Source of the DNA: Clostridia bacterium
GTDB taxonomy: Bacteria; Bacillota; Clostridia; UBA1381; UMGS1253
Assembly: GCA_045532715.1 (NCBI GenBank)
Contig: JAZSGM010000180.1
Location: forward strand, 1 to 38,205
Direction of reading: 5' to 3'
DNA length: 38,205 bases
In this document: in pieces, positions 1 to 38,205 of the stretch
Layout: the number at the start of each line of letters is the position of its first letter
Position numbering within the stretch: position 1 is the first letter of the stretch
Translations under genes and position numbers: made by a program
Notes under the pieces: model-generated
What the model was told of the DNA's origin: nothing
The model's input: the letters and a program-made list of their open reading frames with translations, nothing else
Database searches by the model: none

Positions 1-163
1 ACATGGCTACGATCCGACTTAGGTTACGGCAGACGATAGCGCAATCACACCACAGGAGGCATTAGAGCTTGCGACGGATAAGGTCGCACTTGCGGCAAAG
101 CGCGCGTGGGAAAGCCGCGCAGAGGCGCTGTTTACCAACGAATTCGGCAGAGCCGCAGTCGGT

Positions 164-1138
164 ATGTGCCGCCGCGTCAGCTACGATGACGGCTCGGCGC
201 AGATGTGGGGCGATACCAACACGGCAAACTTTGTCGCTCTTGAGGGCGGCAACGATTCCGGCATTGAGCTGATTTATACCTTTGATAAAAATAAAAAGCT
301 GACGGGCGTTGTGGCAAACATTGCTTGTCCTGCACAGATTTTAGAGCAGAGAAGCTTTATTTCTGCCGATTACTGGGGCAGAGCGAAGGCAATTTTGCGC
401 GAAAAGCTCGGCAAGGACATTTATCTTTTAGGTCTCTGCGGCGCAGCGGGCGACCAGTGCCCGAGAGATTTGGTGCGCTGGGTTGACCCGGAAACGCCGA
501 TTGATGACCCGAATGTAAAGCGCCCGAATCTGCTTAAGCGCAAGGCGGACCCGTCTATGTACGATATTTCCGGCTGCAATAAGGCAGGTAAGCGCATTGC
601 AAACGAAATCATTTCCGTATACGAGGAAATTGAAGAATTGCAGGACGATGCAGTATTCGTACATAAGGTGATTGATTTGGATTTGCCGCTGCGCAAGGCA
701 ACAATGGCGGAATACGAGAATGCTGTGCGCGAAATTGAGTATTATGTGGAGAAAAACAAGGACAAGGAAGTCTTTAACTTTGAGGATAACGCGCGTATGT
801 ATGTACACGCCGGCTTAATCAAGCGCTTCCGTGAGCAGCAGACAATGGAGGTTATACCGATTGAGTACCATGTTGTCCGCTTCGGAAATGTAGCCTTTGC
901 GACAAATCCGTTTGAGCTGTTTTTAGACTACGGCAACCGCATCAAGGCAAGAAGCTACGCGGAGCAGACCTTTATCGTGCAGCTCTGCTGCGGCACAAAC
1001 CGCGGCTATCTGCCGACGGAAAAGGCGGAAAAGGCAGGGCACTACAGTGCTTATATTTCCAGCGGTACGGTAGGTCATGAGGGTGGCGACCTGCTCACGA
1101 GAGAAACAATTACGGAGATTAACAAGCTTTTTGCATAA
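164..1138 (+). CDS. Ceramidase-like / uncharacterised hydrolase, 5' end disrupted or uncertain
   Basis: 324-aa ORF. The frame is open back to nt 23, but an in-frame TAG sits at 20-22. No ATG/GTG/TTG occurs between 23 and 164, and there is no convincing SD before 164. Family guess from memory of similar Clostridia proteins (LCGAAGDQCPRD, FATNPFELFLDYG), unverified. Confidence 0.5.
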   Translation: MCRRVSYDDGSAQMWGDTNTANFVALEGGNDSGIELIYTFDKNKKLTGVVANIACPAQILEQRSFISADYWGRAKAILREKLGKDIYLLGLCGAAGDQCPRDLVRWVDPETPIDDPNVKRPNLLKRKADPSMYDISGCNKAGKRIANEIISVYEEIEELQDDAVFVHKVIDLDLPLRKATMAEYENAVREIEYYVEKNKDKEVFNFEDNARMYVHAGLIKRFREQQTMEVIPIEYHVVRFGNVAFATNPFELFLDYGNRIKARSYAEQTFIVQLCCGTNRGYLPTEKAEKAGHYSAYISSGTVGHEGGDLLTRETITEINKLFA

Positions 1139-1212
1139 GAAAAAAGTGTTTTGAAAAATCCATATTGTTTCGACTCTTCTATGTACAAATGTAAAAAAAT
1201 ACTATAATATAA

Positions 1213-1244
1213 ATAGCGGCACAGTCTGTGCCGCTATTTATATA
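1213..1244 (+). terminator. Intrinsic terminator after the first gene
   Basis: 11-bp stem ATAGCGGCACA/TGTGCCGCTAT with a 3-nt loop, followed by a T-rich tract. Confidence 0.6.
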
Positions 1245-1274
1245 TGCAGAGAAGTTTGAATAGGTGGGAAAAAG

Positions 1275-2540
1275 ATGGAAAGAAAAAAATTGGATTACAA
1301 ATGGGTGGTTGCGGCGGTTTCGTTTCTTGCTGTGCTTACGGCGCTCGGCTTCTGCAGCTCGAGTAAGAGCCTGTATCTGGATGCAATCACGAATGCGCTC
1401 GGCATTTCCAGAAGTGCATTTTCGATTAACGACAGCTGCAGATTTATTACAACATCGATTGTAAATCTGTTTTTCGGCACACTCTTTGCGCGTTTCGGTG
1501 CAAAGAAGCTGATGTGCGCCGGATTCGTAAGCCTGATTATATCTATGTTTTTATATTCCATAGGCGAAAATGTCTTTGTGTTCTACGCAGGCGGTGTTTT
1601 TTTGGGTCTCGGTATGGCGTGGACGACGACAACGATGGTCGGCGTGGTCATCGGTAACTGGTTTAAGGAAAACCGCGGTACGGTGATGGGTGCGGTGCTC
1701 GCTTCAAACGGACTCGGTGCGGCGCTTGCCATTCAGATTGTATCGCCGATGATTGAGGCGCACACCTTCGGCTACCGTGATGCGTATCGCCTGATTATGG
1801 TGATTTTGCTTGTTGTCGGCGTTTTGGTTGCAATTTTTATGAAGGATAAGCCGAAAGAGGACAATAGTGCACCGGTAAGCACGCAGAAAAAAGCGAAGCG
1901 CGGTCAAAGTTGGGCCGGTATTGAATTTTCGGCAGCCGCAAAGAAAACCTATTTCTATGCGGCGCTCGTATGTATTTTTATTACGGGCTTGTTGTTGCAG
2001 GGCATTACCGGCATCTCGAAGGCGCTGATGAAGGACACCGGTCTAGATGCCGGCTATATTGCAACTGTGCTGAGTATGCATTCGATTGCGCTCACGGTAT
2101 TTAAGTTCGCAGTCGGCTTTGTTTATGATAAAAAGGGACTGCGCGTGACCTCGAATATGTGCTTTATTACGGCAATCATCGTAATGTTTATGCTTGCAAA
2201 TGTAACGAATTCGCCGACGGGCAAGGTGCTTGCAATGATTTACGGAATCTTTTCTTCGCTTGCCTTGCCGCTCGAAACAATTATGCTGCCGATTTATACG
2301 GCGGATTTGTTCGGTGAAAAGTCGTATGCGAAAATTCTGGGGATCATTTCCTCGGTCAATACGGCCGGCTATGCAGTCGGCGCACCGCTGATGAATCTTT
2401 GCTATGACCTTTTAGGCAATTACAATGTAGCCATCTACATCGGCTGCGGTTTAATGGCGGTTGCAACGATTGTGATGCAGTTTGTTATTTCTACAGCACA
2501 TAAGCAGAGAAAAAAGATTGAAGAGGAGATAGTAGCATGA
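1275..2540 (+). CDS. MFS transporter
   Basis: 421 aa, about 12 hydrophobic segments with a central charged loop (KDKPKEDNSAPVSTQKKAKRGQS). GGTGGG SD upstream. Its stop overlaps the next start (ATGA). Confidence 0.85.
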   Translation: MERKKLDYKWVVAAVSFLAVLTALGFCSSSKSLYLDAITNALGISRSAFSINDSCRFITTSIVNLFFGTLFARFGAKKLMCAGFVSLIISMFLYSIGENVFVFYAGGVFLGLGMAWTTTTMVGVVIGNWFKENRGTVMGAVLASNGLGAALAIQIVSPMIEAHTFGYRDAYRLIMVILLVVGVLVAIFMKDKPKEDNSAPVSTQKKAKRGQSWAGIEFSAAAKKTYFYAALVCIFITGLLLQGITGISKALMKDTGLDAGYIATVLSMHSIALTVFKFAVGFVYDKKGLRVTSNMCFITAIIVMFMLANVTNSPTGKVLAMIYGIFSSLALPLETIMLPIYTADLFGEKSYAKILGIISSVNTAGYAVGAPLMNLCYDLLGNYNVAIYIGCGLMAVATIVMQFVISTAHKQRKKIEEEIVA

Positions 2541-3295
2541 TACATTCGATTTTAATCATAGGACAATCAAATATGGCAGGTCGCGGCAGAGCGGAAGAAA
2601 TTGAGCCGATTGTGAATGATAATGTATATGTAATGCGCAACGGTCGCTGGCGCCCGAAGTACATTCCGGTCAACCCCGACCGTGTAACCGCGGGCGTATG
2701 TTTAGTTGAAACCTTTGCAGATTTGTATGAAAAGGATCACGGTGTGAAGGTTGGTATTATTCCTTGCCCCGACGGCGGCACATGCTTAGATCAGTGGTGC
2801 CCGGGTGGTCTTTTGTTTGACCACGCCTGCTATATGGCAGAATTAGCAAGCCGCACGTCTACAATTGTGGCAGTGCTTTGGCACCAGGGTGAGGGAGATT
2901 GTGCACCGGAGCGCTATCCGCACTATGAAAAGAAGCTGACCGCCATTTTCAAGGCTTTCCGCGAAAGACTGAATTTGCAAGATGTGCCGTTTTTGGTGGG
3001 CGGTCTCGGTGCGTTTTTAAAGGACAGAGAGGAAAATACGAATTTGAAAAATAATTCCCCGTTTGTCAATGCGGCACTGCAGTCCCTTGCCGAAAAGGAT
3101 GCTAAAATCGGCTTTGTCAGCGCAGAAGGGCTGACGGATAAGGGAGATTTACTGCATTTTGATTCAAAATCGCTATATGCATTTGGCGAGCGATACTATG
3201 CAGAATTTGTAAAGCTGGAGGATAAAAACAAAGTCTTCGAAGAAAAACCGGGGATGGATGATGCCATCACACAGAGCTGGATGGAATTGTTGTAA
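2537..3295 (+). CDS. Sialate O-acetylesterase-like (SASA/DUF303) SGNH-type esterase
   Basis: N-terminal ILIIGQSNMAGRG motif typical of SASA-family carbohydrate esterases, plus WHQGEGD. Translationally coupled to the MFS gene. Confidence 0.75.
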   Translation: MIHSILIIGQSNMAGRGRAEEIEPIVNDNVYVMRNGRWRPKYIPVNPDRVTAGVCLVETFADLYEKDHGVKVGIIPCPDGGTCLDQWCPGGLLFDHACYMAELASRTSTIVAVLWHQGEGDCAPERYPHYEKKLTAIFKAFRERLNLQDVPFLVGGLGAFLKDREENTNLKNNSPFVNAALQSLAEKDAKIGFVSAEGLTDKGDLLHFDSKSLYAFGERYYAEFVKLEDKNKVFEEKPGMDDAITQSWMELL

Positions 3296-3317
3296 TATAC
3301 GAAAGGAAGTATAAATT

Positions 3318-4325
3318 ATGAAAAAATATTTGTTACCGGAAAAAGGACAGTTTTATAAGGCGAATTTACATTGTCATACAACGGTTTCGGACGGCAGAAT
3401 GTCGCCGGAGGAAATTAAGGAAGCTTATATGTCCGCGGGCTATTCGGTTGTGGCTTTTACGGATCACGAGCTGCTGATTACGCACCCGGACCTTGCCGAC
3501 GAAAATTTCGTGCCGCTCAATGCCTATGAAATGGAAGTCAGCGAGCATTATCCGAGAACGTCGGTTTCGAAGGTTTGCCATATGTGCCTGATTGCATTAG
3601 ACCCGGATAAAACAACCCCGGTATGCTTTCATCGTGAAAAGTATCTTACGAAAAGATTGGCGCCGAAGGTGCCGCTGGTAAATTACAATCCGGATGAGCC
3701 GGATTATGAGAGAGTGTATGGCGCAGATGGCGTGAACGATGTTATGAAGACAGCGCGCGAGAACGGCTTCTTCGTAACCTACAACCATCCGACGTGGTCG
3801 AGAGAGGGCTGCTCGGAATACTGCGGGTATGAATATATGAACGCAATGGAGGTCTATAACACAGAGTGTGAAGTCCTCGGCTATTTTGAGTACAACGAAA
3901 AAGCGTACGACGAGATTCTGCGCTCCGGTAAGAGAATCTATTGCGTCGCTACGGATGATACGCATACGAAGGAAGCGCTTTTCGGCGGCTTTACGATGAT
4001 TAAAGCGGAGAAGCTCGAATATAAAACCATCACCAACGCGATGGTGAACGGCGATTTCTATGCATCCCAGGGCCCGGAAATTCACAACCTCTGGTTTGAA
4101 GACGGCGTCCTGCATATCGATTGCTCCGACGTAAAGCACATTCGCTTCAATATGGGCGTAAGACGTTCGAAGAAGTTTGTAGCAGAAGAGGGCGGCGTTC
4201 TTAATACGGCGGAGCTTGAAATTTTGCCGACAGATATGTACGTCCGCGTTACCATTTGCGACGCGAACGGAAAAATGGCATACACCAATGCGTATTTTAC
4301 AGATGAGTTATTTGCAGAGGCATAA
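3318..4325 (+). CDS. PHP-domain metal-dependent phosphoesterase
   Basis: NLHCHTTVSDG and AFTDHE motifs near the N-terminus. GAAAGGAAG SD. Confidence 0.75.
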   Translation: MKKYLLPEKGQFYKANLHCHTTVSDGRMSPEEIKEAYMSAGYSVVAFTDHELLITHPDLADENFVPLNAYEMEVSEHYPRTSVSKVCHMCLIALDPDKTTPVCFHREKYLTKRLAPKVPLVNYNPDEPDYERVYGADGVNDVMKTARENGFFVTYNHPTWSREGCSEYCGYEYMNAMEVYNTECEVLGYFEYNEKAYDEILRSGKRIYCVATDDTHTKEALFGGFTMIKAEKLEYKTITNAMVNGDFYASQGPEIHNLWFEDGVLHIDCSDVKHIRFNMGVRRSKKFVAEEGGVLNTAELEILPTDMYVRVTICDANGKMAYTNAYFTDELFAEA

Positions 4326-4358
4326 GTGAAAACAGAGTAGGACTTGTGTTTTTCTGCT

Positions 4359-4386
4359 TTACAAAGCTTCTTGTTTGTTCTATAAT
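4359..4386 (+). promoter_or_regulatory. Sigma-A-type promoter
   Basis: TTACAA (4359-4364), 16-nt spacer, TATAAT (4381-4386), upstream of the 179-aa ORF. Confidence 0.55.
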
Positions 4387-4398
4387 AAGTAGGAAGAA

Positions 4399-4938
4399 AT
4401 GGGGGAACAACCGATGAAGCCGTTCAAGCATTTTTACACAATTACAAAGCATCGGCATAAGGTGATTGCGCACTGCTTTCAGGCGGGCATCTTCCGGCAG
4501 GGGCTTTTGCACGATTTATCGAAATATTCGCCGGCGGAGTTTTTTGTCAGCGCAAAGTATTATTACGGCGACAGAAGTCCGCTGCACGGTGAGCGTATGG
4601 CAAAGGGGTATTCCTTAGGCTGGATGCACCATAAGGGCAGAAACAAGCACCATTTTGAGTATTGGACGGATGTCAATCCCGAAACAAAGCAGTATGCACC
4701 GGTGAAGATGCCGCTTTGCTATGTGAAGGAAATGTTTTGCGACCGCGTGGCGGCAAGCAAGATTTATCAGGGTAAAAATTATACAGATGCGTATCCGCTC
4801 GAGTATTTCAGACGCGAAAAGATTGTCAGCAGTATGCATAAGGAAACCTATGATTTGATTGAAACCCTGCTTGTGATGCTTCGCGAGCACGGCGAAAAGG
4901 CGACCTTTCGGTATATTAAAAAATTGAAAAGTTATTAA
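4399..4938 (+). CDS. Hypothetical protein, His-rich (possibly DUF5662/HD-like)
   Basis: 179-aa ORF (HRHKV, HDLSKY, WMHHKGRNKHHFEYW). The real start may be the ATG at 4414, which has a better-spaced GGGGGA SD. Confidence 0.4.
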   Translation: MGEQPMKPFKHFYTITKHRHKVIAHCFQAGIFRQGLLHDLSKYSPAEFFVSAKYYYGDRSPLHGERMAKGYSLGWMHHKGRNKHHFEYWTDVNPETKQYAPVKMPLCYVKEMFCDRVAASKIYQGKNYTDAYPLEYFRREKIVSSMHKETYDLIETLLVMLREHGEKATFRYIKKLKSY

Positions 4939-4975
4939 AAAAACAGTTTGAAGCACGCTTCAAACTGTTTTTTTA
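4937..4975. terminator. Bidirectional terminator between convergent genes
   Basis: A-run, 10-bp stem CAGTTTGAAG/CTTCAAACTG, T-run. Overlaps the last codons of the AraC gene. Confidence 0.7.
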
Positions 4976-5811
4976 TATGCATTCGGGGAAAGACCGGTTA
5001 TTTTTTTGAAATTGCGGTAGAAGGTTGAAAAATCGCTGTAGCCGCACAAGCCGTAGATTGCCGTGATTTTGTAGCCTTCTTTTATATATTCCGTCGCTTT
5101 TTTAATACGGCAGAAATTCAGATATTGATGAAAGGTGTGCCCCGTAAGTTTATAAAAAAGCGCACAAAAGCTGTTTTTGGACATTGCCGAGCGCTTTGAC
5201 ATTTCATCGAGCGTGATCTGGTCGGCAAAATTGCTTTCGATGTATTCAACGCAGTGTAAGACGAATTGCTTGCCGTTATCGAAATATTCCGGCGGTGTGT
5301 TTTGCTTGAAATAATTGCGTGCCAAAACTGCAACCAGCAAAACCGCGTATGCGTAGATCAGCTCGCTGAAGCCGAAGTCCTTGCGATTAAATTCCTCGAG
5401 CATTCTTTCCAAAACAGACTCAATGTAGCGTATATCCTTTGCATCAATCGAAACCTTCGGCAAAATGCTTTGGCTTGCACGCAGGTTTCGAAGAAAGAGC
5501 GTGACGAGTTTGGTGTTTGTGTTTGTTTCGTTAAAAAAATCGGGCATAAAGGAAAAGGCATAGAATACCGTATCCGGCGCCGGCGATATATAATGCATCA
5601 TTTTGGGCGGAATGATAAACATATCTCCCTGCCTTAATTCGGAGGATTTGTCCTCGATATGATGCGTCAGGCTGCCCTTGGAAATATAATAAATCTGGAA
5701 ATATTCGTGGGTGTGCGGCTTTTTGGCTTCCGTCGGCTTTTCAAGCTTCTGAATATGAAAGTTTTCCATTGAATTTCTGTAATAGGAAAGCACAAAATTT
5801 TTAACATCCAT
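4960..5811 (-). CDS. AraC-family transcriptional regulator (cupin sensor + HTH)
   Basis: 283 aa. N-terminal cupin-like region (HTHEYFQIYYISKG, GDMFIIPP) and a C-terminal AraC HTH (GYSDFSTFYRNFKKITGLSPNAYKK). Confidence 0.9.
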   Translation of the reverse strand: MDVKNFVLSYYRNSMENFHIQKLEKPTEAKKPHTHEYFQIYYISKGSLTHHIEDKSSELRQGDMFIIPPKMMHYISPAPDTVFYAFSFMPDFFNETNTNTKLVTLFLRNLRASQSILPKVSIDAKDIRYIESVLERMLEEFNRKDFGFSELIYAYAVLLVAVLARNYFKQNTPPEYFDNGKQFVLHCVEYIESNFADQITLDEMSKRSAMSKNSFCALFYKLTGHTFHQYLNFCRIKKATEYIKEGYKITAIYGLCGYSDFSTFYRNFKKITGLSPNAYKKTV

Positions 5812-5850
5812 CCTCTGTCACCTCAACAGTATTGTAGCAAATATAGGATG

Positions 5851-5907
5851 AAAATGCAATATAAACAATACAAAATGCAATATATTTGCACTTGAATATG
5901 ATAAAAT
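5851..5907 (+). promoter_or_regulatory. Two 12-nt direct repeats plus extended -10 (candidate AraC-activated promoter)
   Basis: AAAATGCAATAT at 5851-5862 and 5872-5883, exactly 21 bp apart. TGaTAAAAT at 5899-5907. The proximal box sits where a -35 would be. Confidence 0.5.
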
Positions 5908-5927
5908 GAGAAAAAAGGGGTGGTATT

Positions 5928-7241
5928 ATGAAAATTGTAGCATTAAACGGACTTTTGGGGTATGGCTACAGCGAAGAAGCACTGAACATTGCCTTTTCGG
6001 AAAAGGTAGATTATCTTGGCGTGGATGCCGGTTCGACCGATCCGGGGCCGTACTATCTCGGCAGCGGAAAATCATTTACGGACAGAGGCGCAGTAAAGCG
6101 GGATCTGGCACTGGCGCTGCCAAAGGCATTAGAGCATAAAGCGCCGTTTATCATCGGTACGGCAGGCGGCGCGGGCAGCAGCGCGCATGTGGCGTGGCTG
6201 AAAGAAATTTTGCTTGAAATTGCTGCTGAGCAAAATTTATCGTTCAATCTCGGCACCGTTTTAAGCGATGTTTCCAAGGCATATGTTTCAGAGAAATTTG
6301 AAAGCGGTAAGCTTTTGAATATGAGCGATGAAATGCCGGCAGACGAGGCGGCAATTGAGGAAAGCACAAGAATTGTCAGCCAGATTGGCATTGCACCGAT
6401 TATAGAGCTTTTGAAACAGAAGGCAGATGTCATTATTTGCGGTCGCGCCTGCGATACGGCAATCTATGCGGCGCCGTGCGTTTTTGAAGGCTACAACGAA
6501 GGACTTGCGTTTCATATGGCAAAGATTATGGAATGCGGCGCGATGTGCTCCGAGCCGGTTGCGGCGGCGGATGTGATGCAGGGCTATATGTATGACGATT
6601 GCTTTGAGCTTCGCCCGGCAAATCCAATTCGGAAATGTACTGTGGACAGAGTTGCGGCGCACACGCTGTATGAGCAGTCAAACCCGTATCTGATTTACGA
6701 GCCGGACGGCGTTTGCGACCTGACCAATTCAAAATTTGAGCAGGTGGATGAACGCACCGTCAGAGTCAGCGGCTCTGTATTTAAGGAAGCAGAGGAAAAG
6801 ACCTTAAAGCTTGAAGGCGTCAGATGTGCAGGCTACAGAACCATTTGTCCTGCGACAGTCTATGATCCGGACACCATCGCGCATATAGATGAAATTATAA
6901 ATACAGTTACCGGCTTTGTTCGGGAAAATACGAAAAACACATTGCCGGCAAACAGCTACACGGTGCATTTTAAATGTAGCGGCGGCAAGGATTCTTCTTT
7001 AGGCATCATCATTGATGTTGTCGGAAAAACGCAGGAAATTGCCGATATGGTTTGTGCGCTTGCAAGAAGCCGGATGCTGCACTGCGACTATGCGGGCAGA
7101 AAGTCCACGGCAGGCAATCTTGCCTTTCCGTTTTCGCCGTCCGACATTCATGTTGGCGAAGTGTATGAGTTTTCGGTATTTCATCTTGCAAAGGTGGATT
7201 CGCTTCTGGAGACGGCAGAAATTTTAACGGAGGTGGTTTAA
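5928..7241 (+). CDS. AtuA-like acyclic-terpene-utilisation family protein (DUF1446)
   Basis: 437 aa, N-terminus MKIVALNGLLGYGYSEEAL...DYLGVDAGSTDPGPYYLG as in DUF1446 proteins. AAGGGGTGG SD. Confidence 0.7.
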   Translation: MKIVALNGLLGYGYSEEALNIAFSEKVDYLGVDAGSTDPGPYYLGSGKSFTDRGAVKRDLALALPKALEHKAPFIIGTAGGAGSSAHVAWLKEILLEIAAEQNLSFNLGTVLSDVSKAYVSEKFESGKLLNMSDEMPADEAAIEESTRIVSQIGIAPIIELLKQKADVIICGRACDTAIYAAPCVFEGYNEGLAFHMAKIMECGAMCSEPVAAADVMQGYMYDDCFELRPANPIRKCTVDRVAAHTLYEQSNPYLIYEPDGVCDLTNSKFEQVDERTVRVSGSVFKEAEEKTLKLEGVRCAGYRTICPATVYDPDTIAHIDEIINTVTGFVRENTKNTLPANSYTVHFKCSGGKDSSLGIIIDVVGKTQEIADMVCALARSRMLHCDYAGRKSTAGNLAFPFSPSDIHVGEVYEFSVFHLAKVDSLLETAEILTEVV

Positions 7242-7242
7242 A

Positions 7243-7542
7243 ATGAAGAAGCTGATTGAATATACAAAAGTTTTAAGAAGTAAAAATGCAGGACCGCTTT
7301 TTATCACCTTTGACCTCATTTTTAATACCAAAGAAGATATGGAATATGTGGGGGAAAGACTTGAAAAGTCTGATATTTCCAAGGTTTATGATGTTCGCGA
7401 AGAGAAAATCGATATTATTTCGTACGGTGTTGTAAATTCCATCAAGATAACCTTCCCGAGAAAGAATATCAGCGGCAGCTTGGAAGATAACGACATCTAC
7501 GGCTGCCAGCAGCATATGCCGCTGGCGAATATTGAGCTATAA
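7243..7542 (+). CDS. DUF4387-like small partner of AtuA-like proteins
   Basis: 99 aa, starts 1 nt after the DUF1446 stop. DUF1446 and DUF4387 are usually adjacent (from memory). Confidence 0.6.
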   Translation: MKKLIEYTKVLRSKNAGPLFITFDLIFNTKEDMEYVGERLEKSDISKVYDVREEKIDIISYGVVNSIKITFPRKNISGSLEDNDIYGCQQHMPLANIEL

Positions 7543-7555
7543 AGGGGGATTTATA

Positions 7556-8743
7556 ATGTATGCAGATAAAGAATATATACTTTCGCTGAGACACGAAATA
7601 CACGAATATCCCGAAATCGGCTTCGATTTGCCGAAAACCATTGCAGTTGTCAAAAGAGAGCTTGAAAAGCTTGGGATTGAATATACTACAGAATACGGAG
7701 AGTCAAGCGTAGTCGGTATCATCAATCTCGATAAAAAGCATTTTACAATAGGTATTCGCGCCGATATGGACGCACTTTTGATTGAAGAAAAAACGGAGCT
7801 GCCGTTTAAATCTAAAATCAAAGGGCAGATGCACGCCTGCGGTCACGATGCGCACACAGCAATGCTTTTAGGCACTGCCAAAGCCTTAAAAGCCATGGAG
7901 GATAAAATTGCGTGCCGCGTCCTGCTGGTGTTTCAGCCGAGCGAGGAGGGTATCCGAAGCGGTGCTGAAGCGCTCGTAAGCGGCGGCCTGATGGATGAAA
8001 TCGATGTCATCATCGGTATGCATATAGAAAACTGGTTGGAAAGCGGTAAAATCGGCGTGTGTGCCGGCAGCTCGATGGCATCGAGCCGCAATTTCCGACT
8101 TGATTTTCACGGCAAAACAGCACATGCGACGCTGCCGCAATCCGGTGCAGATGCACTTGCTGCGGCGGTGCGCACCTATAATAACATACAGTATATGCTG
8201 GGGCGTGAAATCAATCCGTTCAGTAAGTATGTATGTTCTATTGGAAAGCTTTCGGGTGGCACCTCGCAAAACATTATTGCAGACCACGCTTTTATGCTGG
8301 GCACAATCCGCACCTTTGATATGGAATTAGACAGCTTCCTAATTCGCAGAATTGAGGAAATTGCAAAAAACACCGCCGCTGAGACGGGTGTAGAGGCAGT
8401 TTTGGACACATCCTTAAAGGCGTTTGTTGTGTATAACAATCCTTATATTTCTAATCTTGTACTGGAAAGTGCCAAGAAAATCACAGAAACGCAGAAAATG
8501 CCCGAAAAGCTGAGCTCAGAGGATTTTTCGCAGTATCTTACAAAAAAGCCGGGCGTGTTTATCCGGTTGGGTACGCGCAATGCAGAAAAGGGCTGTACCA
8601 CACTTCCGCATAATAACGATTTTATGATCGATGAGGATGCCTTTTCGATTGGTACGGATACCTGCGTGCAGTTTGTTTTAGATCATATGAACGGAATAGA
8701 TATGGAAGAAGTAGAAAAATCAGATGAACGGAAACAGAGGTGA
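7556..8743 (+). CDS. M20-family amidohydrolase (N-acyl-amino-acid/hippurate hydrolase type)
   Basis: HACGHDAHTAMLLG metal-binding motif. I prefer the ATG at 7556 (AAGGGGGA SD 6 nt upstream) over the TTG at 7532 given in the ORF track. Confidence 0.85.
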   Translation: MYADKEYILSLRHEIHEYPEIGFDLPKTIAVVKRELEKLGIEYTTEYGESSVVGIINLDKKHFTIGIRADMDALLIEEKTELPFKSKIKGQMHACGHDAHTAMLLGTAKALKAMEDKIACRVLLVFQPSEEGIRSGAEALVSGGLMDEIDVIIGMHIENWLESGKIGVCAGSSMASSRNFRLDFHGKTAHATLPQSGADALAAAVRTYNNIQYMLGREINPFSKYVCSIGKLSGGTSQNIIADHAFMLGTIRTFDMELDSFLIRRIEEIAKNTAAETGVEAVLDTSLKAFVVYNNPYISNLVLESAKKITETQKMPEKLSSEDFSQYLTKKPGVFIRLGTRNAEKGCTTLPHNNDFMIDEDAFSIGTDTCVQFVLDHMNGIDMEEVEKSDERKQR

Positions 8744-8749
8744 AAATAA

Positions 8750-9667
8750 ATGATTAAAACTGAAATATACGAACAGGTTCTTTTTGAAACGATTAAACGC
8801 GGTGCAACGGAAATTTCGCCGGATGTAAAAGATGCGTTTATAAGTGCGATTGCGCGTGAAGAAAATCCCGATGCCAAAAACGGACTTGAAGCGACGCTGA
8901 AAAGCATGGAAATGTCTGCGGTAAGAGAAAATCCGCTTTGCGTAGATACCGGTTGGCCGATTTTCTATTTTAAAGTAGGCAACAAATGCGAACTGGAGGG
9001 CGGCTTTGTAGAGCTTGAAAATGCCGCGCGCAGAGCGGTTGCCAGGGCGACGGAGCTCGGGTATTTAAGAGCGACAATGAAGCATCCTTTAACGGGGTAT
9101 GATCCGGGCAACAACATCGGTATGAACATCCCGGACTTTACATACCAGTTTGTCGACGGTGACGGTATTGAAATTTCCTATGCGGCAAAGGGCGGCGGCA
9201 GTGAGTGCTTTGGCGGCACAAGACACAGAATTGTTGCCTTTGCAGACGGCATAAAGGGCATTGAAAAATTTGTCCTTGACAGCTTTGTTGCCTCTGCCCG
9301 TGCGGGTGCGGTTTGTCCGCCGTCAGTATTGGGTATCGGCATCGGCGGTACAGCCAATGTTGCGGCGAACCTAGCAAAGGAAGCGGCGTGTTTAAGAACA
9401 GTCGGCTCCAAGCATCCGGACCCGATGTTTGCGAAAATCGAAGAGGACTTATATGAGGCAATCAACAGCCTCGGTATCGGTATTCTGGGCGCAGGCGGCA
9501 GCACCTCCGTTTTGGCGGTGCACGTGGAATATGCCTATACGCATATTGCGGGTATCGCATGCGCAACCAGCACAAACTGTATGGTTGCACGCCGTGCATC
9601 CACGAAAATCAGCGCTGATGGTCACGCTACAAAAATGATTGGTCCCAACTGGTTTGGTGACAGATAG
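8750..9667 (+). CDS. Fe-S hydro-lyase alpha subunit (class I fumarate hydratase / L-tartrate dehydratase TtdA type)
   Basis: 305 aa. NPLCVDTGWPIFYFKVG and GIGIGGT motifs typical of the N-terminal domain of class I fumarases. Confidence 0.8.
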   Translation: MIKTEIYEQVLFETIKRGATEISPDVKDAFISAIAREENPDAKNGLEATLKSMEMSAVRENPLCVDTGWPIFYFKVGNKCELEGGFVELENAARRAVARATELGYLRATMKHPLTGYDPGNNIGMNIPDFTYQFVDGDGIEISYAAKGGGSECFGGTRHRIVAFADGIKGIEKFVLDSFVASARAGAVCPPSVLGIGIGGTANVAANLAKEAACLRTVGSKHPDPMFAKIEEDLYEAINSLGIGILGAGGSTSVLAVHVEYAYTHIAGIACATSTNCMVARRASTKISADGHATKMIGPNWFGDR

Positions 9668-9678
9668 GAGGAAACACG

Positions 9679-10302
9679 ATGGCAGAATATCATTTGACGG
9701 CACCGCTGAGCGATGCAGATGTGGCAAAGCTGAAAATCGGCGACACGGTCTACATCAGCGGCAAGTGTTTCACTTGTCGCTCAAGACTTCAGAAGTATAT
9801 TTTTGATGAAAACAATGTGCTGCCGTTTGACACGGCGGACAGAAATATTTTAATCCATAATGGACCGATTGTAATCAAAGAAAACGGAAAATGGAAGCTT
9901 GTTTCGTTTATGCCGACTTCGAGCATACGCTTTGAAAAGTGGGGCGCAAAGAGTGTGGCAGAATGGGGACTGAAGATGATTGTCGGAAAGACTACCATGG
10001 GCGCAGAAACGGCAAAAATGATGAAGGAAAAAAAGTGCGTACACGTTTCCCCACGTTCGGTAAGCCCGAATTTGTGGATTGATTCCATTGAGGTTGAGGA
10101 TGTTTATCTCTATGATGAGCTCGGCAGAATTGAAGCTGCCTGGTTTTTTAAGCTAAACGATTTGGGTCCGTTTATCGTAGACATTGATTGTGAGGGTAAT
10201 AACTATTTTGACCGCCTGGACGGTGCGATTGCGGAAAGAAAAACCAAAGCACTCAAAGCGCTGGGAATAGACGAAGACTTTGAATTTACAAAATTATACT
10301 AA
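9679..10302 (+). CDS. Fe-S hydro-lyase beta subunit (FumA C-terminal / TtdB type)
   Basis: 207 aa, LKIGDTVYISGKCFTCR...HNGPIV. AGGAGG SD. Lies directly after the alpha subunit. Confidence 0.8.
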   Translation: MAEYHLTAPLSDADVAKLKIGDTVYISGKCFTCRSRLQKYIFDENNVLPFDTADRNILIHNGPIVIKENGKWKLVSFMPTSSIRFEKWGAKSVAEWGLKMIVGKTTMGAETAKMMKEKKCVHVSPRSVSPNLWIDSIEVEDVYLYDELGRIEAAWFFKLNDLGPFIVDIDCEGNNYFDRLDGAIAERKTKALKALGIDEDFEFTKLY

Positions 10303-10305
10303 GGT

Positions 10306-10339
10306 AAAAAGAACATTGGTCACGCCAATGTTCTTTTTG
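10306..10339 (+). terminator. Intrinsic terminator ending the AtuA-like operon
   Basis: 9-bp stem GAACATTGG/CCAATGTTC followed by TTTTT. Confidence 0.75.
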
Positions 10340-10370
10340 TGTTGTTGCAAAAAGTTTGCACGATTTTATA

Positions 10371-10399
10371 TTGAAAATGCACTTTGTTTGTATTATGAT
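10371..10399 (+). promoter_or_regulatory. Sigma-A-type promoter
   Basis: TTGAAA (10371-10376), 17-nt spacer, TATGAT (10394-10399). Confidence 0.6.
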
Positions 10400-10441
10400 A
10401 TAGGCAGAATAGAAACGAGAACGCTTAAATGAGGTGCTTTT

Positions 10442-11425
10442 ATGGATTTCAGCAAAAGAATGGGTAAGGCAAATCAAAACTCGATTTTTGAGATGGAAGG
10501 CTATTTTGTATGGTGCGGCACGGTGACCAAGGGCGACGACGGGCTGTACTATTTGTATTTTTCCTTCTGGCCGAAGGAAAAGGGTGCATTTAACGACCAG
10601 TGGGTTATCTGCTCGAAGGTCGGCTGGGCGGTCAGTGACAATCCGTACGGCGGCTTTAAGTATGGCGGTGTTGCCCTGGAAGGCAAGGCCGGCAGCTGGG
10701 ATGCACACTCGATTCACAATCCGGCGGTTTTGAAGGTCGACGGCAAATATTATATGTACCATATGGGCAACTACGGCAACGGCGAGTACTGGAACCACAG
10801 AAATCATCAGCGCATCGGCTGCGCCGTGGCGGACAATCCGAGAGGTCCGTTTGTACATTCGGATAAGCCGGTGGTGGATGTTTCGCCGGACAGCTTTGAT
10901 TCTTTGATGACCTCCAACCCGAGCGTAACGCAGGGGCCGGACGGTAAGTTTTATATGATTTATAAAGCCGTGCGCGATAACGGCGAGCGTCCGAAGGGCG
11001 GCGCAGTCATTTGCGGTCTTGCGGTGGCGGAGAAGCCGGACGGTCCGTTTGAAAAGTACGGCAAGCCCCTCTTTGTCAATCCGGAGCACGATTGGTCGGT
11101 AGAGGATACCTTTATCTGGTATGAGGACGGCAAATTCTATGCCCTTGCCAAGGATTTTCAGGGGTATTTTACCAAGACGCACAGAAAAGGTGATACGGCG
11201 CTGTTTGTATCGGACAACGGTTATGACTGGGTGGTGGACAGCGAGCATCCGTTTGCCTGCGGCAGAGACATTGAATTTGAAGACGGTACAATAACGGTGC
11301 ACCGCATGGAGCGCCCGCAAATCTATTTCGAGGACGGCAAGCCGAAGGTGATTTCCTGGGCGGTTATGCCGGACATCAGCGCAGAGCATACCTACAATAT
11401 CATTCTTCCGATGGACAAGGAGTAA
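10442..11425 (+). CDS. Five-bladed beta-propeller glycoside hydrolase (GH43/GH117-like)
   Basis: 327 aa, no signal peptide. Repeated propeller-type blades (DGLYYLYFSFW, DGKYYMYHMGN, DGKFYMIYKAV, DGKFYALAKDF). Confidence 0.6.
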   Translation: MDFSKRMGKANQNSIFEMEGYFVWCGTVTKGDDGLYYLYFSFWPKEKGAFNDQWVICSKVGWAVSDNPYGGFKYGGVALEGKAGSWDAHSIHNPAVLKVDGKYYMYHMGNYGNGEYWNHRNHQRIGCAVADNPRGPFVHSDKPVVDVSPDSFDSLMTSNPSVTQGPDGKFYMIYKAVRDNGERPKGGAVICGLAVAEKPDGPFEKYGKPLFVNPEHDWSVEDTFIWYEDGKFYALAKDFQGYFTKTHRKGDTALFVSDNGYDWVVDSEHPFACGRDIEFEDGTITVHRMERPQIYFEDGKPKVISWAVMPDISAEHTYNIILPMDKE

Positions 11426-11430
11426 GATCT

Positions 11431-13113
11431 ATGAGAATTTTTGACATGCATACGCATATGGGCATTAAGTGCGGTAAGCCGGATGTGCTTGCCGAAATGG
11501 AAAAGGCAGGCGTGTACGGCGGCTGCATCTTTTCGCCGCGCCCGAAGGAGCACAGTAAGGAGTTTGGCGTGGAATTTGAAGAGCGGCTTGCGGCGGTGCT
11601 GGATTTTACGAAGGACCACCGCGACAGACTTTTTCCGATTCTGTGGGTTGACCCGTATGAAAAGAATATTTTTGAAAACATTGATAAGGCTGTAAAGGCA
11701 GGCATCGATGGCTTTAAGATGATTTGCTCGACCTATTTTGTGTATGAAGAGCAGTCACTTGCGGTACTAAAGCATATTGCATCTTATAACAAGCCGGTGT
11801 TTTTCCACTCCGGCATTTTGTGGGACGGCAAGGTTTCGTCGGCATACAATCGCCCGATGAACTGGGAGGCGCTTTTGCCCATCAAGGGATTGCGTTTTTC
11901 GATGGGGCACTGCTCGTGGCCGTGGATTGACGAATGTATTGCGATGTACGGCAAGTTTTTAAATGCCGACAACAAGGGCACGCGTGAGCACGCAGAGATG
12001 TTTCTGGATTTGACACCCGGCACGCCGGACATCTACCGTGAGGAGCTTTTGGAAAAGCTGTTTACCATCGGCTATGATTTTGAAAACAATGTATTTTTCG
12101 GAACGGACTGTTATTCACAGCACTACAATCCGGACTGGACAAAGCATTGGTTAGATACTGACCGCAAAATTATGGACAAGCTCGGTGTCAGCAAGGCGGT
12201 ACGCGAAAAGATTTACTTCGACAATCTTCTGCGCTTCCTTGGTAAGAGTGAGGCAGTTATTGAGCATGCACGTCCGAGTGAGGACAATTCCAATGCGTGG
12301 AGCCCGGTCAATGGCGCAGTGTATGAAATCATTGAGAAGTGGTATAAAAAATTAAGCTTCCCGAAGGTGTATGATGCGGCGTTTAAAAAGGCAATGCGCG
12401 ACATTAAAATTTCCGACGCGATTACAATAGAGAATTATGATATGAAAGAAACGGATGGTAAGCGCAATTTGCTTTCGTATTTATTCTTCTGTGAGGCGCT
12501 TTGCGAAAAGTATGCCGCAAAGGGTATCAGCGAGGATGTTTTAATAGCTACATTGCAGGATATTGTAATTTGGCTCGATACATGGAGCGACTTAAAGGGC
12601 GAGATGTATCTTGGCGAACTCTCGTGGCTCAGATATCATATGTCGATGCGGCTGTTCAGGCTCGGCAGATTGCAGTTTTGTATAGCAGGCGCAGGGCATG
12701 ATATTCCGTCTGCAAATGTAAAAAAAGGCGAACCGGTCATTGAAGTGCACATTCCGGAGGCCGGCAAATTGGACCGTGCAAGCTGCGAAGCCAGCCTTGC
12801 GCAGGCAAGAGAATTTTTCAAAACATATTTTCCGGAATACGATTACAAGTGCTTTACCTGCCACAGCTGGCTCTTGGACGAATCCTTAAAGGACATTTTA
12901 GGTGCAGAGAGCAACATAAGCAAATTCCGTGAGATGTTTGTTTTGGATGTTGCAGAAGAATCTGATGCAATATTTAAGTATGTGTTCCGCTGGAATGCGA
13001 CGAGAAATCAAATACTGAAAATGCCGTGTGCCTCTGGCTTTGCAAGCAGGGTGCAAAAAAAGGCGCGCGAAGGCGGTAAGTTTTACGAAACCGTCGGTTG
13101 GATTCAAAAATAG
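11431..13113 (+). CDS. Fusion: amidohydrolase-type TIM-barrel hydrolase + GNAT-like acyltransferase-domain module
   Basis: N-terminus MRIFDMHTHMG and FHSGILWD fit metal-dependent amidohydrolases. The C-terminal ~270 aa carry GRLQF, VHIPE and CHSWLLD motifs that I remember from stand-alone 'acyltransferase domain-containing' proteins. Confidence 0.6.
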   Translation: MRIFDMHTHMGIKCGKPDVLAEMEKAGVYGGCIFSPRPKEHSKEFGVEFEERLAAVLDFTKDHRDRLFPILWVDPYEKNIFENIDKAVKAGIDGFKMICSTYFVYEEQSLAVLKHIASYNKPVFFHSGILWDGKVSSAYNRPMNWEALLPIKGLRFSMGHCSWPWIDECIAMYGKFLNADNKGTREHAEMFLDLTPGTPDIYREELLEKLFTIGYDFENNVFFGTDCYSQHYNPDWTKHWLDTDRKIMDKLGVSKAVREKIYFDNLLRFLGKSEAVIEHARPSEDNSNAWSPVNGAVYEIIEKWYKKLSFPKVYDAAFKKAMRDIKISDAITIENYDMKETDGKRNLLSYLFFCEALCEKYAAKGISEDVLIATLQDIVIWLDTWSDLKGEMYLGELSWLRYHMSMRLFRLGRLQFCIAGAGHDIPSANVKKGEPVIEVHIPEAGKLDRASCEASLAQAREFFKTYFPEYDYKCFTCHSWLLDESLKDILGAESNISKFREMFVLDVAEESDAIFKYVFRWNATRNQILKMPCASGFASRVQKKAREGGKFYETVGWIQK

Positions 13114-13118
13114 AAAAA

Positions 13119-13150
13119 CGCTCTCCCTTATTTAAGGGGAGGGCGTTTTA
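13119..13150. terminator. Bidirectional terminator (560-aa gene / smORF copy 1)
   Basis: AAAAA, stem CGCTCTCCC.../...GGGGAGGGCG, TTTT. Confidence 0.7.
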
Positions 13151-13157
13151 GCTTTGC

Positions 13158-13271
13158 TTAGCTTTCTTTTGCGCAAATATATGCATCTTCCATTTTGCAT
13201 TGCAGCTGCTTTAATTCTTCAATCATATCCGTGATTTTGTTAAACACTTCAAAATACAGTTTTTCGTCCAT
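13158..13271 (-). CDS. Unannotated 37-aa small protein MDEKLYFEVFNKITDMIEELKQLQCKMEDAYICAKES (copy 1)
   Basis: ATG at 13271, GAGGTG SD (13283-13278) 6 nt upstream, TAA at 13160-13158, terminator downstream. A second copy encodes the identical peptide, and its only 2 nt differences are third-position synonymous changes. Confidence 0.65.
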   Translation of the reverse strand: MDEKLYFEVFNKITDMIEELKQLQCKMEDAYICAKES

Positions 13272-13285
13272 CGTTTTCACCTCTA

Positions 13286-13317
13286 AAATAAAAAAATGCG
13301 CAGCCGAGGCCACGCAT
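13286..13317 (-). terminator. Intrinsic terminator between the leader and the smORF RBS (copy 1)
   Basis: Minus strand: AUGCGUGGC CUCG GCUGCGCAU (9-bp stem) followed by U7. It ends about 8 nt before the SD. Confidence 0.75.
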
Positions 13318-13435
13318 GAAAAACGAGGTCTGTTTGCTGCGACGCAATCACATACACCAACACGGTTATGAGAACCAGACCTGCGTTTTTACCTGAACGC
13401 AAGTCGTGTTAGTGTATATTGTGATTTCGTCGCAA
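13318..13435 (-). ncRNA. Structured leader / candidate sRNA, variant 1
   Basis: Starts at the predicted TSS. The 29-nt arm (13433-13405) pairs with the 26-nt arm (13364-13339), about 25 bp with one 3-nt bulge. Includes G-U pairs that would be A-C on the other strand. The apical 40 nt contain a 9-bp hairpin. Confidence 0.6.
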
Positions 13436-13439
13436 CATT

Positions 13440-13468
13440 ATTGTATCATATTTTTAAAAGGCTGTCTA
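13440..13468 (-). promoter_or_regulatory. Sigma-A-type promoter of module 1
   Basis: Minus strand: TAGACA (13468-13463), 17 nt, TACAAT (13445-13440), with TG one base upstream of the -10. Confidence 0.65.
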
Positions 13469-13492
13469 TACCTTTTCGTCGCAGATTTCGAC

Positions 13493-13530
13493 AAAAAGCG
13501 CCCTTCCCTTAGATCAGGGAGGGCGTTTTA
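13493..13530. terminator. Hairpin terminator at the junction of the two modules
   Basis: AAAAA GCGCCCTTCCCT tagatc AGGGAGGGCG TTTT. Confidence 0.7.
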
Positions 13531-13537
13531 GCTTTGC

Positions 13538-13651
13538 TTAGCTTTCTTTTGCGCAAATATATGCATCTTCCATTTTGCATTGCAGCTGTTTTAATTCTTC
13601 AATCATATCCGTGATTTTGTTAAACACCTCAAAATACAGTTTTTCGTCCAT
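13538..13651 (-). CDS. Unannotated 37-aa small protein, copy 2 (identical peptide)
   Basis: Same SD and ATG geometry as copy 1. It differs from copy 1 only at 13589 (AAG>AAA, Lys21) and 13628 (GAA>GAG, Glu8). Confidence 0.65.
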   Translation of the reverse strand: MDEKLYFEVFNKITDMIEELKQLQCKMEDAYICAKES

Positions 13652-13665
13652 CGGTTTCACCTCTA

Positions 13666-13697
13666 AAATAAAAAAATGCGCAGCCGAAGCCACGCAT
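13666..13697 (-). terminator. Intrinsic terminator between the leader and the smORF RBS (copy 2)
   Basis: Same hairpin as copy 1, with the loop changed to UUCG, followed by U7. Confidence 0.75.
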
Positions 13698-13826
13698 GAA
13701 AAATACATGACTCCGTGTCGTCAAACAAATCCACATTCTAACAGAAAGTATGCAGAATAGAGCATGTATTTTTACCGGAAGGTAAAAAACATACTTTCTG
13801 TTAATGTATTGAGATTTGTTTGACAG
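13698..13826 (-). ncRNA. Structured leader / candidate sRNA, variant 2
   Basis: The 35-nt arm (13824-13790) pairs with the 33-nt arm (13752-13720): 12 bp, an internal loop, then 5 + 13 bp. The apical 37 nt contain an 8-bp hairpin UUUUUACC-uucc-GGUAAAAA. Confidence 0.6.
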
Positions 13827-13830
13827 CATT

Positions 13831-13859
13831 ATTATATCATATTTTCAAAAGGCTGTCTA
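13831..13859 (-). promoter_or_regulatory. Sigma-A-type promoter of module 2
   Basis: Minus strand: TAGACA (13859-13854), 17 nt, TATAAT (13836-13831), with an upstream TG. Confidence 0.65.
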
Positions 13860-13883
13860 TACCTTTTCGTCGCAGATTTCGAC

Positions 13884-13908
13884 AAAAAGCGCCCATATGG
13901 GCGCTTTT
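13884..13908. terminator. Bidirectional terminator after the kinase gene
   Basis: AAAAA GCGCCCA t(a) TGGGCGC TTTT. Confidence 0.7.
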
Positions 13909-13933
13909 AATCGGCTTTGCCAAAGATGCATAT

Positions 13934-14683
13934 TTATTCGTAGTCCATTACATCTGCCCAGGCAAGCAGGAATTCACGTTCGTGCTCGTTGCCCTTCACA
14001 GACTGGGATGCAGCGACGATCGGCATCCATTTTTGCACATACTGCATTGCGGTATCGCTCTTTTTGCAGAACAAGTCGAGATATTTCTTTGCACCTGCTT
14101 CATCACCGGCAAGGCAGAACAAGAGGTAGGTTCTTGCTGCATCGGCGGAGGCATTGCCCTGCGTTGCGTGCGACCAGTCAAGGATATACGGCGTGCCGTC
14201 TGTTTGTACAACAATGTTGGACGGATTAAAGTCGCCGTGGCAGACCTTGTTGTGCTTCGGCATACCTTCAAGGCGGGTATGCAGCTCGTAGCGCGTGGTC
14301 GCATCTAAAGTGGTCTGGCTGATTTTGCGATGCATTTTATCACGCAGCTTGTTTAAGAGCGGTGCGGTTTTACTGTGCATCGTAAGCTGTAAATCCACAA
14401 AGAAGGCGAGATATTCGTCCTTCTTGTCCGGATTTTCTTCCATCAGCTGTGCCAGGGTTTTGCCTTCGATATATTCGGTAATGATTGCCCACTTGCCGTC
14501 GATGGTGGTAACCTCTAAAATTTTCGGAATGTTTAAGCCGGTATCCTCTACTCTTGCGTGGTTGAGCGCTTCGTTTAAAATGTCAGCCTTGGAAAAATCG
14601 GCATTGAATACTTTGATACAGCGGTTCTCTTCGAGATAGACCGTCTTGTTTTTTCTCACTGCAATGACTTTATCGAGCTTCAT
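13934..14683 (-). CDS. APH/choline-kinase-family small-molecule kinase
   Basis: 249 aa with the catalytic-loop motif CHGDFNPSNIVV and YILDWSHA. Confidence 0.75.
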   Translation of the reverse strand: MKLDKVIAVRKNKTVYLEENRCIKVFNADFSKADILNEALNHARVEDTGLNIPKILEVTTIDGKWAIITEYIEGKTLAQLMEENPDKKDEYLAFFVDLQLTMHSKTAPLLNKLRDKMHRKISQTTLDATTRYELHTRLEGMPKHNKVCHGDFNPSNIVVQTDGTPYILDWSHATQGNASADAARTYLLFCLAGDEAGAKKYLDLFCKKSDTAMQYVQKWMPIVAASQSVKGNEHEREFLLAWADVMDYE

Positions 14684-17301
14684 TATTGCTTTCCTCCCTT
14701 ACCGTAGTAGGCATTTAAATACATTTGCTTGATTTCGCGCATCAAAGGATAGCGCGGATTTGCGCCGGTGCACTGGTCGTCAAAGGCCTGCTCGACCATT
14801 GCATCGAGATTTCCCAAAAATGCATTTTCATCGATGCCGTAGTCGCGGATGGTTTCTTTGATGCCCACGCTTGCTTTTAAGTCGTTGATGGCACCAATTA
14901 AGCCTTCCAGCTTTTCGGTATCGGTTTTGCCCTTGATGCCGAGCGCGTCTGCAATTTCTGCATAGCGCGCCAGGGTGTGCGGATGGTCGTACTGCGAGAA
15001 TGTGCCCATCTTCGTCGGCGCTTCCGATGCATTGAAGCGGATAACCTCCTCAATCATCAGCGCGTTTGCCACGCCGTGCGGCAGGTGATGGAATGCACCC
15101 AGCTTGTGCGCCATGGAGTGGCAGATGCCCAAAAATGCATTTGCAAATGCCATACCTGCCATCGTAGCGGCGTTTGCCATTTTTTCTCTTGCTTCTACGT
15201 CCGTTTGTCCGTTTTCATAGGCGCGCGGCAGGTATTTAAATACGGTTTTAAGCGACTGCAGCGCAAGACCGTCCGTATAATCGGTTGCCAGCATTGCGGC
15301 ATAGGCCTCTATTGCGTGTGTTACGGCATCAATGCCGGAGGCAGCTGTTAAGCCCTTCGGTGCGGACATATGAAAATCTGTATCAATAATCGCCATGTTC
15401 GGCAGAAGCTCGTAGTCGGCGAGCGGATACTTTACGCCGCTTTTCTCGTCAGTAATGACGGCGAACGGTGTTACCTCAGAGCCGGTGCCGGCAGAGGTCG
15501 GTACAGCGATAAAGTATGCCTTTTCCCCCATTTTCGGGAAGGTGTACACACGCTTACGGATGTCAATAAAACGCATTGCCATATCCATAAAATCTGCTTC
15601 CGGATGCTCGTAGAGTACCCACATAATCTTTGCTGCATCCATTGCCGAGCCACCGCCGAGTGCAATGATGGTGTCCGGCTTGAAGGCTGCCATCTGCGCT
15701 GCGCCGTTTTTGGCATTTAAAAGCGTCGGGTCAGGCTGCACATCGAAAAAGGTTGTGTGTGCGATGCCCATTTCGTCTAATTTATCTGTAATCGGCTTTG
15801 TGTAGCCGTTTTCATACAGGAACGTATCTGTTACAATAAAGGCTCTCTTCTTGCCGAGCACGGTTTTCAGCTCATCGAGTGCCACCGGCAGGCAGCCTTT
15901 TTTAATATATACCTTTTCAGGTGTGCGGAACCAAAGCATATTTTCCCTTCTTTCTGCGACTGTTTTGATGTTGAGCAGGTGCTTTACGCCGACATTCTCC
16001 GAAACGGAGTTGCCGCCCCAGGAGCCGCAGCCGAGTGTAAGTGACGGTGCGAGCTTGAAGTTGTATAAATCACCGATGCCGCCGTGCGAAGAAGGGGTAT
16101 TGACCAAAATGCGGCAGGTTTTCATCCGTGCGGCAAATCGGTCGAGCTTTGCACCTTGCGTTATTTCGTTTAAATATACGGAAGAGGTATGACCGAAGCC
16201 GCCGTCTTCAATCAGTCTTTCTGCTTTGTCAAGAGCTTCGTCAAAGGTTTTTGCCTTGTACATTGCAAGGACAGGGGAGAGCTTTTCGTGCGCAAATTCT
16301 TCCGAAAGCTCTACGGATTCTACTTCACCGATAAGGATTTTGGTGCCCTCCGGTACGGTAATGCCGGAAAGTGAAGCGATTTTCTCTGCGGTCTGACCGA
16401 CAATTTTTGCGTTAAGTGCACCGTTGATGATTATGGTTTTGCGCACCTTTTCGGTTTCGTCCGCAGACAGAAAATAGCAGCCGCGACGTGCAAATTCTGC
16501 TTTGACGCTTTTATAGATCTTTTCTAAGACGATGACAGACTGCTCCGATGCGCAAATCATACCGTTGTCAAAGGTTTTCGAATGAATGATGGAGTTGACG
16601 GCGAGCAGGATGTCTGCACTTTCGTCAATGATGGCAGGGGTGTTGCCCGCACCGACGCCGAGTGCCGGTTTGCCGCTGGAATACGCTGCCTTGACCATGC
16701 CCGGACCACCGGTCGCTAAAATAATATCCGCTTCCTTCATTACGGTGTTGGTCATCTCTAAGGACGGCACATCAATCCAGTCGATGATGCCCTCCGGTGC
16801 GCCGGCATTTACGGCTGCCTCTAAGATGAGCTTTGCTGCTGCGATGGTGCAGTTTTTTGCACGCGGATGCGGGGAAATAATAATCGCGTTTCTTGTTTTT
16901 AATGCCAGAAGACATTTGAAAATAGCGGTCGAGGTCGGGTTGGTGGTCGGAATAACCGCCGCAATAACACCGATCGGCTCTGCAATTTTTTTGATGCCGA
17001 AGGCTTTGTCTTCTTCAATGACACCGCAGGTCTTTGTGTCCTTGTACGCGTTGTAAATGTATTCCGCCGCGTAGTTGTTTTTGATGACCTTGTCTTCGAC
17101 AACGCCCATGCCGGTTTCTTCTACCGCCATTTTTGCAAGTGGAATTCTCGCTTTGTTTGCCGCCGAAGCTGCAGCTAAGAAGATTTTATCCACCTGCGCC
17201 TGCGCGAAGGTCGCAAACTGCTGCTGCGCCTGTTTTGTGCGTCTGAGTGCTTCTTCAAGCTTTTCGACGCTGTCTACGACTGCATAAGATTTTTGTTCCA
17301 T
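14683..17301 (-). CDS. adhE: Bifunctional acetaldehyde-CoA / alcohol dehydrogenase
   Basis: 872 aa. N-terminal aldehyde dehydrogenase half, C-terminal Fe-ADH half (GGGSAMDAAK, HSMAHKLGAFHHLPHG). Confidence 0.97.
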   Translation of the reverse strand: MEQKSYAVVDSVEKLEEALRRTKQAQQQFATFAQAQVDKIFLAAASAANKARIPLAKMAVEETGMGVVEDKVIKNNYAAEYIYNAYKDTKTCGVIEEDKAFGIKKIAEPIGVIAAVIPTTNPTSTAIFKCLLALKTRNAIIISPHPRAKNCTIAAAKLILEAAVNAGAPEGIIDWIDVPSLEMTNTVMKEADIILATGGPGMVKAAYSSGKPALGVGAGNTPAIIDESADILLAVNSIIHSKTFDNGMICASEQSVIVLEKIYKSVKAEFARRGCYFLSADETEKVRKTIIINGALNAKIVGQTAEKIASLSGITVPEGTKILIGEVESVELSEEFAHEKLSPVLAMYKAKTFDEALDKAERLIEDGGFGHTSSVYLNEITQGAKLDRFAARMKTCRILVNTPSSHGGIGDLYNFKLAPSLTLGCGSWGGNSVSENVGVKHLLNIKTVAERRENMLWFRTPEKVYIKKGCLPVALDELKTVLGKKRAFIVTDTFLYENGYTKPITDKLDEMGIAHTTFFDVQPDPTLLNAKNGAAQMAAFKPDTIIALGGGSAMDAAKIMWVLYEHPEADFMDMAMRFIDIRKRVYTFPKMGEKAYFIAVPTSAGTGSEVTPFAVITDEKSGVKYPLADYELLPNMAIIDTDFHMSAPKGLTAASGIDAVTHAIEAYAAMLATDYTDGLALQSLKTVFKYLPRAYENGQTDVEAREKMANAATMAGMAFANAFLGICHSMAHKLGAFHHLPHGVANALMIEEVIRFNASEAPTKMGTFSQYDHPHTLARYAEIADALGIKGKTDTEKLEGLIGAINDLKASVGIKETIRDYGIDENAFLGNLDAMVEQAFDDQCTGANPRYPLMREIKQMYLNAYYGKGGKQ

Positions 17302-17457
17302 GTCAAATTCCTCCTAATATGGTTTGTCGCCCGCGGACGACGAACGGATTGGAATGCTATGCCGTGCTGTCTCCATTTCTCATGCATACATAACCGCAAC
17401 ATCCGAGATTGTTAATATTTTAACACACTCTGCTGAAAAGTGGAATTCTTAAAATAG

Positions 17458-17494
17458 ATAAAAGGACTTATCATTTTTGATAAGTCCTTTTATC
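17458..17494. terminator. Terminator after the LysR gene
   Basis: Stem AAAGGACTTATC/GATAAGTCCTTT with a 6-nt loop. Confidence 0.65.
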
Positions 17495-17505
17495 TCGCTT
17501 ACGTA

Positions 17506-18426
17506 CTATAAATATTTTTGTTTTGCGGCATTTAAGGCATCGATAAAGCGGCGGTCAAGCGCCGTCAGCTTATAGCCCTCCTTGTAGATGAGGATATCCT
17601 TGTAAATCTTTTGGTTGTCCGTGCACAGCTTTTGTACAAGATTGTATTTATCCAAAAGACTTTGCGGCACGGGGGAGACCCACATAAAGGTCTGCGGATT
17701 GGTGGATAAAAGCTCAAATTGGCTTGCGCGCTCGAAAATAAAAATGCGGCGGTCTATATCATCGTGCAGTTCCTCCTTGATGACCTTGGAGAGCGGCAAC
17801 GACGGTACATATGGGTCTGCGTGCGCTATTTCAACATAGTCCGGCAAATCGTCAAAGGTGATATTTTCCTTTTGTGCGAGCGGATGGTCCTTGCTCATCA
17901 GCAGCTGATAGGTAAATTCCGTTACGGTTTCGTAGCGGAAGCCTTTTTCCAGGAGCATGGACTGGAAATATTTATCAAAATTTTCTGCATAGCGGATAAT
18001 GCCGAGCTTATAGTCGTGATTGACCATATTGTGAATGGTGCGCTGGGAGTTGGTTTCTTTATAAAACAGCTCATACGGTGCATCGGAAACGGTACGCGAA
18101 AATGCGGCAAAGGCTTCGGCAATATAGCATGCACGCGGAACGGAAATTGAAAAATGCTGCTTGTGCGGGGCGCCATCCTTGTAATAGCGCTCCATGCGGT
18201 CGATTTGCCCCAAAATGCTTTTTGCAAATTGCACAAAATCCTCGCCTTCAGGCGTAAGGTGCATGCCTTTAGCCGTGCGCTCAAAAATGGAAATGCCTAA
18301 GTCCGCTTCCAACTCTTTGATTGAGCGACTGATGTTCGGTGCTGCGATTAAAAGTGTTTCGGCCGCGCGACTGAGTGAACCGGCTTTGGCGACCTCTAAA
18401 GCATATTTCATATGTGTAATATTCAT
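17506..18426 (-). CDS. LysR-family transcriptional regulator
   Basis: 306 aa. N-terminal HTH (MKYALEVAKAGSLSRAAETLLIAAPNISRSIKELEADLG). Confidence 0.9.
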   Translation of the reverse strand: MNITHMKYALEVAKAGSLSRAAETLLIAAPNISRSIKELEADLGISIFERTAKGMHLTPEGEDFVQFAKSILGQIDRMERYYKDGAPHKQHFSISVPRACYIAEAFAAFSRTVSDAPYELFYKETNSQRTIHNMVNHDYKLGIIRYAENFDKYFQSMLLEKGFRYETVTEFTYQLLMSKDHPLAQKENITFDDLPDYVEIAHADPYVPSLPLSKVIKEELHDDIDRRIFIFERASQFELLSTNPQTFMWVSPVPQSLLDKYNLVQKLCTDNQKIYKDILIYKEGYKLTALDRRFIDALNAAKQKYL

Positions 18427-18509
18427 GGTTTGTCACCTGCTTTCACATTTGATTGTAGCACAGAAATTTGTTGGTTTCAAGTGAAGCGTGCTGCAATGCG
18501 GTTTGAAAG

Positions 18510-18541
18510 TAAAAAAAGTACCTTGTGCATGCACAAGGTAC
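18510..18541 (-). terminator. Intrinsic terminator
   Basis: Perfect 24-nt palindrome GTACCTTGTGCATGCACAAGGTAC, followed on the minus strand by U7. Confidence 0.8.
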
Positions 18542-18551
18542 AAAGCTCATA

Positions 18552-19589
18552 CTAATTTAAGTATGTATAAATCATTTTTGAAATTTCGCCAAAGGTCGTG
18601 CGCACATCTGCCGTGCCGAAATCTGTTACGCTGATACACAGAATGTAATCAAAATTCGGGGAATATATAATGCCCACATCCAACTCAGCAGTGCTGTTTT
18701 CGCCTGTCTTATGCGCAACAACGGTACCTTCCGGTAAAAAGAGCGGAATTTTAAAGTTACGCGTCTGCTGCTTTAACAGCTCCAGCATTTCCGAATCGTA
18801 TGCCGGGGAAACACATTCTCCGAAATACAGCTTGCGCAGGACAGTTGCACAGTCGGCTACGGAAGTTGTATTCTGTCCGGGTGTGACGGTTTTTACATCA
18901 AAGAGCATATGCTCCTCTTTTGTGCTTTTTGCGCCAAGTGACCTTGCAAGTGCAGTTACTTTCTGTGCGCCGACGGCAAAGCTACCGGTACCGATTGCAG
19001 TTGTGACAGCATTGGAGGCTACATTGGAGCTTTCGGTAATCATTGCACGCACCTGCGCGGCAAGCTCGTTGGTCATCGAAATGTTTTTGTCATTGATTTC
19101 GTTATACAGCGTTATCATATTAAACAGCTTGATGGTGCTTGCTGCAGTCACCGTGCGGTTGTTGATACCGAACTGTACGCTTGTTCCCGGAATTTCAAAG
19201 TATACGGACCAGTTACCGGCTGCATCCTTGAGCTTGTCTGATACCATATCCCGAAGCTCGTTTGCATCATAATTGAGCAGCGGCTCCTCCGTTAAACCTT
19301 CGATATGGCTGTCGGCACGTTCAAGCAGCAGTTGTACGCTTTTATCCCTGAAATGGTGTGTGTTATACAGATGCTTTGCTGCTTTAAGATTTTGCATGGC
19401 ACCTTCATAAGCATCCTCATTGGAATACTTCAGCGCAAATACACTTTTGCAGTATTTTTCAATATCATCAGCGATATCTGCTTCGCGCGCACTTGCGTAC
19501 TGCAGTAGGGCAATCGCTACGATAATCAAAATTAAAACCACTGATATTATAGTGGCCAATAATAAATTCTTCTTATTCTTTTTTTTCAT
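18552..19589 (-). CDS. Membrane-anchored class-A beta-lactamase-like serine hydrolase
   Basis: STIK (SxxK) and HKTG motifs. N-terminal KK-rich segment plus one TM helix. I prefer the ATG at 19589 (GGGAG SD) to the longer ORF-track start at 19640. Confidence 0.7.
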   Translation of the reverse strand: MKKKNKKNLLLATIISVVLILIIVAIALLQYASAREADIADDIEKYCKSVFALKYSNEDAYEGAMQNLKAAKHLYNTHHFRDKSVQLLLERADSHIEGLTEEPLLNYDANELRDMVSDKLKDAAGNWSVYFEIPGTSVQFGINNRTVTAASTIKLFNMITLYNEINDKNISMTNELAAQVRAMITESSNVASNAVTTAIGTGSFAVGAQKVTALARSLGAKSTKEEHMLFDVKTVTPGQNTTSVADCATVLRKLYFGECVSPAYDSEMLELLKQQTRNFKIPLFLPEGTVVAHKTGENSTAELDVGIIYSPNFDYILCISVTDFGTADVRTTFGEISKMIYTYLN

Positions 19590-19711
19590 GTCTGCATCGC
19601 TCCCTGCAATACTATAGCACAAAATGTCCGGAAATGTCAATGGATTCTGGTATTGAAATTTAATATTTTTTATGTTATACTATCAAATTATAAAAAGACT
19701 GGAGAAAACCG

Positions 19712-21019
19712 ATGTGGTATTATGAAAGTGTGATTTATCAAATCTATCCGTTTGGCTTTTGCGGCGCTCCGAAGCAAAATGACGGACAGCAGGTTTCCCG
19801 CATTTTAAAGGTGCTTGATTTTACACAGCATATGCAAAAATTAGGTGTGAATGCGGTGTATTTCTGCCCTGTGTTTGAAAGCAGCGCCCATGGCTATGAC
19901 ACGGCGGACTATACAAAAATTGACGTGCGTCTCGGCAGCAATGCGGATTTTAAAGCTGTGTGTGACAAGCTGCACGCGTGCGGTATCCGTGTGATTTTAG
20001 ACGGCGTGTTCAATCATGTCGGCAGGGATTTCTTTGCCTTCCGCGATGTGCGCGAAAAGAAATGGGATTCACCCTATAAGGATTGGTTCCACATAAGCTT
20101 TGACGGCAATAGCTGCTATAATGACGGCTTCTGGTATGAAGGCTGGGAAGGGCATTTTGAGCTTGTGAAGCTGAATTTAGACAATCCGGCGGTGAAAAGC
20201 TACTTATTCGATTGCGTACGTATGTGGATTCGCGAGTTTGACATCGACGGACTTCGGTTGGATGTAGCCTATATGCTCAACCGTCAGTTTATGCGTGAGT
20301 TGCGCGGCGTGTGTGATGCGCAAAAGCCGGAATTTTTCCTGGCAGGCGAAATGATACACGGCAACTATGCTGAAATTGTCAACAACGAAACGCTGCACAG
20401 TGCGACAAATTATGAGTGCTTCAAGGGGATTTATTCATCGCTCAACAGTATGAATATGTTTGAAATCGCCCATTCGCTCCGAAACCGTTTTGGCAGCGAG
20501 GACTGGTGTATGTACCGTGGTATGAAGCTGATTTCGTTTGTGGATAACCACGACGTTACACGTATTGCATCCAATCTGACCAATCCGGATCACTTGCCGC
20601 TTGCGTATGGCATTTTGATGGGTATGCCGGGTATTCCGTGCATTTATTATGGCAGTGAGTGGGGCATGGAAGGCAAAAAAGAGCACGGCGACGATGCGCT
20701 CCGTCCGGTGGCGGATGTGCCGCAATGGACGGCTTTGACGGACTTTATTTCCCGCGCAGCAAGGGCGCACAGAGAAAGCCGGGCACTTTGCTACGGCAGC
20801 TTCGATGTTCTGCATCTGACAAATAAGCAACTGATTTTCGAGCGCTGCGCAGACGGTGAGCGCGTACTTGTGATGATCAATGCGGACGGCGAAGGCTATA
20901 CCGCACATTATAATGCCAACGCCGGCTGCGGTACGGATTTGCTGACCGGTGCGCACTTTGATTTCGGCGCCGGTAGTTACCTGGAGCCGTACAGTGTGAA
21001 ATATATAAAGGTACAATAA
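19712..21019 (+). CDS. GH13 alpha-amylase-family glycoside hydrolase (cytoplasmic)
   Basis: All four GH13 regions are present: DGVFNHVG, GLRLDVAYM, LAGEMIHG, FVDNHD. Confidence 0.9.
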   Translation: MWYYESVIYQIYPFGFCGAPKQNDGQQVSRILKVLDFTQHMQKLGVNAVYFCPVFESSAHGYDTADYTKIDVRLGSNADFKAVCDKLHACGIRVILDGVFNHVGRDFFAFRDVREKKWDSPYKDWFHISFDGNSCYNDGFWYEGWEGHFELVKLNLDNPAVKSYLFDCVRMWIREFDIDGLRLDVAYMLNRQFMRELRGVCDAQKPEFFLAGEMIHGNYAEIVNNETLHSATNYECFKGIYSSLNSMNMFEIAHSLRNRFGSEDWCMYRGMKLISFVDNHDVTRIASNLTNPDHLPLAYGILMGMPGIPCIYYGSEWGMEGKKEHGDDALRPVADVPQWTALTDFISRAARAHRESRALCYGSFDVLHLTNKQLIFERCADGERVLVMINADGEGYTAHYNANAGCGTDLLTGAHFDFGAGSYLEPYSVKYIKVQ

Positions 21020-21056
21020 AAAAATCCCGGACACAAAGCGGGTTCGGGATTTTTGT
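21020..21056. terminator. Bidirectional terminator between convergent GH13 and GH88 genes
   Basis: AAAAAAATCCCG ... CGGGATTTTT. Confidence 0.6.
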
Positions 21057-21060
21057 TTCA

Positions 21061-22173
21061 TTACCAGATCAGGTAGTCCATACCCTTTAACTTTGCAATG
21101 GCTTCTACCAAGAAGAAGTCAGCGTAGATGAGGTGCAGCTCCTTACCCCTGCCGTAGGATTCCATACCATTCTGTAAAATGGATTGGTCGGAGTCATCGA
21201 AGATGCAATCCTGCTCGTGTGCCTTCAAAATCCTGATGGCGCCGTCTAAGTACTTTTCTTCGTTAGTCGCCTTGTAAAGCTCAATCAAACCGCAGGCTGC
21301 ACATACGCCGGCGCTGGAGTCAATGTAGCCGATGTCCTTCGGCTGCTGGAAGTCTGTCGGTGTTCTGTAGCCAAACTCTGCAGTGTGCTCCAAGAAGTAA
21401 TCGGAAACCTTGATAGCGGTATCTAAGTACAATTTTTTGCCGGTGTGGATATAGCTTAAAATAAAGCCGTATACTGCCCAGGCCTGACCGCGGGTCCAGG
21501 CTGTGCCGACGGCCATACCCTGACCGCCGAGTGTTTCAATGACTCTGTCTTCCTGCTCATCGTGTACTACGATATGTACAACGCTGCCGTCCTCACGCAC
21601 GTGGTCACGTGCGCTCATATCTGCATGCATTTCGGCGATAAAGCGGAAGCGGTCGTCCTCCAATTCGCGGGATGCCCAGTACAAAAGCGGAATGTTCATC
21701 ATACAGTCGATGATGGAGTAGCTTTTTTTGTTCCAGGCGCGAATGAAATTACCGCGGATGTTTACGCGTGCCGCAAGCATATTTGCAGCATAGAGCGTAC
21801 GCACGCGGGATTCCTTTCTGCCTTCGAGCTCGTAGTGCGGCTTGGATAAAAGGTTCCACTGGAAGCCTACATCGTGGTGCAAGCCGTCATACTTGCGCAG
21901 CGCTCTGTCCATAATGAGCTCCTGATTGATCGCGCATGCTTTGTACTCTTCCTTGCCGGTCATCTTGTACATCAGCCACATCATACCGCCGAAAAAGCCG
22001 TTGGTCCACCAGGTGATACCTTCGCCCATTGCCGCATGATACAGACCGTTTTTGGTCGAGTATGGCACGATTTCGATTATCGATTTGTTCGTAGCAGTGG
22101 CGGTAAGCTTATTGTCAAGCTTTTCCCATATACCGTCTACCCATTTTTTGTCTTCAGCTTTTAAGTTTATCAT
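21061..22173 (-). CDS. GH88-type unsaturated glucuronyl hydrolase
   Basis: 370 aa with the (alpha/alpha)6-barrel family look (WWTNGFFGGMMW, HDVGFQW, WTRGQAWAVYG). From memory of GH88 sequences. Confidence 0.75.
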   Translation of the reverse strand: MINLKAEDKKWVDGIWEKLDNKLTATATNKSIIEIVPYSTKNGLYHAAMGEGITWWTNGFFGGMMWLMYKMTGKEEYKACAINQELIMDRALRKYDGLHHDVGFQWNLLSKPHYELEGRKESRVRTLYAANMLAARVNIRGNFIRAWNKKSYSIIDCMMNIPLLYWASRELEDDRFRFIAEMHADMSARDHVREDGSVVHIVVHDEQEDRVIETLGGQGMAVGTAWTRGQAWAVYGFILSYIHTGKKLYLDTAIKVSDYFLEHTAEFGYRTPTDFQQPKDIGYIDSSAGVCAACGLIELYKATNEEKYLDGAIRILKAHEQDCIFDDSDQSILQNGMESYGRGKELHLIYADFFLVEAIAKLKGMDYLIW

Positions 22174-22221
22174 TTCTTCACGTCCCTTTATATTATTTTT
22201 AATTTACTTGCTTGAATTGTA

Positions 22222-23952
22222 TTATATATCCGCTTGTTTGTCAAGCTTGTCACCGGCAGAAAGGCTCAAAAATATGCGATTTGCCGCCGAATAAATCAAA
22301 ATAAGTGGAATTGCAAATACAAGCCCGTTTACCGTGCGTAAAACAGAGGTAGACACATCGGTAAACACGTGGCAGAAGGTGTTCATCACCGAGGCAAACA
22401 AAATCGCACTGCCTGCAGCAAATACCCAGCGCAGCAGCTTACTGCGGTTTTGTTTTATATAGTAAACAAACAGTGCAAGTGCCGGCCAGCCGATTAAAAA
22501 TTCCTTTGTGCGCGGACGCGCGCGGGTGACTTCGCCGACAACGTTGCGGACTTTGGTTTCCAGTGCCGAAATGCTTGTGTTGCCGCTGCGTACGATATAG
22601 ACCGTCAGCACCAGACAGGCGCATACCAATACCGCAATATGCCAGATGCGGATTTTGCCTTTGCGCTGGATTGCGTGTGCTTTGAGCTTGCCAGGCTGCA
22701 GATGCTTGCGTTCTTCTGCAAAAAACAGAAATACAAGCGCATACAGCACCGGTAAAAGCAATGTGACGGATACGCCGCGAAAAATATAGATGTTTAAATA
22801 GTATTCCATACCGGAGAGCATTGCGCTCAGCACGGCGCAGCACACAAGAAGAGAAACCAGACCGAGCAAAAGTACGGCGCAGGTGCAGACCAAGGTGCAG
22901 CAGCTTGCTTTTAGCTTGCGGGCAGCGGCGTAGCATAGCGTAAAGCTGAAGCAGGCGCCAAGCGGTGCAAACAGGGAAGGATAGAGCAGCACGAGTTCGT
23001 GCGGCAGCAGCCATGTGATTGCGTAAGCAAGCGCAGCGAGCGCAAACAAAAGCCATTCCAGATGTGCATTTGTCTTTTTCAGCAGAATATACAGCATCGG
23101 AATCAGCATTAAAATGCCTAAGAATGCACCGGCTGCGTTGACGGATTTTAAATGTGGGCTATAGCCGGCAAGCGTCCCTGCCGGTGCAGGGGTATAACCG
23201 TCTTTTTGCATCCGGCCGCAGAATTTTGCAACCGCTGCCTGCGTGATTTTTGCATTCTCCTCCGGGGTAGCTGCTGCGTCCGTAAGCTGATGCACAAGCA
23301 GAAACTCCGTATTGCGGTCACGTGCGGAATTGAGCATCTGGTAGTAAATCAGCAGCGGGTCATATGTTTTTTTTGTGCGCCCCGGCTGTGTTTTGTTTGT
23401 TTCATAGCAACGAAGAATACGCCCGTTCGCGGCTGCGACAATCTCGGTAAAGCCGAGCGGCGTTTCATTGGAAAGCTGATTTTTATTTTCGGACAGTACG
23501 AGGGTGATTTGATGCTTCTCAATCAGATTGGCAAGCGGCGTAGGCTGTGTCTGCTCCGCAGATGCCTTCAGCAGAAGGTATTTCACCTTGTACTTTTGAA
23601 AAATCGCATTCAGATTTTTTTCATAGGTCAGACTTTTTTCGTTGCCGGCATACAGGCAAAGCGCAGTATCCAATCCCGCCAGGCTTGCCAGCTCAAGCAA
23701 ATCGGCATCCAGACTGCCGTCCTCGCGTTCGCACAGAACGGCGGTAGTGATACCGTTTGCCTTATAGCGCAGCAGCTCGGCATAAAAAGCACCGCGGTGA
23801 CCGTAGTGCGCCGCAGTGTCGTTTAGTGCAATCGCCGTGACATAGCCGCGGTGGTTCTGCTCGTATGTAATTCTGGTGGTCAATGCCGGCAGAATGCTGC
23901 ATATGAGAAGCAATAGCGCCGTCACTGTAAATAGAAGGTGTCTTTTTTTCAT
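22222..23952 (-). CDS. Polytopic membrane protein (DUF5693-like), cell-envelope polysaccharide context
   Basis: 576 aa. N-terminal TM helix plus a soluble domain, then about 8 TM helices. ATGA-coupled to murJ upstream. Confidence 0.4.
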   Translation of the reverse strand: MKKRHLLFTVTALLLLICSILPALTTRITYEQNHRGYVTAIALNDTAAHYGHRGAFYAELLRYKANGITTAVLCEREDGSLDADLLELASLAGLDTALCLYAGNEKSLTYEKNLNAIFQKYKVKYLLLKASAEQTQPTPLANLIEKHQITLVLSENKNQLSNETPLGFTEIVAAANGRILRCYETNKTQPGRTKKTYDPLLIYYQMLNSARDRNTEFLLVHQLTDAAATPEENAKITQAAVAKFCGRMQKDGYTPAPAGTLAGYSPHLKSVNAAGAFLGILMLIPMLYILLKKTNAHLEWLLFALAALAYAITWLLPHELVLLYPSLFAPLGACFSFTLCYAAARKLKASCCTLVCTCAVLLLGLVSLLVCCAVLSAMLSGMEYYLNIYIFRGVSVTLLLPVLYALVFLFFAEERKHLQPGKLKAHAIQRKGKIRIWHIAVLVCACLVLTVYIVRSGNTSISALETKVRNVVGEVTRARPRTKEFLIGWPALALFVYYIKQNRSKLLRWVFAAGSAILFASVMNTFCHVFTDVSTSVLRTVNGLVFAIPLILIYSAANRIFLSLSAGDKLDKQADI

Positions 23953-25439
23953 TTTGTACTTTCCTTATTCTGTAGCATATATTTGACAATGCCGGTCAGC
24001 AAAAGCACAACGCCATATACAAGCGCACAGCCGCCGAGCGGCAAAAGAAAACCGAGCTTGCTGTCCTGCATCGGTATCGGCAGATGTTTTGTTACGGCAA
24101 ACACCCCTGCTGCGGCAGCGCCGGCAAGTAAAATCTTGCCTAAGTTTGCAGCGAGGGTTTTGTTTGCGTAGTTGCCGACCACTTTGCGCAGAACAAACAG
24201 AATGCATACGGCGTAAATTGTAAAGAGTACGGTTGTCGTCGCCGCTACGGCAACCACGCCGCCTTTTTCAAGTACCAGCATATTAATCAGCGGTTTTGAA
24301 AGCACAATGCTCAGTGTGCCGATCACGGTGTAGCTGTATTTGCCTGCCAGATATAGCACCTTATTGAACAGCTCCTGACAGACATAACCGAAGATGCCCA
24401 GTGTGTATAAGCAAAACAGCGTTGCTGTCGTATGGCTCAGCTCACGCGTAAATTCACCGCGCTCGTATAACAGCGAAATTAGCTCACGACCGAAGCAGGT
24501 TACCGTTAAAATAAACGGCACGAAAATGGCAAACAGCACCGTCATAATATACTGTAAAATCTTGCGGACCTGCGCGGTGTTGCCCGCCTCGAAGTGTCTG
24601 CAGACGGACGGGTAGGAAACGTTGCTCATTGCCACAACAAACACGCTGGCAATCGCAACAAAAAGGTTCGAAGCATAGTTTACGGTGGAGGCGGCGCCCG
24701 TGTCCGCGGAAACGGAGGCCTTGTCAATCATAAACATCAGCTGAAACAGCATACTGGAAATAAAAATATAGAGAATTTCGCGGTTGTTTTCACCGCCTGT
24801 GCTTTTTTGAATCTTGCCGAACAGACGATAACCCTTGCGCAAAAAGCTCGGCAACAGAATAACGATATGCAAAAACCAACCGACTGTGGTTAAGATGCTC
24901 ACGGTGGTCAGGCTGATATTTTCAACAAGCAACGCCGAAATGATGAGCACGTTGTACGGCAGGCTCATCACAGAGGTGATGAAGAAAACCTTGCAGTTTT
25001 GCAAAACGCCGGACATAATGTAGGCAATAATGACAAACAGACAGCTCGGCAGCATAATGTACATGGTGTGTACCGCTACGGTGAACAGCTCGTCACGCAG
25101 TCCGGGCAACAGCAGACGGACAATCGGACCTGCCAGAAGATACAAAATCGTAGTGGCAAAAAGCACGCAGACCGCCGTTTTTGTGATAAAACGCGCAACA
25201 TAGCGCTTTTGATTTTCTTCACCGAGGTTTTCCGGTTTGTTTAAATTTTTGATAATCAAAATGGAAAGCGCCGCGCCGATGCCGGTAAATACCAGACTGG
25301 CGAGGCTGAAAATCTGAAAATAGATATCCGTAAACTCGGAAGCACCGAACACCGAGGCAAACACAATGTCACGCAAAAAGCCAAGGCATTTTGCGGCGAG
25401 AATACCGATAACAACCAAAATATATGCGCTGCCGTTCAT
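23949..25439 (-). CDS. murJ: MurJ/MviN-family (MOP superfamily) lipid-linked oligosaccharide flippase
   Basis: 496 aa, about 14 TM helices. N-terminus LGFLRDIVFASVFGAS is typical of MurJ. Confidence 0.75.
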   Translation of the reverse strand: MNGSAYILVVIGILAAKCLGFLRDIVFASVFGASEFTDIYFQIFSLASLVFTGIGAALSILIIKNLNKPENLGEENQKRYVARFITKTAVCVLFATTILYLLAGPIVRLLLPGLRDELFTVAVHTMYIMLPSCLFVIIAYIMSGVLQNCKVFFITSVMSLPYNVLIISALLVENISLTTVSILTTVGWFLHIVILLPSFLRKGYRLFGKIQKSTGGENNREILYIFISSMLFQLMFMIDKASVSADTGAASTVNYASNLFVAIASVFVVAMSNVSYPSVCRHFEAGNTAQVRKILQYIMTVLFAIFVPFILTVTCFGRELISLLYERGEFTRELSHTTATLFCLYTLGIFGYVCQELFNKVLYLAGKYSYTVIGTLSIVLSKPLINMLVLEKGGVVAVAATTTVLFTIYAVCILFVLRKVVGNYANKTLAANLGKILLAGAAAAGVFAVTKHLPIPMQDSKLGFLLPLGGCALVYGVVLLLTGIVKYMLQNKESTK

Positions 25440-25481
25440 GGGGTGACTTCCTTTCTTAAAATTTATTTTATATATAAGTAT

Positions 25482-25510
25482 ATCATACTATATTTTCCTG
25501 CAATAGTCAA
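25482..25510 (-). promoter_or_regulatory. Sigma-A-type promoter of murJ
   Basis: Minus strand: TTGACT (25510-25505), 17 nt, TATGAT (25487-25482). Confidence 0.6.
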
Positions 25511-25519
25511 GGTATGCCC

Positions 25520-26401
25520 TCATTTATACAGAATGTCCAGATTGCGCTTCAGTGTTGCATAGCCGCGCCAATAAAAGGCACGGTTTTTATAGTTTTCCCG
25601 GAAATCTGCCTCGCTTAAATCCGGCGGCAGCATACTGCAGGCTGCGGCAAATTCCGGAATGGTGGTTTGCACTGCTGTCCGGTTTTTGGGGCAGGCATTT
25701 ATGCACAGATCGCAGCCCCATGCGGAGCCGGATTTTCGGATGAGCGCGGCCTCCTGTGCGGTCAGGGTACCTTTTTTTTGCTGCAGGTATGAAATGCATT
25801 TGTAGCCGTCGAGCTGCCCTTTGCCACAAAGACCTGCCGGGCAGGCGTCTGTGCAGGCGGTGCAATCACCGCAGCTGCCGGACTTTGGCGCGTCGGCGGT
25901 TAAGGCAAGGTTGGTTACGATGCCGCCGATGAAGAACAGGCTGCCGAAATCCGGGTGCAGCAGCAGGCTGTTTTTGCCGAAATAGCCAAGACCGGCACGG
26001 TAGGCAAGTGCCTTATCGCACAGCGGTGCGCTGTCGGTAAAAATATAGCCCTGCATATTCGCATCGATTGCTTTTAATGCATCTAAAAGTCGGGTAAGAT
26101 AGTTTTTGACTACGATGTGATAATCCATACCCCATGCGTAGCGCGAAATATTTGCGTTTGCCTGCGGCGGGTTTGCATAGCAAAAGGCGCAGACAATGAC
26201 GCTTTGTGCATCCGGCAATACATTGCGCGGTGCAATGCGCGCTTCCGCCTTGCCGACGAACGGTGTGCAGCCGTCCGTCAGACGTGATAAAAGTGCGGTG
26301 TCCGCTTCGGCGCTGCAAATGCCGGTATCGCTGATGCCTAAGTCCTGCGCAAGTGCCTTGACCTGTGCGGCGGTTATGTTGTTTTTTGTGTGCTCTGCCA
26401 T
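25520..26401 (-). CDS. queG: Epoxyqueuosine reductase
   Basis: 293 aa with RYAWGMDYH, GLGYFGKNSLLL, CGDCTACTDACP, CISYL and WGCDLCINACP. Confidence 0.9.
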   Translation of the reverse strand: MAEHTKNNITAAQVKALAQDLGISDTGICSAEADTALLSRLTDGCTPFVGKAEARIAPRNVLPDAQSVIVCAFCYANPPQANANISRYAWGMDYHIVVKNYLTRLLDALKAIDANMQGYIFTDSAPLCDKALAYRAGLGYFGKNSLLLHPDFGSLFFIGGIVTNLALTADAPKSGSCGDCTACTDACPAGLCGKGQLDGYKCISYLQQKKGTLTAQEAALIRKSGSAWGCDLCINACPKNRTAVQTTIPEFAAACSMLPPDLSEADFRENYKNRAFYWRGYATLKRNLDILYK

Positions 26402-26414
26402 AGTGCGCTCCTTT

Positions 26415-27308
26415 TTATTGCTTACTTTCCAGGATTGCCTTTACGGAATGTGCATATTCCAGCGGCGACATACTTGTTTGCTTTTTGAACCAGCGTGAAA
26501 AATAATGAATGCTCTCGAAGCCGAGCATGGCGGCGATTTGCGTAATGTTATAATAGTTTTCGCGGATGAGCAGCTTGGCGCGCTCTGTTTTCAGCTGCGA
26601 AAAATACTGCATCACGCTCATACCCGTTGCACGGCGAAACATTTCCTTCAGCGCAGTTTTGCTCATCGAAACGTGTGTCATGACTTCATCAAAGTTTATT
26701 TTTTTATGGACGTTTTCTTCCATATACGCAATGACATCCAGCACGGCCTTCGGCTGTCGCTTCAGGTTCAGGGAAGAGATGCTCGCCGGTGCGTTTGTGC
26801 TCAAAGTGCCGCGCATCAGATAAATCAGAATTTCAGTCAGGTTGATTTTGATGAGCTGCTCTGCCCCGAACAGCGGCTCACTCTTGCGCACCAGCTTTTT
26901 AAGGTACGGATCGCCGAGCGGGGAGTCATAGACATTCTTTGCCTCATCAATAATTTTTGACAGCAGCAGGCGCACGTGGTTTGAGGTATCGAGTGTGCGG
27001 TTCTGGAAAAAGCGCATTTCTCTGGAACGGCAGTCAAAGGAAAGAATAATGACATTTGTTGTTGCGTTGTCCGCCGTACGAATGGAATGCCACTGGTTCG
27101 GGTGGTGAAAGGTCATCTGCCCCTGGTAGAGCGGAAAATTTCCTTTGTGTGTCATAATTTCCACGCTGCCCTTGTCCACATAGACCATTTCCCAGAAATC
27201 GTGGCTTTCGCCTTCAAATTCAAAGTAGCGCGTATATTCAAAATAATGCACCGTAATCAGTGAGTCAATCTTAAAATCTTCTTTGATTTTTGTTCTCTGA
27301 TAGTTCAT
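26415..27308 (-). CDS. AraC-family transcriptional regulator (cupin + HTH)
   Basis: 297 aa. C-terminal HTH (ITQIAAMLGFESIHYFSRWFKKQTSMSPLEY). Only 13 nt upstream of queG on the same strand. Confidence 0.9.
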   Translation of the reverse strand: MNYQRTKIKEDFKIDSLITVHYFEYTRYFEFEGESHDFWEMVYVDKGSVEIMTHKGNFPLYQGQMTFHHPNQWHSIRTADNATTNVIILSFDCRSREMRFFQNRTLDTSNHVRLLLSKIIDEAKNVYDSPLGDPYLKKLVRKSEPLFGAEQLIKINLTEILIYLMRGTLSTNAPASISSLNLKRQPKAVLDVIAYMEENVHKKINFDEVMTHVSMSKTALKEMFRRATGMSVMQYFSQLKTERAKLLIRENYYNITQIAAMLGFESIHYFSRWFKKQTSMSPLEYAHSVKAILESKQ

Positions 27309-27357
27309 TTTTCCGTGCCTGCCTTTCTCCTGTATTCTATTTTAGCATGCATTGACC

Positions 27358-27464
27358 GAAAATGCAAATTATTCGATAAAAAGTGCAATAAAAATGTCTT
27401 AAAGTGCAAATAGCTCGACCTAAAATGCAAATACAAAATTTTGAAATCCGACTATAATTATAAT
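27358..27464 (+). promoter_or_regulatory. Four 21-bp-phased direct repeats plus -10 elements (candidate AraC operator/promoter of nahK)
   Basis: AAA(A/G)TGCAA(A)T boxes with TGCAA at 27363, 27384, 27405 and 27426. TATAAT at 27453-27458 and 27459-27464. The proximal box overlaps the -35 position. Confidence 0.6.
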
Positions 27465-27495
27465 TGTCGCAGACGAAGGGAAGCGGCTGCGGAAA

Positions 27496-28605
27496 ATGTT
27501 TGAAAGAAGGATGAAGATGAGCGTATTATCCGAAAAAGAATTTCGGGCGGTTCTGGATGCCTTTGGGTTTAAAACCGGCAGCAGACCGTTCGGTAACGGA
27601 CATATTAATGATACATATCTGATTGAAGGCACACCGAAATACGTGCTGCAGAGAATTAACAAGGACGTGTTTAAAAACCCGGTTGCCCTGATGGACAACG
27701 TAGCTGCTGTAACAGAATACATTACAGCGCGCACCGCACAAATGGGGAAGGACACGACGCGCTGCACACTGCATATGTGCAAGACAACGGACGGTGCGAA
27801 TGTGTTTTGTGCCGCCAACGGTGAATATTACAGAGCCTATCAGTTTGTGGATGATTGCGACAGTGTTGAAAAGTCTGACGATTTGAATTATTACTACAAT
27901 TCGGCAATTGCCATCGGTAATTTTTACAGTATTTTAGACGGCTTTGATGCCTCGACACTGACGGAAACTATCCCAAATTTTCACCATACAAAACAGCGTT
28001 TTGAAAATTTAAAGGCTGCCATTGCGGCGGACAAGGCCGGCAGAGCAGCATCCGTGCAGGCGGAAATTGATTTTGCGCTTGCGCATGAAAACATCACAGG
28101 CATCATTTTGGATGCCATGCAGGCGGGTAGTGTTCCCGTTCGTGTAACGCATAACGACACGAAGATGAACAATATCCTCTTTGATTCGACAACCAAAGAG
28201 CCGGTTTGCTTAATCGACTTAGATACCGTTATGCCGGGCTCTTTCTTATATGATTACGGTGATTTTCTGCGTTTTGCAGCCAACACCGGTTCAGAAGATG
28301 ACATCGATCTTTCTCTGGTCAACTTCGACCTGGAGATTTTTGAAATCTTCACCAAGGGTTGCCTGGATTCCATGGGCAGCACTCTGACAGAAACAGAGCT
28401 TCGCTTAATGCCAATTTCCGCGGCCATTATGACCTATGAATGCGGCATCCGTTTCCTGGAGGATCACCTCAACGGCGATACCTATTTTAAAGTGCACCGC
28501 GAAAATCACAACCTTGACCGCGCACGCACTCAGTTCAAGCTCGTTTCCGACATCGAACAAAATCTTGAAACGATGCACAGCTTTATCAAAAGCTACCATA
28601 ACTGA
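27496..28605 (+). CDS. nahK: N-acetylhexosamine 1-kinase
   Basis: Co-linear similarity, from memory, to Bifidobacterium longum NahK (GNGHINDTY, DASTLTETIPNFHHTKQRFENLKAAIAADKAGRAA, RVTHNDTKMNNILFD, IDLDTVMPGS). The start may be the ATG at 27517. Confidence 0.85.
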   Translation: MFERRMKMSVLSEKEFRAVLDAFGFKTGSRPFGNGHINDTYLIEGTPKYVLQRINKDVFKNPVALMDNVAAVTEYITARTAQMGKDTTRCTLHMCKTTDGANVFCAANGEYYRAYQFVDDCDSVEKSDDLNYYYNSAIAIGNFYSILDGFDASTLTETIPNFHHTKQRFENLKAAIAADKAGRAASVQAEIDFALAHENITGIILDAMQAGSVPVRVTHNDTKMNNILFDSTTKEPVCLIDLDTVMPGSFLYDYGDFLRFAANTGSEDDIDLSLVNFDLEIFEIFTKGCLDSMGSTLTETELRLMPISAAIMTYECGIRFLEDHLNGDTYFKVHRENHNLDRARTQFKLVSDIEQNLETMHSFIKSYHN

Positions 28606-28690
28606 CCTAAGCTACAACGGGCATTGCCCGTAGCATATAAGTCCCTGTCGTCTTCCCTACAATTGACAGGGCAAACACGCTCATACAAGA

Positions 28691-28723
28691 GGAGTCTGTA
28701 GAGATACAGGCTCCTTTTGTTTT
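28691..28723 (+). terminator. Intrinsic terminator after nahK
   Basis: GGAGTCTGTA gaga TACAGGCTCC followed by TTTTGTTTT. Confidence 0.7.
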
Positions 28724-28869
28724 GAAGCGGACAACACCGGAAATGCCGGTGGCTTGATGCATTGTAATTACATACAAACATTTTTTATATCTACGAAAGA
28801 AAACAAGCAAAAAATACTATCGCCAAAGGCGATGCCGTTTTTTGGTTAAACCATTTTAAAGGTGGTTTC

Positions 28870-29718
28870 GTGCTGTTTTTATTTTACGAGAATTGTAATT
28901 TCTGCTGTTTTCGGAAGTGCGAGTATGCGCGCGAGCACGGTGGCAAGGATGTGCGCACACGCTCCTGCTTTCGCATAGACGATCAGGTTTTCATCGACGC
29001 AGGTGCCGATTTTGCGGCACAGTCGATGCACTATCGCGAAGACATTTTTGATTTGGAGCATATTTTATTTACGCATACGCACCACGACCACTGCGACGAT
29101 TATCTGTACTGGTACCGTATGGTGGTCAAGGGCGAGGATAAGCCGACGCACAAGCTGCACATGTATTTTGCACCGGGCGGTAAGGCAAAAATGGAAAAGG
29201 GGCTTGCGCGCTTTGCAAACGACCCGCGCTGCAACCCGGATGTTGTAGAGCTGCACGAGTTAGAGTTTTATAAGACAGTGCAGGTCGGACCGTATAAGGT
29301 AACGCCGCTTAAGGGCCATCATACGACGAATTATGAAGCGCATTCGGCGAACTACTTAATCGAATTTCCGAGCGGCAAAAAGATGTATTATGCGGTGGAT
29401 TCCGGCATCTATGTCGAGGAAACCTTCGAATACCTTAAAAATGTAAAGCTCGATTTGCTTATCGGCGAATGTACATTTATGACGGAAACGGAATACCCGG
29501 GCGGTCATATGAATTTGCATATGGAACAGCTGACGCTGGATCGACTTTGGGAGCAGGGTACAATTGATAAAGACTCCCTTATTTACATAACGCACATTTG
29601 CGGCGTATATAAAACGCACGCGGAGCTTGAGCAGTACTGGCAGGCGCTCGATGTGCCGTACGATGTAAAGGTCGCTTACGATGGCTTATCAATTGCAGAA
29701 GAAGCGAAAGTATTTTAA
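28870..29718 (+). CDS. MBL-fold metallo-hydrolase (PhnP-like) with a chimeric 5' end
   Basis: THTHHDHCDD (HxHxDH) and CEYAREHGGKDVRTRS motifs. GTG start with an AGGTGG SD. Codons 3-16 are the reverse complement of the 3' end of the lyase gene (the 42-bp repeat). Confidence 0.75.
   Translation: MLFLFYENCNFCCFRKCEYAREHGGKDVRTRSCFRIDDQVFIDAGADFAAQSMHYREDIFDLEHILFTHTHHDHCDDYLYWYRMVVKGEDKPTHKLHMYFAPGGKAKMEKGLARFANDPRCNPDVVELHELEFYKTVQVGPYKVTPLKGHHTTNYEAHSANYLIEFPSGKKMYYAVDSGIYVEETFEYLKNVKLDLLIGECTFMTETEYPGGHMNLHMEQLTLDRLWEQGTIDKDSLIYITHICGVYKTHAELEQYWQALDVPYDVKVAYDGLSIAEEAKVF
28876..28917. repeat. 42-bp perfect direct repeat, left copy
   Basis: TTTTTATTTTACGAGAATTGTAATTTCTGCTGTTTTCGGAAG is identical to 35352-35393. 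Confidence 0.95.
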
Positions 29719-29727
29719 AGCAAACTG

Positions 29728-29766
29728 AAAAAGGAGGTGTGGAAATTTTCCACACCGCTATTTTTG
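29728..29766. terminator. Bidirectional terminator hairpin, copy A of a repeated element
   Basis: AAAAAGGAGGTGTGGAAATTTTCCACACCGCTATTTTT. About 35/39 identical to 35318-35356. Confidence 0.8.
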
Positions 29767-31422
29767 AATTGTGACAGTGTTTTTGTTATAATCTACGGTT
29801 ATAACGGTTGCGTCGCTGTAGGTTACCGCAAATACATCTTTACGGATTTCCTTGTGTGCTTGGATGAATTCTGTTTGCAGGTGCACCAGGGTTTTGTATT
29901 CTTCATAGGCTTCCTTGATTTTAGATGCGCTGTATGCAAGCTGCTCGTCTGTGTCAATCATCAAATCCTCTTTGCCGAGCCAATCGTCCTGATGACTGCC
30001 CTCTAAGAATTTAGAATAGATATAAAACGCCGGTCTTGCGCCGTCTTCTATTACCGTAAGACGGTTTTTCGGATGCTTAATCGGATAATTTACGGTGTCT
30101 GTTGTGGAGTTGTAGAGCATAATGCCGTGGTACACAATCTGCCAGAGCGGCACGGTTTTGTCGCAAAGCGCATCCTCTGTTGCCGGCCAGGACACATAAA
30201 GACCGTAATCTAACAGACCGGCTGCAAAGTCAAAGCACCCTTCGGATGCAAAGCCGCCGAACAAATCCCGGCTGAGTTGCATGATTTCATTATAAATCTC
30301 AACCGTTTGCTTAGAATTGACCGGGTGATTTTTATCGTAGCACCACGCCGGCGGCACAACGGTCATTACATCTATGTAATGCAGTCCGGCAAAGCCTAAG
30401 TCCTTTACTTTCGGCAGTTCGGCCTTTGCAAGCTCCAATGCTTTTGCAGGGCAAAGTTTATGCGTTCTGCCGCCGCTCCAGTTTATGGTGTCCATCACCG
30501 GTGTGCCGTCCTTGCGCTTAGCAACGATATCTTCCGAGAAGGTGTCGGCAATGCTGTAGCCGTCGGTGCTGTTGGTGTGGCACACAATCTGATAGCCGTT
30601 GTTTTGCGCGTAGGCAATTAAGTGGCGCAGCCTTTCTTCACCACCGAGTTTTTCTTCGACGGGAAAGATTTGCGGCCATCTGCCGTCGTGTCCGCTTTTG
30701 TTCCAGCCGACCAGGCAAAGCTGTGCCTTGTCAACGCCTTGCGCTTTTAAAGCATCGATCAAAACGCACACGCGGTCAAAGGTGCAGGCAACGTGCATCT
30801 CGGGTTCGTTTTCGTTCGTTTGCTCAAGCACGGTTGCAGGTGCGGGTTTCCAGCCCATTCGGATGCGGATTTCCGGCGCCTTTGCTGCATAGGCCAAAGC
30901 CTCGCGTTCTTTCATTTTTTCTAAAAGCGGTTTTATGTGACCGTTATTTAGCTGATAATTTCTGTACGCAACTGCCATATCGCTGTAGGTCGCCACAGCA
31001 TCGAGTTTTAAAACGCGAATGCGGATATCCTCGTACGGACGGTCGCCGTTTAAGTAAAATCTCGGATAAATATAATATTTTTCGTCCTTTACACCGAAAA
31101 CAAGGTGAAATTCGTGTTTGAAGCCTTCTGCAATCAAAAGAAGACACAGATTTTGTTTTTTTACGCCGAAAATCGGCATTAAATCCTGCTTATACACGCG
31201 CTCTCCGTCAGGTTTTTTATTAAACAAACAAAGGCGACTGCCCTTTTTATTTGCGTCAGCAATCACATAATAGCCGTCTTCGCCTGCGGTGGCTGTAAAG
31301 CTTTCTGCAACAAAGTCAACATACGCCGCGCCGGGAGAAACCTTTTCTTTTTCCAGCGTATAGGTATTATCGCTTTTTTGAGCAGAATAAGTATTGCCGA
31401 GATTATCTGAAATCTTCCACAT
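29758..31422 (-). CDS. Glycoside-hydrolase-like TIM-barrel protein (DUF5696-like)
   Basis: 554 aa, no signal peptide. LVGWNKSGHDGRWPQIFP and GLHYIDVMT resemble GH-like barrels. Its start overlaps the upstream Fe-S gene by 20 nt. Confidence 0.5.
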   Translation of the reverse strand: MWKISDNLGNTYSAQKSDNTYTLEKEKVSPGAAYVDFVAESFTATAGEDGYYVIADANKKGSRLCLFNKKPDGERVYKQDLMPIFGVKKQNLCLLLIAEGFKHEFHLVFGVKDEKYYIYPRFYLNGDRPYEDIRIRVLKLDAVATYSDMAVAYRNYQLNNGHIKPLLEKMKEREALAYAAKAPEIRIRMGWKPAPATVLEQTNENEPEMHVACTFDRVCVLIDALKAQGVDKAQLCLVGWNKSGHDGRWPQIFPVEEKLGGEERLRHLIAYAQNNGYQIVCHTNSTDGYSIADTFSEDIVAKRKDGTPVMDTINWSGGRTHKLCPAKALELAKAELPKVKDLGFAGLHYIDVMTVVPPAWCYDKNHPVNSKQTVEIYNEIMQLSRDLFGGFASEGCFDFAAGLLDYGLYVSWPATEDALCDKTVPLWQIVYHGIMLYNSTTDTVNYPIKHPKNRLTVIEDGARPAFYIYSKFLEGSHQDDWLGKEDLMIDTDEQLAYSASKIKEAYEEYKTLVHLQTEFIQAHKEIRKDVFAVTYSDATVITVDYNKNTVTIQK

Positions 31423-32338
31423 TAAACTTCCACGCCTTTCTTTTTCGGAACGGTGTTTTAAACTGTTTTGTTAAAACGCCCTTTTCCTCTAAATGTATGT
31501 AGCATGCCATATCGCAGGCACGACCGCAAATCGAGCACTGATATGCGTGCTGTGCCGGTGGATAAAAATAGATTTTATCCAAAATGGCTCTTGCCGTTTC
31601 GGGGGTAACCTTTGCTTCGCCGGCAATGATTTCAAGGCGGTTTTCAAACTCTGCAAAGGCATCAGGCGGCATAAACGGATTCTTTGTGCCGTTTGCGCCG
31701 TTGTAGTATACTGCGCACTGCCAGGCATCAATCTTGCCGACATCATCAATGGCGCCACCCGGGCAGGCAGCTTTGCATTTGCCGCATTTGTCGCACAGAT
31801 GCGGCGTTATGATTTCGGATTCTTCAAGTTCTGCATCCGTCAGGATAAAGCAGTAGCGCACCATCGGACCGAAGGCATCGGTCAAAAGCGCACCGTGAAA
31901 GCCTTTTTCGCCGAGACCGCATTGGATTGCCGTGTCGAGAAAGTCAATCTGCAGCTCCTGCGTCTTACCGCGGAAGATGGAATCGTATGCCACTTCGGGG
32001 TTAGTGCTGTTTTTTTCTGCCATAATCTGCTGATGGCGGCGTTGGGGGAGGGCGATGTAGCCCATCTCCTCAAGCTGCATTGCCACCTTTAGCTGTGCCA
32101 TCGGCATCACGGTTTCTTCCATATTTTCCACGGCCATGGTGGTGTACTGATAATAGGTGCTGCCCTCTTCGATGCCGCGATACATTCCGCGAAGCAGGCG
32201 AAACGCAAGTCCGATGACCGTTTTCGTTTTGGGCAGAATCTGAAAAATCGGGTTGTTTTTTTCAAAACGGCTTGCCGGTGCGAAACCGACGATGTCTGCG
32301 CCGTTTTTCATTGCAAGTGCGGTAATTGTCTCTCTCAT
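31403..32338 (-). CDS. QueG/reductive-dehalogenase-like di-[4Fe-4S] protein, paralogue 1
   Basis: 311 aa. GLGEKGFHGALLTDAFGPMVRYCFILTD, CDKCGKCKAACP, WQCAVYY, CSICGRACDMAC. ATGA overlap with paralogue 2. Confidence 0.7.
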   Translation of the reverse strand: MRETITALAMKNGADIVGFAPASRFEKNNPIFQILPKTKTVIGLAFRLLRGMYRGIEEGSTYYQYTTMAVENMEETVMPMAQLKVAMQLEEMGYIALPQRRHQQIMAEKNSTNPEVAYDSIFRGKTQELQIDFLDTAIQCGLGEKGFHGALLTDAFGPMVRYCFILTDAELEESEIITPHLCDKCGKCKAACPGGAIDDVGKIDAWQCAVYYNGANGTKNPFMPPDAFAEFENRLEIIAGEAKVTPETARAILDKIYFYPPAQHAYQCSICGRACDMACYIHLEEKGVLTKQFKTPFRKRKAWKFNVEDFR

Positions 32339-33231
32339 AATTCTTCTGCCCCCTTCAGATGCTTATAGCAGGCAATGTCGCACGCTCTTGCGCATAGGCA
32401 CGGCGCATAGCCCCACTGGGTATTCGGCAAGAAATGCAATTCCTTATATATTTCGCGTGCCGATTGCGCATCGAAGCGCTTTTCACCGTTTAAAATTGCA
32501 TCGCGCTCGGGGTGCCCTTTTAAAAAGTCGTCCGTGATAAAGGGGTTGGATTTGTGCGCGCCCTTGTAATACACACTGCATTGCCAGGTATCCAAACCGT
32601 CTGTGCTGATTGCGTTACCGGGGCACGCCTTGATGCACGCGCCACACTTGTCGCAGACAGCTTCGGTCAGTGGCTCGTCCGGCTCGAGAGGCATATCGGT
32701 GATGATAAAACAGTAGCGCATAAACGGACCGTATTGCTTGTTGATGATTTTGCCGTTTAAGCCCGTTTCGCCGAGACCGCAAGCCTTTGCTGCTTTGCCG
32801 AAATCGATAATTACGTCCGGTGCGGGCTTACCTTCCTCTACCGCTTCCGCATAAATGAGCTCGTAAGTATCTGCCACTTCGGGGTTGGTTGTTTTATCGC
32901 CCTTGATGCGCAGGTTGGGGACCGCCTTTTGCAGGCAAGCATCGTAGCCGGCGTCTTCAATCATGCCGCCGATTTTTAAAAGGAAAATCTCTGCCATTTC
33001 CTCGTCAAAGTATTTTACGCCCATGGTGGTGTAGGTATAATATTGCTTGCCGCGGTGCATTGCAAGATACAGCCCCTTCGGCACAGCAAAGCCGAAGCCG
33101 ATGATAGCTTTTGCATTCGGCAGAATGCTTTTTGGGTCTCTTTGCGGATTTTCTTCGTCATATACGCGCCCAATGCCACATATGGTCGCGCCGAGCGCCT
33201 TGGCTTTCTCTTTTATATATGCAGATGTCAT
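32335..33231 (-). CDS. QueG/reductive-dehalogenase-like di-[4Fe-4S] protein, paralogue 2
   Basis: 298 aa. GLGETGLNGKIINKQYGPFMRYCFIITD, CDKCGACIKACP, WQCSVYY, CLCARACDIAC. Confidence 0.7.
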   Translation of the reverse strand: MTSAYIKEKAKALGATICGIGRVYDEENPQRDPKSILPNAKAIIGFGFAVPKGLYLAMHRGKQYYTYTTMGVKYFDEEMAEIFLLKIGGMIEDAGYDACLQKAVPNLRIKGDKTTNPEVADTYELIYAEAVEEGKPAPDVIIDFGKAAKACGLGETGLNGKIINKQYGPFMRYCFIITDMPLEPDEPLTEAVCDKCGACIKACPGNAISTDGLDTWQCSVYYKGAHKSNPFITDDFLKGHPERDAILNGEKRFDAQSAREIYKELHFLPNTQWGYAPCLCARACDIACYKHLKGAEEL

Positions 33232-33254
33232 TTTTTACACCTTCTTTATAGGAT

Positions 33255-34337
33255 TTATCTGTTTAATTTCCACGGTTTTTTTGTGCGAAGCGGTTGATGG
33301 AATTTTCCTTCTAAGCAGCCGCCCTTTTTTTCAAGCACGGATACGCAGGCGCGGATACAGCCGCCGCACTTTGCCATATTGTAGCCGACCCAGCTGGGAA
33401 AGTATTTGGCAAGTGCGCCGTAGACCTTCATAATTTCCTGCTCGTCGGCAATGTCCGTCACGCCTTCCATCAGGTTCAAATCACCGTTTTCATTTTTGTC
33501 CCACACATCCTTGGGTACAAAAGGATTGTAGTATCTTCCGGCGTGCGTGTAGAAGGCATAGCAGCGCCACATATCAATGTCGCCCCACTCTATGGTTTTG
33601 CCTTCTAACTGAATGGACACGGTTTTACCTGAGCCGATGGCGGGGATGCAACCGCCCGGACATTCGCGTACGCAGGCACCGCACTTGCGGCACAGCGGCT
33701 CGCCGTTATAGATTTCGTCGTATTCGTCAAATTCCGCATCGGTAAATAAAAACGCAACGCGCTGCAGCGGACCGAACTGCGGCGTTAAAAGCATTTTGCT
33801 CCAACCGATTTCGCCGAGCCCGCACGCCACGGCGGCAATGCGGAACTGAAACTGCAAATCCGGTGCAACGCTGCCCTCTCTTGCAGGGCGCGTAAACTGC
33901 ACACTTCGGTGGTGCGCTGTGGAGGTTTTGGCATTTTCGTTTATCTCGATTTGCTCCTCTGGGGAGAGAGTATTGCCCGGAGAGCCGTCCATATCGGACA
34001 CAACGCCTCTGGCACCGGTGTTTCGATAGACAAACGCCTCATAGCCGTGGTCTTCGATGACCTTGCCGACATGATACAGCACGGCAGGGGCATAGATTTC
34101 GTTGATGCCGGCATACGCCATAGAGGGGTACTGGAAAAACTGCGTGCCCTCCTCAATGCCTCTTTGCACACCGCGCGGAATTCTGAAAACAAAGCCGATA
34201 CAGCTTTTCGCCTCGGGAAATAGAAATTGCGGATTCATTTCGTCGGGTGCACCGTCAAATCGGGACATTGGTGCAATGCCGCAAGCATCCGCTCCGGTAT
34301 CGAGTGCAATTTCTTTTATGAGCTTACTGGAAATCAT
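33255..34337 (-). CDS. QueG/reductive-dehalogenase-like di-[4Fe-4S] protein, paralogue 3
   Basis: 360 aa from the ATG at 34337 (AGGAGG SD); the 53 extra N-terminal codons in the ORF track look spurious. GLGEIGWSKMLLTPQFGPLQRVAFLFTD, CRKCGACVRECP, WRCYAFY, CGGCIRAC. Confidence 0.7.
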   Translation of the reverse strand: MISSKLIKEIALDTGADACGIAPMSRFDGAPDEMNPQFLFPEAKSCIGFVFRIPRGVQRGIEEGTQFFQYPSMAYAGINEIYAPAVLYHVGKVIEDHGYEAFVYRNTGARGVVSDMDGSPGNTLSPEEQIEINENAKTSTAHHRSVQFTRPAREGSVAPDLQFQFRIAAVACGLGEIGWSKMLLTPQFGPLQRVAFLFTDAEFDEYDEIYNGEPLCRKCGACVRECPGGCIPAIGSGKTVSIQLEGKTIEWGDIDMWRCYAFYTHAGRYYNPFVPKDVWDKNENGDLNLMEGVTDIADEQEIMKVYGALAKYFPSWVGYNMAKCGGCIRACVSVLEKKGGCLEGKFHQPLRTKKPWKLNR

Positions 34338-34469
34338 ATCCTTGCCTCCTGCTTTTTTTAAATTACAAAAAACAAACTTTTCTTGAGTTGATTTTATCAC
34401 GAATATATGATAATATAAACACAGAAAACAAACTAAAATTTTAATAAAACAAACATTTTGGAGGGCACA

Positions 34470-35318
34470 ATGCACATTGCAGATATCAATCCGCATATAC
34501 GATTTGCCGAAGAGATTACCTATGCATTGAAAAACCGCAGGTCCTATGTAAAGGATTGTCGTATATTTTATGTTTTGGGCGGCAGAGGCAGCATACGGAT
34601 ACAGGAGAAGGAATATATATTAAAAGAGAATACTTTGTTTTATTGTGCAGGCGGGCAGGAATACAGCATCAATGCCGAAGATTATCTGCATTTCTATGCT
34701 TTAAACTTTGATTTGTCGCAGGCGCACAGAGCGCTTGTCACGCCCTTCGCTCCGGTGGATTTGCAAACAACAAGTCCGACGGGCGTTGTGGATTTGTGCC
34801 TTGTTGAAGACAGCGGGTTTTTAGATTCATTTTTCATTGCGGAGCATGCGGGGGAGTTTAAAAACGGTGTAGCGACTATTGTTAAAGAATTTGCTACGCA
34901 GCAGCTTTTTTTCAGAGAAACCGCCGGCGCGGTGCTGAAGAAAATATTGATTGATTTGCATAAAATGAATACGGATGCTGAAAATAATTCAGCCTCCGCC
35001 GTGCAAAAAATTACGGAATACATACAGCTGCACTACATGGAAGAGATTAAAAACAGCGCTTTAGCAGAGCTGGTGGGGTATCACGAATACTATTTAAATC
35101 GCTGCTTTGTACAGTATACCAGTATGAGTATGCACAAATATGTTTTAAACCTGCGTATTGCAGAGGGCAAGCGACTGCTGCTCAATACCGATTTATCCGT
35201 TGCGAATATTGCTGTACAGGTGGGCTTTAACAGCGCGGCGCATTTTTCCGCTTATTTTAAAAAGGAAACAGATGCTTCGCCGTTAGAGTACAGAAGCAGC
35301 TTTAAACATAGGATATAA
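34470..35318 (+). CDS. AraC-family transcriptional regulator (cupin + HTH)
   Basis: 282 aa from the ATG at 34470 (GGAGGG SD). C-terminal HTH (VANIAVQVGFNSAAHFSAYFKKETDASPLEY). Divergent from the Fe-S operon. Confidence 0.9.
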   Translation: MHIADINPHIRFAEEITYALKNRRSYVKDCRIFYVLGGRGSIRIQEKEYILKENTLFYCAGGQEYSINAEDYLHFYALNFDLSQAHRALVTPFAPVDLQTTSPTGVVDLCLVEDSGFLDSFFIAEHAGEFKNGVATIVKEFATQQLFFRETAGAVLKKILIDLHKMNTDAENNSASAVQKITEYIQLHYMEEIKNSALAELVGYHEYYLNRCFVQYTSMSMHKYVLNLRIAEGKRLLLNTDLSVANIAVQVGFNSAAHFSAYFKKETDASPLEYRSSFKHRI

Positions 35319-35356
35319 AAAAGGCGGTGTGGAAAAATTCCACACCGCTCATTTTT
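35318..35356. terminator. Bidirectional terminator hairpin, copy B of the repeated element
   Basis: AAAAAGGCGGTGTGGAAAAATTCCACACCGCTCATTTTT. 11-bp stem, AAA loop. Confidence 0.8.
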
Positions 35357-35393
35357 ATTTTACGAGAATTGTAATTTCTGCTGTTTTCGGAAG
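35352..35393. repeat. 42-bp perfect direct repeat, right copy (native 3' end of the lyase gene)
   Basis: Covers the stop codon plus the last 12 codons (LPKTAEITILVK) of the minus-strand gene. Confidence 0.95.
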
Positions 35394-38205
35394 GGCGCCT
35401 TTTCGAACAGCGGTTGCCGTAATTATAGCGGTACCGGCTTTCTTTAAAGTGCATGTGCCGTTTGCATCAATACTGATGATAGAAGCATCCGAGCTTGCAT
35501 AAGTTACCGTATATGTGCTCAGGTCTACCGTCGCGCCTGCAGGATCGGTTGCAGAGATGTTCACGGTCATTGTGTCGCCGACCTTGCCTTCCGTATCGGA
35601 AAGCTTGAAGATGGCATTCCATGCCTTCTGGTCTTCTGCTTCCATTGTAGCATCTGCATAGAAACGGACTTCTGCGTAGCTGTTATATGCGCTGCCATCG
35701 CTGTTGGAGATGGTGTTGAATCGTACATATCTTGCACGCACATCGCCGAGTGCAAACACGGTCGGACCATCTTTAAGCTCGGTTGTAATGCTTGGCAGAA
35801 GTGTTGTCCATGTCTTGCCGTCGTCGGAGATATCCACGCTTAATGTAAATGAACGCTTGTTGGAGCCGGTGGTTGAAAGTGCAAAGGAGTGCAGCGGCTT
35901 TGCTTCGCCAAAGTCAAAGCTGATCCATTGTTTGCCTTCGCCTGTCCATCTGTTTTCCATACCGGAGGAAATTACGCCGTCTGCGATACCCCACTTCGGA
36001 TATTTGCCCCAGCCGGTGGAGGAGTCGATGTCCATAATCTGAATGGAGGTCGGGTGATCCGGAATGCCGGTGCTGCCTGCTACAAGCAATTCCATCTTGG
36101 AAATAGAGCCTGCACCACCGGTGCCTGCAATGCCTTCAAACGGATTTGGTGTAAAGTGAACATTGTAGTTTACGCCATCGATTGTCACTACAGCCGGGTT
36201 GCCCTGCGCTATGGAAGCTGCGTATGCGCTACCGTTTGTCAAAGCGGTAACCTCGCCAGCAGGCGCATTGACGTAGTAGTCTTTCATTTCCGGACGGAAG
36301 CTGATTTCGTTTGCGCCGGCAAGGATGCGGATGTCGAGCATCTTGCAGGCATCTGCAATTGTATTTTCACTGTAGGCAATATCTTCATCGGAAATTATGA
36401 TAAGACCTCTGTCATCCCAGAATACCTTCTTACCGAGTGCTTCTGCAAGTGCGCGAAGCGGGATGAGCGTTCTGTCGTTATACGTCTGTGCCGGAACATC
36501 CAACATTACGGTTTGTCCGTTCACATTCATTTCCTTGGAGCCGAGTACCATACGGATGACATTGTCGCCGCAGGTGATATCTACAGTCTGTGTTGCCTCT
36601 GTCCAGTCGACTCTTGCACCGAAGTTTTCGGCAATAAATCTTACCGGTACGAGTGTTCTGCTGTTTTCCGTAAACGGATAAACATCCTTGTTGGCGGTAT
36701 CTACATACGTACGTACGCCCTTTGCATATGCGGCAGGGGAGCCGAGCTTGAGTGCGACTACATTGCCGAGGCGTTCCTCGATGCGCTTTGTTTCGCCTTT
36801 GTTTACACTCCAGTCTGCCATCGGCGTTACCACTGTTACATCATTCGGGATGCCTTCGCCTGCGCGCAGCGGAATAAATTCTACGCTCAGCGTCATTTCT
36901 GTGATGTTGTTTACGTGGATTGCGAGCTTTTTATCGCCGGTGTAAGCTGCCATGAACTCGCCCTTCTGCTTTGGCGGATTCGGGCTCGTCGGAAGCGGCT
37001 CAATCGGCATAACGGAAAATGCTGCATCCGTTGGACCTGCGTTGATTCTCACATACAATCTCTTACCGTTGATTTCCAGGAGTGCACCCTTGCCGTCAGC
37101 GGAAAGGGTGATGTCGGCATTGGTGTGCATAAACCAGTAAACTTCGGACGGAACTTTTGTCGAAATTTCGTCCTGCATGACGATTCTTGTACGGTTGTTT
37201 GTCATCATCATACCGCGGTGATGCTTGTTTAAGTCATCGCGTGTACGCGTCATATCTAAAATGCCGTAAGAACCGTTTTCTGCAGAATCGGAGTCGAGCA
37301 ATACTGCGAAACCGTCGTTTTTCTGTCCCGGACCTGCATCCGGATTGATGGTAATGGTGTTATTACCTTCTGTTCTTCTGTAATAGTAGTCCGTACCTTC
37401 GCCGTCGTAACCGCTTTCGATTGTGTAGGTGTTGGAAACGGAGTCTTTACCGGTTAAAAGTGCAAAACGCTCGCCCTCCCAGTCGAGTACGAAAGTACCG
37501 AGACCGTTGTAGGCGTGGAAGGTTTCGTTGTCGCCACCCTGCATTGCCGCAAAGAGCATTGTTTCTCTGTCCCAGCTCGAACGCATCGAGATACCATTCG
37601 GTCCATACTGGCGGTCGTTTTTGTAGAACTTATCGAGTACAAAGTCTGCAGAGCTTACCTTTTCCGGATTGTAGTACACAATCGCTACGCAGGCATCCAT
37701 GCCGCCGTAGAGCATAGATGGATCACTCTGATTTTTCGTCAGTTCATACCATGCGTACTGCGGCTGGTCATATCTGTCTGCAATTCTTAAAAAGGCAGGG
37801 GACGAAACACGACCGCAGGTGGATGCATTATAGTTAAAGCATTTTGTTGCACCGTCATAGTAAATGACGTGGTCAGGTGTCTGTGCAAAGTTTGCCTGAA
37901 GTGCGAAGTTTAAGCAATCCGGCAAGGTTTTGCCCGGTGCGATGCATTCTTCAAAGCTTGCAACGCTGGCAATCAGGTTGCCGACGCCGTAGTTCCAGTA
38001 TTCCATGGATTCCGCAAAACCGCCGTCGTCGGAGATTTCTACGAAGGTGTTCGGCAGATTCTGGGAAATCTCGCGGAAGATATATTCCGAAACGTTCGGC
38101 ACGAGATCGTTGATTGCGATTGCGAACATAACATAGTCGGTCTGTACGCCCATCGCCTGGTTGTGGTATGCATGAAGCACTGTGTAGCCGTTGGAGAGCA
38201 GACCT
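35355..38205 (-). CDS. Large multidomain polysaccharide lyase (heparinase II/III-like), 5' end outside the window
   Basis: The frame is open to the window edge. Heparinase II/III-like region (FHAYNGLGTFVLDWEGERF), two copper-amine-oxidase-N-like repeats (TLVPVRFIAENFGARVDW, TLIPLRALAEALGKKVFW), a discoidin/F5-8 type C-like region (WISFDFGEAKPL, ARYVRFN) and a C-terminal Big_2-like domain. Confidence 0.7.
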   Translation of the reverse strand, partial: GLLSNGYTVLHAYHNQAMGVQTDYVMFAIAINDLVPNVSEYIFREISQNLPNTFVEISDDGGFAESMEYWNYGVGNLIASVASFEECIAPGKTLPDCLNFALQANFAQTPDHVIYYDGATKCFNYNASTCGRVSSPAFLRIADRYDQPQYAWYELTKNQSDPSMLYGGMDACVAIVYYNPEKVSSADFVLDKFYKNDRQYGPNGISMRSSWDRETMLFAAMQGGDNETFHAYNGLGTFVLDWEGERFALLTGKDSVSNTYTIESGYDGEGTDYYYRRTEGNNTITINPDAGPGQKNDGFAVLLDSDSAENGSYGILDMTRTRDDLNKHHRGMMMTNNRTRIVMQDEISTKVPSEVYWFMHTNADITLSADGKGALLEINGKRLYVRINAGPTDAAFSVMPIEPLPTSPNPPKQKGEFMAAYTGDKKLAIHVNNITEMTLSVEFIPLRAGEGIPNDVTVVTPMADWSVNKGETKRIEERLGNVVALKLGSPAAYAKGVRTYVDTANKDVYPFTENSRTLVPVRFIAENFGARVDWTEATQTVDITCGDNVIRMVLGSKEMNVNGQTVMLDVPAQTYNDRTLIPLRALAEALGKKVFWDDRGLIIISDEDIAYSENTIADACKMLDIRILAGANEISFRPEMKDYYVNAPAGEVTALTNGSAYAASIAQGNPAVVTIDGVNYNVHFTPNPFEGIAGTGGAGSISKMELLVAGSTGIPDHPTSIQIMDIDSSTGWGKYPKWGIADGVISSGMENRWTGEGKQWISFDFGEAKPLHSFALSTTGSNKRSFTLSVDISDDGKTWTTLLPSITTELKDGPTVFALGDVRARYVRFNTISNSDGSAYNSYAEVRFYADATMEAEDQKAWNAIFKLSDTEGKVGDTMTVNISATDPAGATVDLSTYTVTYASSDASIISIDANGTCTLKKAGTAIITATAVRKGALPKTAEITILVK

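Follow-up and report, generated by a model that had tools for sequence, protein, structure and literature searches.

The 38,205-nt stretch of DNA from a Clostridia bacterium that was analysed here (the window) raises the question of what two head-to-tail units, both read on the minus strand, are doing at positions 13114-13933, between an APH-type kinase gene and a 560-aa amidohydrolase/GNAT gene. These units had been pointed out in a sequence-only reading and are indeed present. The answer proposed below is that each is probably a self-contained cassette, in which a leader RNA would act as a conditional transcription terminator (attenuator) of the downstream gene. This answer is drawn from comparison among related sequences; promoter use, transcription start sites, termination and read-through are throughout predictions.

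Two tandem cassettes and their peptide gene

The order of elements described earlier holds in both units: a promoter, a leader beginning at the predicted start site, a GC hairpin and U-tract terminator, a Shine-Dalgarno sequence (SD), a 37-codon ORF and a second terminator. The 5′ edge of module 1 is marked by a bidirectional terminator-like hairpin at the end of the upstream kinase gene (13880-13913; inverted repeat I3, with 17-nt arms that are 88% complementary). The putative promoter of this module, TAGACA-17-TATAAT with an extended -10 TG, occupies 13831-13859 and matches the consensus at 11 of 12 positions. It is followed by leader RNA copy A (13667-13828), composed of a rod, a tail and a terminator and recognised by its fold and by a covariance model (128.5 bits, E = 3e-24), and then by the SD GAGGTG (13663-13658) and ORF 1 (ATG at 13651, stop codon at 13540-13538), which together span 13538-13663. 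A terminator read from the sequence follows at 13493-13529 (13502-13523 in the plus-strand listing), and a boundary of the conserved blocks falls inside it.

Module 2 repeats this arrangement with a promoter at 13440-13468 (TAGACA-17-TACAAT, extended -10 TG, 10 of 12 consensus matches), a divergent family member as leader RNA copy B (13287-13437; fold and covariance model, 85.1 bits, E = 2e-15), and an SD GAGGTG (13283-13278) with ORF 2 (ATG at 13271, stop codon at 13160-13158; 13158-13283 in all). It ends in a bidirectional terminator with a 15-pair stem (13115-13149), common to the convergent gene, whose 560-aa product was named from its Pfam domains. The leader terminators of both modules read ATGCGTGGC[T/C]TCGGCTGCGCAT followed by a T run, at 13697-13676 (U tract ∼13675-13669) and 13317-13296 (U tract ∼13295-13289).

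The left repeat (13137-13323 and 13517-13703) extends over 187 nt at 98% identity, in agreement with the earlier description. The right repeat is also real, but covers 71 nt at 96% (13433-13503 and 13824-13894) rather than 68 nt with two differences. The segments between the repeats cannot be aligned by sequence, as had been claimed, yet they are homologous, since one covariance model built from other genomes matches both. The remark that nothing in this gap reaches the 60-aa ORF track is not strictly correct, as it is overlapped by two ORFs of a purely mechanical kind (61 and 66 aa).

The proposal of a 37-codon ORF in each unit is borne out by tblastn, which returns the same peptide twice, MDEKLYFEVFNKITDMIEELKQLQCKMEDAYICAKES, identical from 13651-13541 and 13271-13161. 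It is one of at least 160 small proteins that form a family, has no match in Pfam, PHROGs or NCBIfam, and is modelled by AlphaFold2 as a single helix with a pLDDT of 95.8. A type I toxin-antitoxin module was considered for this locus and rejected, as the peptide is hydrophilic and predicted to form a single helix, and no promoter-like site was found on the plus strand of the region. In related strains the same locus contains one or two modules, and substitutions in the hairpins there preserve pairing. The cassette is duplicated in tandem here together with the gene of this single-helix peptide, and its copies carry different leader variants.

Relatives of the leader RNA and the genes that follow them

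By comparative criteria, the leader and its first terminator are conserved together as a single RNA family whose relatives number in the hundreds. Homologues of the repeated blocks beyond this duplication, on whose existence the sequence-only reading had made its interpretation depend, are abundant: more than 230 related loci were collected from genomes and metagenomes. Searches with the terminator pattern gave at least 119 species-level genome loci, and those with a pattern combining the P1 3′ strand (see below) and the tail at least 120 metagenome loci, the canonical terminator being found in only 28 of 121 elements. Covariance model R1 gave 108 matches in 100 loci. A match in a viral contig (L003) proved to be a chance match to GC-rich coding DNA, and two others (L025 and L237) were also chance matches. 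Where the host of a listed match has a name, it is in most cases a member of the Oscillospiraceae, Acutalibacteraceae or Ruminococcus. The gene regulation of Oscillospirales, which abound in the gut and have for the most part not been cultured, is poorly understood; in this order the leader family seems to be a frequent cis-regulatory RNA.

The position of the element is that of a leader. Of 128 elements, 108 have a start codon with an SD in front of it within 70 nt downstream, typically 17-25 nt past the matched terminator pattern, and the nearest long downstream ORF is usually on the same strand. An extended -10 motif (TGnTAnnnT) is found across the family, mostly 2-6 nt upstream of P1. The intrinsic terminator sits between the predicted promoter and the SD of the downstream gene. 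Most of the genes that follow code for surface proteins (BspA-type LRR proteins and lipoproteins, also dockerin and lectin proteins), for small regulators of the XRE type or for short helical peptides; the 37-aa ORF is one among many different cargo genes.

No known family was assigned to the RNA earlier, and Rfam 15 likewise offers none that fits. A permissive cmscan of 13114-13933 with its flanks (12900-14100) returned as best hits miRNA hairpins and a terminator look-alike, whose 25 bits fall short of the gathering score of 50. Eight typical members from other genomes matched only tRNAs at E ≤ 0.01, and no description of the family was found in a literature search. These switch-like leader RNAs of gut Clostridia are apparently undescribed, and by their comparative features they are likely to represent a new family of transcription attenuators.

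Mutually exclusive helices and the putative switch

Five segments, A to E, would take part in the switch. A strong sigma-A-type promoter would drive a structured leader of ∼150-165 nt, with the gene starting ∼20 nt beyond. Segments A and B would form the apical hairpin (P4) of a rod built of P1, P2 and P3, in which ∼34 bp enclose B; C would be a single-stranded tail, and D and E the two strands of the intrinsic terminator. Pairing of C with D and the terminator loop would give an antiterminator of 15-18 bp, and as this is usually more stable than the terminator, transcription would read through into the gene. Alternatively, C would pair at the rod apex, with B and the unpaired junction next to it, displacing A; D would then be free for E, and transcription would stop. 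B:C would thus play the part of an anti-antiterminator, and some signal would choose between B:C and A:B. A metabolite is a less likely candidate for this signal than a protein, another RNA, or a physical or kinetic cue: conserved unpaired bases are few, and no common pathway unites the controlled genes.

The helices on which this scheme depends are supported by comparison within the family: P1, P3, A:B, B:C, C:D and D:E are all shown by the alignments to pair, with compensatory or wobble-preserving variation. Over 96 sequences, 97.6% of the cells of P1 are paired, with changes on both sides at all 12 pairs; the corresponding values are 82.7% for P3 (7 of 7 pairs), 92.8% paired for P4, and 92.9% for B:C (8 of 15 pairs). 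C:D is paired at 93.9%, and C changes only by transitions that keep Watson-Crick or G-U pairs with a G/U-rich D; because the search pattern behind the first data set left D no freedom to vary, the evidence for C:D covariation comes from the second set and from swaps between terminator classes, in which own partners gave -14.9, -15.9 and -17.6 kcal/mol against -11.1 to -14.4 kcal/mol for swapped ones. Exchange of partners between elements had a similar outcome for B:C (own -15.7, other element's -11.8 kcal/mol, p = 4e-29), for A:B (-11.7 and -8.6 kcal/mol, p = 3e-21) and in an independent metagenome set (-16.5 and -14.3 kcal/mol); the shuffle controls leave any effect of relatedness among the sequences in place. 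All four relationships are kept in a divergent subfamily that uses other sequences (A, GGUAC; B, GUAUCUCU; C, GGAGAUAC; D, GUGUCUUC). A likeness between the P1 strands and the terminator strands is taken as coincidence, because no covariation accompanies changes in P1.

For the segment made of tail and terminator, 88 of 96 cases have the antiterminator as their minimum-free-energy fold, with a mean of -21.0 against -16.3 when the terminator is forced. For the whole leader, the read-through state is estimated at -65.2 and the terminating state at -70.4, before any pseudoknot penalty. Two short variants found in nature, L119 and L122, lack the apical domain, a loss that is predicted to make read-through constitutive.

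Both variable segments of the window fold into long hairpins (-74.6 and -63.1 kcal/mol; z-scores -8.7 and -8.05), as well as which none of 200 shuffles folds. In copy A, P1 is formed by 13824-13813 and 13731-13720; segment A is located at ∼13793-13781, B (GGUAAAAAUACAUGCUCU) at 13776-13759 and C, the tail (CGGAGUCAUGUAUUUUU), at 13715-13699, D and E being the strands of the terminator at 13697-13676. Its B:C duplex is estimated at -15.4 kcal/mol, and its antiterminator at -18.5 versus -16.4 kcal/mol for the terminator. Copy A looks like a typical switch in these models. In copy B, which has orthologues at three loci (L243, L244 and L246), P1 pairs ∼13436-13428 with 13343-13335, and the segments are found at ∼13405-13396 (A), 13393-13376 (B, GGUAAAAACGCAGGUCUG) and 13332-13319 (C, CAGACCUCGUUUUU). 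Here B:C reaches -18.0 kcal/mol and the antiterminator is weak, at -7.4 kcal/mol; copy B is predicted to be mostly terminating.

Leaders with a terminator, an antiterminator and an anti-antiterminator have parallels in Firmicutes, namely riboswitch expression platforms, T-box leaders and the B. subtilis trp, pyr and rplJL leaders. Like them, the new family is promoter-proximal, places its intrinsic terminator immediately before the SD, and has an antiterminator that excludes this terminator, together with a third element that would sequester the antiterminator strand. It differs in that no aptamer, specifier loop, T-box sequence or protein-binding repeat can be recognised, that the putative anti-antiterminator is the apex of a ∼34 bp rod that would pair with the tail, that the antiterminator is the more stable of the two alternatives, that D is G/U-rich, and that the genes under apparent control encode surface proteins and small regulators and do not form a metabolic pathway. 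Attenuators of the E. coli trp type (1:2, 2:3, 3:4) likewise chain together alternative helices that overlap, and what happens to an upstream pair settles whether the downstream terminator forms, but they have four segments instead of five, and the new family has no conserved leader peptide. A ribosome-mediated attenuator was rejected on the alignment: AUGs in segments A, B and C are unconserved and lack a properly spaced SD, which argues that the mechanism is not ribosome-mediated. Pseudoknot riboswitches of the ZTP, SAM-II and preQ1 type also use a pseudoknot formed over a long range, with its 3′ strand reaching into the expression platform, but in the new family it would measure 15 bp and span the entire long rod, few unpaired nucleotides are conserved, and no Rfam model matches.

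What stands out is the G/U-rich terminator strand D, which allows its partner C to co-evolve with a third segment, B, while pairing is kept. With unusually clear comparative support for four mutually exclusive helices, the family makes a good system for the study of co-transcriptional RNA folding and switching, and the compact cassette of promoter, switch, terminator and SD is a candidate part for the engineering of gut Clostridia.

Geometry of apex-to-tail pairing and rival explanations

The pairing of B with C raises a steric problem. B is located at the apex of the ∼34 bp rod, C starts ∼4 nt from the rod base, and the junction after B also measures ∼4 nt. With a rod of this length and such linkers, B:C within one molecule is impossible unless the rod bends into a U or partly melts, or unless pairing is intermolecular. 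The sole hinge candidate is a conserved asymmetric AAUAU loop above P1. A K-turn at this hinge was discarded: the loop adjacent to P1 has facing GA dinucleotides, without a 3-nt bulge in the right register. Across the family, the length of P1 correlates negatively with that of the upper arm (rho -0.44); total rod length is conserved and the arms are not matched, a result that neither proves nor excludes a U-shaped fold.

The same obstacle lends some credit to the rival that survives best, in which the ∼160-nt RNA would come from a stand-alone gene for a small RNA, transcribed from its own promoter to its own terminator and acting on other RNAs. This is rather unlikely, as is its self-specific version, in which the exposed apex B of free leaders would pair with tail C as it emerges on transcripts being made at their own locus, so that existing leader RNAs would terminate new ones through a self-antisense code proper to each locus, a negative feedback specific to the locus. 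Strong promoters and a highly conserved terminator imply that the terminated RNA should be abundant, and B and C sequences vary between leaders, including the two in this window. Against this, each terminated RNA has one B and one C, so that free B may be scarce, and orthogonality would be poor, as the partner from another element is only ∼4 kcal/mol weaker than the cognate one. The conserved tight coupling to a downstream SD and start codon shows that, whatever else the element may do, it serves as a leader in cis, and the statistics of this coupling weaken the stand-alone reading in particular. The self-specific version resembles the countertranscript-driven attenuation of plasmids pT181, pIP501 and pAMbeta1, in which a complementary RNA binds the nascent leader and keeps the antiterminator from forming, and the terminator forms instead. 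The new family differs from these systems in having no antisense promoter, in carrying the complementary segment on the same transcript, and in being chromosomal and present in many copies. If intermolecular pairing did occur, it would amount to a chromosomal, many-copy, locus-specific feedback or dosage-sensing attenuator of surface-protein genes, operating with neither a dedicated antisense gene nor a ligand.

The P1 inverted repeat (TTGCGACACAA / TTGTGTCGCAA) could be imagined to belong to an invertible DNA switch that mediates phase variation of surface proteins, the rest being incidental: conserved and present in many copies, it lies upstream of genes for BspA-type LRR proteins, lipoproteins and other surface proteins, a profile typical of invertible promoters in gut bacteria. 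This interpretation is already largely refuted and retains very little probability. Some 200 elements from independent assemblies all have one orientation, with GGUAAAA and the B:C complementarity always forward, and five apparent exceptions proved forward when inspected. The whole interior is a covarying helix (P2 and P3), for which a switch by inversion has no need, and the covariation of B:C and C:D makes sense only at the RNA level.

It is just as improbable that the hairpins are mobile palindromes (MITE, REP or Correia-like) whose insertion separated a promoter from a gene, followed by an ordinary tandem duplication devoid of regulatory meaning: they are long imperfect palindromes with conserved ends and many copies, but no similar copies occur elsewhere in the window, the plasmid collection has no match and the phage collection a single one (an UNVERIFIED scaffold, itself a family member), and the interior stems differ wholly between copies while promoter, tail, terminator and SD spacing are conserved, which is the opposite of a MITE family.

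Two modules and the family to which they belong

Each of the two minus-strand modules of the window carries a member of a large leader RNA family of unusual architecture, whose probable role is transcription attenuation. The proposed mechanism, a conditional intrinsic terminator, is known in kind, while the structure, the gene set and the pairing between the apex of the rod and its tail are new. The family is apparently undescribed; Rfam 15, against which the sequence-only reading had proposed to run the leader segments, returned no matching family for 12900-14100 of the window or for eight typical members, and no description was found in the literature searched.

The anatomy that this reading had proposed was recovered in full (repeats, promoters, terminators, hairpins and twin ORFs) by repeat finding, consensus scanning and folding. 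On the minus strand, the left conserved blocks (13137-13323 and 13517-13703) share 98% identity over 187 nt and the right blocks (13433-13503 and 13824-13894) 96% over 71 nt. The promoters, both with an upstream TG, are TAGACA-17-TATAAT in module 1 (13859-13831, minus strand) and TAGACA-17-TACAAT in module 2 (13468-13440, minus strand), and the leader terminators, ATGCGTGGC[T/C]TCGGCTGCGCAT followed by a T run, lie at 13697-13676 and 13317-13296 on the same strand. Both variable segments fold into long hairpins (z-scores, relative to shuffled sequences, -8.05 and -8.7), and both ORFs encode an identical 37-residue product. The middle segments, described earlier as impossible to align, do differ in sequence, yet they belong to the same RNA family, since one covariance model scores both. 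This model, built from 96 members, gives the window copies 128.5 and 85.1 bits and found no copy in the window beyond the two modules. The leaders are copy A (13667-13828) and copy B (13287-13437); between conserved flanks, the entire sensor region, which extends from basal rod helix P1 through tail segment C, has been replaced from one to the other. The modules are bordered by an adhE/APH-kinase operon on one side and by a convergent amidohydrolase-GNAT gene on the other.

Related strains carry one or two modules, and their hairpin substitutions preserve pairing, which indicates a recent and polymorphic duplication. One strain (L244) has two modules and another (L245) a single module with an A-type leader, while in another species (L243) a B-type leader and an orthologous peptide gene lie between the genes for EPSP synthase and ValRS. 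The first peptide ORF of L244 encodes 42 aa with a different C-terminus (…AAKEARKVSV; L244:2133-2261 against window 13651-13538), so the duplication boundary varies among strains.

The sequence-only reading had also considered that the conserved blocks might have no homologues outside this duplication. A scan with the terminator sequence found at least 119 loci in species-representative genomes; among the matches listed, almost all hosts are Clostridia MAGs, those named being mainly Oscillospiraceae, Acutalibacteraceae, Ruminococcus, Ruminiclostridium and 'Eubacteriales'. An independent scan, with the P1 3′ strand plus tail start as its pattern, found at least 120 metagenome loci, and among the matches listed only 28 of 121 elements carry the canonical terminator. 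In the genome loci, the covariance model gave 108 hits in 100 loci. Some are leader-leader tandems with no intervening ORF, spaced ∼200-310 nt from start to start (L024:7172-7568, L011:3742-4229, L062:1-303, L080:7654-8000 and L100:1-319), which look similar to tandem riboswitches. Distant blastn of the region gave one match in a phage collection, to an UNVERIFIED scaffold obtained from human faeces (MT835845). It shows the same architecture: a promoter, a long hairpin that differs although its apical part is similar, the same terminator sequence, and then a different gene, for a lipoprotein. This locus (L001, MT835845.1, 'Bacteriophage sp.'), which also neighbours a gene for a ComEC-like metallo-beta-lactamase protein, and IMG/VR UViG_3300029576_000016 (L002) are members on viral-labelled contigs, which may be prophages or mislabelled bacterial contigs.

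Consensus structure and alternative pairings

The consensus starts with a rod made of P1 (UUGCGACACAA), an asymmetric AAUAU loop, a variable P2 and P3, capped by the apical hairpin P4, in which segment A (UGUAUUUUU) pairs across a loop with segment B (GGUAAAAAUGCAU GCUCU). Beyond a junction of ∼4 nt, the rod is completed by the 3′ strands of P3, P2 and P1. A linker of ∼4 nt then leads to the tail segment C (GGAGC U AUGCAUUUUU) and on to the terminator, in which a UUCG loop separates segment D (GGUGCGUGGC) from segment E (GCUGCGCAC) and a U tract follows. B can also pair with C, and C with D as an antiterminator.

In the 96-sequence alignment, paired cells and pairs changed on both sides amount to 97.6% and 12/12 for P1, 82.7% and 7/7 for P3, 92.8% and 2/7 for A:B, and 92.9% and 8/15 for B:C, as exemplified by columns 94:180 (UA 51, UG 26, CG 17) and 95:179 (GC 68, AU 23). 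For C:D the values are 93.9% and 1/15, D being fixed by the search pattern; opposite this constant D, C changes solely by transitions between Watson-Crick and G-U pairs. Every structure exceeds slid-register controls and, on every measure, all 500 column shuffles, which leave the effect of kinship among the sequences in place. Partner swapping weakens the pairings, from -15.7 to -11.8 kcal/mol for B:C (p 4e-29), from -11.7 to -8.6 for A:B (p 3e-21) and, in the metagenome set, from -16.5 to -14.3 for C with its own upstream region. C:D falls from -14.9 to between -11.4 and -12.2 kcal/mol in terminator class GGGC..., from -15.9 to between -12.8 and -14.4 in the canonical-like class, and from -17.6 to between -11.1 and -14.2 in class GCGUGyyUUC.

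A divergent subfamily (metagenome loci L131, L178 and L216) retains all four pairing relationships with other sequences (A GGUAC, B GUAUCUCU, C GGAGAUAC, D GUGUCUUC). Its P1 and GGAG are those of the main family, while its apical hairpin (GGUACGAA...UUCGUAUCUCU), tail and terminator (GCGUGUCUUC...GAAGGCACGC) are unlike it.

In most members, the P1 strands (UGCGACAC / GUGUCGCA) resemble the terminator strands (UGCGCAC / GUGCGUGG), as in the window (13813-13824 / 13720-13731 against 13676-13697); as the likeness shows no covariation when P1 changes, it is treated as coincidence or shared origin. In the tail of most members (window 13699-13715; alignment columns 166-185), an SD-like GGAG stands 2 nt ahead of AUG, GUG or UUG, and the B junction, CUCU or CUCC, resembles an anti-SD. 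Both are probably by-products of pairing with a UUCG-loop terminator, though a ribosome may bind the tail.

Energetics and geometry of the proposed switch

Tail and terminator alone adopt the antiterminator fold in 88 of 96 members (mean -21.0 kcal/mol free, -16.3 with the terminator forced), implying that free C means read-through. For the entire leader, the nested minimum-free-energy fold (rod and antiterminator) averages -65.2 kcal/mol and the alternative (rod without P4, B:C duplex and terminator) -70.4 before any pseudoknot penalty; the two states are thus close in energy, as expected of a switch. Intact A:B would leave C to pair with D and allow read-through, while formation of B:C would release D to pair with E and terminate transcription, with the unpaired GCUCU junction beside B serving as a toehold for GGAGC, the first part of C to emerge.

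By these modelled energies, copy A (antiterminator -18.5, terminator -16.4 kcal/mol) behaves as a typical member. In copy B, a strong B:C duplex (-18.0 kcal/mol) is combined with a weak antiterminator, from which termination of most transcription is predicted. Short natural variants of ∼120-127 nt (L119:4503 and L122:2281 regions) keep P1, tail and terminator and have no A/B domain; under the model they would read through constitutively.

The rod enclosing B has a median length of 34 bp (10th-90th percentile 28-39), and the linker and junction have ∼4 nt each. As the 5′ end of C must reach the 3′ end of B at the apex, a straight rod bars B:C within one molecule. The rod might bend sharply above P1, where the conserved asymmetric loop lies (5′ side (G)AAUAUU, 3′ side 0-4 nt), it might melt in part, or B:C might form between molecules. 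Given the few conserved unpaired bases and the heterogeneous cargo genes, a protein, another RNA or a physical or kinetic cue is favoured as the signal over a metabolite.

Downstream genes and the 37-residue peptide

On sequence grounds, the element is the 5′ leader of the downstream gene. An extended -10 (TGnTAnnnT) precedes the first paired base, mostly by 2-6 nt, which places the predicted transcript start inside P1. An SD-preceded start codon is found within 70 nt in 108 of 128 elements, typically 17-25 nt past the matched terminator pattern; the nearest long downstream ORF is mostly on the same strand, and the gap is too short for a separate promoter. A Pfam census of 98 downstream proteins contains BspA-type LRR (LRR_5; 17 proteins), XRE-type HTH (9), DUF6809 and Zinc ribbon (3 each), and AMP-binding, Dockerin, Ricin lectin and YpsA (SLOG) (2 each), and many other products are lipoproteins or secreted proteins without a Pfam hit. 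This diversity does not point to a metabolite signal. In one locus (L048:6006-6304), a leader is preceded, at a distance of ∼600 nt, by three tRNA genes.

The 37-residue peptide comes from a family with at least 160 members, all of them small proteins (37-99 aa; consensus MPDYKxMYxxLFNSVTDAIEILxEAQKKAEExYI), annotated as hypothetical throughout, with no model for any member in Pfam, PHROG or NCBIfam. Substitutions spread along the peptide in orthologues suggest a real gene, and AlphaFold2 predicts one continuous helix (pLDDT 95.8). The leader lies directly upstream in two of four randomly chosen homologues, making the peptide a frequent, not obligatory, cargo.

Follow-up and report, generated by a model that had tools for sequence, protein, structure and literature searches.

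Known terminator/antiterminator platforms comprise riboswitches and protein-controlled attenuators, with SAM-II and preQ1-II as pseudoknot classes, and multicopy c-di-GMP riboswitches precede clostridial surface protein genes. Here we describe two units that lie on the minus strand of a 38,205-nucleotide stretch of clostridial DNA (the window), each of which consists of a leader followed by a 37-aa open reading frame (ORF). As in the riboswitch platforms, the leader is predicted to hold an intrinsic terminator just 5' of the Shine-Dalgarno (SD) sequence, an antiterminator competing with this terminator, and a pseudoknot to decide between them, and, as with the multicopy c-di-GMP riboswitches, it occurs in many copies per genome, ahead of genes for surface proteins and uncharacterized proteins. 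Unlike known riboswitches, it is without an Rfam family, its P1 stem is unusually long (30-40 bp) and free in sequence, and metabolic and transport genes, which would hint at a ligand, are missing from its cargo. Few of its unpaired nucleotides are conserved and could line a pocket, so a small-molecule aptamer is not evident.

Among protein systems, the SinI/SinR-type pairs of Bacillus subtilis combine a small helical antagonist with a Cro/C1-type HTH repressor. A comparable arrangement, in which the gene for a small helical protein faces a Cro/C1-type HTH gene, is found in four leaderless members of the peptide family described here, and docking of the helix is proposed. Unlike in SinI/SinR, there is no sequence similarity and no match to Pfam SinI, the genes are divergent and not tandem, and the HTH neighbors are only about 75 aa long, with HTH_3/HTH_26 covering them almost end to end, and lack any extra domain, in particular one at the C-terminus to which such a partner would bind. 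A further difference is that no regulator gene is found near the window copies or most of the others. Microbiome small-protein catalogues (those of Sberro et al. and GMSC) reportedly list uncharacterized families, and the peptide resembles such families in being no longer than 50 aa, conserved, present in gut/rumen-type Clostridia and without domain or name.

In Bartonella, the RNAs Brt1-9 and the genes Trp1-9 downstream of them are multicopy and genus-wide, the RNAs being promoter-driven, structured and about 150-200 nt long (Tu et al., 2016; PMC5387305). According to that report, each RNA ends at a terminator directly 5' of a poorly transcribed small gene, and the RNAs were proposed to act as riboswitch-like cis gates (PMC5387305). 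Set against this description, the units in the window are likewise multicopy and genus-wide, with a putatively promoter-driven, structured RNA and a terminator ahead of a small gene. The Brt RNAs are, however, alphaproteobacterial and have no sequence or structural relation to the leader. Their cargo is an HTH DNA-binding protein, whereas the leader described here is followed by the gene for a predicted single-helix peptide of 37 aa or by any of many other genes.

Two identical ORFs in duplicated expression units

Both ORFs comprise 37 codons plus a stop and lie on the minus strand (ORF a, 13271-13158; ORF b, 13651-13538). Re-reading of the sequence confirmed, as an earlier note on this DNA had stated, that they encode an identical peptide, MDEKLYFEVFNKITDMIEELKQLQCKMEDAYICAKES, that each has the SD sequence GAGGTG 6 nt 5' of its ATG (13283-13278 and 13663-13658), and that they differ only at 13248/13628 (GAA/GAG, Glu8) and 13209/13589 (AAG/AAA, Lys21), both silent third positions. 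The caution in the note that two sites are weak statistics was justified, the probability that both are silent being 0.024 if all changes are taken as equal and 0.11 if only transitions are considered. The exact 37-aa sequence is present, unnamed, in a protein collection (on an NCBI-sourced contig), so it has been called by at least one gene caller without receiving a name. Tryptic candidates from the peptide are MDEKLYFEVFNK and ITDMIEELK.

The direct repeat that holds the ORFs is 187 nt long (13137-13323 and 13517-13703, 98% identity) and extends beyond them, and a second repeat of 71 nt contains the promoter (13433-13503 and 13824-13894, 96% identity). Outside the ORFs, the 187-nt repeats differ at 13308/13688, in the terminator loop, and at 13274/13654, between the SD and the ATG, so that the divergence is about 2% and the same in coding and non-coding parts. 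The best explanation for the pair is that a self-contained expression unit, some 380-390 nt long, was recently duplicated in tandem. The promoter and the terminator-SD-ORF parts would have stayed 96-98% identical, and the central part of the leader would have been swapped for that of another paralogue.

The order of elements in each unit is a sigma-A promoter, a structured leader of about 150 nt with an intrinsic terminator, the SD, the ORF and a second terminator, all on the minus strand unless stated. The inverted-repeat box TTGTCGAAATCTGCGAC, a possible operator, is located 5' of the -35 element in unit b (13869-13885) and is also found in unit a (13478-13494). Most of the genus-level copies are preceded by such a box (TTGTCG-N7-CGRCA), followed by an A-rich run and the -35 element. 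The promoter matches the consensus at 11 of 12 positions in unit b (13831-13859, TAGACA-17-TATAAT) and at 10 of 12 in unit a (13440-13468, TAGACA-17-TACAAT), both with a TG extension, and essentially every leader of the family is preceded by an extended -10 element, TGnTAnnnT. Leader RNA b, of "type B" (13670-13828), consists of a long P1 hairpin, an apical P2, a tail and the terminator, and was matched on the sense strand only by a covariance model of the leader, R1, with 65.9 bits (E 4e-14). Leader RNA a, of "type A" (13290-13437), was matched with 137.3 bits (E 7e-32), a score that is partly by construction as it is a seed member of the model.

The apical strand of unit b, AAAAAUACAUGCUC (13760-13773), may pair either within P2 or, as a pseudoknot, with the tail GAGUCAUGUAUUUUU (13699-13713), since it is complementary to 13713-13699. 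The tail may in turn pair with the 5' arm of the terminator to form an antiterminator, and this is the pairing seen in the minimum free energy (MFE) fold. The corresponding elements in unit a are the apical strand AAAAACGCAGGUCUG (13376-13390), which is complementary to 13332-13319 with one bulge, and the tail CAGACCUCGUUUUU (13319-13332), as read from the sequence and the pairing energies. The intrinsic terminator of leader b (13669-13697), AUGCGUGGC UUCG GCUGCGCAU followed by U7, ends 18 nt 5' of the ATG, and that of leader a was located by terminator prediction and covariation at 13289-13317. The terminator 3' of ORF b (13493-13529) has the stem AAAACGCCCUCCC / GGGAAGGGCG followed by U5, and the same hairpin is predicted on the plus strand. 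A two-way terminator follows ORF a (13114-13149), with a plus-strand prediction at 13115-13149 and U5 on the minus strand, and is common to the convergent gene at 11431-13113.

The ORFs are protein-coding and belong to a large family

Comparison with homologues demonstrates that both ORFs are genuine protein-coding genes under purifying selection. The earlier reading of a real, constrained coding sequence is thereby supported by evidence that is much stronger than two silent sites. In the first search, which gave approximately 28 copies, the frame was interrupted by a stop only in L015, by a TAA, and one further copy was truncated at the end of its contig. The median dN/dS of the homologues (NG86) is 0.195, or about 0.2, and substitutions are unevenly spread over the first, second and third codon positions (1172, 670 and 1750, summed over pairs), with the third the highest. 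The SD is at the correct spacing in nearly all copies of the family, the exceptions, in which no clear GGAGG-type motif was seen, being C72/L035 and L023. This genome has five copies, namely the window pair and three more diverged paralogues (69-100% amino acid identity, all open), and one to four copies were found in each of the five other genomes of the genus that were searched. The sequence features by which small coding ORFs are recognized, namely a frame that is kept in homologues, an excess of synonymous changes and a conserved SD and start, were all observed.

The family to which the ORFs belong by sequence similarity is a very large and unnamed family of small proteins in the Oscillospirales/Clostridia. 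A search that started from an alignment with this genome's 41-aa paralogue as its first sequence yielded 580 clusters at 90% identity, and metagenomes yielded 2,870 clusters at 50% identity (E<=1e-3), nearly all of 36-110 aa. The core of the family is Y-F-x-l-F-N-x-I-T-D-x-I-E-x-L-x3-Q-x3-E-E-x-Y-I, with four residues invariant and eight nearly so among 111 family sequences. The first 32 residues or so are conserved, and the C-terminal tails are acidic and very variable in length, some consisting of just 3-4 residues. The distribution is patchy, with members in 13 of 61 related genomes, and orthologous positions, recognized by shared flanks, are kept between species of the genus.

The product is best explained as a cytoplasmic peptide of 37 residues that is predicted to form a single amphipathic alpha-helix. 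The description of the peptide as helical agrees with the AlphaFold2 model, which is a single helix over residues 3-36 (pLDDT 95.9, about 96), and direct reading of the sequence, which has 9 acidic but 5 basic residues and lacks any hydrophobic stretch, bears out the view that it is acidic and does not resemble a membrane toxin. The cysteine pair of the window peptide is not conserved in the family and is therefore unlikely to matter; a functional role for it was rejected on these grounds.

Database searches gave no indication of a named relative. No family cut-off was reached in Pfam-A or NCBIfam, where the best scores were at chance level (Med15_M, 13.8 against a cut-off of 24.2 bits; PRK06851, 18.5 against 556 bits). 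A profile search of the PDB chains with the family produced nothing significant (best E 0.27), nor did searches of PHROG (best E 0.03, to families of unknown function) and PADLOC (BstA, E 0.023 over 27 residues). No domain fusions were found among the longer database proteins of the family, which, apart from one tandem two-domain protein, all owe their length to a start called too far 5', so that the leader terminator is translated. In these over-long entries, the same terminator is translated ("HFSCVASAAHFFI") ahead of distant homologues. The core motif appeared in no paper in a full-text literature search.

No recurrent neighbor gene was found in the sampled neighborhoods, and no regulator gene is located beside the window copies or beside P0031, P0038 and P0080. 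One copy of the family adjoins TnpV, and the cultured species Caproiciproducens galactitolivorans BS-1 carries a member (locus L039) beside a divergent gene for a small HTH regulator of 75 aa.

Structure and covariation of the leader RNA

Searches against Rfam gave no match anywhere in the whole window and none for the leader even at E<=10; the best relevant sub-threshold matches to the leader were terminator look-alikes and miRNA hairpins. The leader is also not identifiably described in the main text of a survey of structured RNAs in the human microbiome (PMC8040213). The fold z-scores are -9.6 for leader a and -8.2 for leader b. In MAFFT alignments of the leaders, the variable inner stem was out of register and RNAalifold saw only the outer P1, P2 and the terminator. 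This was overcome in model R1, for which the MFE fold of the window copy was projected onto the leaders and Infernal was left to realign them. The search with R1 recovered 40 leaders at E<=1e-5, all of them on the coding strand, with antisense matches only at E>=0.006.

In the alignment of these 40 leaders, double compensatory changes were observed at 40 of the 42 base pairs. The fraction of paired cells was 91%, as compared to 31-49% with slid partners, and the score was reached in 0 of 500 shuffles, a figure that, like the other permutation figures given here, overstates the significance because related sequences were used and their alignment had been fitted to the model itself. Seven of the nine pairs in the terminator helix show compensatory changes across the 40 leaders, with 99.7% of the cells paired. 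The duplex energy of the pseudoknot is -17.7 kcal/mol with the leader's own tail versus -11.1 kcal/mol with other tails (as low in 0 of 5000 permutations), and the apical strand paired with its own tail gives -18.5 kcal/mol in unit a and -15.9 kcal/mol in unit b. For the antiterminator (tail against 5' arm of the terminator), the energies are -12.2 kcal/mol for the own and -9.1 kcal/mol for other partners (0 of 5000 permutations); it is weak in some copies, and in window copy a it reaches only -5.6 kcal/mol versus -12.9 kcal/mol for the terminator. The antiterminator is present in many MFE folds when pseudoknots are disallowed. These comparisons show that the predicted helices P1, P2 and terminator covary and that the putative pseudoknot and antiterminator pairings are specific to their own partners. 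With a predicted intrinsic terminator, that is, a GC-rich hairpin and a U-tract, located between the promoter and the SD, the features of the leader fit those of a default-off attenuator.

The leader was found in 42 of 61 related genomes, with up to 22 copies per genome, and precedes many unrelated genes. Its cargo in this genome and its relatives is accessory-type and includes a BspA-LRR surface protein, YpsA-like proteins and other unrelated genes. An SD is located some 15-20 nt past the U-tract for nearly every gene that directly follows a leader, and some leaders (L077, L091 and L067) are not followed by a convincing ORF. Control of a default-off type seems to occur in two independent forms in the peptide family, either through the leader or, in the four leaderless copies, through the divergent Cro/C1-type HTH regulator.

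Several other types of element were rejected: a mobile MITE-like element, as the flanks are orthologous between species and terminal repeats are absent; an integron attC or retron msd hairpin, as integrase and RT are absent and the structure is confined to the RNA sense strand; and 6S RNA or a T-box, as there was no Rfam match.

Discussion

We consider it probable, if by no means certain, that the ORFs are genuine genes for a helical peptide, located in a duplicated unit and expressed under the gate of the leader. According to this explanation, transcription would start at the near-consensus sigma-A promoter and the first 150 nt or so would fold into the long P1 topped by the small P2. The 3' strand of P2 and an A-rich loop could alternatively pair with the tail just past P1 to form the pseudoknot. 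With the pseudoknot formed, the terminator hairpin would form next and transcription would stop 18 nt before the start codon, 5' of the SD, which would be the off state. If the apical strand were kept in P2 or held by some factor, the tail would be free to pair with the 5' arm of the terminator, and RNA polymerase could read through this antiterminator into the SD and the ORF, which would be the on state. Which way the switch works, what triggers it and what the peptide does belong to the inferred part of this account. Our best guess is that the peptide is a protein-binding regulator, the conserved helical face of which docks on another protein and antagonizes or modulates a regulator, and its synthesis would need tight control because of such an activity.

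A leader of this kind could itself be the main product of the locus, namely an abundant, stable and trans-acting sRNA of about 150 nt that ends at the terminator, with the peptide made only by leak-through or having a minor role, so that the locus would be a dual-function one. The strong promoter, the stable 5'-terminal hairpin and the efficient-looking terminator give it the appearance of an sRNA gene, as do the many copies per genome, the leaders without a convincing ORF and the precedent of the Bartonella Brt RNAs (PMC5387305). We nevertheless regard this as unlikely, given that the gene behind a leader almost always has an SD shortly past the U-tract, that the peptide is under purifying selection, and that the pairing between tail and terminator covaries, which is sensible only with regulated termination. 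The sRNA and attenuator readings are not mutually exclusive and can both hold.

Other explanations concern the peptide. It is highly doubtful that the peptide is a harmful effector of the growth-arrest, abortive-infection or toxin-like type and that this is why the expression of every copy is blocked, whether through a terminator leader or through a repressor of its own. The two independent forms of control, the multiple paralogues and their patchy spread, the copy next to TnpV and the accessory-type character of the other leader cargo are in line with such an effector, but the peptide has no hydrophobic segment, no significant PADLOC or PHROG match and no antitoxin-like neighbor in the window or the sampled neighborhoods, and the orthologous positions kept within the genus point to stable chromosomal genes. 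The conserved N-terminal part and variable tail, and the presence of several paralogues per genome, recall a precursor of a modified or exported signaling peptide, with a leader helix and a short C-terminal core. This has little to recommend it, as a signal peptide is absent, no sampled copy is adjoined by a modifying enzyme, protease or transporter, the acidic tails vary greatly in length, and cysteine is not conserved. The window pair taken alone, with flanking non-coding sequence that is equally conserved, would even be compatible with an untranslated ORF, conserved because the repeat acts at the RNA or DNA level, an explanation that is scarcely credible in view of the low dN/dS, the greatest variation at third positions, the conserved start, stop and SD, and the helical periodicity of residues across thousands of clusters.

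We return to the leader-gated peptide gene, which goes beyond the claim of the earlier note in that the ORF appears to be the cargo of a structured, terminator-containing leader and its family is very large. A more far-reaching proposal, which we put forward only tentatively, is that the leader represents a class of RNA switch, off by default and found throughout the order, that has no earlier description and in which a pseudoknot on a 30-40-bp stem of free sequence chooses between terminator and antiterminator. The switch would respond to some signal or factor in the cell, its regulon would be an accessory one of surface and small proteins, and the 37-aa helix, the commonest cargo in the genus, would be an output regulator that relays the signal by binding a conserved protein.

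Annotation of proteins shorter than 50 residues is incomplete, and roles are known for few of them. The family described here comprises thousands of clusters in gut/rumen-type Clostridia and has no name, domain or structure, yet selection on it is clear and its expression seems tightly controlled. The widespread structured leader, which is absent from Rfam, provides an experimental handle, since whatever switches it on also sets when the peptide is active, and the question of the peptide can be put to the test in cultured C. galactitolivorans BS-1, where a family member adjoins a small HTH regulator. A switch that sensed a new signal would extend the so far short list of RNA switch classes in bacteria, and the added class would be tied to regulation by a microprotein. 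If the proposal is true, these bacteria would have a signaling pathway from RNA switch to microprotein for which there is no described counterpart.

Comparative evidence for a small-protein gene in two copies

The minus-strand ORFs at 13271-13158 (copy a) and 13651-13538 (copy b) both translate into MDEKLYFEVFNKITDMIEELKQLQCKMEDAYICAKES, and each ATG is preceded by GAGGTG at 6 nt. Their sole differences, at 13248/13628 (GAA/GAG) and 13209/13589 (AAG/AAA), are both silent, so that the earlier description of two identical 37-aa ORFs was reproduced in full. The ORFs are located in a 187-nt direct repeat (13137-13323 and 13517-13703, 98% identical), which extends beyond them and contains two further, non-coding differences at 13308/13688 and 13274/13654; the coding and non-coding divergence is therefore equal, at about 2%. 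A second repeat of 71 nt (13433-13503 and 13824-13894) is 96% identical. Under different mutation models, two changes would both be silent with a probability of 0.024 to 0.11, and we agree with the earlier note that the two sites taken alone are weak evidence for coding.

The coding constraint proposed in that note was borne out by the relatives. A tblastn search identified three extra copies of the peptide in the 2.7-Mb assembly that contains the window, on contigs C102, C67 and C72, all with open frames and with protein identities of 69-78%. When 61 related genomes were searched with a profile, the peptide was present in 5 of the 5 other genomes of the genus, with 1-4 copies each, and three or four further genera also had it in some of their genomes. 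One of about 28 copies from the first search has an in-frame stop and one more is truncated by the contig end; the former, locus L015 (G009:C3), has a TAA following codon 25 and an intact leader upstream, and is probably a pseudogene. A GGAGG-type Shine-Dalgarno (SD) sequence is located at the right distance in almost all of these copies, with C72/L035 and L023 lacking a clear one. The median Nei-Gojobori dN/dS of 16 genus-level copies was 0.195, and third codon positions changed most (1172, 670 and 1750 differences at positions 1, 2 and 3, summed over non-independent pairs). In large databases, clustering of the family at 90% identity gives 580 groups and clustering at 50% identity (E<=1e-3) gives 2,870, nearly all of them 36-110 aa long; none matches a Pfam domain, and the only designation is "hypothetical protein". 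The named family records are from Clostridia or Oscillospiraceae MAGs and from one cultured strain, Caproiciproducens galactitolivorans BS-1. At the level of sequence comparison, these data establish that both window ORFs represent a genuine, selected small-protein gene, which has been duplicated in tandem as a complete expression unit.

Conservation and predicted structure of the peptide

Over 111 aligned members, Y6, N11, Q24 and E28 are invariant, and M1, F10, T14, D15, I17, E18, L20 and Y31 are nearly so. Neither Cys of the window protein is conserved. The peptide was previously described as acidic, apparently amphipathic-helical and devoid of a hydrophobic stretch; its residues include 9 acidic and 5 basic ones, it lacks any hydrophobic run, and AlphaFold2 predicted a single unbroken helix of residues 3-36 from the 111-sequence alignment, with a mean pLDDT of 95.9. 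The conserved residues are spaced i, i+3/4, i+7 and thus line a single broad helix face. Because this face includes polar invariants (N11, T14, D15, E18, Q24 and E28), it may serve as a partner-docking surface rather than as a plain coiled-coil seam. No significant match to the peptide was obtained in Pfam, NCBIfam, PDB, PHROGs or PADLOC, and its core motif was not found in print by a full-text search of the literature.

Two unusual members are found at L034 (G009:C2:408-734) and as P0125, one being a 108-aa protein in which the peptide domain is followed by a basic, Cys-rich C-terminal extension, and the other an 81-aa protein with two peptide domains in tandem. At L076 (G016:C48), a leader precedes a 70-aa ORF with the product MSVYRKMYYEQAAEIADLIEE...QKRLEEEY..., which resembles the peptide but is longer, apparently through insertion of a coiled-coil segment.

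Organization and exchange of the expression units

Each ORF is the final element of a self-contained unit on the minus strand. The unit consists of an inverted-repeat box TTGTCGAAATCTGCGAC (13478-13494 in copy a, 13869-13885 in copy b), a near-consensus extended -10 promoter (TAGACA-17-TGnTAyAAT), a highly structured leader in the first ~150 nt of the transcript (fold z-scores of -9.6 and -8.2), a conserved intrinsic terminator (AUGCGUGGC-loop-GCUGCGCAU-U7) whose end lies 18 nt from the ATG and immediately 5' of the SD, and then the SD and the ORF, with a second terminator 3' of the ORF. In copy a, a two-way hairpin terminator 3' of the ORF (13114-13149) is shared with a convergent 560-aa gene that ends at 13113. 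The conserved box has the form TTGTCG-N7-CGRCA, followed by an A-rich run, and is located immediately 5' of the -35 element of peptide promoters across the genus, including those at C102, C67, L008, L010, L019, L022, L028 and L032. The box looks like a candidate operator for a dimeric regulator, and its half-sites resemble the base of the long leader hairpin P1 (GCGACA...TGTCGC).

The promoter part and the terminator-SD-ORF part of the two units are 96-98% identical. Identity drops to 59% in the central P1 domains, as compared to 49 +/- 2.6% in shuffled sequence, but these domains have similar folds despite the divergence. The leader of copy a ("type A") is like that of C67, and the leader of copy b ("type B") is like L027 from a sister species. 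We compared window positions 13114-13437 and contig C102 to L008 (G001:C268), the positional orthologue of copy a in a sister species. This locus has a window-type peptide and the same downstream flank, but its leader is close to that of the paralogue on C102, with only the inner stem replaced by a different, still complementary sequence. The orthologue carrying another leader indicates that recombination has swapped leaders among paralogous loci.

The leader is a structured RNA with diverse cargo

The leader is a covarying structured RNA with a terminator, and it is absent from Rfam: over the full length of the window, cmscan yielded no match that reached a gathering threshold, and a relaxed cut-off of E<=10 in the leader region added nothing relevant. 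A covariance model built from ten length-homogeneous copies recovered 40 leaders at E<=1e-5 among the loci in hand, all on the coding strand, while antisense matches had E>=0.006. In an alignment of related sequences fitted to the model, compensatory double changes were found in 40 of 42 base pairs, 91.1% of the cells were paired, as compared to 31-49% with partners slid by 1-3 columns, and the observed covariation was reached in 0 of 500 shuffles.

Seemingly longer family members in the databases are over-long start calls, with N-termini such as "HFSCVASAAHFFI" and variants that correspond to the terminator hairpin translated in frame, which independently shows the same terminator before distant homologues. 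Such misplaced starts are common in gene calls for these small genes, as in P0007, P0042, P0058, P0071, P0100, P0107, P0118, P0130, P0138 and P0155-P0161, and the window has examples too, namely ORFs of 51 aa at 13313 and 56 aa at 13708.

Ten matches to the model (E<=0.1) were identified in the window's own genome. Five precede a peptide gene, one a 995-aa BspA-type LRR/Big_2 surface protein, three YpsA/SLOG-like proteins (one of 185 aa and two of ~82-143 aa, Pfam below threshold) and one no clear ORF; the non-peptide leaders are at C206:1825-1988, C261:16486-16583, C137:5690-5818 and 5965-6167, and C147:261-413. The leader was found in 42 of the 61 related genomes, representing 20 of 24 genera and four families, with a maximum of 22 copies per genome, as compared to only 13 genomes and 5 genera for the peptide. 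Locus L031 (G050:C9:7730-10810), from a genome with 22 leader matches in total, has three leaders in tandem (828-983, 1058-1226 and 1300-1456), the first of which is followed by an SD, a 4-codon remnant ORF and the next promoter. The cargo elsewhere consists mostly of unknown small proteins, signal-peptide/surface proteins and membrane proteins. No metabolic or transporter gene was found among these genes, which argues against a metabolite riboswitch and for signalling or protein-mediated control.

A predicted switch and the possible role of the peptide

In copy a, the 3' strand of the apical hairpin P2 and its A-rich loop, AAAAACGCAGGUCUG (13390-13376), are complementary to the tail after P1, CAGACCUCGUUUUU (13332-13319), and the counterpart pairing in copy b is AAAAAUACAUGCUC with GAGUCAUGUAUUUUU. 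These sequences differ in other leaders (e.g., ...GCUCC/GGAGC... and ...GGUGU..CCCC/GGGG..ACAC...). Across 33 leaders, the mean duplex energy of the apical strand with its own tail was -17.7 kcal/mol, as compared to -11.1 kcal/mol with the tails of other leaders, and the tail paired with the 5' arm of its own terminator at -12.2 kcal/mol, as compared to -9.1 kcal/mol with other terminators; 0 of 5000 permutations were as low in either case. Many minimum-energy folds, in which pseudoknots are not representable, contain the tail-terminator hairpin in place of the terminator. The antiterminator is weak in some copies (-5.6 kcal/mol in copy a).

These pairings suggest an off state that would consist of P1, the pseudoknot and the terminator, and an on state that would consist of P1, P2 and the antiterminator. 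On average, P2 (about -11 kcal/mol) is less stable than the pseudoknot, which also has single-stranded toeholds at both ends, in the A-run of the P2 loop and in a conserved GGUU-type segment after P2; we therefore infer that off is the default. A factor that binds the apical region would then turn expression on. Such a switch and its default-off direction are likely but unproven, both the direction and the kind of factor being read from the predicted pairings.

The peptide has no recurrent neighbour gene. Three members on long contigs are flanked on both sides by unrelated housekeeping genes, and promoter and leader take up ~420 nt upstream of each. About seven copies are leaderless. Four of them have a divergent neighbour gene that encodes a Cro/C1-type HTH protein (~70-75 aa; HTH_3/HTH_26, E<=1e-11), a further copy faces a gene whose product is RHH-like at a sub-threshold score, and another adjoins TnpV. 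A role as a SinI/SinR-like antagonist is possible but not supported, since the peptide has no homology to that system, its HTH partners have no extra domain and there are no fusions. The simplest reading is that the leaderless copies are controlled by a repressor in place of the attenuator, and tight, default-off control thus seems to be the constant feature of the peptide genes.

Follow-up and report, generated by a model that had tools for sequence, protein, structure and literature searches.

Tandem genes for one 37-residue protein in a gut Clostridia contig carry two subtypes of an unannotated leader RNA family, a probable transcription attenuator

The window, i.e., the whole stretch of 38,205 nucleotides of Clostridia bacterium contig JAZSGM010000180.1, was analyzed entirely in silico. 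Its minus strand carries two tandem modules, each comprising a promoter, a leader, an intrinsic terminator, an SD sequence, and a 37-aa ORF. The modules, here called A and B, share direct repeats at 13137-13323 and 13517-13703 (98% identical) and at 13433-13503 and 13824-13894 (96% identical). Between the repeats lie poorly aligning leaders of 112 nt (13324-13435) and 123 nt (13704-13826) with 57.8% identity. A previous reading made without database searches (the sequence-only reading) had described two dissimilar leaders inside near-identical flanks, and this description held, with identities of 96-98% for the flanks and 58% for the leaders. The terminator and SD sequence were 96.2% identical between modules A and B, and the ORFs 98.2%.

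A consensus promoter scan placed the promoter of module A at 13440-13468 (TAGACA-17-TACAAT) and that of module B at 13831-13859 (TAGACA-17-TATAAT), both on the minus strand and both with a TG extension. The ORF of module B (MDEKLYFEVFNKITDMIEELKQLQCKMEDAYICAKES) occupies 13538-13651 on the minus strand behind the SD sequence AGAGGUG (13664-13658), and that of module A, at 13158-13271 on the same strand with its SD sequence at 13284-13278, encodes an identical protein. This ORF matched no Pfam, NCBIfam, or PHROG family. The intrinsic terminator of module B, AUGCGUGGC-UUCG-GCUGCGCAU followed by U7 (13669-13675), is located at 13676-13697 (minus strand), and its sequence is conserved throughout the RNA family described below, including before unrelated genes; that of module A was found by a terminator scan at 13296-13317 (minus strand), with its U tract at 13289-13295. 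Since the predicted terminator lies ~150 nt from the predicted transcription start, near 13433 in module A and 13824 in module B, the leader may act as an attenuator, yield an RNA of ~150 nt, or do both, in agreement with what had been suggested for it. A type III toxin-antitoxin locus (ToxI-terminator-ToxN) was also considered and rejected, as there were no tandem short repeats but only two modules of 380-390 bp. The ToxN family was likewise dismissed for an ORF of 37 aa without a Pfam, NCBIfam, or PHROG match.

Next, the folding of the two leaders was analyzed. Both formed long imperfect hairpins, at -50.7 kcal/mol for the leader of module A (type A, z = -7.27) and -44.5 kcal/mol for that of module B (type B, z = -7.67), and 0 of 200 shuffles folded as well as either leader. 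The type A hairpin domain (13337-13435, minus strand) is composed of P1 (13435-13420 with 13352-13337), an AUA bulge (13419-13417), P2 (13416-13406 with 13363-13353), and P3 (13405-13396 with 13387-13378), giving 8+7+11 bp and a 10-bp apical hairpin. Similarly, the type B domain (13719-13825, minus strand) is composed of P1 (13825-13812 with 13732-13719), a CAAU bulge (13811-13808), P2 (13807-13789 with 13752-13733), and P3, the apical hairpin UUUUUACC-UUCC-GGUAAAAA (13788-13769), giving 14+4+15 bp and an 8-bp apical hairpin. Thus, the long hairpins of the sequence-only reading were recovered with matching arm coordinates; its base-pair counts differed slightly. The apical motif that it had noted as common to both leaders, GGUAAAAA, is present in the apical region of each. 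It had also assigned the function to the minus-strand transcript, and the minus strand was indeed the more stable one (-50.7 vs. -45.0 kcal/mol for type A and -44.5 vs. -42.1 kcal/mol for type B). Two conserved G-U pairs in the terminator are in line with a minus-strand RNA.

Rfam 15 covariance models used at their gathering thresholds gave no matches in the entire window, and at E <= 10 only chance-level matches (miRNA precursors, STnc320 on the terminator, and similar) appeared within 13000-14000. A motif scan, ORF-based look-ups, and BLAST or pattern matches, however, recovered ~20 members in contigs of gut Clostridia, and both leaders are members of this one unannotated leader RNA family. 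The 51-aa extended ORF used as a query gave eight matches, and the ORF-based scan of genomes gave four loci. The ORF-based metagenome scan gave 0 loci, and the plasmid search no match. Viral scans yielded one true member, L029; their further hits L026 and L030 were chance matches in coding DNA and not members, and one such scan was empty. All members have a sigma-A-type promoter with a TG extension, the P1-bulge-P2-P3 hairpin, a terminator (T), an antiterminator (AT), and a long-range pairing, S1:S2. Outside the window, type A was found at L013 and L015, and type B among L008-L011 and L016-L029. One profile detected both leaders of the window (E = 1e-32 and 8e-30), so that they are homologous and the earlier phrase of a "fully replaced sequence" was an overstatement; types A and B are subtypes that diverged long ago within a single family. 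We found no description of this leader RNA in the literature; an earlier one may exist in PMC8040213, of whose 408 supplementary files the first 200 contained no match.

The genes downstream of the family are mutually unrelated, encoding DUF6809, zinc-ribbon, lipoprotein, and ankyrin proteins, and several members adjoin integrases or recombinases. In complete instances, an SD sequence and an ORF follow on the same strand 15-30 nt past the U tract, except at L020, where the called ORF begins ~105 nt downstream. Without exception, the leader has the same orientation as the ORF behind it. The small protein is unlikely to regulate itself through the RNA, given that the RNA stands before unrelated ORFs. 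If confirmed, these members would constitute a new cis-regulatory RNA family, apparently widespread among uncultured gut Clostridia, whose targets are accessory genes such as those for small proteins and lipoproteins, with several located on integrative elements.

The comparison between genomes also bears on how the tandem arrangement arose. The leaders were 99-100% identical between the window and L001/L005, and between genomes the ORFs were 80-91% identical, with ORFs and promoters differing by 9-20%. Within the window, in contrast, the ORFs were ~98% and the promoters ~89% identical. Leaders kept between genomes, together with ORFs and promoters that diverge between genomes yet are alike within the window, indicate homogenization of the flanks and not replacement of a leader. 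Thus, on sequence comparison, the near-identical flanks are the apparent product of homogenization (gene conversion or recombination) around two distinct leaders. The idea that a leader had been swapped into one copy was not sustained, as subtypes A and B each occur in other genomes. The locus is therefore a clean example of concerted evolution, in which the coding and promoter parts of tandem paralogues have apparently been homogenized and the two regulatory RNAs have stayed distinct and almost invariant.

We then analyzed conservation and covariation of the hairpin and terminator. The same hairpin fold was observed in every member. In an alignment of ~19 sequences, several being close relatives, 93.2% of the cells in P1, P3, and T were paired, 12 pairs were changed on both sides, and 0 of 500 shuffles reached this level, whereas slid controls gave 29-53% pairing. 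The arm duplexes of P2 had a mean energy of -16.0 kcal/mol when cognate vs. -6.4 +/- 3.4 kcal/mol when non-cognate. The arms themselves are 34-77% identical across the family (mean 49%), and the only conserved unpaired nucleotides are those of the nearly invariant AUA-type bulge, J, and the linker. Covariation was seen when more homologues were aligned, and these results support the previous view of a structured minus-strand RNA under selection as opposed to drift.

These data also bear on whether the variable part is simply a palindromic MITE- or REP-like insertion without regulatory function, whose common architecture would follow merely from its being a palindrome. It is palindromic, folds on both strands, and occurs at unrelated loci, several of which adjoin integrases or recombinases. 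However, the copies are not near-identical, their arms being ~49% identical and covarying, and only two copies, 58% identical, are present in the 38-kb window. Conservation is also strand-specific, with family-profile scores of 85-119 bits for complete copies and 43-75 bits for copies cut by contig ends in the sense orientation but <=25 bits in antisense. Furthermore, the conserved unit reaches past the palindrome to S2 and the terminator, S1:S2 covaries, and the element always stands between promoter and ORF in one orientation. We consider an insertion of this kind most improbable. The sequence-only reading had named a MITE present at unrelated loci as the contrary case; the hairpin does occur at such loci, but a constant promoter, terminator, and orientation combined with covarying arms are not the behavior of a MITE. 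Correia, ERIC, and REP elements are palindromic repeats that are transcribed into hairpins. The leaders resemble them as long imperfect palindromes of ~100 bp near genes at several loci and differ from them by diverged and compensated copies, strand-specific conservation, and an obligate promoter and terminator.

The long-range pairing joins S1, the 3' segment of the apical region, to S2, the 5' strand of the antiterminator. On the minus strand, S1 and S2 are located at 13375-13390 (AAAAACGCAGGUCUGG) and 13319-13332 (CAGACCUCGUUUUU) in type A and at 13759-13773 (AAAAAUACAUGCUCU) and 13699-13714 (GGAGUCAUGUAUUUUU) in type B. In the hairpin fold of type B, the 5' part of S1 forms the 3' strand of P3 and its 3' part is single-stranded. 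In 18 of 18 members, the energy of the cognate S1:S2 duplex fell between -14.4 and -19.0 kcal/mol, compared to -4 to -7.6 kcal/mol for shuffles, and compensatory changes keep the pairing in every member. On the alignment, where the type A sequences are shifted against the rest, S1:S2 was 91.7% paired. Within the window, cognate pairing amounted to -18.0 (A) and -15.4 (B) kcal/mol, whereas crossed pairing gave only -3.4 and -6.6 kcal/mol, indicating that the two pairs are orthogonal. A specificity-like element had been proposed for the variable unit, and S1 and S2, both inside it, cognate within and non-complementary between leaders, fit that proposal.

S1:S2 is not compatible with an intact, straight hairpin, since the rod of 24-37 bp has its ends joined by only 5-14 nt; a pseudoknot on the intact hairpin was rejected for the same reason, unless the rod were sharply folded back. 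RNAalifold predicted S1:S2 for 5'-truncated RNAs, and when the 5' arm was blocked, 17 of 18 members adopted S1:S2 plus T as their minimum-energy fold. In type A, opening of P1 allows an alternative mini-hairpin, UUGC-GUCGCA-GCAA (13334-13347, minus strand), between the P1 3' strand and the linker. This mini-hairpin covaries, with the limits that it has only 4 bp and that a slid control (-3) gives 79% pairing. The fold with the intact hairpin (Fold I) exceeds that with S1:S2 (Fold II) in stability by 15-35 kcal/mol, so Fold II would need an effector.

As an alternative to S1, S2 of type B can form 13 bp with the terminator's 5' half, thereby creating the antiterminator. Across the alignment, the antiterminator was 86% paired vs. 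24-62% in slid controls; its covariation is weak, as 23 of 500 shuffles reached the same level. It is a simple hairpin whose loop is rich in U, is roughly isoenergetic with T across the family, and is the minimum-energy choice (S2:S3) in about half of the members. The calculated values were -15.7 (AT) vs. -13.1 (T) kcal/mol for type B and -4.9 vs. -14.3 kcal/mol for type A, which is a poor antiterminator. Other elements were sought in the leader and rejected. Short ORFs in the hairpin vary in frame and length among members, which speaks against a leader peptide. An SD-like GGAG with AUG in S2 has a spacing of 2-3 nt, which is too short, and is missing in type A. An internal promoter at the AUA bulge has no -35 hexamer at a usable spacing.

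From these observations, we propose as the probable reading that the leader, a member of a cis-acting RNA family not annotated before, is a bistable transcription attenuator. In the modeled Fold I, the RNA would start at the base of the 24-37-bp hairpin (P1, 5' AUA-type bulge, P2, and P3) with S1 locked, leaving S2 and the linker GCAGCAA available for pairing to the terminator's 5' half. This antiterminator would allow RNA polymerase to read into the ORF. In Fold II, as folding and covariation suggest, unavailability of the 5' arm would permit S1:S2 to form and the 3' strand of P1 to take the linker; with all antiterminator strands sequestered, the terminator would form and an RNA of ~150 nt would be released. 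The choice might be made by a putative trans-acting factor that occupies or removes the 5' arm or acts on the hairpin, a step that is much less certain than the architecture. Such an architecture would be a strand-exchange switch of natural origin with four layers (hairpin lock, anti-antiterminator, antiterminator, and terminator). Its S1:S2 variants, orthogonal by nature, are of interest for mechanistic reasons and as material for RNA engineering. As the AT and T energies differ between types A and B, the set-points may differ too, and one and the same small protein would then be made under two gates of unequal tuning.

The well-defined Fold II of the 5'-truncated RNA could also reflect processing, in which the hairpin is mainly cut by an RNase, RNase III or a different one, or serves as an element of mRNA stability and processing, and the rest refolds to S1:S2 plus the terminator as the mature RNA once the 5' arm is cleaved off. 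The duplex length of 24-37 bp would suffice for RNase III, and the AU-rich bulge is nearly invariant. Processing, however, leaves the conserved antiterminator and the position of the terminator directly before the SD sequence unexplained, and cleavage would probably be too slow for co-transcriptional termination; we hold it to be very unlikely.

The orthogonality of S1:S2 matters mainly if the pairing occurs between molecules. It is thus a point in favor of a free-standing small RNA of ~150 nt, in which S1 or the single-stranded J acts in trans on S2 of the same subtype, in the manner of phage P4 CI RNA, or on other targets, with the ORF expressed via incidental read-through. The near-consensus promoter, the strong terminator with its UUCG tetraloop and U7 tract, the retention of the terminator sequence before unrelated genes, and leaders more conserved than the ORFs agree with such an RNA. 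Nevertheless, every complete instance has an SD sequence and ORF on the same strand, the antiterminator alternative is conserved, S1 is mostly buried in P3 in the stable fold, and the window holds no complementary target, bar a single same-sense match of 16 nt within coding DNA. We therefore judge a small RNA of this kind rather unlikely. A search for sequences complementary to the arms, which the sequence-only reading had advised for the genome and which here covered the window, gave chance-level matches only, besides that 16-nt match.

An extension of the attenuator is that S1:S2 is an addressable code, by which abundant terminated leaders would act in trans on transcripts of their own subtype while these are still being made (P4 CI-like, or as dosage sensing or autoregulation), or else that the hairpin is the sensor of a new effector-dependent attenuator, the effector being a dsRNA-acting protein. 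This is speculative and distinctly unlikely. If a trans code were true, types A and B and further alleles, e.g., that of L013, would be orthogonal RNA-RNA channels in one genome, exchangeable between genes by recombination at the common terminator.

Among known systems, the leader has the generic layout of an intrinsic-terminator attenuator: it lies between promoter and ORF with the terminator directly 5' of the SD sequence, and an antiterminator excludes the terminator, the type A copy being weak (-4.9 kcal/mol). Attenuators of Firmicutes that use an anti-antiterminator include the rplJ leader with L10(L12)4 (PMC4538822) and the infC leader with L20 (PMC1865079). As in these and the pyr/PyrR leaders, a promoter-proximal leader ends in an intrinsic terminator just before the SD sequence, the antiterminator shares a strand with the terminator, and the antiterminator strand can be captured by a pairing further upstream, in the present case S1:S2. 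Unlike them, the present leaders have an extra layer, the anti-antiterminator S1 being locked in a 24-37-bp hairpin; their stems are sequence-variable, the downstream genes are unrelated accessory genes and not those of one pathway, and there is no Rfam match. Mutually exclusive folds, nearly isoenergetic T and AT, and varied downstream genes recall riboswitch expression platforms, but the "sensor" is a long, mostly regular, sequence-variable helix and not a compact conserved pocket. Its conserved unpaired positions are only the AUA-type bulge, J, and the linker, and its gene context is heterogeneous. A T-box leader was rejected, as no T-box model matched within 13000-14000 even at E <= 10 and the antiterminator is, as noted, a simple hairpin.

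Premature termination through RNA-RNA pairing occurs in phage P4, where seqB of CI RNA pairs with seqA/seqC, and in the countertranscript attenuation of pT181, pIP501, and prgQ/Anti-Q. Similarly, a segment in a stable RNA is here complementary to a downstream segment, pairing would favor termination, and the complementarity covaries to give distinct specificities. Such complementarity within the transcript was predicted in 18 of 18 members. Unlike the countertranscript systems, the leader yielded no antisense promoter, and the organisms and sequences are unrelated; a consensus scan of 13000-14000 detected no plus-strand promoter-like site of the kind expected for a pT181/pIP501-type system.

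A minor observation concerns the region upstream of the promoters. The motif TTGTCGAAA is present at 13486-13494 in module A and at 13877-13885 in module B, ~20 nt 5' of the -35 hexamer in the latter, on the minus strand in both. It is Spo0A-box-like, presumably resembling the 0A box TGTCGAA, and occurs at the same position in every module with a 37-aa ORF in other genomes. The locus offers a testable case of one small, possibly sporulation-linked protein under two different putative RNA gates.

The region from 13900 to 13140 on the minus strand consists of two tandem transcription units, each composed, in order, of a TTGTCGAAA motif, a sigma-70-type promoter (TAGACA-17-TAYAAT plus a TG extension), a leader, an intrinsic terminator (13697..13676 and 13317..13296), the Shine-Dalgarno (SD) sequence AGAGGUG, a 37-codon ORF (13538-13651 and 13158-13271) that encodes an identical protein in both units, and a second, closing terminator (13500-13527 and 13115-13149). 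The sequence-only reading had described differing leaders within near-identical flanks, and a repeat search within the window bore this out: the module flanks showed 96-98% identity, whereas the leaders between them, of 123 nt in module B (13826..13704; type B) and 112 nt in module A (13435..13324; type A), were 57.8% identical. Both leaders formed long imperfect hairpins of −44.5 kcal/mol (123 nt; z = −7.67) and −50.7 kcal/mol (112 nt; z = −7.27), and no shuffled sequence folded as well. The hairpin architecture was therefore as described, although the base-pair counts given for it were slightly off. However, the leader sequence was not fully replaced between the units; the two are diverged homologues, since a single profile detects both (E = 1e-32 and 8e-30). 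The second terminators were GC-rich hairpins with A and U runs on either side, and could therefore act bidirectionally; the one at 13115-13149 also serves a convergent gene for a 560-aa amidohydrolase/GNAT-like protein (11431-13113).

Protein searches retrieved few close relatives of the 37-aa protein. Eight of the retrieved loci (L001-L007 and L012) were syntenic and carried both window leader types in unchanged order, and further leader variants were found at other loci on contigs of 37-aa protein relatives (L008-L011). Scanning genomes with the ORF brought in L013-L016, which all come from Clostridia MAGs; the leaders of L013 and L015 were type A, resembling the module A leader with the same base and apex and completely different stem sequences. 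Furthermore, nine additional loci were obtained by a metagenome scan with the type B apical motif, two contigs, both labelled UNVERIFIED Bacteriophage sp., by BLAST against phage records, and one IMG/VR contig also carried the leader RNA; a plasmid search gave no leader RNA match. The family collections were scanned with narrow patterns and yielded ~19 distinct sequences, several of them closely related. All loci shared a constant layout: a near-consensus promoter, a 5′ end UGCGACACAA (or a compensated variant), the hairpin, the terminator, and an SD followed by a same-strand ORF. The terminator sequence was conserved across the family (GUGCGURGC-UUCG-GCUGCGCAY), and the downstream ORFs were mutually unrelated (the 37-aa helical protein, DUF6809, zinc-ribbon/TM, lipoproteins, zinc-ribbon-ankyrin, and unknowns). 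Judged from these sequences, the leader is a member of a wider RNA family, not a local oddity. Membership in an Rfam family was rejected, as none matched the leaders, and the T-box, MITE, and type III TA locus were likewise rejected for the leader family.

Every member folded into a shared structure, from base to apex a helix P1, a nearly invariant AUA-like 5′ bulge, a helix P2, and an apical hairpin P3, with a single-stranded 3′ segment J. Across the 19 aligned sequences, 93.2% of the cells of P1, P3, and the terminator were paired, and 12 pairs had changed on both sides; none of 500 shuffles matched this and slid controls reached 29-53%, which supports the structure. An independent RNAalifold prediction recovered P1 and the terminator. 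P2 was too variable for sequence alignment (its arms average 49% identity among members), and it was therefore examined through arm duplex energies, which were −16.0 kcal/mol for its own 5′ and 3′ arms compared to −6.4 ± 3.4 kcal/mol with the 3′ arms of other members. The minus strand, proposed earlier as the functional one, was confirmed as such: the sense strand folds more stably, two G-U pairs are conserved in the terminator, and the family profile scored 85-119 bits for complete sense-strand copies and 43-75 bits for copies cut by contig ends, compared to at most 25 bits for the antisense strand.

Alternative pairings to those of the hairpin and the terminator were predicted. A segment directly 5′ of the terminator, S2 (type B: GGAGCUAUGCGUUUUU), together with the linker GCAGC, is complementary to the 5′ half of the terminator and constitutes an antiterminator, which was nearly isoenergetic with the terminator and prevailed in the minimum-energy fold of roughly half of the members; it was 86% paired on the alignment, with weak covariation. 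S2 can pair with a second partner, S1, which comprises the P3 3′ strand and the beginning of J. The cognate S1:S2 duplexes reached −14.4 to −19.0 kcal/mol in 18/18 members, compared to −4 to −7.6 kcal/mol for shuffles, and the helix was 91.7% paired on the alignment, with type A rows out of register. This pairing was kept through different sequences in types A and B, the intermediate locus L027, and locus L029 (e.g., GGUCUG/CAGACC versus AUGCUC/GGAGCU, and UACAUG/CAUGUA versus UGCAUG/(C)AUGCG). The two window leaders were orthogonal, with cognate energies of −18.0 and −15.4 kcal/mol and crossed energies of −6.6 and −3.4 kcal/mol. Because both S1 and S2 must lie inside the variable unit, it continues beyond the hairpin in the 3′ direction as far as the U run. 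An intact straight hairpin excludes S1:S2, as just 5-14 nt link the ends of a 24-37-bp rod; when the 5′ arm was made unavailable, S1:S2 plus the terminator (Fold II) became the minimum-energy fold in 17/18 members, and RNAalifold on 5′-truncated sequences gave the same result. The P1 3′ strand and the linker can also form a 4-bp mini-hairpin (UUGY-GUCGCA-GCAA), whose need for the linker accounts for the otherwise puzzling linker conservation. Covariation with P1 was seen at the closing positions of this hairpin (column pair 127-134, paired in 19/19 with four pair types), which supports the mini-hairpin moderately, given its short helix and a high value in one slid control as well.

All results here are computational. 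At this level, the alternative pairings exist and are conserved, and from their layout we infer that they would control termination. In the proposed switch, the hairpin (Fold I) would keep both S2 and the linker available for antiterminator pairing, making ORF read-through possible, while in Fold II S1:S2 and the mini-hairpin would sequester all antiterminator strands, whereupon the terminator would form and an RNA of ~150 nt would be released. Fold I was more stable than Fold II by 15-35 kcal/mol, so that Fold II would require the occupation or removal of the 5′ arm. Candidate effectors are an RNase that cleaves the long helix and a protein or RNA that binds either the AUA bulge or the nascent 5′ arm. 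No conserved leader peptide was found in the family leaders, no antisense or internal promoter in the leader, and no complementary target for the leader sequences in the window. The antiterminator and terminator energies (−15.7 versus −13.1 kcal/mol in module B; −4.9 versus −14.3 kcal/mol in module A) predict that module B would be read-through-prone and module A termination-prone. Relative to the syntenic locus L001, the type A leader of the window carries one G-to-A difference, which gives it a weaker antiterminator and a fully Watson-Crick S1:S2. The layout works like multi-layer Firmicutes attenuators (PyrR/pyr; L10 on the rplJ leader, PMC4538822; L20 on the infC leader, PMC1865079), although the present family has one extra layer and its locked element is the long variable hairpin. 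It is also reminiscent of RNA-RNA controlled termination of the P4 CI kind. No description of the leader family was found in the literature searched, which included part of a large catalogue of structured-RNA candidates from the gut (PMC8040213).

Comparison of the window with L001 gave leader identities of 100% (type B) and 99.1% (type A), with 80-91% for the ORF and 82-87% for the promoter, whereas modules A and B within the window were 98.2% identical in the ORF and ~89% in the promoter, against the 57.8% of their leaders. These values indicate that the flanks were homogenized per genome (gene conversion); by this comparison, two old leader types persist nearly unchanged while the flanks homogenize. 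When L013 (295-440) was compared with L001 (4835-4980), the two were 100% identical from the first terminator base onward, including the ORF and the gene that follows it, and 5′ of a sharp junction lay a third leader allele (type A) with a promoter and flanking DNA unlike L001. This junction arose by recombination at the terminator that the loci share, or else the assembly is chimeric at this repeat; whichever its origin, the same homogenized ORF bears several distinct leaders in the lineage. The suggestion of a modular cassette was thus partly right, in that several leaders occur on one homogenized ORF, but the inferred direction, with one leader having been replaced, was not supported.

Several loci neighbored mobile-element genes, namely tyrosine integrases, a serine recombinase accompanied by genes for WYL and HipA-like proteins, or a terminase (L027 70-1422, L029 3482-4603, L020 1740-7315, and L021 5744-7003), and others were plainly chromosomal. 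At these four loci, the genes driven by the leader seem to be cargo ("moron"-like) genes of integrative elements or prophages.

The 37-aa protein is acidic and amphipathic and belongs to a broad family of proteins of 37-100 aa that share (M/L)Y..LFNKITD.IEEL..Q..ME as a motif and form 296 clusters at E ≤ 1e-3. It matched no Pfam, NCBIfam, or PHROG family, and its sole signal was a repeated weak similarity to the NF005320/PRK06851 C-terminus. In every 37-aa-ORF module, TTTGTCGAAA lay ~20 nt 5′ of a weak −35 (TAGACA/TGGACA); it was absent before the other ORFs in the family, whose promoters carry TTGACA. It occurred at 13486-13494 and 13877-13885 (minus strand) and 5′ of the −35 in L008, L010, L013, L015, and L016, often trailed by a second copy, GCGACGAAA/GGTCGAAA. 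The window held three matches compared to 0.7 expected, and at least three were found in 6/100 shuffles. Its likeness to the Spo0A box, TGTCGAA, suggests that these modules may be controlled at sporulation onset.

A decaying copy was observed in L011 (560-850), with the ORF start ATA instead of ATG, a mutated S1 (UUCAUGCUG), and a terminator stem altered on both sides (GUGAC/GUCAC). At 18725-18740 on the plus strand, 16 nt repeat the core of the type B apical hairpin (TACCTTCCGGTAAAAA) exactly and in the same sense; this match falls within a 362-aa minus-strand ORF (BLAST E = 9e-4 within the window) and is probably due to chance. Two more intergenic-looking repeat pairs were present at 28876-28921/35352-35397 (98% identity) and 29728-29770/35318-35360 (84%); one of them includes a palindrome, GGTGTGGAAA(T/A)TTTCCACACC, that resembles a common terminator.

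Follow-up and report, generated by a model that had tools for sequence, protein, structure and literature searches.

The window (i.e., the whole stretch of DNA that was analyzed; 38,205 nucleotides) contains two tandem units that are both read on the minus strand. These are unit 1, the downstream copy, with leader variant V1, and unit 2, the upstream copy, with variant V2. In both units, an intrinsic terminator lies between a promoter and an open reading frame (ORF) on a common strand. Unit 1 starts with the Spo0A-box core sequence TGTCGAA (13487 to 13493), followed by a promoter consisting of TAGACA, a 17-nt spacer, and a TG-extended TACAAT (13440 to 13468). Unit 2 carries a perfect TGTCGAA core (13878 to 13884) located 19 nt upstream of the -35 hexamer, and its promoter (TAGACA, 17 nt, and TG-extended TATAAT; 13831 to 13859) has 11 of 12 matches, with the TG present; the -10 box ends 5 to 6 nt before the base of a long stem. 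This stem, the long arm P1, has an apical hairpin and a 3' bulge in both units and comprises 24 pairs in V1 (13338 to 13434; leader fold of -69.9 kcal/mol, z = -8.65) and 32 pairs in V2 (13719 to 13825; -61.7 kcal/mol, z = -8.3). With linkers of 7 nt (V1) and 5 nt (V2) to the downstream pairing partner, these sizes are near those given in the earlier note, which had described a stem of 25 to 30 bp and a linker of 6 to 10 nt. The terminators both have a 9-bp stem and a U tract, with a CUCG loop in unit 1 (13290 to 13317) and a UUCG loop in unit 2 (13670 to 13697). They are followed by the Shine-Dalgarno sequence GAGGUG and a small ORF (smORF) encoding 37 amino acids, which is identical in the two units (unit 1, 13283 to 13278 and 13271 to 13158, respectively; unit 2, 13663 to 13658 and 13651 to 13538).

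A long-range complementarity between the apical region of the arm (strand X) and the segment just 5' of the terminator (strand X') had been claimed for both variants, and our recalculation bears it out. In V1, X (AAAAACGCAGGUCUG; 13390 to 13376) forms 14 standard pairs with X' (CAGACCUCGUUUUU; 13332 to 13319), with C13383 bulged. The duplex has an energy of -18.2 kcal/mol, compared with a mean of -8.0 kcal/mol for shuffled X' (z = -4.0; 5 of 2,000 shuffles equal or better). In V2, AAAAAUACAUG (13773 to 13763) pairs perfectly with CAUGUAUUUUU (13709 to 13699), and the helix is extended by CUC (13762 to 13760) and GAG (13713 to 13711), between which U13710 is bulged. The full V2 strands, X (AAAAAUACAUGCUC; 13760 to 13773) and X' (GAG-U-CAUGUA-UUUUU; 13699 to 13713), form 14 bp at -15.6 kcal/mol, compared with a mean of -5.2 kcal/mol for shuffled X' (z = -5.1; 1 of 2,000 shuffles equal or better). 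Pairing of X from one copy with X' from the other is weak (-8.5 and -3.9 kcal/mol). Position 13329 is a G in most orthologues, which converts the V1 U-A pair of X:X' to U.G. The segment X' indeed adjoins the terminator, with a single nucleotide (C13318 in V1 and C13698 in V2) before the stem (13317 to 13296 and 13697 to 13676, respectively), and the apical hairpin, as had been stated, likewise takes its 3' strand from X in the folds of both window leaders. The 5' strand of this hairpin, Xa (GACUUGCGUU, 13396 to 13405 in unit 1; UAUGUUUUUUACC, 13781 to 13793 in unit 2), is the competitor of X' for X, as indicated in unit 2 by the fold and by family covariation.

More than 150 copies of the leader were gathered from uncultured gut and rumen Clostridia, and a profile search of the collected DNA yielded 158 copies. 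Most members were collected by scanning for a terminator-sequence pattern, with at least 120 matches listed. Since this number is a lower bound, the family exceeds our sample, and because of this mode of collection the conservation of the terminator itself is partly by construction. Rfam 15 contained no family for the leader, either at the gathering threshold (the window and 16 loci) or in searches with the leaders themselves (E <= 10 and E <= 1); the sole gathering-level match was Gut-1 (RF01706) in locus L131, at a different position and on the opposite strand. Literature searches by topic and by literal sequence did not find the family described, and its conserved strings were absent from the first 200 of the 408 supplementary files of Fremin & Bhatt 2021. 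Scanning metagenome and viral contigs with protein patterns returned nothing, the terminator-only DNA pattern had 0 matches in IMG/VR, and plasmid collections contained no leader match. Two unannotated fecal "Bacteriophage sp." fragments in phage collections did match. The units are chromosomal and dispersed, and they are flanked by housekeeping or carbohydrate genes. An integron attC site or MITE was rejected as an identity for these elements, given that every unit has its own promoter and ORF and that the helices show compensatory changes rather than copy-identical repeats. The leader family is widespread in gut and rumen Clostridia and apparently undescribed; with no Rfam model and no description found, it represents an orphan regulatory RNA with a testable structure.

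Covariation was assessed in a MAFFT alignment of 96 sequences that was fitted to no structure. RNAalifold recovered only the lower P1 stem and the terminator from this alignment, because the variable parts were misaligned. The lower P1 stem was paired in 95.9% of cases across the family, with 9 of 11 pairs compensatory, and the distance from the -10 box to the P1 base was fixed, with the box ending 5 to 7 nt before the stem. A covariation check of X:X' in these further homologues supported the pairing: 86.0% of cells were paired, compared with 37 to 56% when the partner was slid. Its covariation score was 0.226, compared with 0.161 in shuffles, and none of 500 shuffles reached it. Cognate X/X' duplexes had a mean energy of -17.2 kcal/mol, compared with -14.6 kcal/mol for noncognate combinations (permutation p <= 5e-4), although this comparison is slightly biased because the A-run anchor was picked on the cognate duplex. 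The apical helix Xa:X was paired in 81.9% of cases (covariation score of 0.225, compared with 0.141) and involves the same X columns as X:X'. That both helices covary on the same X nucleotides indicates that they are genuine alternatives. The X:X' helix does not extend past columns 167:244, as the next pair (168:243) was unpaired in 62 of 84 sequences.

These data also bear on the reading in which the complementarity has no function in itself and stems from the divergence of X' as a duplicate of Xa, from a palindrome at the DNA level, or from chance. Such an origin would be in keeping with the likeness of Xa and X', both of which are complementary to X, and the A5/U5 part on its own is a low-complexity sequence. 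We nevertheless regard it as highly improbable, given that 11 of the 16 X:X' pairs had changed on both sides in the 96-sequence alignment, with slid and shuffled controls far lower, and that the window copies themselves reached z scores of about -4 and -5. The linker-toehold pairs 165:247 and 166:246, moreover, covary although they lie outside Xa:X. Finally, G.U pairs are common in X:X' (e.g., UG in 47 sequences at pair 158:255), and each would become an A.C mismatch if the opposite strand or a DNA cruciform were the functional form; their frequency indicates that the functional strand is the smORF-sense RNA. Two further arrangements of X were tried and discarded, namely, pairing with the terminator 3' strand and U tail, which fits some class B members only, and a U.A-U triplex of both U5 tracts on A5, whose strand polarity is unlike the usual Hoogsteen geometry.

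The earlier note had found no conserved antiterminator. One exists, in which the linker and X' pair with the terminator 5' half and loop. This helix is strong in V2, where CGGAGUCAUGUAU (13715 to 13703) and AUGCGUGGCUUCG (13697 to 13685) form a hairpin with a UUUUC loop in the minimum-free-energy fold, and weak in V1 (about -4.9 kcal/mol), where GACCUCG (13330 to 13324) faces CGUGGCC (13314 to 13308) with A.C and U.U mismatches; orthologues with G13329 make 7 to 8 pairs (L004). Across the family alignment, the antiterminator was paired in 84.3% of cases, compared with 19 to 59% when slid, and pair 250:268 occurred as UA (27 sequences), CG (24), UG (10), and CA (6) (Fisher p = 2e-5). In folds of nascent transcripts, 95 of the 96 members had the antiterminator, which averaged 9.8 pairs, compared with 6.3 after shuffling; of the 96 members, 67 still formed at least 6 pairs with shuffled segments, and swapping segments between members retained 9.1 pairs. 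Support for the antiterminator thus comes mostly from sequence conservation. When leaders were folded at full length, 59 members had the antiterminator in the minimum-free-energy structure and 37 had the terminator, and the antiterminated fold of V2 was calculated at -59.8 kcal/mol, compared with -57.6 kcal/mol with the terminator enforced. A role for X' as an anti-Shine-Dalgarno element was rejected, as its ACCUC occurs in V1 only.

Two mutually exclusive folds acting on the terminator had been proposed, on the ground that the long stem and the X:X' helix probably cannot coexist. The core idea stands, in that X is common to two covarying helices, but the incompatibility with the long stem was not established: by crude geometry, a straight stem rules out coexistence in V2 and in 68 of the 96 members and allows it in V1. 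In addition, P1 has a conserved, asymmetric bulge on its 5' side and upper and lower arms of approximately equal length, so that the bulge could kink P1 and permit coexistence in a kinked, pseudoknotted form. A K-turn in the stem was considered and rejected; a GA/GA arrangement is visible by eye in some members and missing from both window copies. The demonstrable exclusivity of the helices is a matter of shared nucleotides, not of reach, and X' is in turn common to X:X' and to the helix that sequesters the terminator 5' half. The median energies of the four helices are close to one another (Xa:X, -14.1 kcal/mol; X:X', -15.4 kcal/mol; antiterminator, -12.5 kcal/mol; terminator, -15.4 kcal/mol), and the combinations Xa:X plus antiterminator and X:X' plus terminator are each favored in 48 of 96 members.

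When energies are modeled with nested pairs only, both window copies pay 22 to 25 kcal/mol more for the X:X' state than for the P1 state, and no minimum-free-energy fold contains X:X' as long as the P1 5' strand is included; X:X' would therefore require either a kinked pseudoknot geometry or an effector. The same cost, together with connectors that cannot span a straight P1 in the 68 members mentioned above, would also suit a scheme in which X:X' forms only after the P1 5' strand has been removed (e.g., by RNase III, Y, or J) or occupied (e.g., by a trans-acting antisense RNA or protein) and governs stability or translation rather than termination. The best V1 fold computed without that strand is indeed X:X' (14 pairs) plus the terminator, and a near-perfect duplex of 24 to 32 bp is a plausible RNase III substrate. 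In the family as a whole, however, X:X' wins in only 12 of 96 members once the strand is removed, and a balance among four small helices is sensible only if P1 is neutral between the states. Lower P1 also tolerates compensatory changes, which makes a single trans-acting antisense RNA unlikely, and a consensus scan of positions 12900 to 14100, which could miss a weak promoter, placed all four sigma-70-like sites on the minus strand and thus found no opposite-strand promoter. We consider this scheme improbable. Under it, X:X' and the terminator would give the processed mRNA a stable pair of 5' hairpins.

We instead consider it likely that both tandem units are promoter-proximal transcription-attenuation leaders built as a chain of four strand-sharing helices. 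All four helices are present, covariation is seen for X:X', Xa:X, and P1, neighboring helices share nucleotides, and the predicted energies are balanced. In the proposed chain, helix 1 would be Xa:X, the apical hairpin atop P1; helix 2 would be X:X', acting as an anti-antiterminator; helix 3 would be the antiterminator formed by the linker and X' with the terminator 5' half and loop; and helix 4 would be the terminator hairpin. In the ON state, X would be kept in the apical hairpin, leaving X' free to pair with the emerging terminator 5' half, and transcription would read through into the Shine-Dalgarno sequence and smORF. In the OFF state, X' would capture X, the terminator 5' half would be free, and the terminator would form, stacked on X:X', and stop transcription. 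Capture of X may start at a 3- to 4-nt toehold formed by the (G)CUCY of the 3' bulge and the first-transcribed linker sequence GAGC, after which strand displacement would run in the 5'-to-3' direction. The invariant U5 may be a pause site just before the terminator 5' half emerges. An effector would bias the choice between Xa:X and X:X'; it is more likely to be a protein or a kinetic or global signal than a small metabolite, and its site of action may be the apical junction or 3' bulge, or it may work by kinking or opening P1.

Among the matches listed, 101 of 119 leaders precede a same-strand ORF with a Shine-Dalgarno sequence no more than 110 nt past the terminator (mostly 15 to 40 nt). The downstream genes are diverse and encode XRE regulators, secreted proteins, an AMP-binding enzyme, and small peptides. 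The 37-aa smORF peptide is predicted to form a single helix (pLDDT of 95), and each window leader is predicted to control one copy of this peptide gene. A RiPP precursor reading of this peptide was rejected, as its cysteines are not conserved. A Spo0A-box-like motif (core defined in PMC3485338) occurs upstream of 14 of 16 smORF leaders, compared with 3 of 103 other leaders, among the matches listed. With their consensus 0A box TGTCGAA at a conserved position, the smORF-unit promoters are putative targets of Spo0A control.

The position of the leaders relative to genes also bears on whether they might be stand-alone small RNAs (sRNAs) of approximately 150 nt. In such a case, the U5-hairpin-U7 3' end would be an Hfq-type chaperone-binding module, X:X' would mask or unmask this module or stabilize the RNA, and readthrough into the ORF would be incidental. 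In enterobacterial sRNAs, Hfq is bound through a U-rich stretch 5' of the terminator together with a long U tail, a layout that the leader resembles. Moreover, 18 of the 119 leaders among the matches listed have no detectable downstream ORF, and several tandem arrays (L125, L099, L066, and L108, the last with three copies) have an ORF-less first copy before the next promoter. Some ORF-less copies, however, resemble decayed duplications (e.g., the first leader of L042 is followed by a truncated XRE start), and the 101 leaders that do precede an ORF are difficult to reconcile with incidental readthrough. A conserved helix that competes with the terminator would be needless for an sRNA, and a conserved single-stranded seed region is not evident. 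We therefore judge an sRNA function unlikely and favor attenuation of the downstream genes.

More tentatively, the leaders could represent a new class of effector-responsive, multicopy switch in which the nascent 3' linker would seize the distal loop of a kinked arm of approximately 30 bp by toehold strand displacement, with timing by a U5 pause, and which would subject a heterogeneous regulon to one global signal. Candidates for this signal would be a protein, a second messenger, or transcription kinetics, and the regulon would include XRE regulators, secreted and surface proteins, and Spo0A-linked helical peptides. If the attenuation model holds, many genes unrelated to one another are gated by one and the same conserved leader architecture in gut and rumen Clostridia that are abundant and for the most part uncultured, and the genes gated in the window are two copies of a sporulation-linked peptide. 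Because the four balanced helices come with defined compensatory mutations, the coordinates above can serve directly as the basis for termination assays. Knowing the effector would reveal a signal common to the regulon in organisms with almost no known regulation, and the toehold and strand-displacement layout, if true, would be a natural example of a design principle of synthetic RNA devices.

The logic of the leader is the classic one of terminator, antiterminator, and anti-antiterminator. In the pyr attenuators of Bacillus subtilis, which are regulated by PyrR, the anti-antiterminator likewise sequesters the antiterminator 5' strand and the antiterminator sequesters the terminator 5' strand; the terminator also lies just upstream of the regulated ORF, and several copies occur per genome. 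In contrast to pyr, the anti-antiterminator of the present leader is long range, its 5' strand lying at the tip of a 24- to 40-bp arm, where a fourth helix (Xa:X) locks it. The downstream genes have no relation to pyrimidine metabolism. The leader contains no PyrR binding-loop motif and no match to the Rfam PyrR family (RF00515). S-box/SAM-I riboswitches of the OFF type, in which P1 is the anti-antiterminator, similarly use balanced alternative helices to choose between terminator and antiterminator, probably cotranscriptionally. The SAM-I K-turn and pseudoknot would provide a precedent for a kinked arm that pairs a distal loop with a 3' segment. Unlike SAM-I-type riboswitches, the leader has no conserved multihelix ligand pocket, few of its unpaired nucleotides are invariant, its regulon is heterogeneous, and it matches no Rfam family.

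T-box leaders share with this leader a long 5' arm followed by competing antiterminator and terminator, as well as many copies per genome before different genes in Firmicutes. They differ in having no anti-antiterminator layer and in regulating aminoacyl-tRNA synthetase or amino acid genes, which the genes found here are not; the leader lacks both a T-box sequence and the specifier-loop architecture and does not match RF00230. In the attenuators of plasmid rep genes (pT181 and pIP501/pAMbeta1), as in this leader, freeing one segment lets the terminator form. Here, by contrast, all switch partners lie in one RNA and the units are chromosomal. The analogy to antisense-controlled attenuators drawn in the earlier note was not supported, as neither a sigma-70-like promoter on the opposite strand (consensus scan) nor a plasmid match was found. 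The trp leader of Escherichia coli (1:2, 2:3, and 3:4) is comparable in its chain of overlapping helices, in which the state of the first helix settles the fate of the terminator at the end. It differs from the present leader in its conserved leader peptide: the ORFs that overlap our leaders are not the same in V1 as in V2 and vary among homologues, and AUGs beside the -10 box lie upstream of the predicted transcription start, since that box ends 5 to 7 nt before the stem base. Compared with trp, the transcript of the present leader is predicted to start at the stem base, and its chain is one layer longer.

The window contains a tandem duplication on the minus strand (13885-13115; period, 380-391 nt). 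Each unit comprises (i) a sigma-70-type promoter with a TG-extended -10 box, (ii) a long imperfect hairpin (about 100-110 nt), (iii) a short linker, (iv) an intrinsic terminator (9-bp stem, tetraloop, and U tract), (v) a Shine-Dalgarno sequence (GAGGUG), (vi) a 37-codon open reading frame (smORF; MDEKLYFEVFNKITDMIEELKQLQCKMEDAYICAKES, identical in both units; 13158-13271 and 13538-13651), and (vii) a second terminator. The downstream copy (V1) and the upstream copy (V2) are 96% identical in the promoter block and 98% identical in the terminator-to-ORF block. Their hairpins and linkers align poorly yet fold into the same shape (leader energies of -69.9 kcal/mol, z = -8.65, for V1 and -61.7 kcal/mol, z = -8.34, for V2). 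The region 13115-13894 is a mosaic, in which the flanks are near-identical and the hairpin and linker are split into two sequence classes, and the same V2-upstream, V1-downstream order occurs in loci L004, L005, L006, and L009. Judged from sequence comparison, the mosaic suggests that the flanks evolve in concert or that leader cassettes are exchanged. The surrounding genes are chromosomal, with genes for AdhE and an APH-family kinase upstream and a convergent amidohydrolase/GNAT gene downstream; carbohydrate-active genes lie at other places in the window. There are two APH-family phosphotransferase genes (13934-14683 and 27496-28605), the former directly upstream of the units, a layout also seen in syntenic contigs. 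The window further carries a 46-nt repeat (98% identical; 28876-28921 and 35352-35397) and a 43-nt terminator-like repeat (84%; 29728-29770 and 35318-35360). The two lie side by side at the 3' end of a 941-aa gene (35318-35397), and at 28876-29770 they flank an ORF with a metallo-beta-lactamase fold; this arrangement could reflect duplication of a gene end or a scar left by an insertion.

In both leaders, an A5-containing apical segment (X) is complementary to the segment abutting the terminator (X'), exactly as the earlier note described. The V1 duplex joins AAAAACG(C)AGGUCUG (13390-13376) to CAGACCUCGUUUUU (13332-13319) by 14 pairs with one C bulged (-18.2 kcal/mol; z = -4.0; 5 of 2,000 X' shuffles equally good). 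The V2 duplex joins AAAAAUACAUG (13773-13763) to CAUGUAUUUUU (13709-13699), with a CUC:GAG extension past a bulged U (-15.6 kcal/mol; z = -5.1; 1 of 2,000). Pairing across copies is poor (-8.5 and -3.9 kcal/mol); the two leaders belong to different sequence classes with X/X' sets that do not cross-pair. X doubles as the 3' strand of the apical hairpin, as the note had also proposed, in the minimum-free-energy folds of both copies. In the predicted basal state, V2 is antiterminated and V1 is terminated. Position 13329 is A in the window (CAGACC) and G in the V1 orthologs of L004-L009 and L011 (CAGGCC). With A, the X:X' pair is U-A rather than U.G, and the antiterminator described below gains an A.C mismatch, so that the window allele is predicted to terminate more than the G allele.

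The 37-aa peptide, which is predicted to form one continuous helix (residues 3-36; pLDDT, 95), belongs to no Pfam or NCBIfam family. Within it, FNKITDMIEELK is invariant and neither of the two cysteines is conserved. It is rare (10 clusters among 5.8 billion protein clusters), and the contigs of these clusters carry the promoter-leader-terminator-smORF unit, as do seven loci in GTDB genomes titled "Clostridia bacterium" (goat colon included). Some of the loci found through the peptide are syntenic with the window; the others adjoin unrelated housekeeping genes (rplM-rpsI, hpf, murA, valS, trmB, and secF), and several genomes hold two or three dispersed copies. These smORF leaders were collected via the peptide, independently of the RNA, and all of them retain X:X' despite sequence change. 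UACAUG/CAUGUA of V2 is replaced by UGCAUG/CAUGCG in L013, L014, L016, L018, and L020, and CG(C)AGGUCUG/CAGACCUCG of V1 by CG(C)AGGCUUG/CAGGUCUCG in L021 and by CGC(A)GGCU(U)GG/CCGGCCGCG in L015 and L017. The original observation is confirmed and greatly extended. One copy, in L003 (upstream of 734), is probably decaying, judging by its sequence: the start codon is ATA, and an A-to-U change in X breaks one X:X' pair. Its terminator stem shows a compensatory double change (GGC/GCU to GAC/GUC).

Metagenome contigs were scanned with a pattern of U5 plus terminator only, which yielded at least 120 matches. The leader architecture, on which the pattern placed no constraint, lay upstream of almost every match listed. 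Features among the matches listed were a fixed spacing to an extended -10 box, conservation of the stem base (UGCGACACAA...UUGUGUCGC), a 5'-side bulge of the AAUAU type, an apical hairpin with GGUAAAAA at its end, a pyrimidine-rich 3' bulge, and the linker AGCAAUCGGAGC. A profile built from the alignment found 158 leader copies in the collected loci and exactly two in the window. The sampled family comes from human gut and rumen metagenomes. A plasmid collection gave no match, a phage collection gave only two (unannotated fecal "phage" fragments), and IMG/VR contained no match to the terminator pattern. Leaders occur in tandem, spaced 211-262 nt apart, in L125 (oriented positions 693 and 904), L099, L066, L108 (three copies), and L042, where no ORF separates the first terminator from the promoter that directly follows; in L042, the truncated start of an XRE gene persists after the first leader. 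Such loci represent either leader RNAs that stand alone or duplications that have decayed. The terminator sequence UUUUUUGUGCGUGGCUUCGGCUGCGCACUUUUU also occurs without a leader (L071, 5667-5699; equivalent sites in L086 and L123), right behind the upstream gene's stop codon and just before a leader's promoter, which indicates that the terminator module is reused by itself. A Gut-1 RNA (RF01706; 60.6 bits; gathering score, 50) lies in L131 (422-496, minus strand), about 250 nt downstream of a leader, on the opposite strand.

Covariation was assessed in a MAFFT alignment of 96 nonredundant leaders, including both window copies, that was fitted to no structure. X:X' was paired in 86.0% of cells (37-56% when slid), with 11 of 16 pairs changed on both sides and a score of 0.226 versus 0.161 shuffled (0/500). 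The apical helix Xa:X, which uses the same X columns, was paired in 81.9% (slid, 39-64%; 6 of 11 pairs changed on both sides; 0.225 versus 0.141; 0/500), and the lower stem of P1, the long arm of the leader, in 95.9% (slid, 30-48%; 9 of 11; 0.439 versus 0.171; 0/500). X:X' is rich in G.U pairs, which marks the smORF-sense RNA as the functional strand and speaks against both the opposite strand and a DNA cruciform. Because X:X' and Xa:X both covary, X takes part in two helices under selection, which is direct evidence for alternative folds.

The earlier note had found no conserved antiterminator; one is present. The linker and the 5' part of X' (consensus GGAGCUAUGCG) can pair with the terminator's 5' half and its loop (UGCGUAGCUUC). 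In V2, CGGAGUCAUGUAU (13715-13703) pairs with AUGCGUGGCUUCG (13697-13685) in the minimum-free-energy fold; the V1 version (GACCUCG with CGUGGCC) is weak, with two mismatches and an energy of about -4.9 kcal/mol. Across the family, 84% of the antiterminator is paired versus 19-59% when slid, and it forms in 95 of 96 nascent-transcript folds cut before the terminator 3' strand. At pair 250:268, 27 sequences have U-A, 24 C-G, 10 U.G, and 6 C.A (Fisher P = 2e-5, kinship ignored). Shuffled segments still form at least 6 pairs in 67 of 96 members (mean, 6.3 versus 9.8 observed), and segments swapped between members keep 9.1 pairs, so that support comes mainly from conservation. With moderate confidence, these sequence patterns suggest a conserved antiterminator in the family.

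The median energies of Xa:X, X:X', antiterminator, and terminator are -14.1, -15.4, -12.5, and -15.4 kcal/mol, respectively. The 96 members split evenly, 48 favoring Xa:X plus antiterminator and 48 favoring X:X' plus terminator; among their full-length folds, 59 contain the antiterminator and 37 the terminator. This predicted four-helix balance looks like a bistable expression platform. The two mutually exclusive folds proposed previously hold in substance, through the shared strand X; the accompanying geometric argument, that the long stem keeps X from X', is less certain. In a nested model of both window copies, X:X' excludes P1 and costs 22-25 kcal/mol more, and no minimum-free-energy fold that includes the P1 5' strand contains X:X'. 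With a straight P1, the connectors (median, 14 nt) are too short for the helical steps (median, ~37) in 68 of 96 members; the span is feasible in V1 (19 nt versus 28 steps) and not in V2 (10 nt versus 36 steps). P1 is interrupted by a conserved asymmetric bulge (medians of 5 nt in its 5' strand and 1 nt in its 3' strand) between a lower arm of about 13 bp and an upper arm of about 18 steps. A kink there could place the apex beside the stem base, with X:X' as a pseudoknot and P1 intact, a putative arrangement favored by the balanced helix energies.

The analysis shows the helices, the strands they share, and their predicted energy balance; the attenuation mechanism built on them is probable. 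The linker GAGC, transcribed first, would dock on a (G)CUCY toehold in the 3' bulge. This toehold lies outside Xa:X, and its pairs 165:247 and 166:246 covary. X' would then displace Xa 5' to 3', finishing with U5 on A5, and X:X' stacked on the terminator would stop transcription. If X were kept in Xa:X, X' would pair with the terminator's 5' half as it emerges, and readthrough would follow. U5 is invariant (TTTTTC or TTTTTT, non-template strand). The NusG-dependent pause motif of Bacillus is TTNTTT, which U5 resembles; a pause there would provide a time window before the terminator 5' half emerges.

Genes downstream of the leaders encode 63-aa XRE regulators, an AMP-binding enzyme, an M23 peptidase, a MazE/AbrB-like protein, zinc-ribbon membrane proteins, many signal-peptide proteins, and the 37-aa peptide. 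This heterogeneity, the few invariant unpaired leader nucleotides, and a P1 stem base that accepts compensatory changes argue for a protein, a global signal, or kinetic control as effector and against a small-metabolite aptamer. Both window promoters have a perfect TGTCGAA, flanked by T-rich and A-rich sequence, at the same position (13884-13878 and 13493-13487, minus strand), 19 nt before the -35 hexamer. The motif, partly made from the preceding terminator's U tract, lies upstream of 14 of 16 smORF leaders versus only 3 of 103 other leaders. TGTCGAA is the core recognized by Spo0A of Bacillus and C. difficile (PMC3485338), which suggests sporulation-phase control of the peptide.

The leaders had no match in Rfam 15 at any threshold, and literature searches by topic and literal sequence found no description of them. 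Fremin & Bhatt 2021 describe thousands of unnamed candidates, with HTH-XRE as a frequent neighbor, and the family may be among these. The likeness to antisense-controlled attenuators drawn in the earlier note found no support: a consensus scan showed no countertranscript promoter, and there is no plasmid context. The leaders also contain no conserved leader peptide. The terminator/antiterminator/anti-antiterminator logic, with X:X' as anti-antiterminator, is shared with PyrR attenuators and S-box-type OFF riboswitches, and the long arm and many copies are shared with T-box leaders; Rfam models place the leaders in none of these three families. This is apparently an undescribed family built on a known regulatory principle, set apart by its fourth helix, the distal shared strand on a long arm, and a built-in toehold.

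Follow-up and report, generated by a model that had tools for sequence, protein, structure and literature searches.

Three tandem QueG/RdhA-like iron-sulfur paralogues beside an AraC regulator and a DUF5696 gene in gut and rumen Clostridia

A 38,205-nt stretch of a Clostridia bacterium genome (GCA_045532715.1, contig JAZSGM010000180.1), here called the window, encodes three consecutive paralogues, A, B and C, which constitute an unannotated family of their own within the class-III B12/[4Fe-4S] reductase fold. They are set apart because all three fall below the thresholds of both the QueG and the RdhA profiles and because they have neither the DUF1730/DYH region nor a TAT signal, and no RdhB anchor. 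Together they are most likely the assembling modules of a cytoplasmic reductase under inducible control. Homologues of A are labeled 'hypothetical protein' at NCBI, no studies of the enzyme family were found in the literature, and the literature and database searches returned no characterized pathway that matches the locus, as the earlier note on this DNA had supposed.

Operon structure and regulation

The open reading frame check agrees exactly with the three tandem minus-strand genes described in the earlier note (Table 1), and all of the junctions reported there were verified. These include a 23-nt gap between A and B, which holds a GAAGGTG ribosome-binding site, an ATGA overlap between B and C (…GAATTATGAGAG) and a 20-nt overlap of the 3' end of C with the DUF5696 gene, which is translationally coupled to the trio in the window and in its closest relatives. 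Upstream of A, an AGGAGG sequence is followed, after 7 nt, by the start ATG at 34337. Terminators on both sides bound the unit, and the hairpin at 29736..29756 lies one base past the DUF5696 stop.

The divergently transcribed regulator has the AraC/XylS architecture, with a double HTH (HTH_18, 1.3e-22, 80.3 bits; HTH_AraC, 53.4 bits; above cut-offs) and an N-terminal cupin-type ligand domain (AraC_binding, 2e-5, 24.8 bits, above cut-off). The sequence GTTTGTTTT occurs in five copies in the window versus 0.99 expected, three of them in the intergenic region between the trio and the AraC gene, where the first two have a 21-bp spacing. It was also found in 42 of the 53 AraC-X1/A intergenic regions of related loci (X1 is a partner gene described below), mostly as a 21-bp-spaced pair adjoining the AraC gene. 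Given this conserved operator repeat, and given that 45 of the 51 well-flanked loci (88%) have a divergent AraC homologue in front of the module, the proposal of a dedicated AraC regulator holds. The promoter candidate has 9 of 12 consensus matches and an extended TG.

Table 1. Coordinates of the features of the locus in the window
Feature	Position	Strand	Remarks
Paralogue A, QueG/RdhA-like module	33255..34337	-	360 aa; ORF and RBS
Paralogue B	32335..33231	-	298 aa; ORF
Paralogue C	31403..32338	-	311 aa; ORF; start overlaps B stop (ATGA)
DUF5696 protein, GH129/GH101-like (beta/alpha)8 glycosidase	29758..31422	-	554 aa; Pfam
AraC-family regulator, divergently transcribed	34458..35318	+	HTH_18, AraC_binding; alternative ATG start 34470
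Putative AraC operator, three GTTTGTTTT copies	34369..34454	-	34446-34454, 34425-34433, 34369-34377
Sigma-70-like promoter candidate, A-B-C-DUF5696 transcript	34391..34419	-	Consensus scan; pattern match only
Bidirectional intrinsic-terminator hairpin, operon end	29736..29756	.	9-bp stem, T-runs on both strands
Bidirectional terminator hairpin past the AraC gene	35323..35349	.	Sequence near-identical to hairpin 29736-29756
queG of the window	25520-26401		TIGR00276, PF08331; 5 kb from trio

Motifs, profiles and fold of the three paralogues

A, B and C are 29-40% identical to each other (BLASTP, A-C 1e-53, B-C 1e-65, A-B 6e-40) and match the QueG of the window at 6e-8 to 3e-5. The triplication, judged old by eye in the earlier note, is old because orthologues are 67-91% identical inside a clade and only 29-43% between clades. 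Strong constraint acts on A: its orthologues share 80-91% of their residues with the copy in the window, in loci whose AraC proteins are only 26-58% identical.

Every motif quoted previously, that is, the GLGE…GP..R…TD core and the Cys motifs, was verified in all three proteins. The core reads GLGEIG…GPLQRVAFLFTD in A, GLGETG…GPFMRYCFIITD in B and GLGEKG…GPMVRYCFILTD in C, and it is accompanied, in the same order, by a first cluster motif (CRKCGACVRECP, CDKCGACIKACP and CDKCGKCKAACP), a single-Cys motif (WRCYAFY, WQCSVYY and WQCAVYY) and a second Cys motif (CGGCIRAC, CLCARACDIAC and CSICGRACDMAC). The cluster cysteines, 216, 219, 222, 226, 259, 324, 327 and 331 in A, 193, 196, 199, 203, 218, 280, 284 and 288 in B, and 182, 185, 188, 192, 208, 271, 275 and 279 in C, follow the eight-Cys pattern (CxxCxxCxxxCP … C … CxxCxxxC) predicted to ligate two [4Fe-4S] clusters. 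All eight are kept in the orthologues of A (72/72), B (72/72) and C (64/64), and they are also invariant across a family-wide alignment of 28 sequences, in which an acidic residue (B-D139, 'PDV') in the loop preceding GLGE is universal; the equivalent loop of QueG carries the catalytic Asp134 and Arg141. A has an insertion of ~40 aa plus a beta-hairpin insertion, and a family-specific RG..RGIEEGT.YY.Y insertion of ~30 aa is partly lost in B. A near-invariant Tyr (B-Y67, in YY.Y) starts a long helix, and no aligner pairs Y67 with Tyr101 of QueG. Inspection of the N-termini (MISSKLIKEIALD…, MTSAYIKEKAKAL… and MRETITALAMKN… for A, B and C) found no twin-arginine or signal sequence and no RR motif, as reported earlier.

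The RdhA profile TIGR02486 (cut-off 160.35 bits) is the top NCBIfam match for the three proteins (A 37.4, B 59.0 and C 42.7 bits, all failing), with matches confined to model positions ~139-262, which cover the core and the first cluster motif. The scores for the QueG profile TIGR00276 (equivalog cut-off 200 bits) are 20.2, 52.5 and 36.7 bits for A, B and C, respectively, which also fail, and none of the three matches DUF1730 (PF08331). The nearby queG is bona fide, with 216.8 bits for TIGR00276 and 2.6e-18 for PF08331. In hhalign, 187 columns of the family align with this QueG (probability 97.5%), starting at the N-terminus and reaching the WxC motif, and the DYH motif of QueG has no aligned counterpart, so the earlier observation that the trio lacks the QueG DYH/DUF1730 region is correct.

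The AF2 model of B (pLDDT 92, pTM 0.89) gave 46 Foldseek matches at E<=1e-3, all of them QueG or RdhA with probability 1.00 and with TM-scores of 0.41-0.50 to solved structures. QueG had the best E-values (about 3e-10), CblC and CblD came next (E 4e-3 to 4e-2), and no flavin nitroreductase was among the best 50 matches. As in the solved members, the predicted chain runs from a nitroreductase-like B12 domain into a 2x[4Fe-4S] ferredoxin module. Homology to the QueG/RdhA core is thus borne out by sequence, profile and fold comparison, and the profile searches that the earlier note had suggested (QueG, RdhA and DUF1730) found no characterized non-reductase family.

Like QueG (TIGR00276; 5d08, 5d6s), the members of the trio have an N-terminal B12-type alpha/beta domain and then a ferredoxin module, share with it the GLG…G…T(D/N) core and the CxxCxxCxxxCP, C and CxxCxxxC pattern, and are cytoplasmic; unlike QueG, they are encoded by three AraC-controlled paralogues instead of one housekeeping gene, without DUF1730 and DYH and with the insertion of their own. 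RdhA (TIGR02486; PceA 4uqu/8q4h; NpRdhA 4ras/6zxx) belongs to the same superfamily, but the trio, with far shorter modules (~300 aa), has neither a TAT signal nor an RdhB or a reductase domain, and its genomic context is unrelated to organohalides; there is no small membrane-protein gene for an RdhB anchor within the operon. CblC/MMACHC and CblD/MMADHC (9mrs, 3som, 5ujc) are also two paralogous modules of this fold, in a heteromer around B12; unlike the trio, they are eukaryotic trafficking proteins without a ferredoxin module, and the similarity is marginal. The DYH motif, whose role in QueG has been described (PMC4646009, PMC5175355), contains the sole Tyr conserved across solved class-III enzymes (QueG Tyr101, PceA Tyr246, above the corrin). 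Because class-III enzymes have no cobalamin-binding sequence motif (PMC4646009), corrinoid binding is not readable from the sequence.

Distribution and partner genes

Matches were found in 173 species genomes, with 80 loci in gut and rumen Clostridia, and the A-B-C order has no exception across these loci wherever contigs allow. The gaps between B and C are mostly 0-20 nt, and a small cupin gene, which is absent from the window, is present in about half of the loci, where it lies between A and B; sometimes a DUF5696 or YgjV gene takes this place. The neighborhood comparison proposed earlier showed that AraC and DUF5696 genes recur beside the trio in other genomes, so that neither this comparison nor the profile searches refuted the reading of the earlier note. 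In distant clades the neighbors are genes for DUF6259, Hepar_II_III, a sulfatase or a sugar ABC transporter.

Among the 51 loci with adequate flanks, to which the partner-gene percentages refer, the steadiest partner is X1, a 314-aa four-Cys protein (47/51, 92%), which also accompanies single A-like copies in distant clades. Its four Cys are invariant, one distant and the others in a CxxxC…C group. None of 4773 X1 homologues has a Pfam domain or a name, and the X1 profile found no solved structure. Peptidase U32 proteins (UbiU/UbiV, TrhP, RlhA; 5d88) are possible kin; the similarity is weak, with 4 of 41 members matching (best E 0.0023; 5d88 E 0.19), below significance. Besides the window, four or more related loci have the trio without X1. 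Lacking both X1 and the small cupin, the window is therefore a reduced form of the module, and, because the near-universal X1 is missing, its operon may be incomplete or rely on a gene in another part of the genome.

The gene downstream of the trio, previously called glycoside-hydrolase-like, encodes a protein that matches Pfam DUF5696 (PF18952; 3.1e-46, 158.6 bits vs cut-off 25.6), with further matches to DUF6259 (2e-9) and GH101 (1.5e-7). Its best solved relative is the GH129 alpha-N-acetylgalactosaminidase NagBb (5wzn, E 1.6e-9, residues 144-436), followed by GH101 enzymes (about 3e-4). As with NagBb and the GH101 endo-alpha-GalNAc-ases, the match spans the catalytic barrel, and the protein, which has no signal peptide, is intracellular like NagBb; unlike them, it has low identity and is placed by Pfam in DUF5696 instead of GH129 or GH101; DUF5696 had no mention in any full-text paper searched. 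The NagBb residues D435, E478 and W398 have conserved counterparts in D351, E394 and the W of INWSGGR. The first two of these NagBb residues are presumably among the GH129 catalytic/stacking residues. The role of W398 has been described (PMC8106489).

The coupling of the trio to this gene is real in the window and optional elsewhere, since DUF5696 was found in 30 of the 51 well-flanked loci (59%) and is absent from 41%, with varying positions and two subfamilies. To call the locus a sugar-utilization operon, as the earlier note did, was an overstatement: no transporter, sugar kinase/isomerase or electron-donor gene was found within the module.

Assembly and proposed function

In related clades, three modules are fused in one chain of 727-813 aa, and the AF2 model of one such relative (P0169) is a compact body (pTM 0.90) with NpRdhA as its best structural match. 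In the fused proteins, modules 1 and 3 resemble A and module 2 no longer has its Cys; these proteins stem from an independent triplication and show association of modules, not of A, B and C. Precedents for the pairing of paralogous modules in this fold are NpRdhA, in which the catalytic module is joined to a vestigial copy of the cobalamin domain, conceptually like the multi-module design here (PMC12219181), and MMACHC with MMADHC (9mrs). From the invariant gene order, the coupled translation and the three-module fusions of related clades, we infer a hetero-oligomer of A, B and C. Not every member of the family can depend on a heterotrimer, since one A-like gene with X1 is all that some clades have, and others have two paralogues.

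Here it is proposed, with a confidence slightly short of even, that the locus is an AraC-induced unit whose A, B and C proteins form a hetero-oligomer for corrinoid-dependent reductive elimination. The model takes up the observed gene structure, homology, fold, Cys conservation, synteny and operator conservation, and extends them to a presumed complex, corrinoid use, reaction type and substrate. In this self-contained inducible unit between terminators, the AraC-type regulator would bind the 21-bp-spaced GTTTGTTTT direct repeat and govern one transcript, A-B-C-DUF5696. The three proteins, as anciently diverged members of a family inside the class-III superfamily (QueG, RdhA and, more distantly, CblC), would each be cytoplasmic, have a full ligand set for two [4Fe-4S] clusters and join in one hetero-oligomer. 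Low-potential electrons would travel along the clusters to a corrinoid in base-off form, or to an equivalent site of the nitroreductase-like domain, where a two-electron reductive elimination could cleave a C-O, C-N or C-halogen bond of a small molecule. In the window, the GH129-like glycosidase may release the small molecule from a glycoside with an alpha linkage or act on it after the reaction. Several findings weigh against the model, among them the DYH Tyr that has no aligned counterpart, the negative search for a cobalamin riboswitch, TM-scores of only 0.45-0.50 to solved structures, the missing X1, the loci that have no DUF5696 and the lack of transporter and electron-donor genes in the module.

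That A, B and C are instead three independent isoenzymes, monomeric or homodimeric, each with its own substrate or step and co-transcribed for one pathway without forming a complex, seems rather unlikely given that their co-presence and order are invariant in 80 loci, that B and C are tightly coupled, that the fused chains of related clades are modeled with confident packing and that conservation is unusually high, as interface-rich complexes would show. Consistent with separate enzymes, however, QueG is a monomer (PMC5175355), members of the family occur singly or paired elsewhere, A is split from B by a cupin, DUF5696 or YgjV gene as described above, and each paralogue could be catalytic because the full cluster ligands and the loop acid are kept.

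Loss of the corrinoid, with the fold and the two [4Fe-4S] clusters kept in a plain Fe-S or flavin/Fe-S partner that passes electrons to, for example, X1 or another enzyme, would account for the DYH Tyr without an aligned counterpart and for the riboswitch search, in which neither the window nor six related loci showed a cobalamin riboswitch. Flavin-binding nitroreductases are the origin of the fold, CblD is a module of the same fold without B12 binding, and the partnership with X1, which extends to single A-like genes, fits a two-component enzyme with X1, given its invariant Cys and weak U32 similarity, as the catalytic part. We consider this improbable, as the best 50 Foldseek matches include only B12 proteins, the universal acidic residue lies in the loop that carries the catalytic Asp of QueG, and the trio persists without X1 here and in other loci.

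It is very improbable that these are genuine catabolic, non-respiratory reductive dehalogenases of dietary or host organohalides: the family profile does score higher with PceA (83 bits, core and first cluster) than with QueG (54 bits), TIGR02486 leads the NCBIfam matches and cytosolic RdhAs without TAT or RdhB exist (e.g., NpRdhA), but 37-59 bits against a 160-bit cut-off, a TM of ~0.45 and AraC, GH129-like, cupin and U32-like neighbors with no dehalogenation genes argue otherwise. There is equally little to be expected from additional QueG-type RNA-modification or queuosine salvage/processing enzymes, a reading suggested by the leading Foldseek E-values of QueG, the automatic JGI label 'QueG' on one B homologue (P0056) and the weak U32 similarity of X1, which brings to mind the RNA hydroxylases TrhP and RlhA, but at odds with TIGR00276 scores of 20-52 bits against 200, the missing PF08331 and DYH, a real QueG passing both profiles 5 kb away, and inducible AraC control with a glycosidase partner, unlike housekeeping tRNA modification.

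The hetero-oligomer model can be taken further, to a speculative form that is itself improbable, in which the A, B and C proteins would act as a cytoplasmic heterotrimer, with as many as six [4Fe-4S] clusters and between one and three corrinoids, that works in most genomes with the U32-like Fe-S protein in the O2-independent reductive C-O/C-N cleavage of a glycoside-derived dietary or host metabolite. If true, the class-III enzymes would gain a fourth functional branch besides the dehalogenases, QueG and CblC, and the gut microbiome a reaction type so far undescribed.

Placement of the three paralogues in the class-III fold

The genes A, B and C, which encode the three tandem QueG/RdhA-like Fe-S paralogues, were found as minus-strand open reading frames where the earlier note had placed them. 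Their junctions are also as it described: a 23-nt spacer between A and B, an ATGA overlap of the B stop with the C start, and a 20-nt overlap of C with the following DUF5696 gene. The A/B spacer contains a separate ribosome-binding site. Every element of the QueG/RdhA core and every Cys motif quoted there is present in A, B and C, and the queG gene of the same window is genuine (TIGR00276, 216.8 bits, cut-off of 200; PF08331, 2.6e-18). Inspection of the N-termini revealed no TAT or signal sequence on A, B or C, again as claimed, and no rdhB-like gene is present. The pairwise E-values (A-C, 1e-53; B-C, 1e-65; A-B, 6e-40), together with those of each paralogue against the window QueG (6e-8 to 3e-5), indicate a similarity far above chance level.

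The best NCBIfam matches of the trio are the reductive dehalogenase model TIGR02486 at 37-59 bits (cut-off of 160) and the QueG model TIGR00276 at 20-52 bits (cut-off of 200), in both cases confined to the GLGE…TD core plus the first cluster motif, and the Pfam search of A, B and C returned Fer4 below threshold and no DUF1730. Despite these sub-threshold scores, homology extends along the entire chain. When hhalign compared a 28-sequence family alignment with the window QueG, 187 columns, reaching from the N-terminus as far as the WxC motif, were matched at 97.5% probability. Against solved structures, the family profile matched PceA (83 bits), QueG (54 bits) and NpRdhA (48 bits). The AlphaFold2 model of B (pLDDT 92, pTM 0.89) matched 46 PDB chains at E<=1e-3, every one a QueG or RdhA (TM 0.41-0.50), followed by the B12 chaperones CblC and CblD, with no flavin nitroreductase in the top 50 structural matches. 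The failure of the curated models, the profile matches and the matches of the B model together place the trio in the class-III cobalamin/[4Fe-4S] fold, outside both named families QueG and RdhA. Because A-homologues are named 'hypothetical protein' by NCBI and one B-homologue is mislabelled QueG by JGI, the family is hidden by current annotation.

The family alignment is invariant at P38, E92, G95, G152, G157, G168, R172, T178 and seven Cys, and near-invariant at the tyrosine Y67 (B numbering); the eight cluster Cys of each paralogue are kept in all of its orthologues (64-72 of 64-72). An acidic residue is universal in the 'PD(V/L)' loop ahead of GLGE, in which the catalytic Asp134 and Arg141 of QueG sit (PMC5175355). 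HMMER and hhalign differ by four positions on a one-to-one match to the QueG Asp, and the family acid is thus placed in the same loop, no more. The Tyr within the DYH motif is the single active-site residue common to QueG and RdhA (PMC4646009). The RYAWGxDYH region of QueG is missing in the trio, as had been noticed, and alignment with the window QueG gave the DYH motif no counterpart; the family has instead an insertion of ~30 aa, RG..RGIEEGT.YY.Y, which is partly lost in B.

Conservation, module partners and fused relatives

In a survey of GTDB species, each represented by one genome, a relative of B was encoded in at least 173 species genomes. The best 80 loci all lie in metagenome-assembled genomes of Clostridia from gut or rumen, with labels such as Oscillospiraceae, Acutalibacteraceae and Lachnospiraceae; their origins are ruminants, deer, rabbit, chicken-type sources and humans. 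A, B and C are present in the same order in every one of the 80 loci where the contig permits. Identity to the window copy is 80-91% for A orthologues, 75-89% for B and 67-84% for C (67-91% within a clade), against 29-43% between clades. The triplication is therefore far older than these lineages, which bears out the old triplication of the earlier note. In the same loci, identity is only 26-58% for the AraC gene and 40-71% for DUF5696, and this difference indicates that the trio is under exceptionally strong constraint and not recently transferred. As for plasmid carriage, tblastn of A against PLSDB gave no match.

Open reading frames of the 80 loci were clustered, and tblastn was then used to count the partners afresh in the 51 loci whose flanks were sufficient. 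X1, a four-Cys protein of 314 aa encoded between the AraC gene and A, is present in 47 of these, the divergent AraC gene in 45, DUF5696 in 30 and a 108-aa cupin between A and B in 27; a YgjV-type membrane protein and a radical-SAM/SPASM 'metalloenzyme maturase'-like gene were each found in 4. X1, cupin, YgjV and radical-SAM genes are encoded nowhere in the window. With X1 and the cupin absent, the window carries a reduced form of the module, in which the AraC gene faces A-B-C-DUF5696; X1 is also missing from four of the 51 loci. The radical-SAM gene is inserted between X1 and A in four modules (L012, L031, L032 and L066) and is similar to TIGR04317, the 'tungsten cofactor oxidoreductase radical SAM maturase' (248 bits, under the cut-off of 380), a possible sign of post-translational or cofactor maturation.

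X1 matches no Pfam or NCBIfam family. Its single sequence and a 41-sequence profile, compared with PDB, Pfam and NCBIfam, gave no more than a weak likeness to U32 peptidases (4/41 members match, best E 0.0023; PDB 5d88, E 0.19), and a large homologue search returned 4773 homologues, none of them named. Four of its Cys are invariant (C79, C188, C192, C221). X1 almost always adjoins A-like genes, including those of distant clades (40-43% identity).

The A/B/C profile, searched against 1.8 billion representatives at 50% identity, matched 195 clusters (50% identity) at E<=1e-30. Among the wider loci, a single A-like gene occurs with X1 and AraC (L083-86) or with X1 (L088), and two paralogues lie near an IclR regulator, an AraC fragment and a sulfatase (L090). 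L087 has A-like, B/C-like and X1 genes plus a further A-like copy, next to DUF6259, Hepar_II_III_C, peptidase M14, MFS, PALP and SSF genes. The minimal unit appears to be an A-like gene with X1.

Fused relatives of 727-813 aa carry three modules per chain, the middle one having lost its Cys. The AlphaFold2 model of one of them, P0169 (pTM 0.90), predicts a confidently packed three-module body, whose module arrangement gave no superposition on NpRdhA (TM about 0.22). Modules 1 and 3 are both A-like, so this triplication is independent of A-B-C, and the fused relative was rejected as a Rosetta stone for A-B-C, though its modules pack well. The fused protein of L081 is encoded in a cluster with a sugar ABC transporter, a 744-aa FAD oxidoreductase, a DegT-type aminotransferase and another A-like gene; a URO-D-family gene lies between the fusion and this A-like gene. 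The URO-D fold is used by corrinoid-dependent methyltransferases.

Coordinates of the trio, its surroundings and selected genes of related loci
Feature	Locus	Position	Strand	Remark
A	window	33255-34337	minus	360 aa; ATG 7 nt past AGGAGG
B	window	32335-33231	minus	298 aa
C	window	31403-32338	minus	311 aa
DUF5696 gene	window	29758-31422	minus	554 aa
Divergent AraC gene	window	34458-35318	plus	
queG	window	25520-26401		293 aa; TIGR00276 216.8 bits
Second AraC-family gene	window	26415-27308		
Large multidomain protein	window	35355-38180	minus	
Terminator hairpin	window	29736-29756		bidirectional; ~38 nt over 29728-29766, directly after DUF5696
Terminator hairpin	window	35323-35349		bidirectional; ~38 nt over 35318-35358, after AraC gene
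X1	L071	5968-6912		
X1	L001	5555-6466		
X1	L083	1483-2523		
X1	L087	8031-9026		
Radical-SAM/SPASM gene	L012	3862-4848		
URO-D-family gene	L081	10904-12019		

Regulation, glycosidase and gene surroundings

The 120-bp region between the AraC gene and A contains three copies of GTTTGTTTT, two of them spaced 21 bp, with five copies in the whole window against about one expected. In related loci, 42 of 53 matching intergenic regions carry the element, in most cases as a pair of copies 21 bp apart that adjoins the AraC gene. The pair is a conserved direct repeat and putative operator of the AraC type, which supports the dedicated regulator proposed earlier; a promoter-like site lies upstream of A. 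The AraC + A-B-C-DUF5696 unit is enclosed precisely by two near-identical terminator hairpins (core GGTGTGGAAAwwTTCCACACC, common flanks aaaaagg…gct.attttt). Their pattern is absent from the rest of the 38-kb window (0 expected) and from all 80 related loci; it may mark the boundary of a cassette or represent a lineage-specific REP-like terminator. The Rfam scan of the window and six related loci at gathering threshold was empty, B12 riboswitch included, and thus lends such a riboswitch no support.

The 554-aa protein matches DUF5696 (3.1e-46), DUF6259 and GH101, its closest solved relative being the intracellular GH129 alpha-N-acetylgalactosaminidase NagBb (5wzn, E 1.6e-9). At the positions aligned with D435 and E478, the catalytic pair of NagBb, the window protein has the identical residues. 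The same is true of W398, the sugar-stacking platform of NagBb (PMC8106489). The protein has no signal peptide and is probably an active cytoplasmic retaining alpha-glycosidase. One group of DUF5696 genes (54-71% identity to the window copy) shares the overlap with the C end that is seen in the window, and a second (40-47%) is placed elsewhere in the module. The coupling of the trio to a glycoside-hydrolase-like gene, asserted in the earlier note, is confirmed for the overlap with C but is optional, with DUF5696 in 30 of the 51 loci.

The large protein gene adjoining the AraC gene, with its N-terminus probably truncated by the contig end, likely encodes a surface polysaccharide-lyase-like enzyme, given its Hepar_II_III_C, Cu_amine_oxidN1, F5/8 type C and Big_2 domains; a Hepar_II_III_C gene also lies beside the distant cluster of two paralogues, X1 and DUF6259 in L087. 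The queG gene is 13 nt downstream of the second AraC-family gene on the same strand, which is unusual company for a housekeeping gene of tRNA modification. Positions 1-24000 have the typical content of saccharolytic Clostridia genomes, with further AraC and LysR regulators, an MFS transporter, SASA esterase, GH43, alpha-amylase and GH88-like genes, DUF5693, DUF5662, an AtuA-like gene, a two-subunit Fe-S fumarase, AdhE and MurJ; genes for cobamide biosynthesis or uptake and a riboswitch were not found there.

Proposed function and significance

Here, the best-supported reading is that of an inducible cytoplasmic redox module, whose core would be a multi-module class-III-fold enzyme, in this case of three full paralogues, working usually with the U32-like Fe-S protein and sometimes with the GH129-like glycosidase. 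The mechanism of every characterised relative suggests a two-electron reductive elimination, in which electrons would pass through the cluster chain to a corrinoid. The fused relatives show that family modules associate, though not that A, B and C do so. The leading alternative is that the three are independent isoenzymes, which is unlikely but to be taken seriously. Slightly less probable again is that they are Fe-S-only electron carriers serving X1. True dehalogenases and RNA-modifying QueG-like enzymes are both very improbable readings, at odds with the failed tests of family membership and with the gene surroundings, and a defence system was dropped because PADLOC returned nothing.

To our knowledge, class-III B12/[4Fe-4S] enzymes have three established functions only: organohalide reduction, epoxyqueuosine reduction and B12 processing. 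Further class-III families, hard to find without a B12 sequence motif, were predicted by those who solved the QueG structure (PMC4646009), and the trio locus points to such a family. A literature search with limited coverage of subscription journals returned no paper on DUF5696 and no description of the family or of the three-gene arrangement, and we regard the trio as a family and architecture that are new, inside a superfamily that is known. Its wide spread in gut and rumen Clostridia, very strong constraint, regulon with a recognisable putative operator and recurring partners (U32-like Fe-S protein, cupin and GH129-like glycosidase) offer handles for experiments. If the paralogues form a heteromer, the architecture would be new for class III, and if they bind a cobamide, they would give the gut ecosystem a new B12-dependent function and cobamide cross-feeding a new sink.
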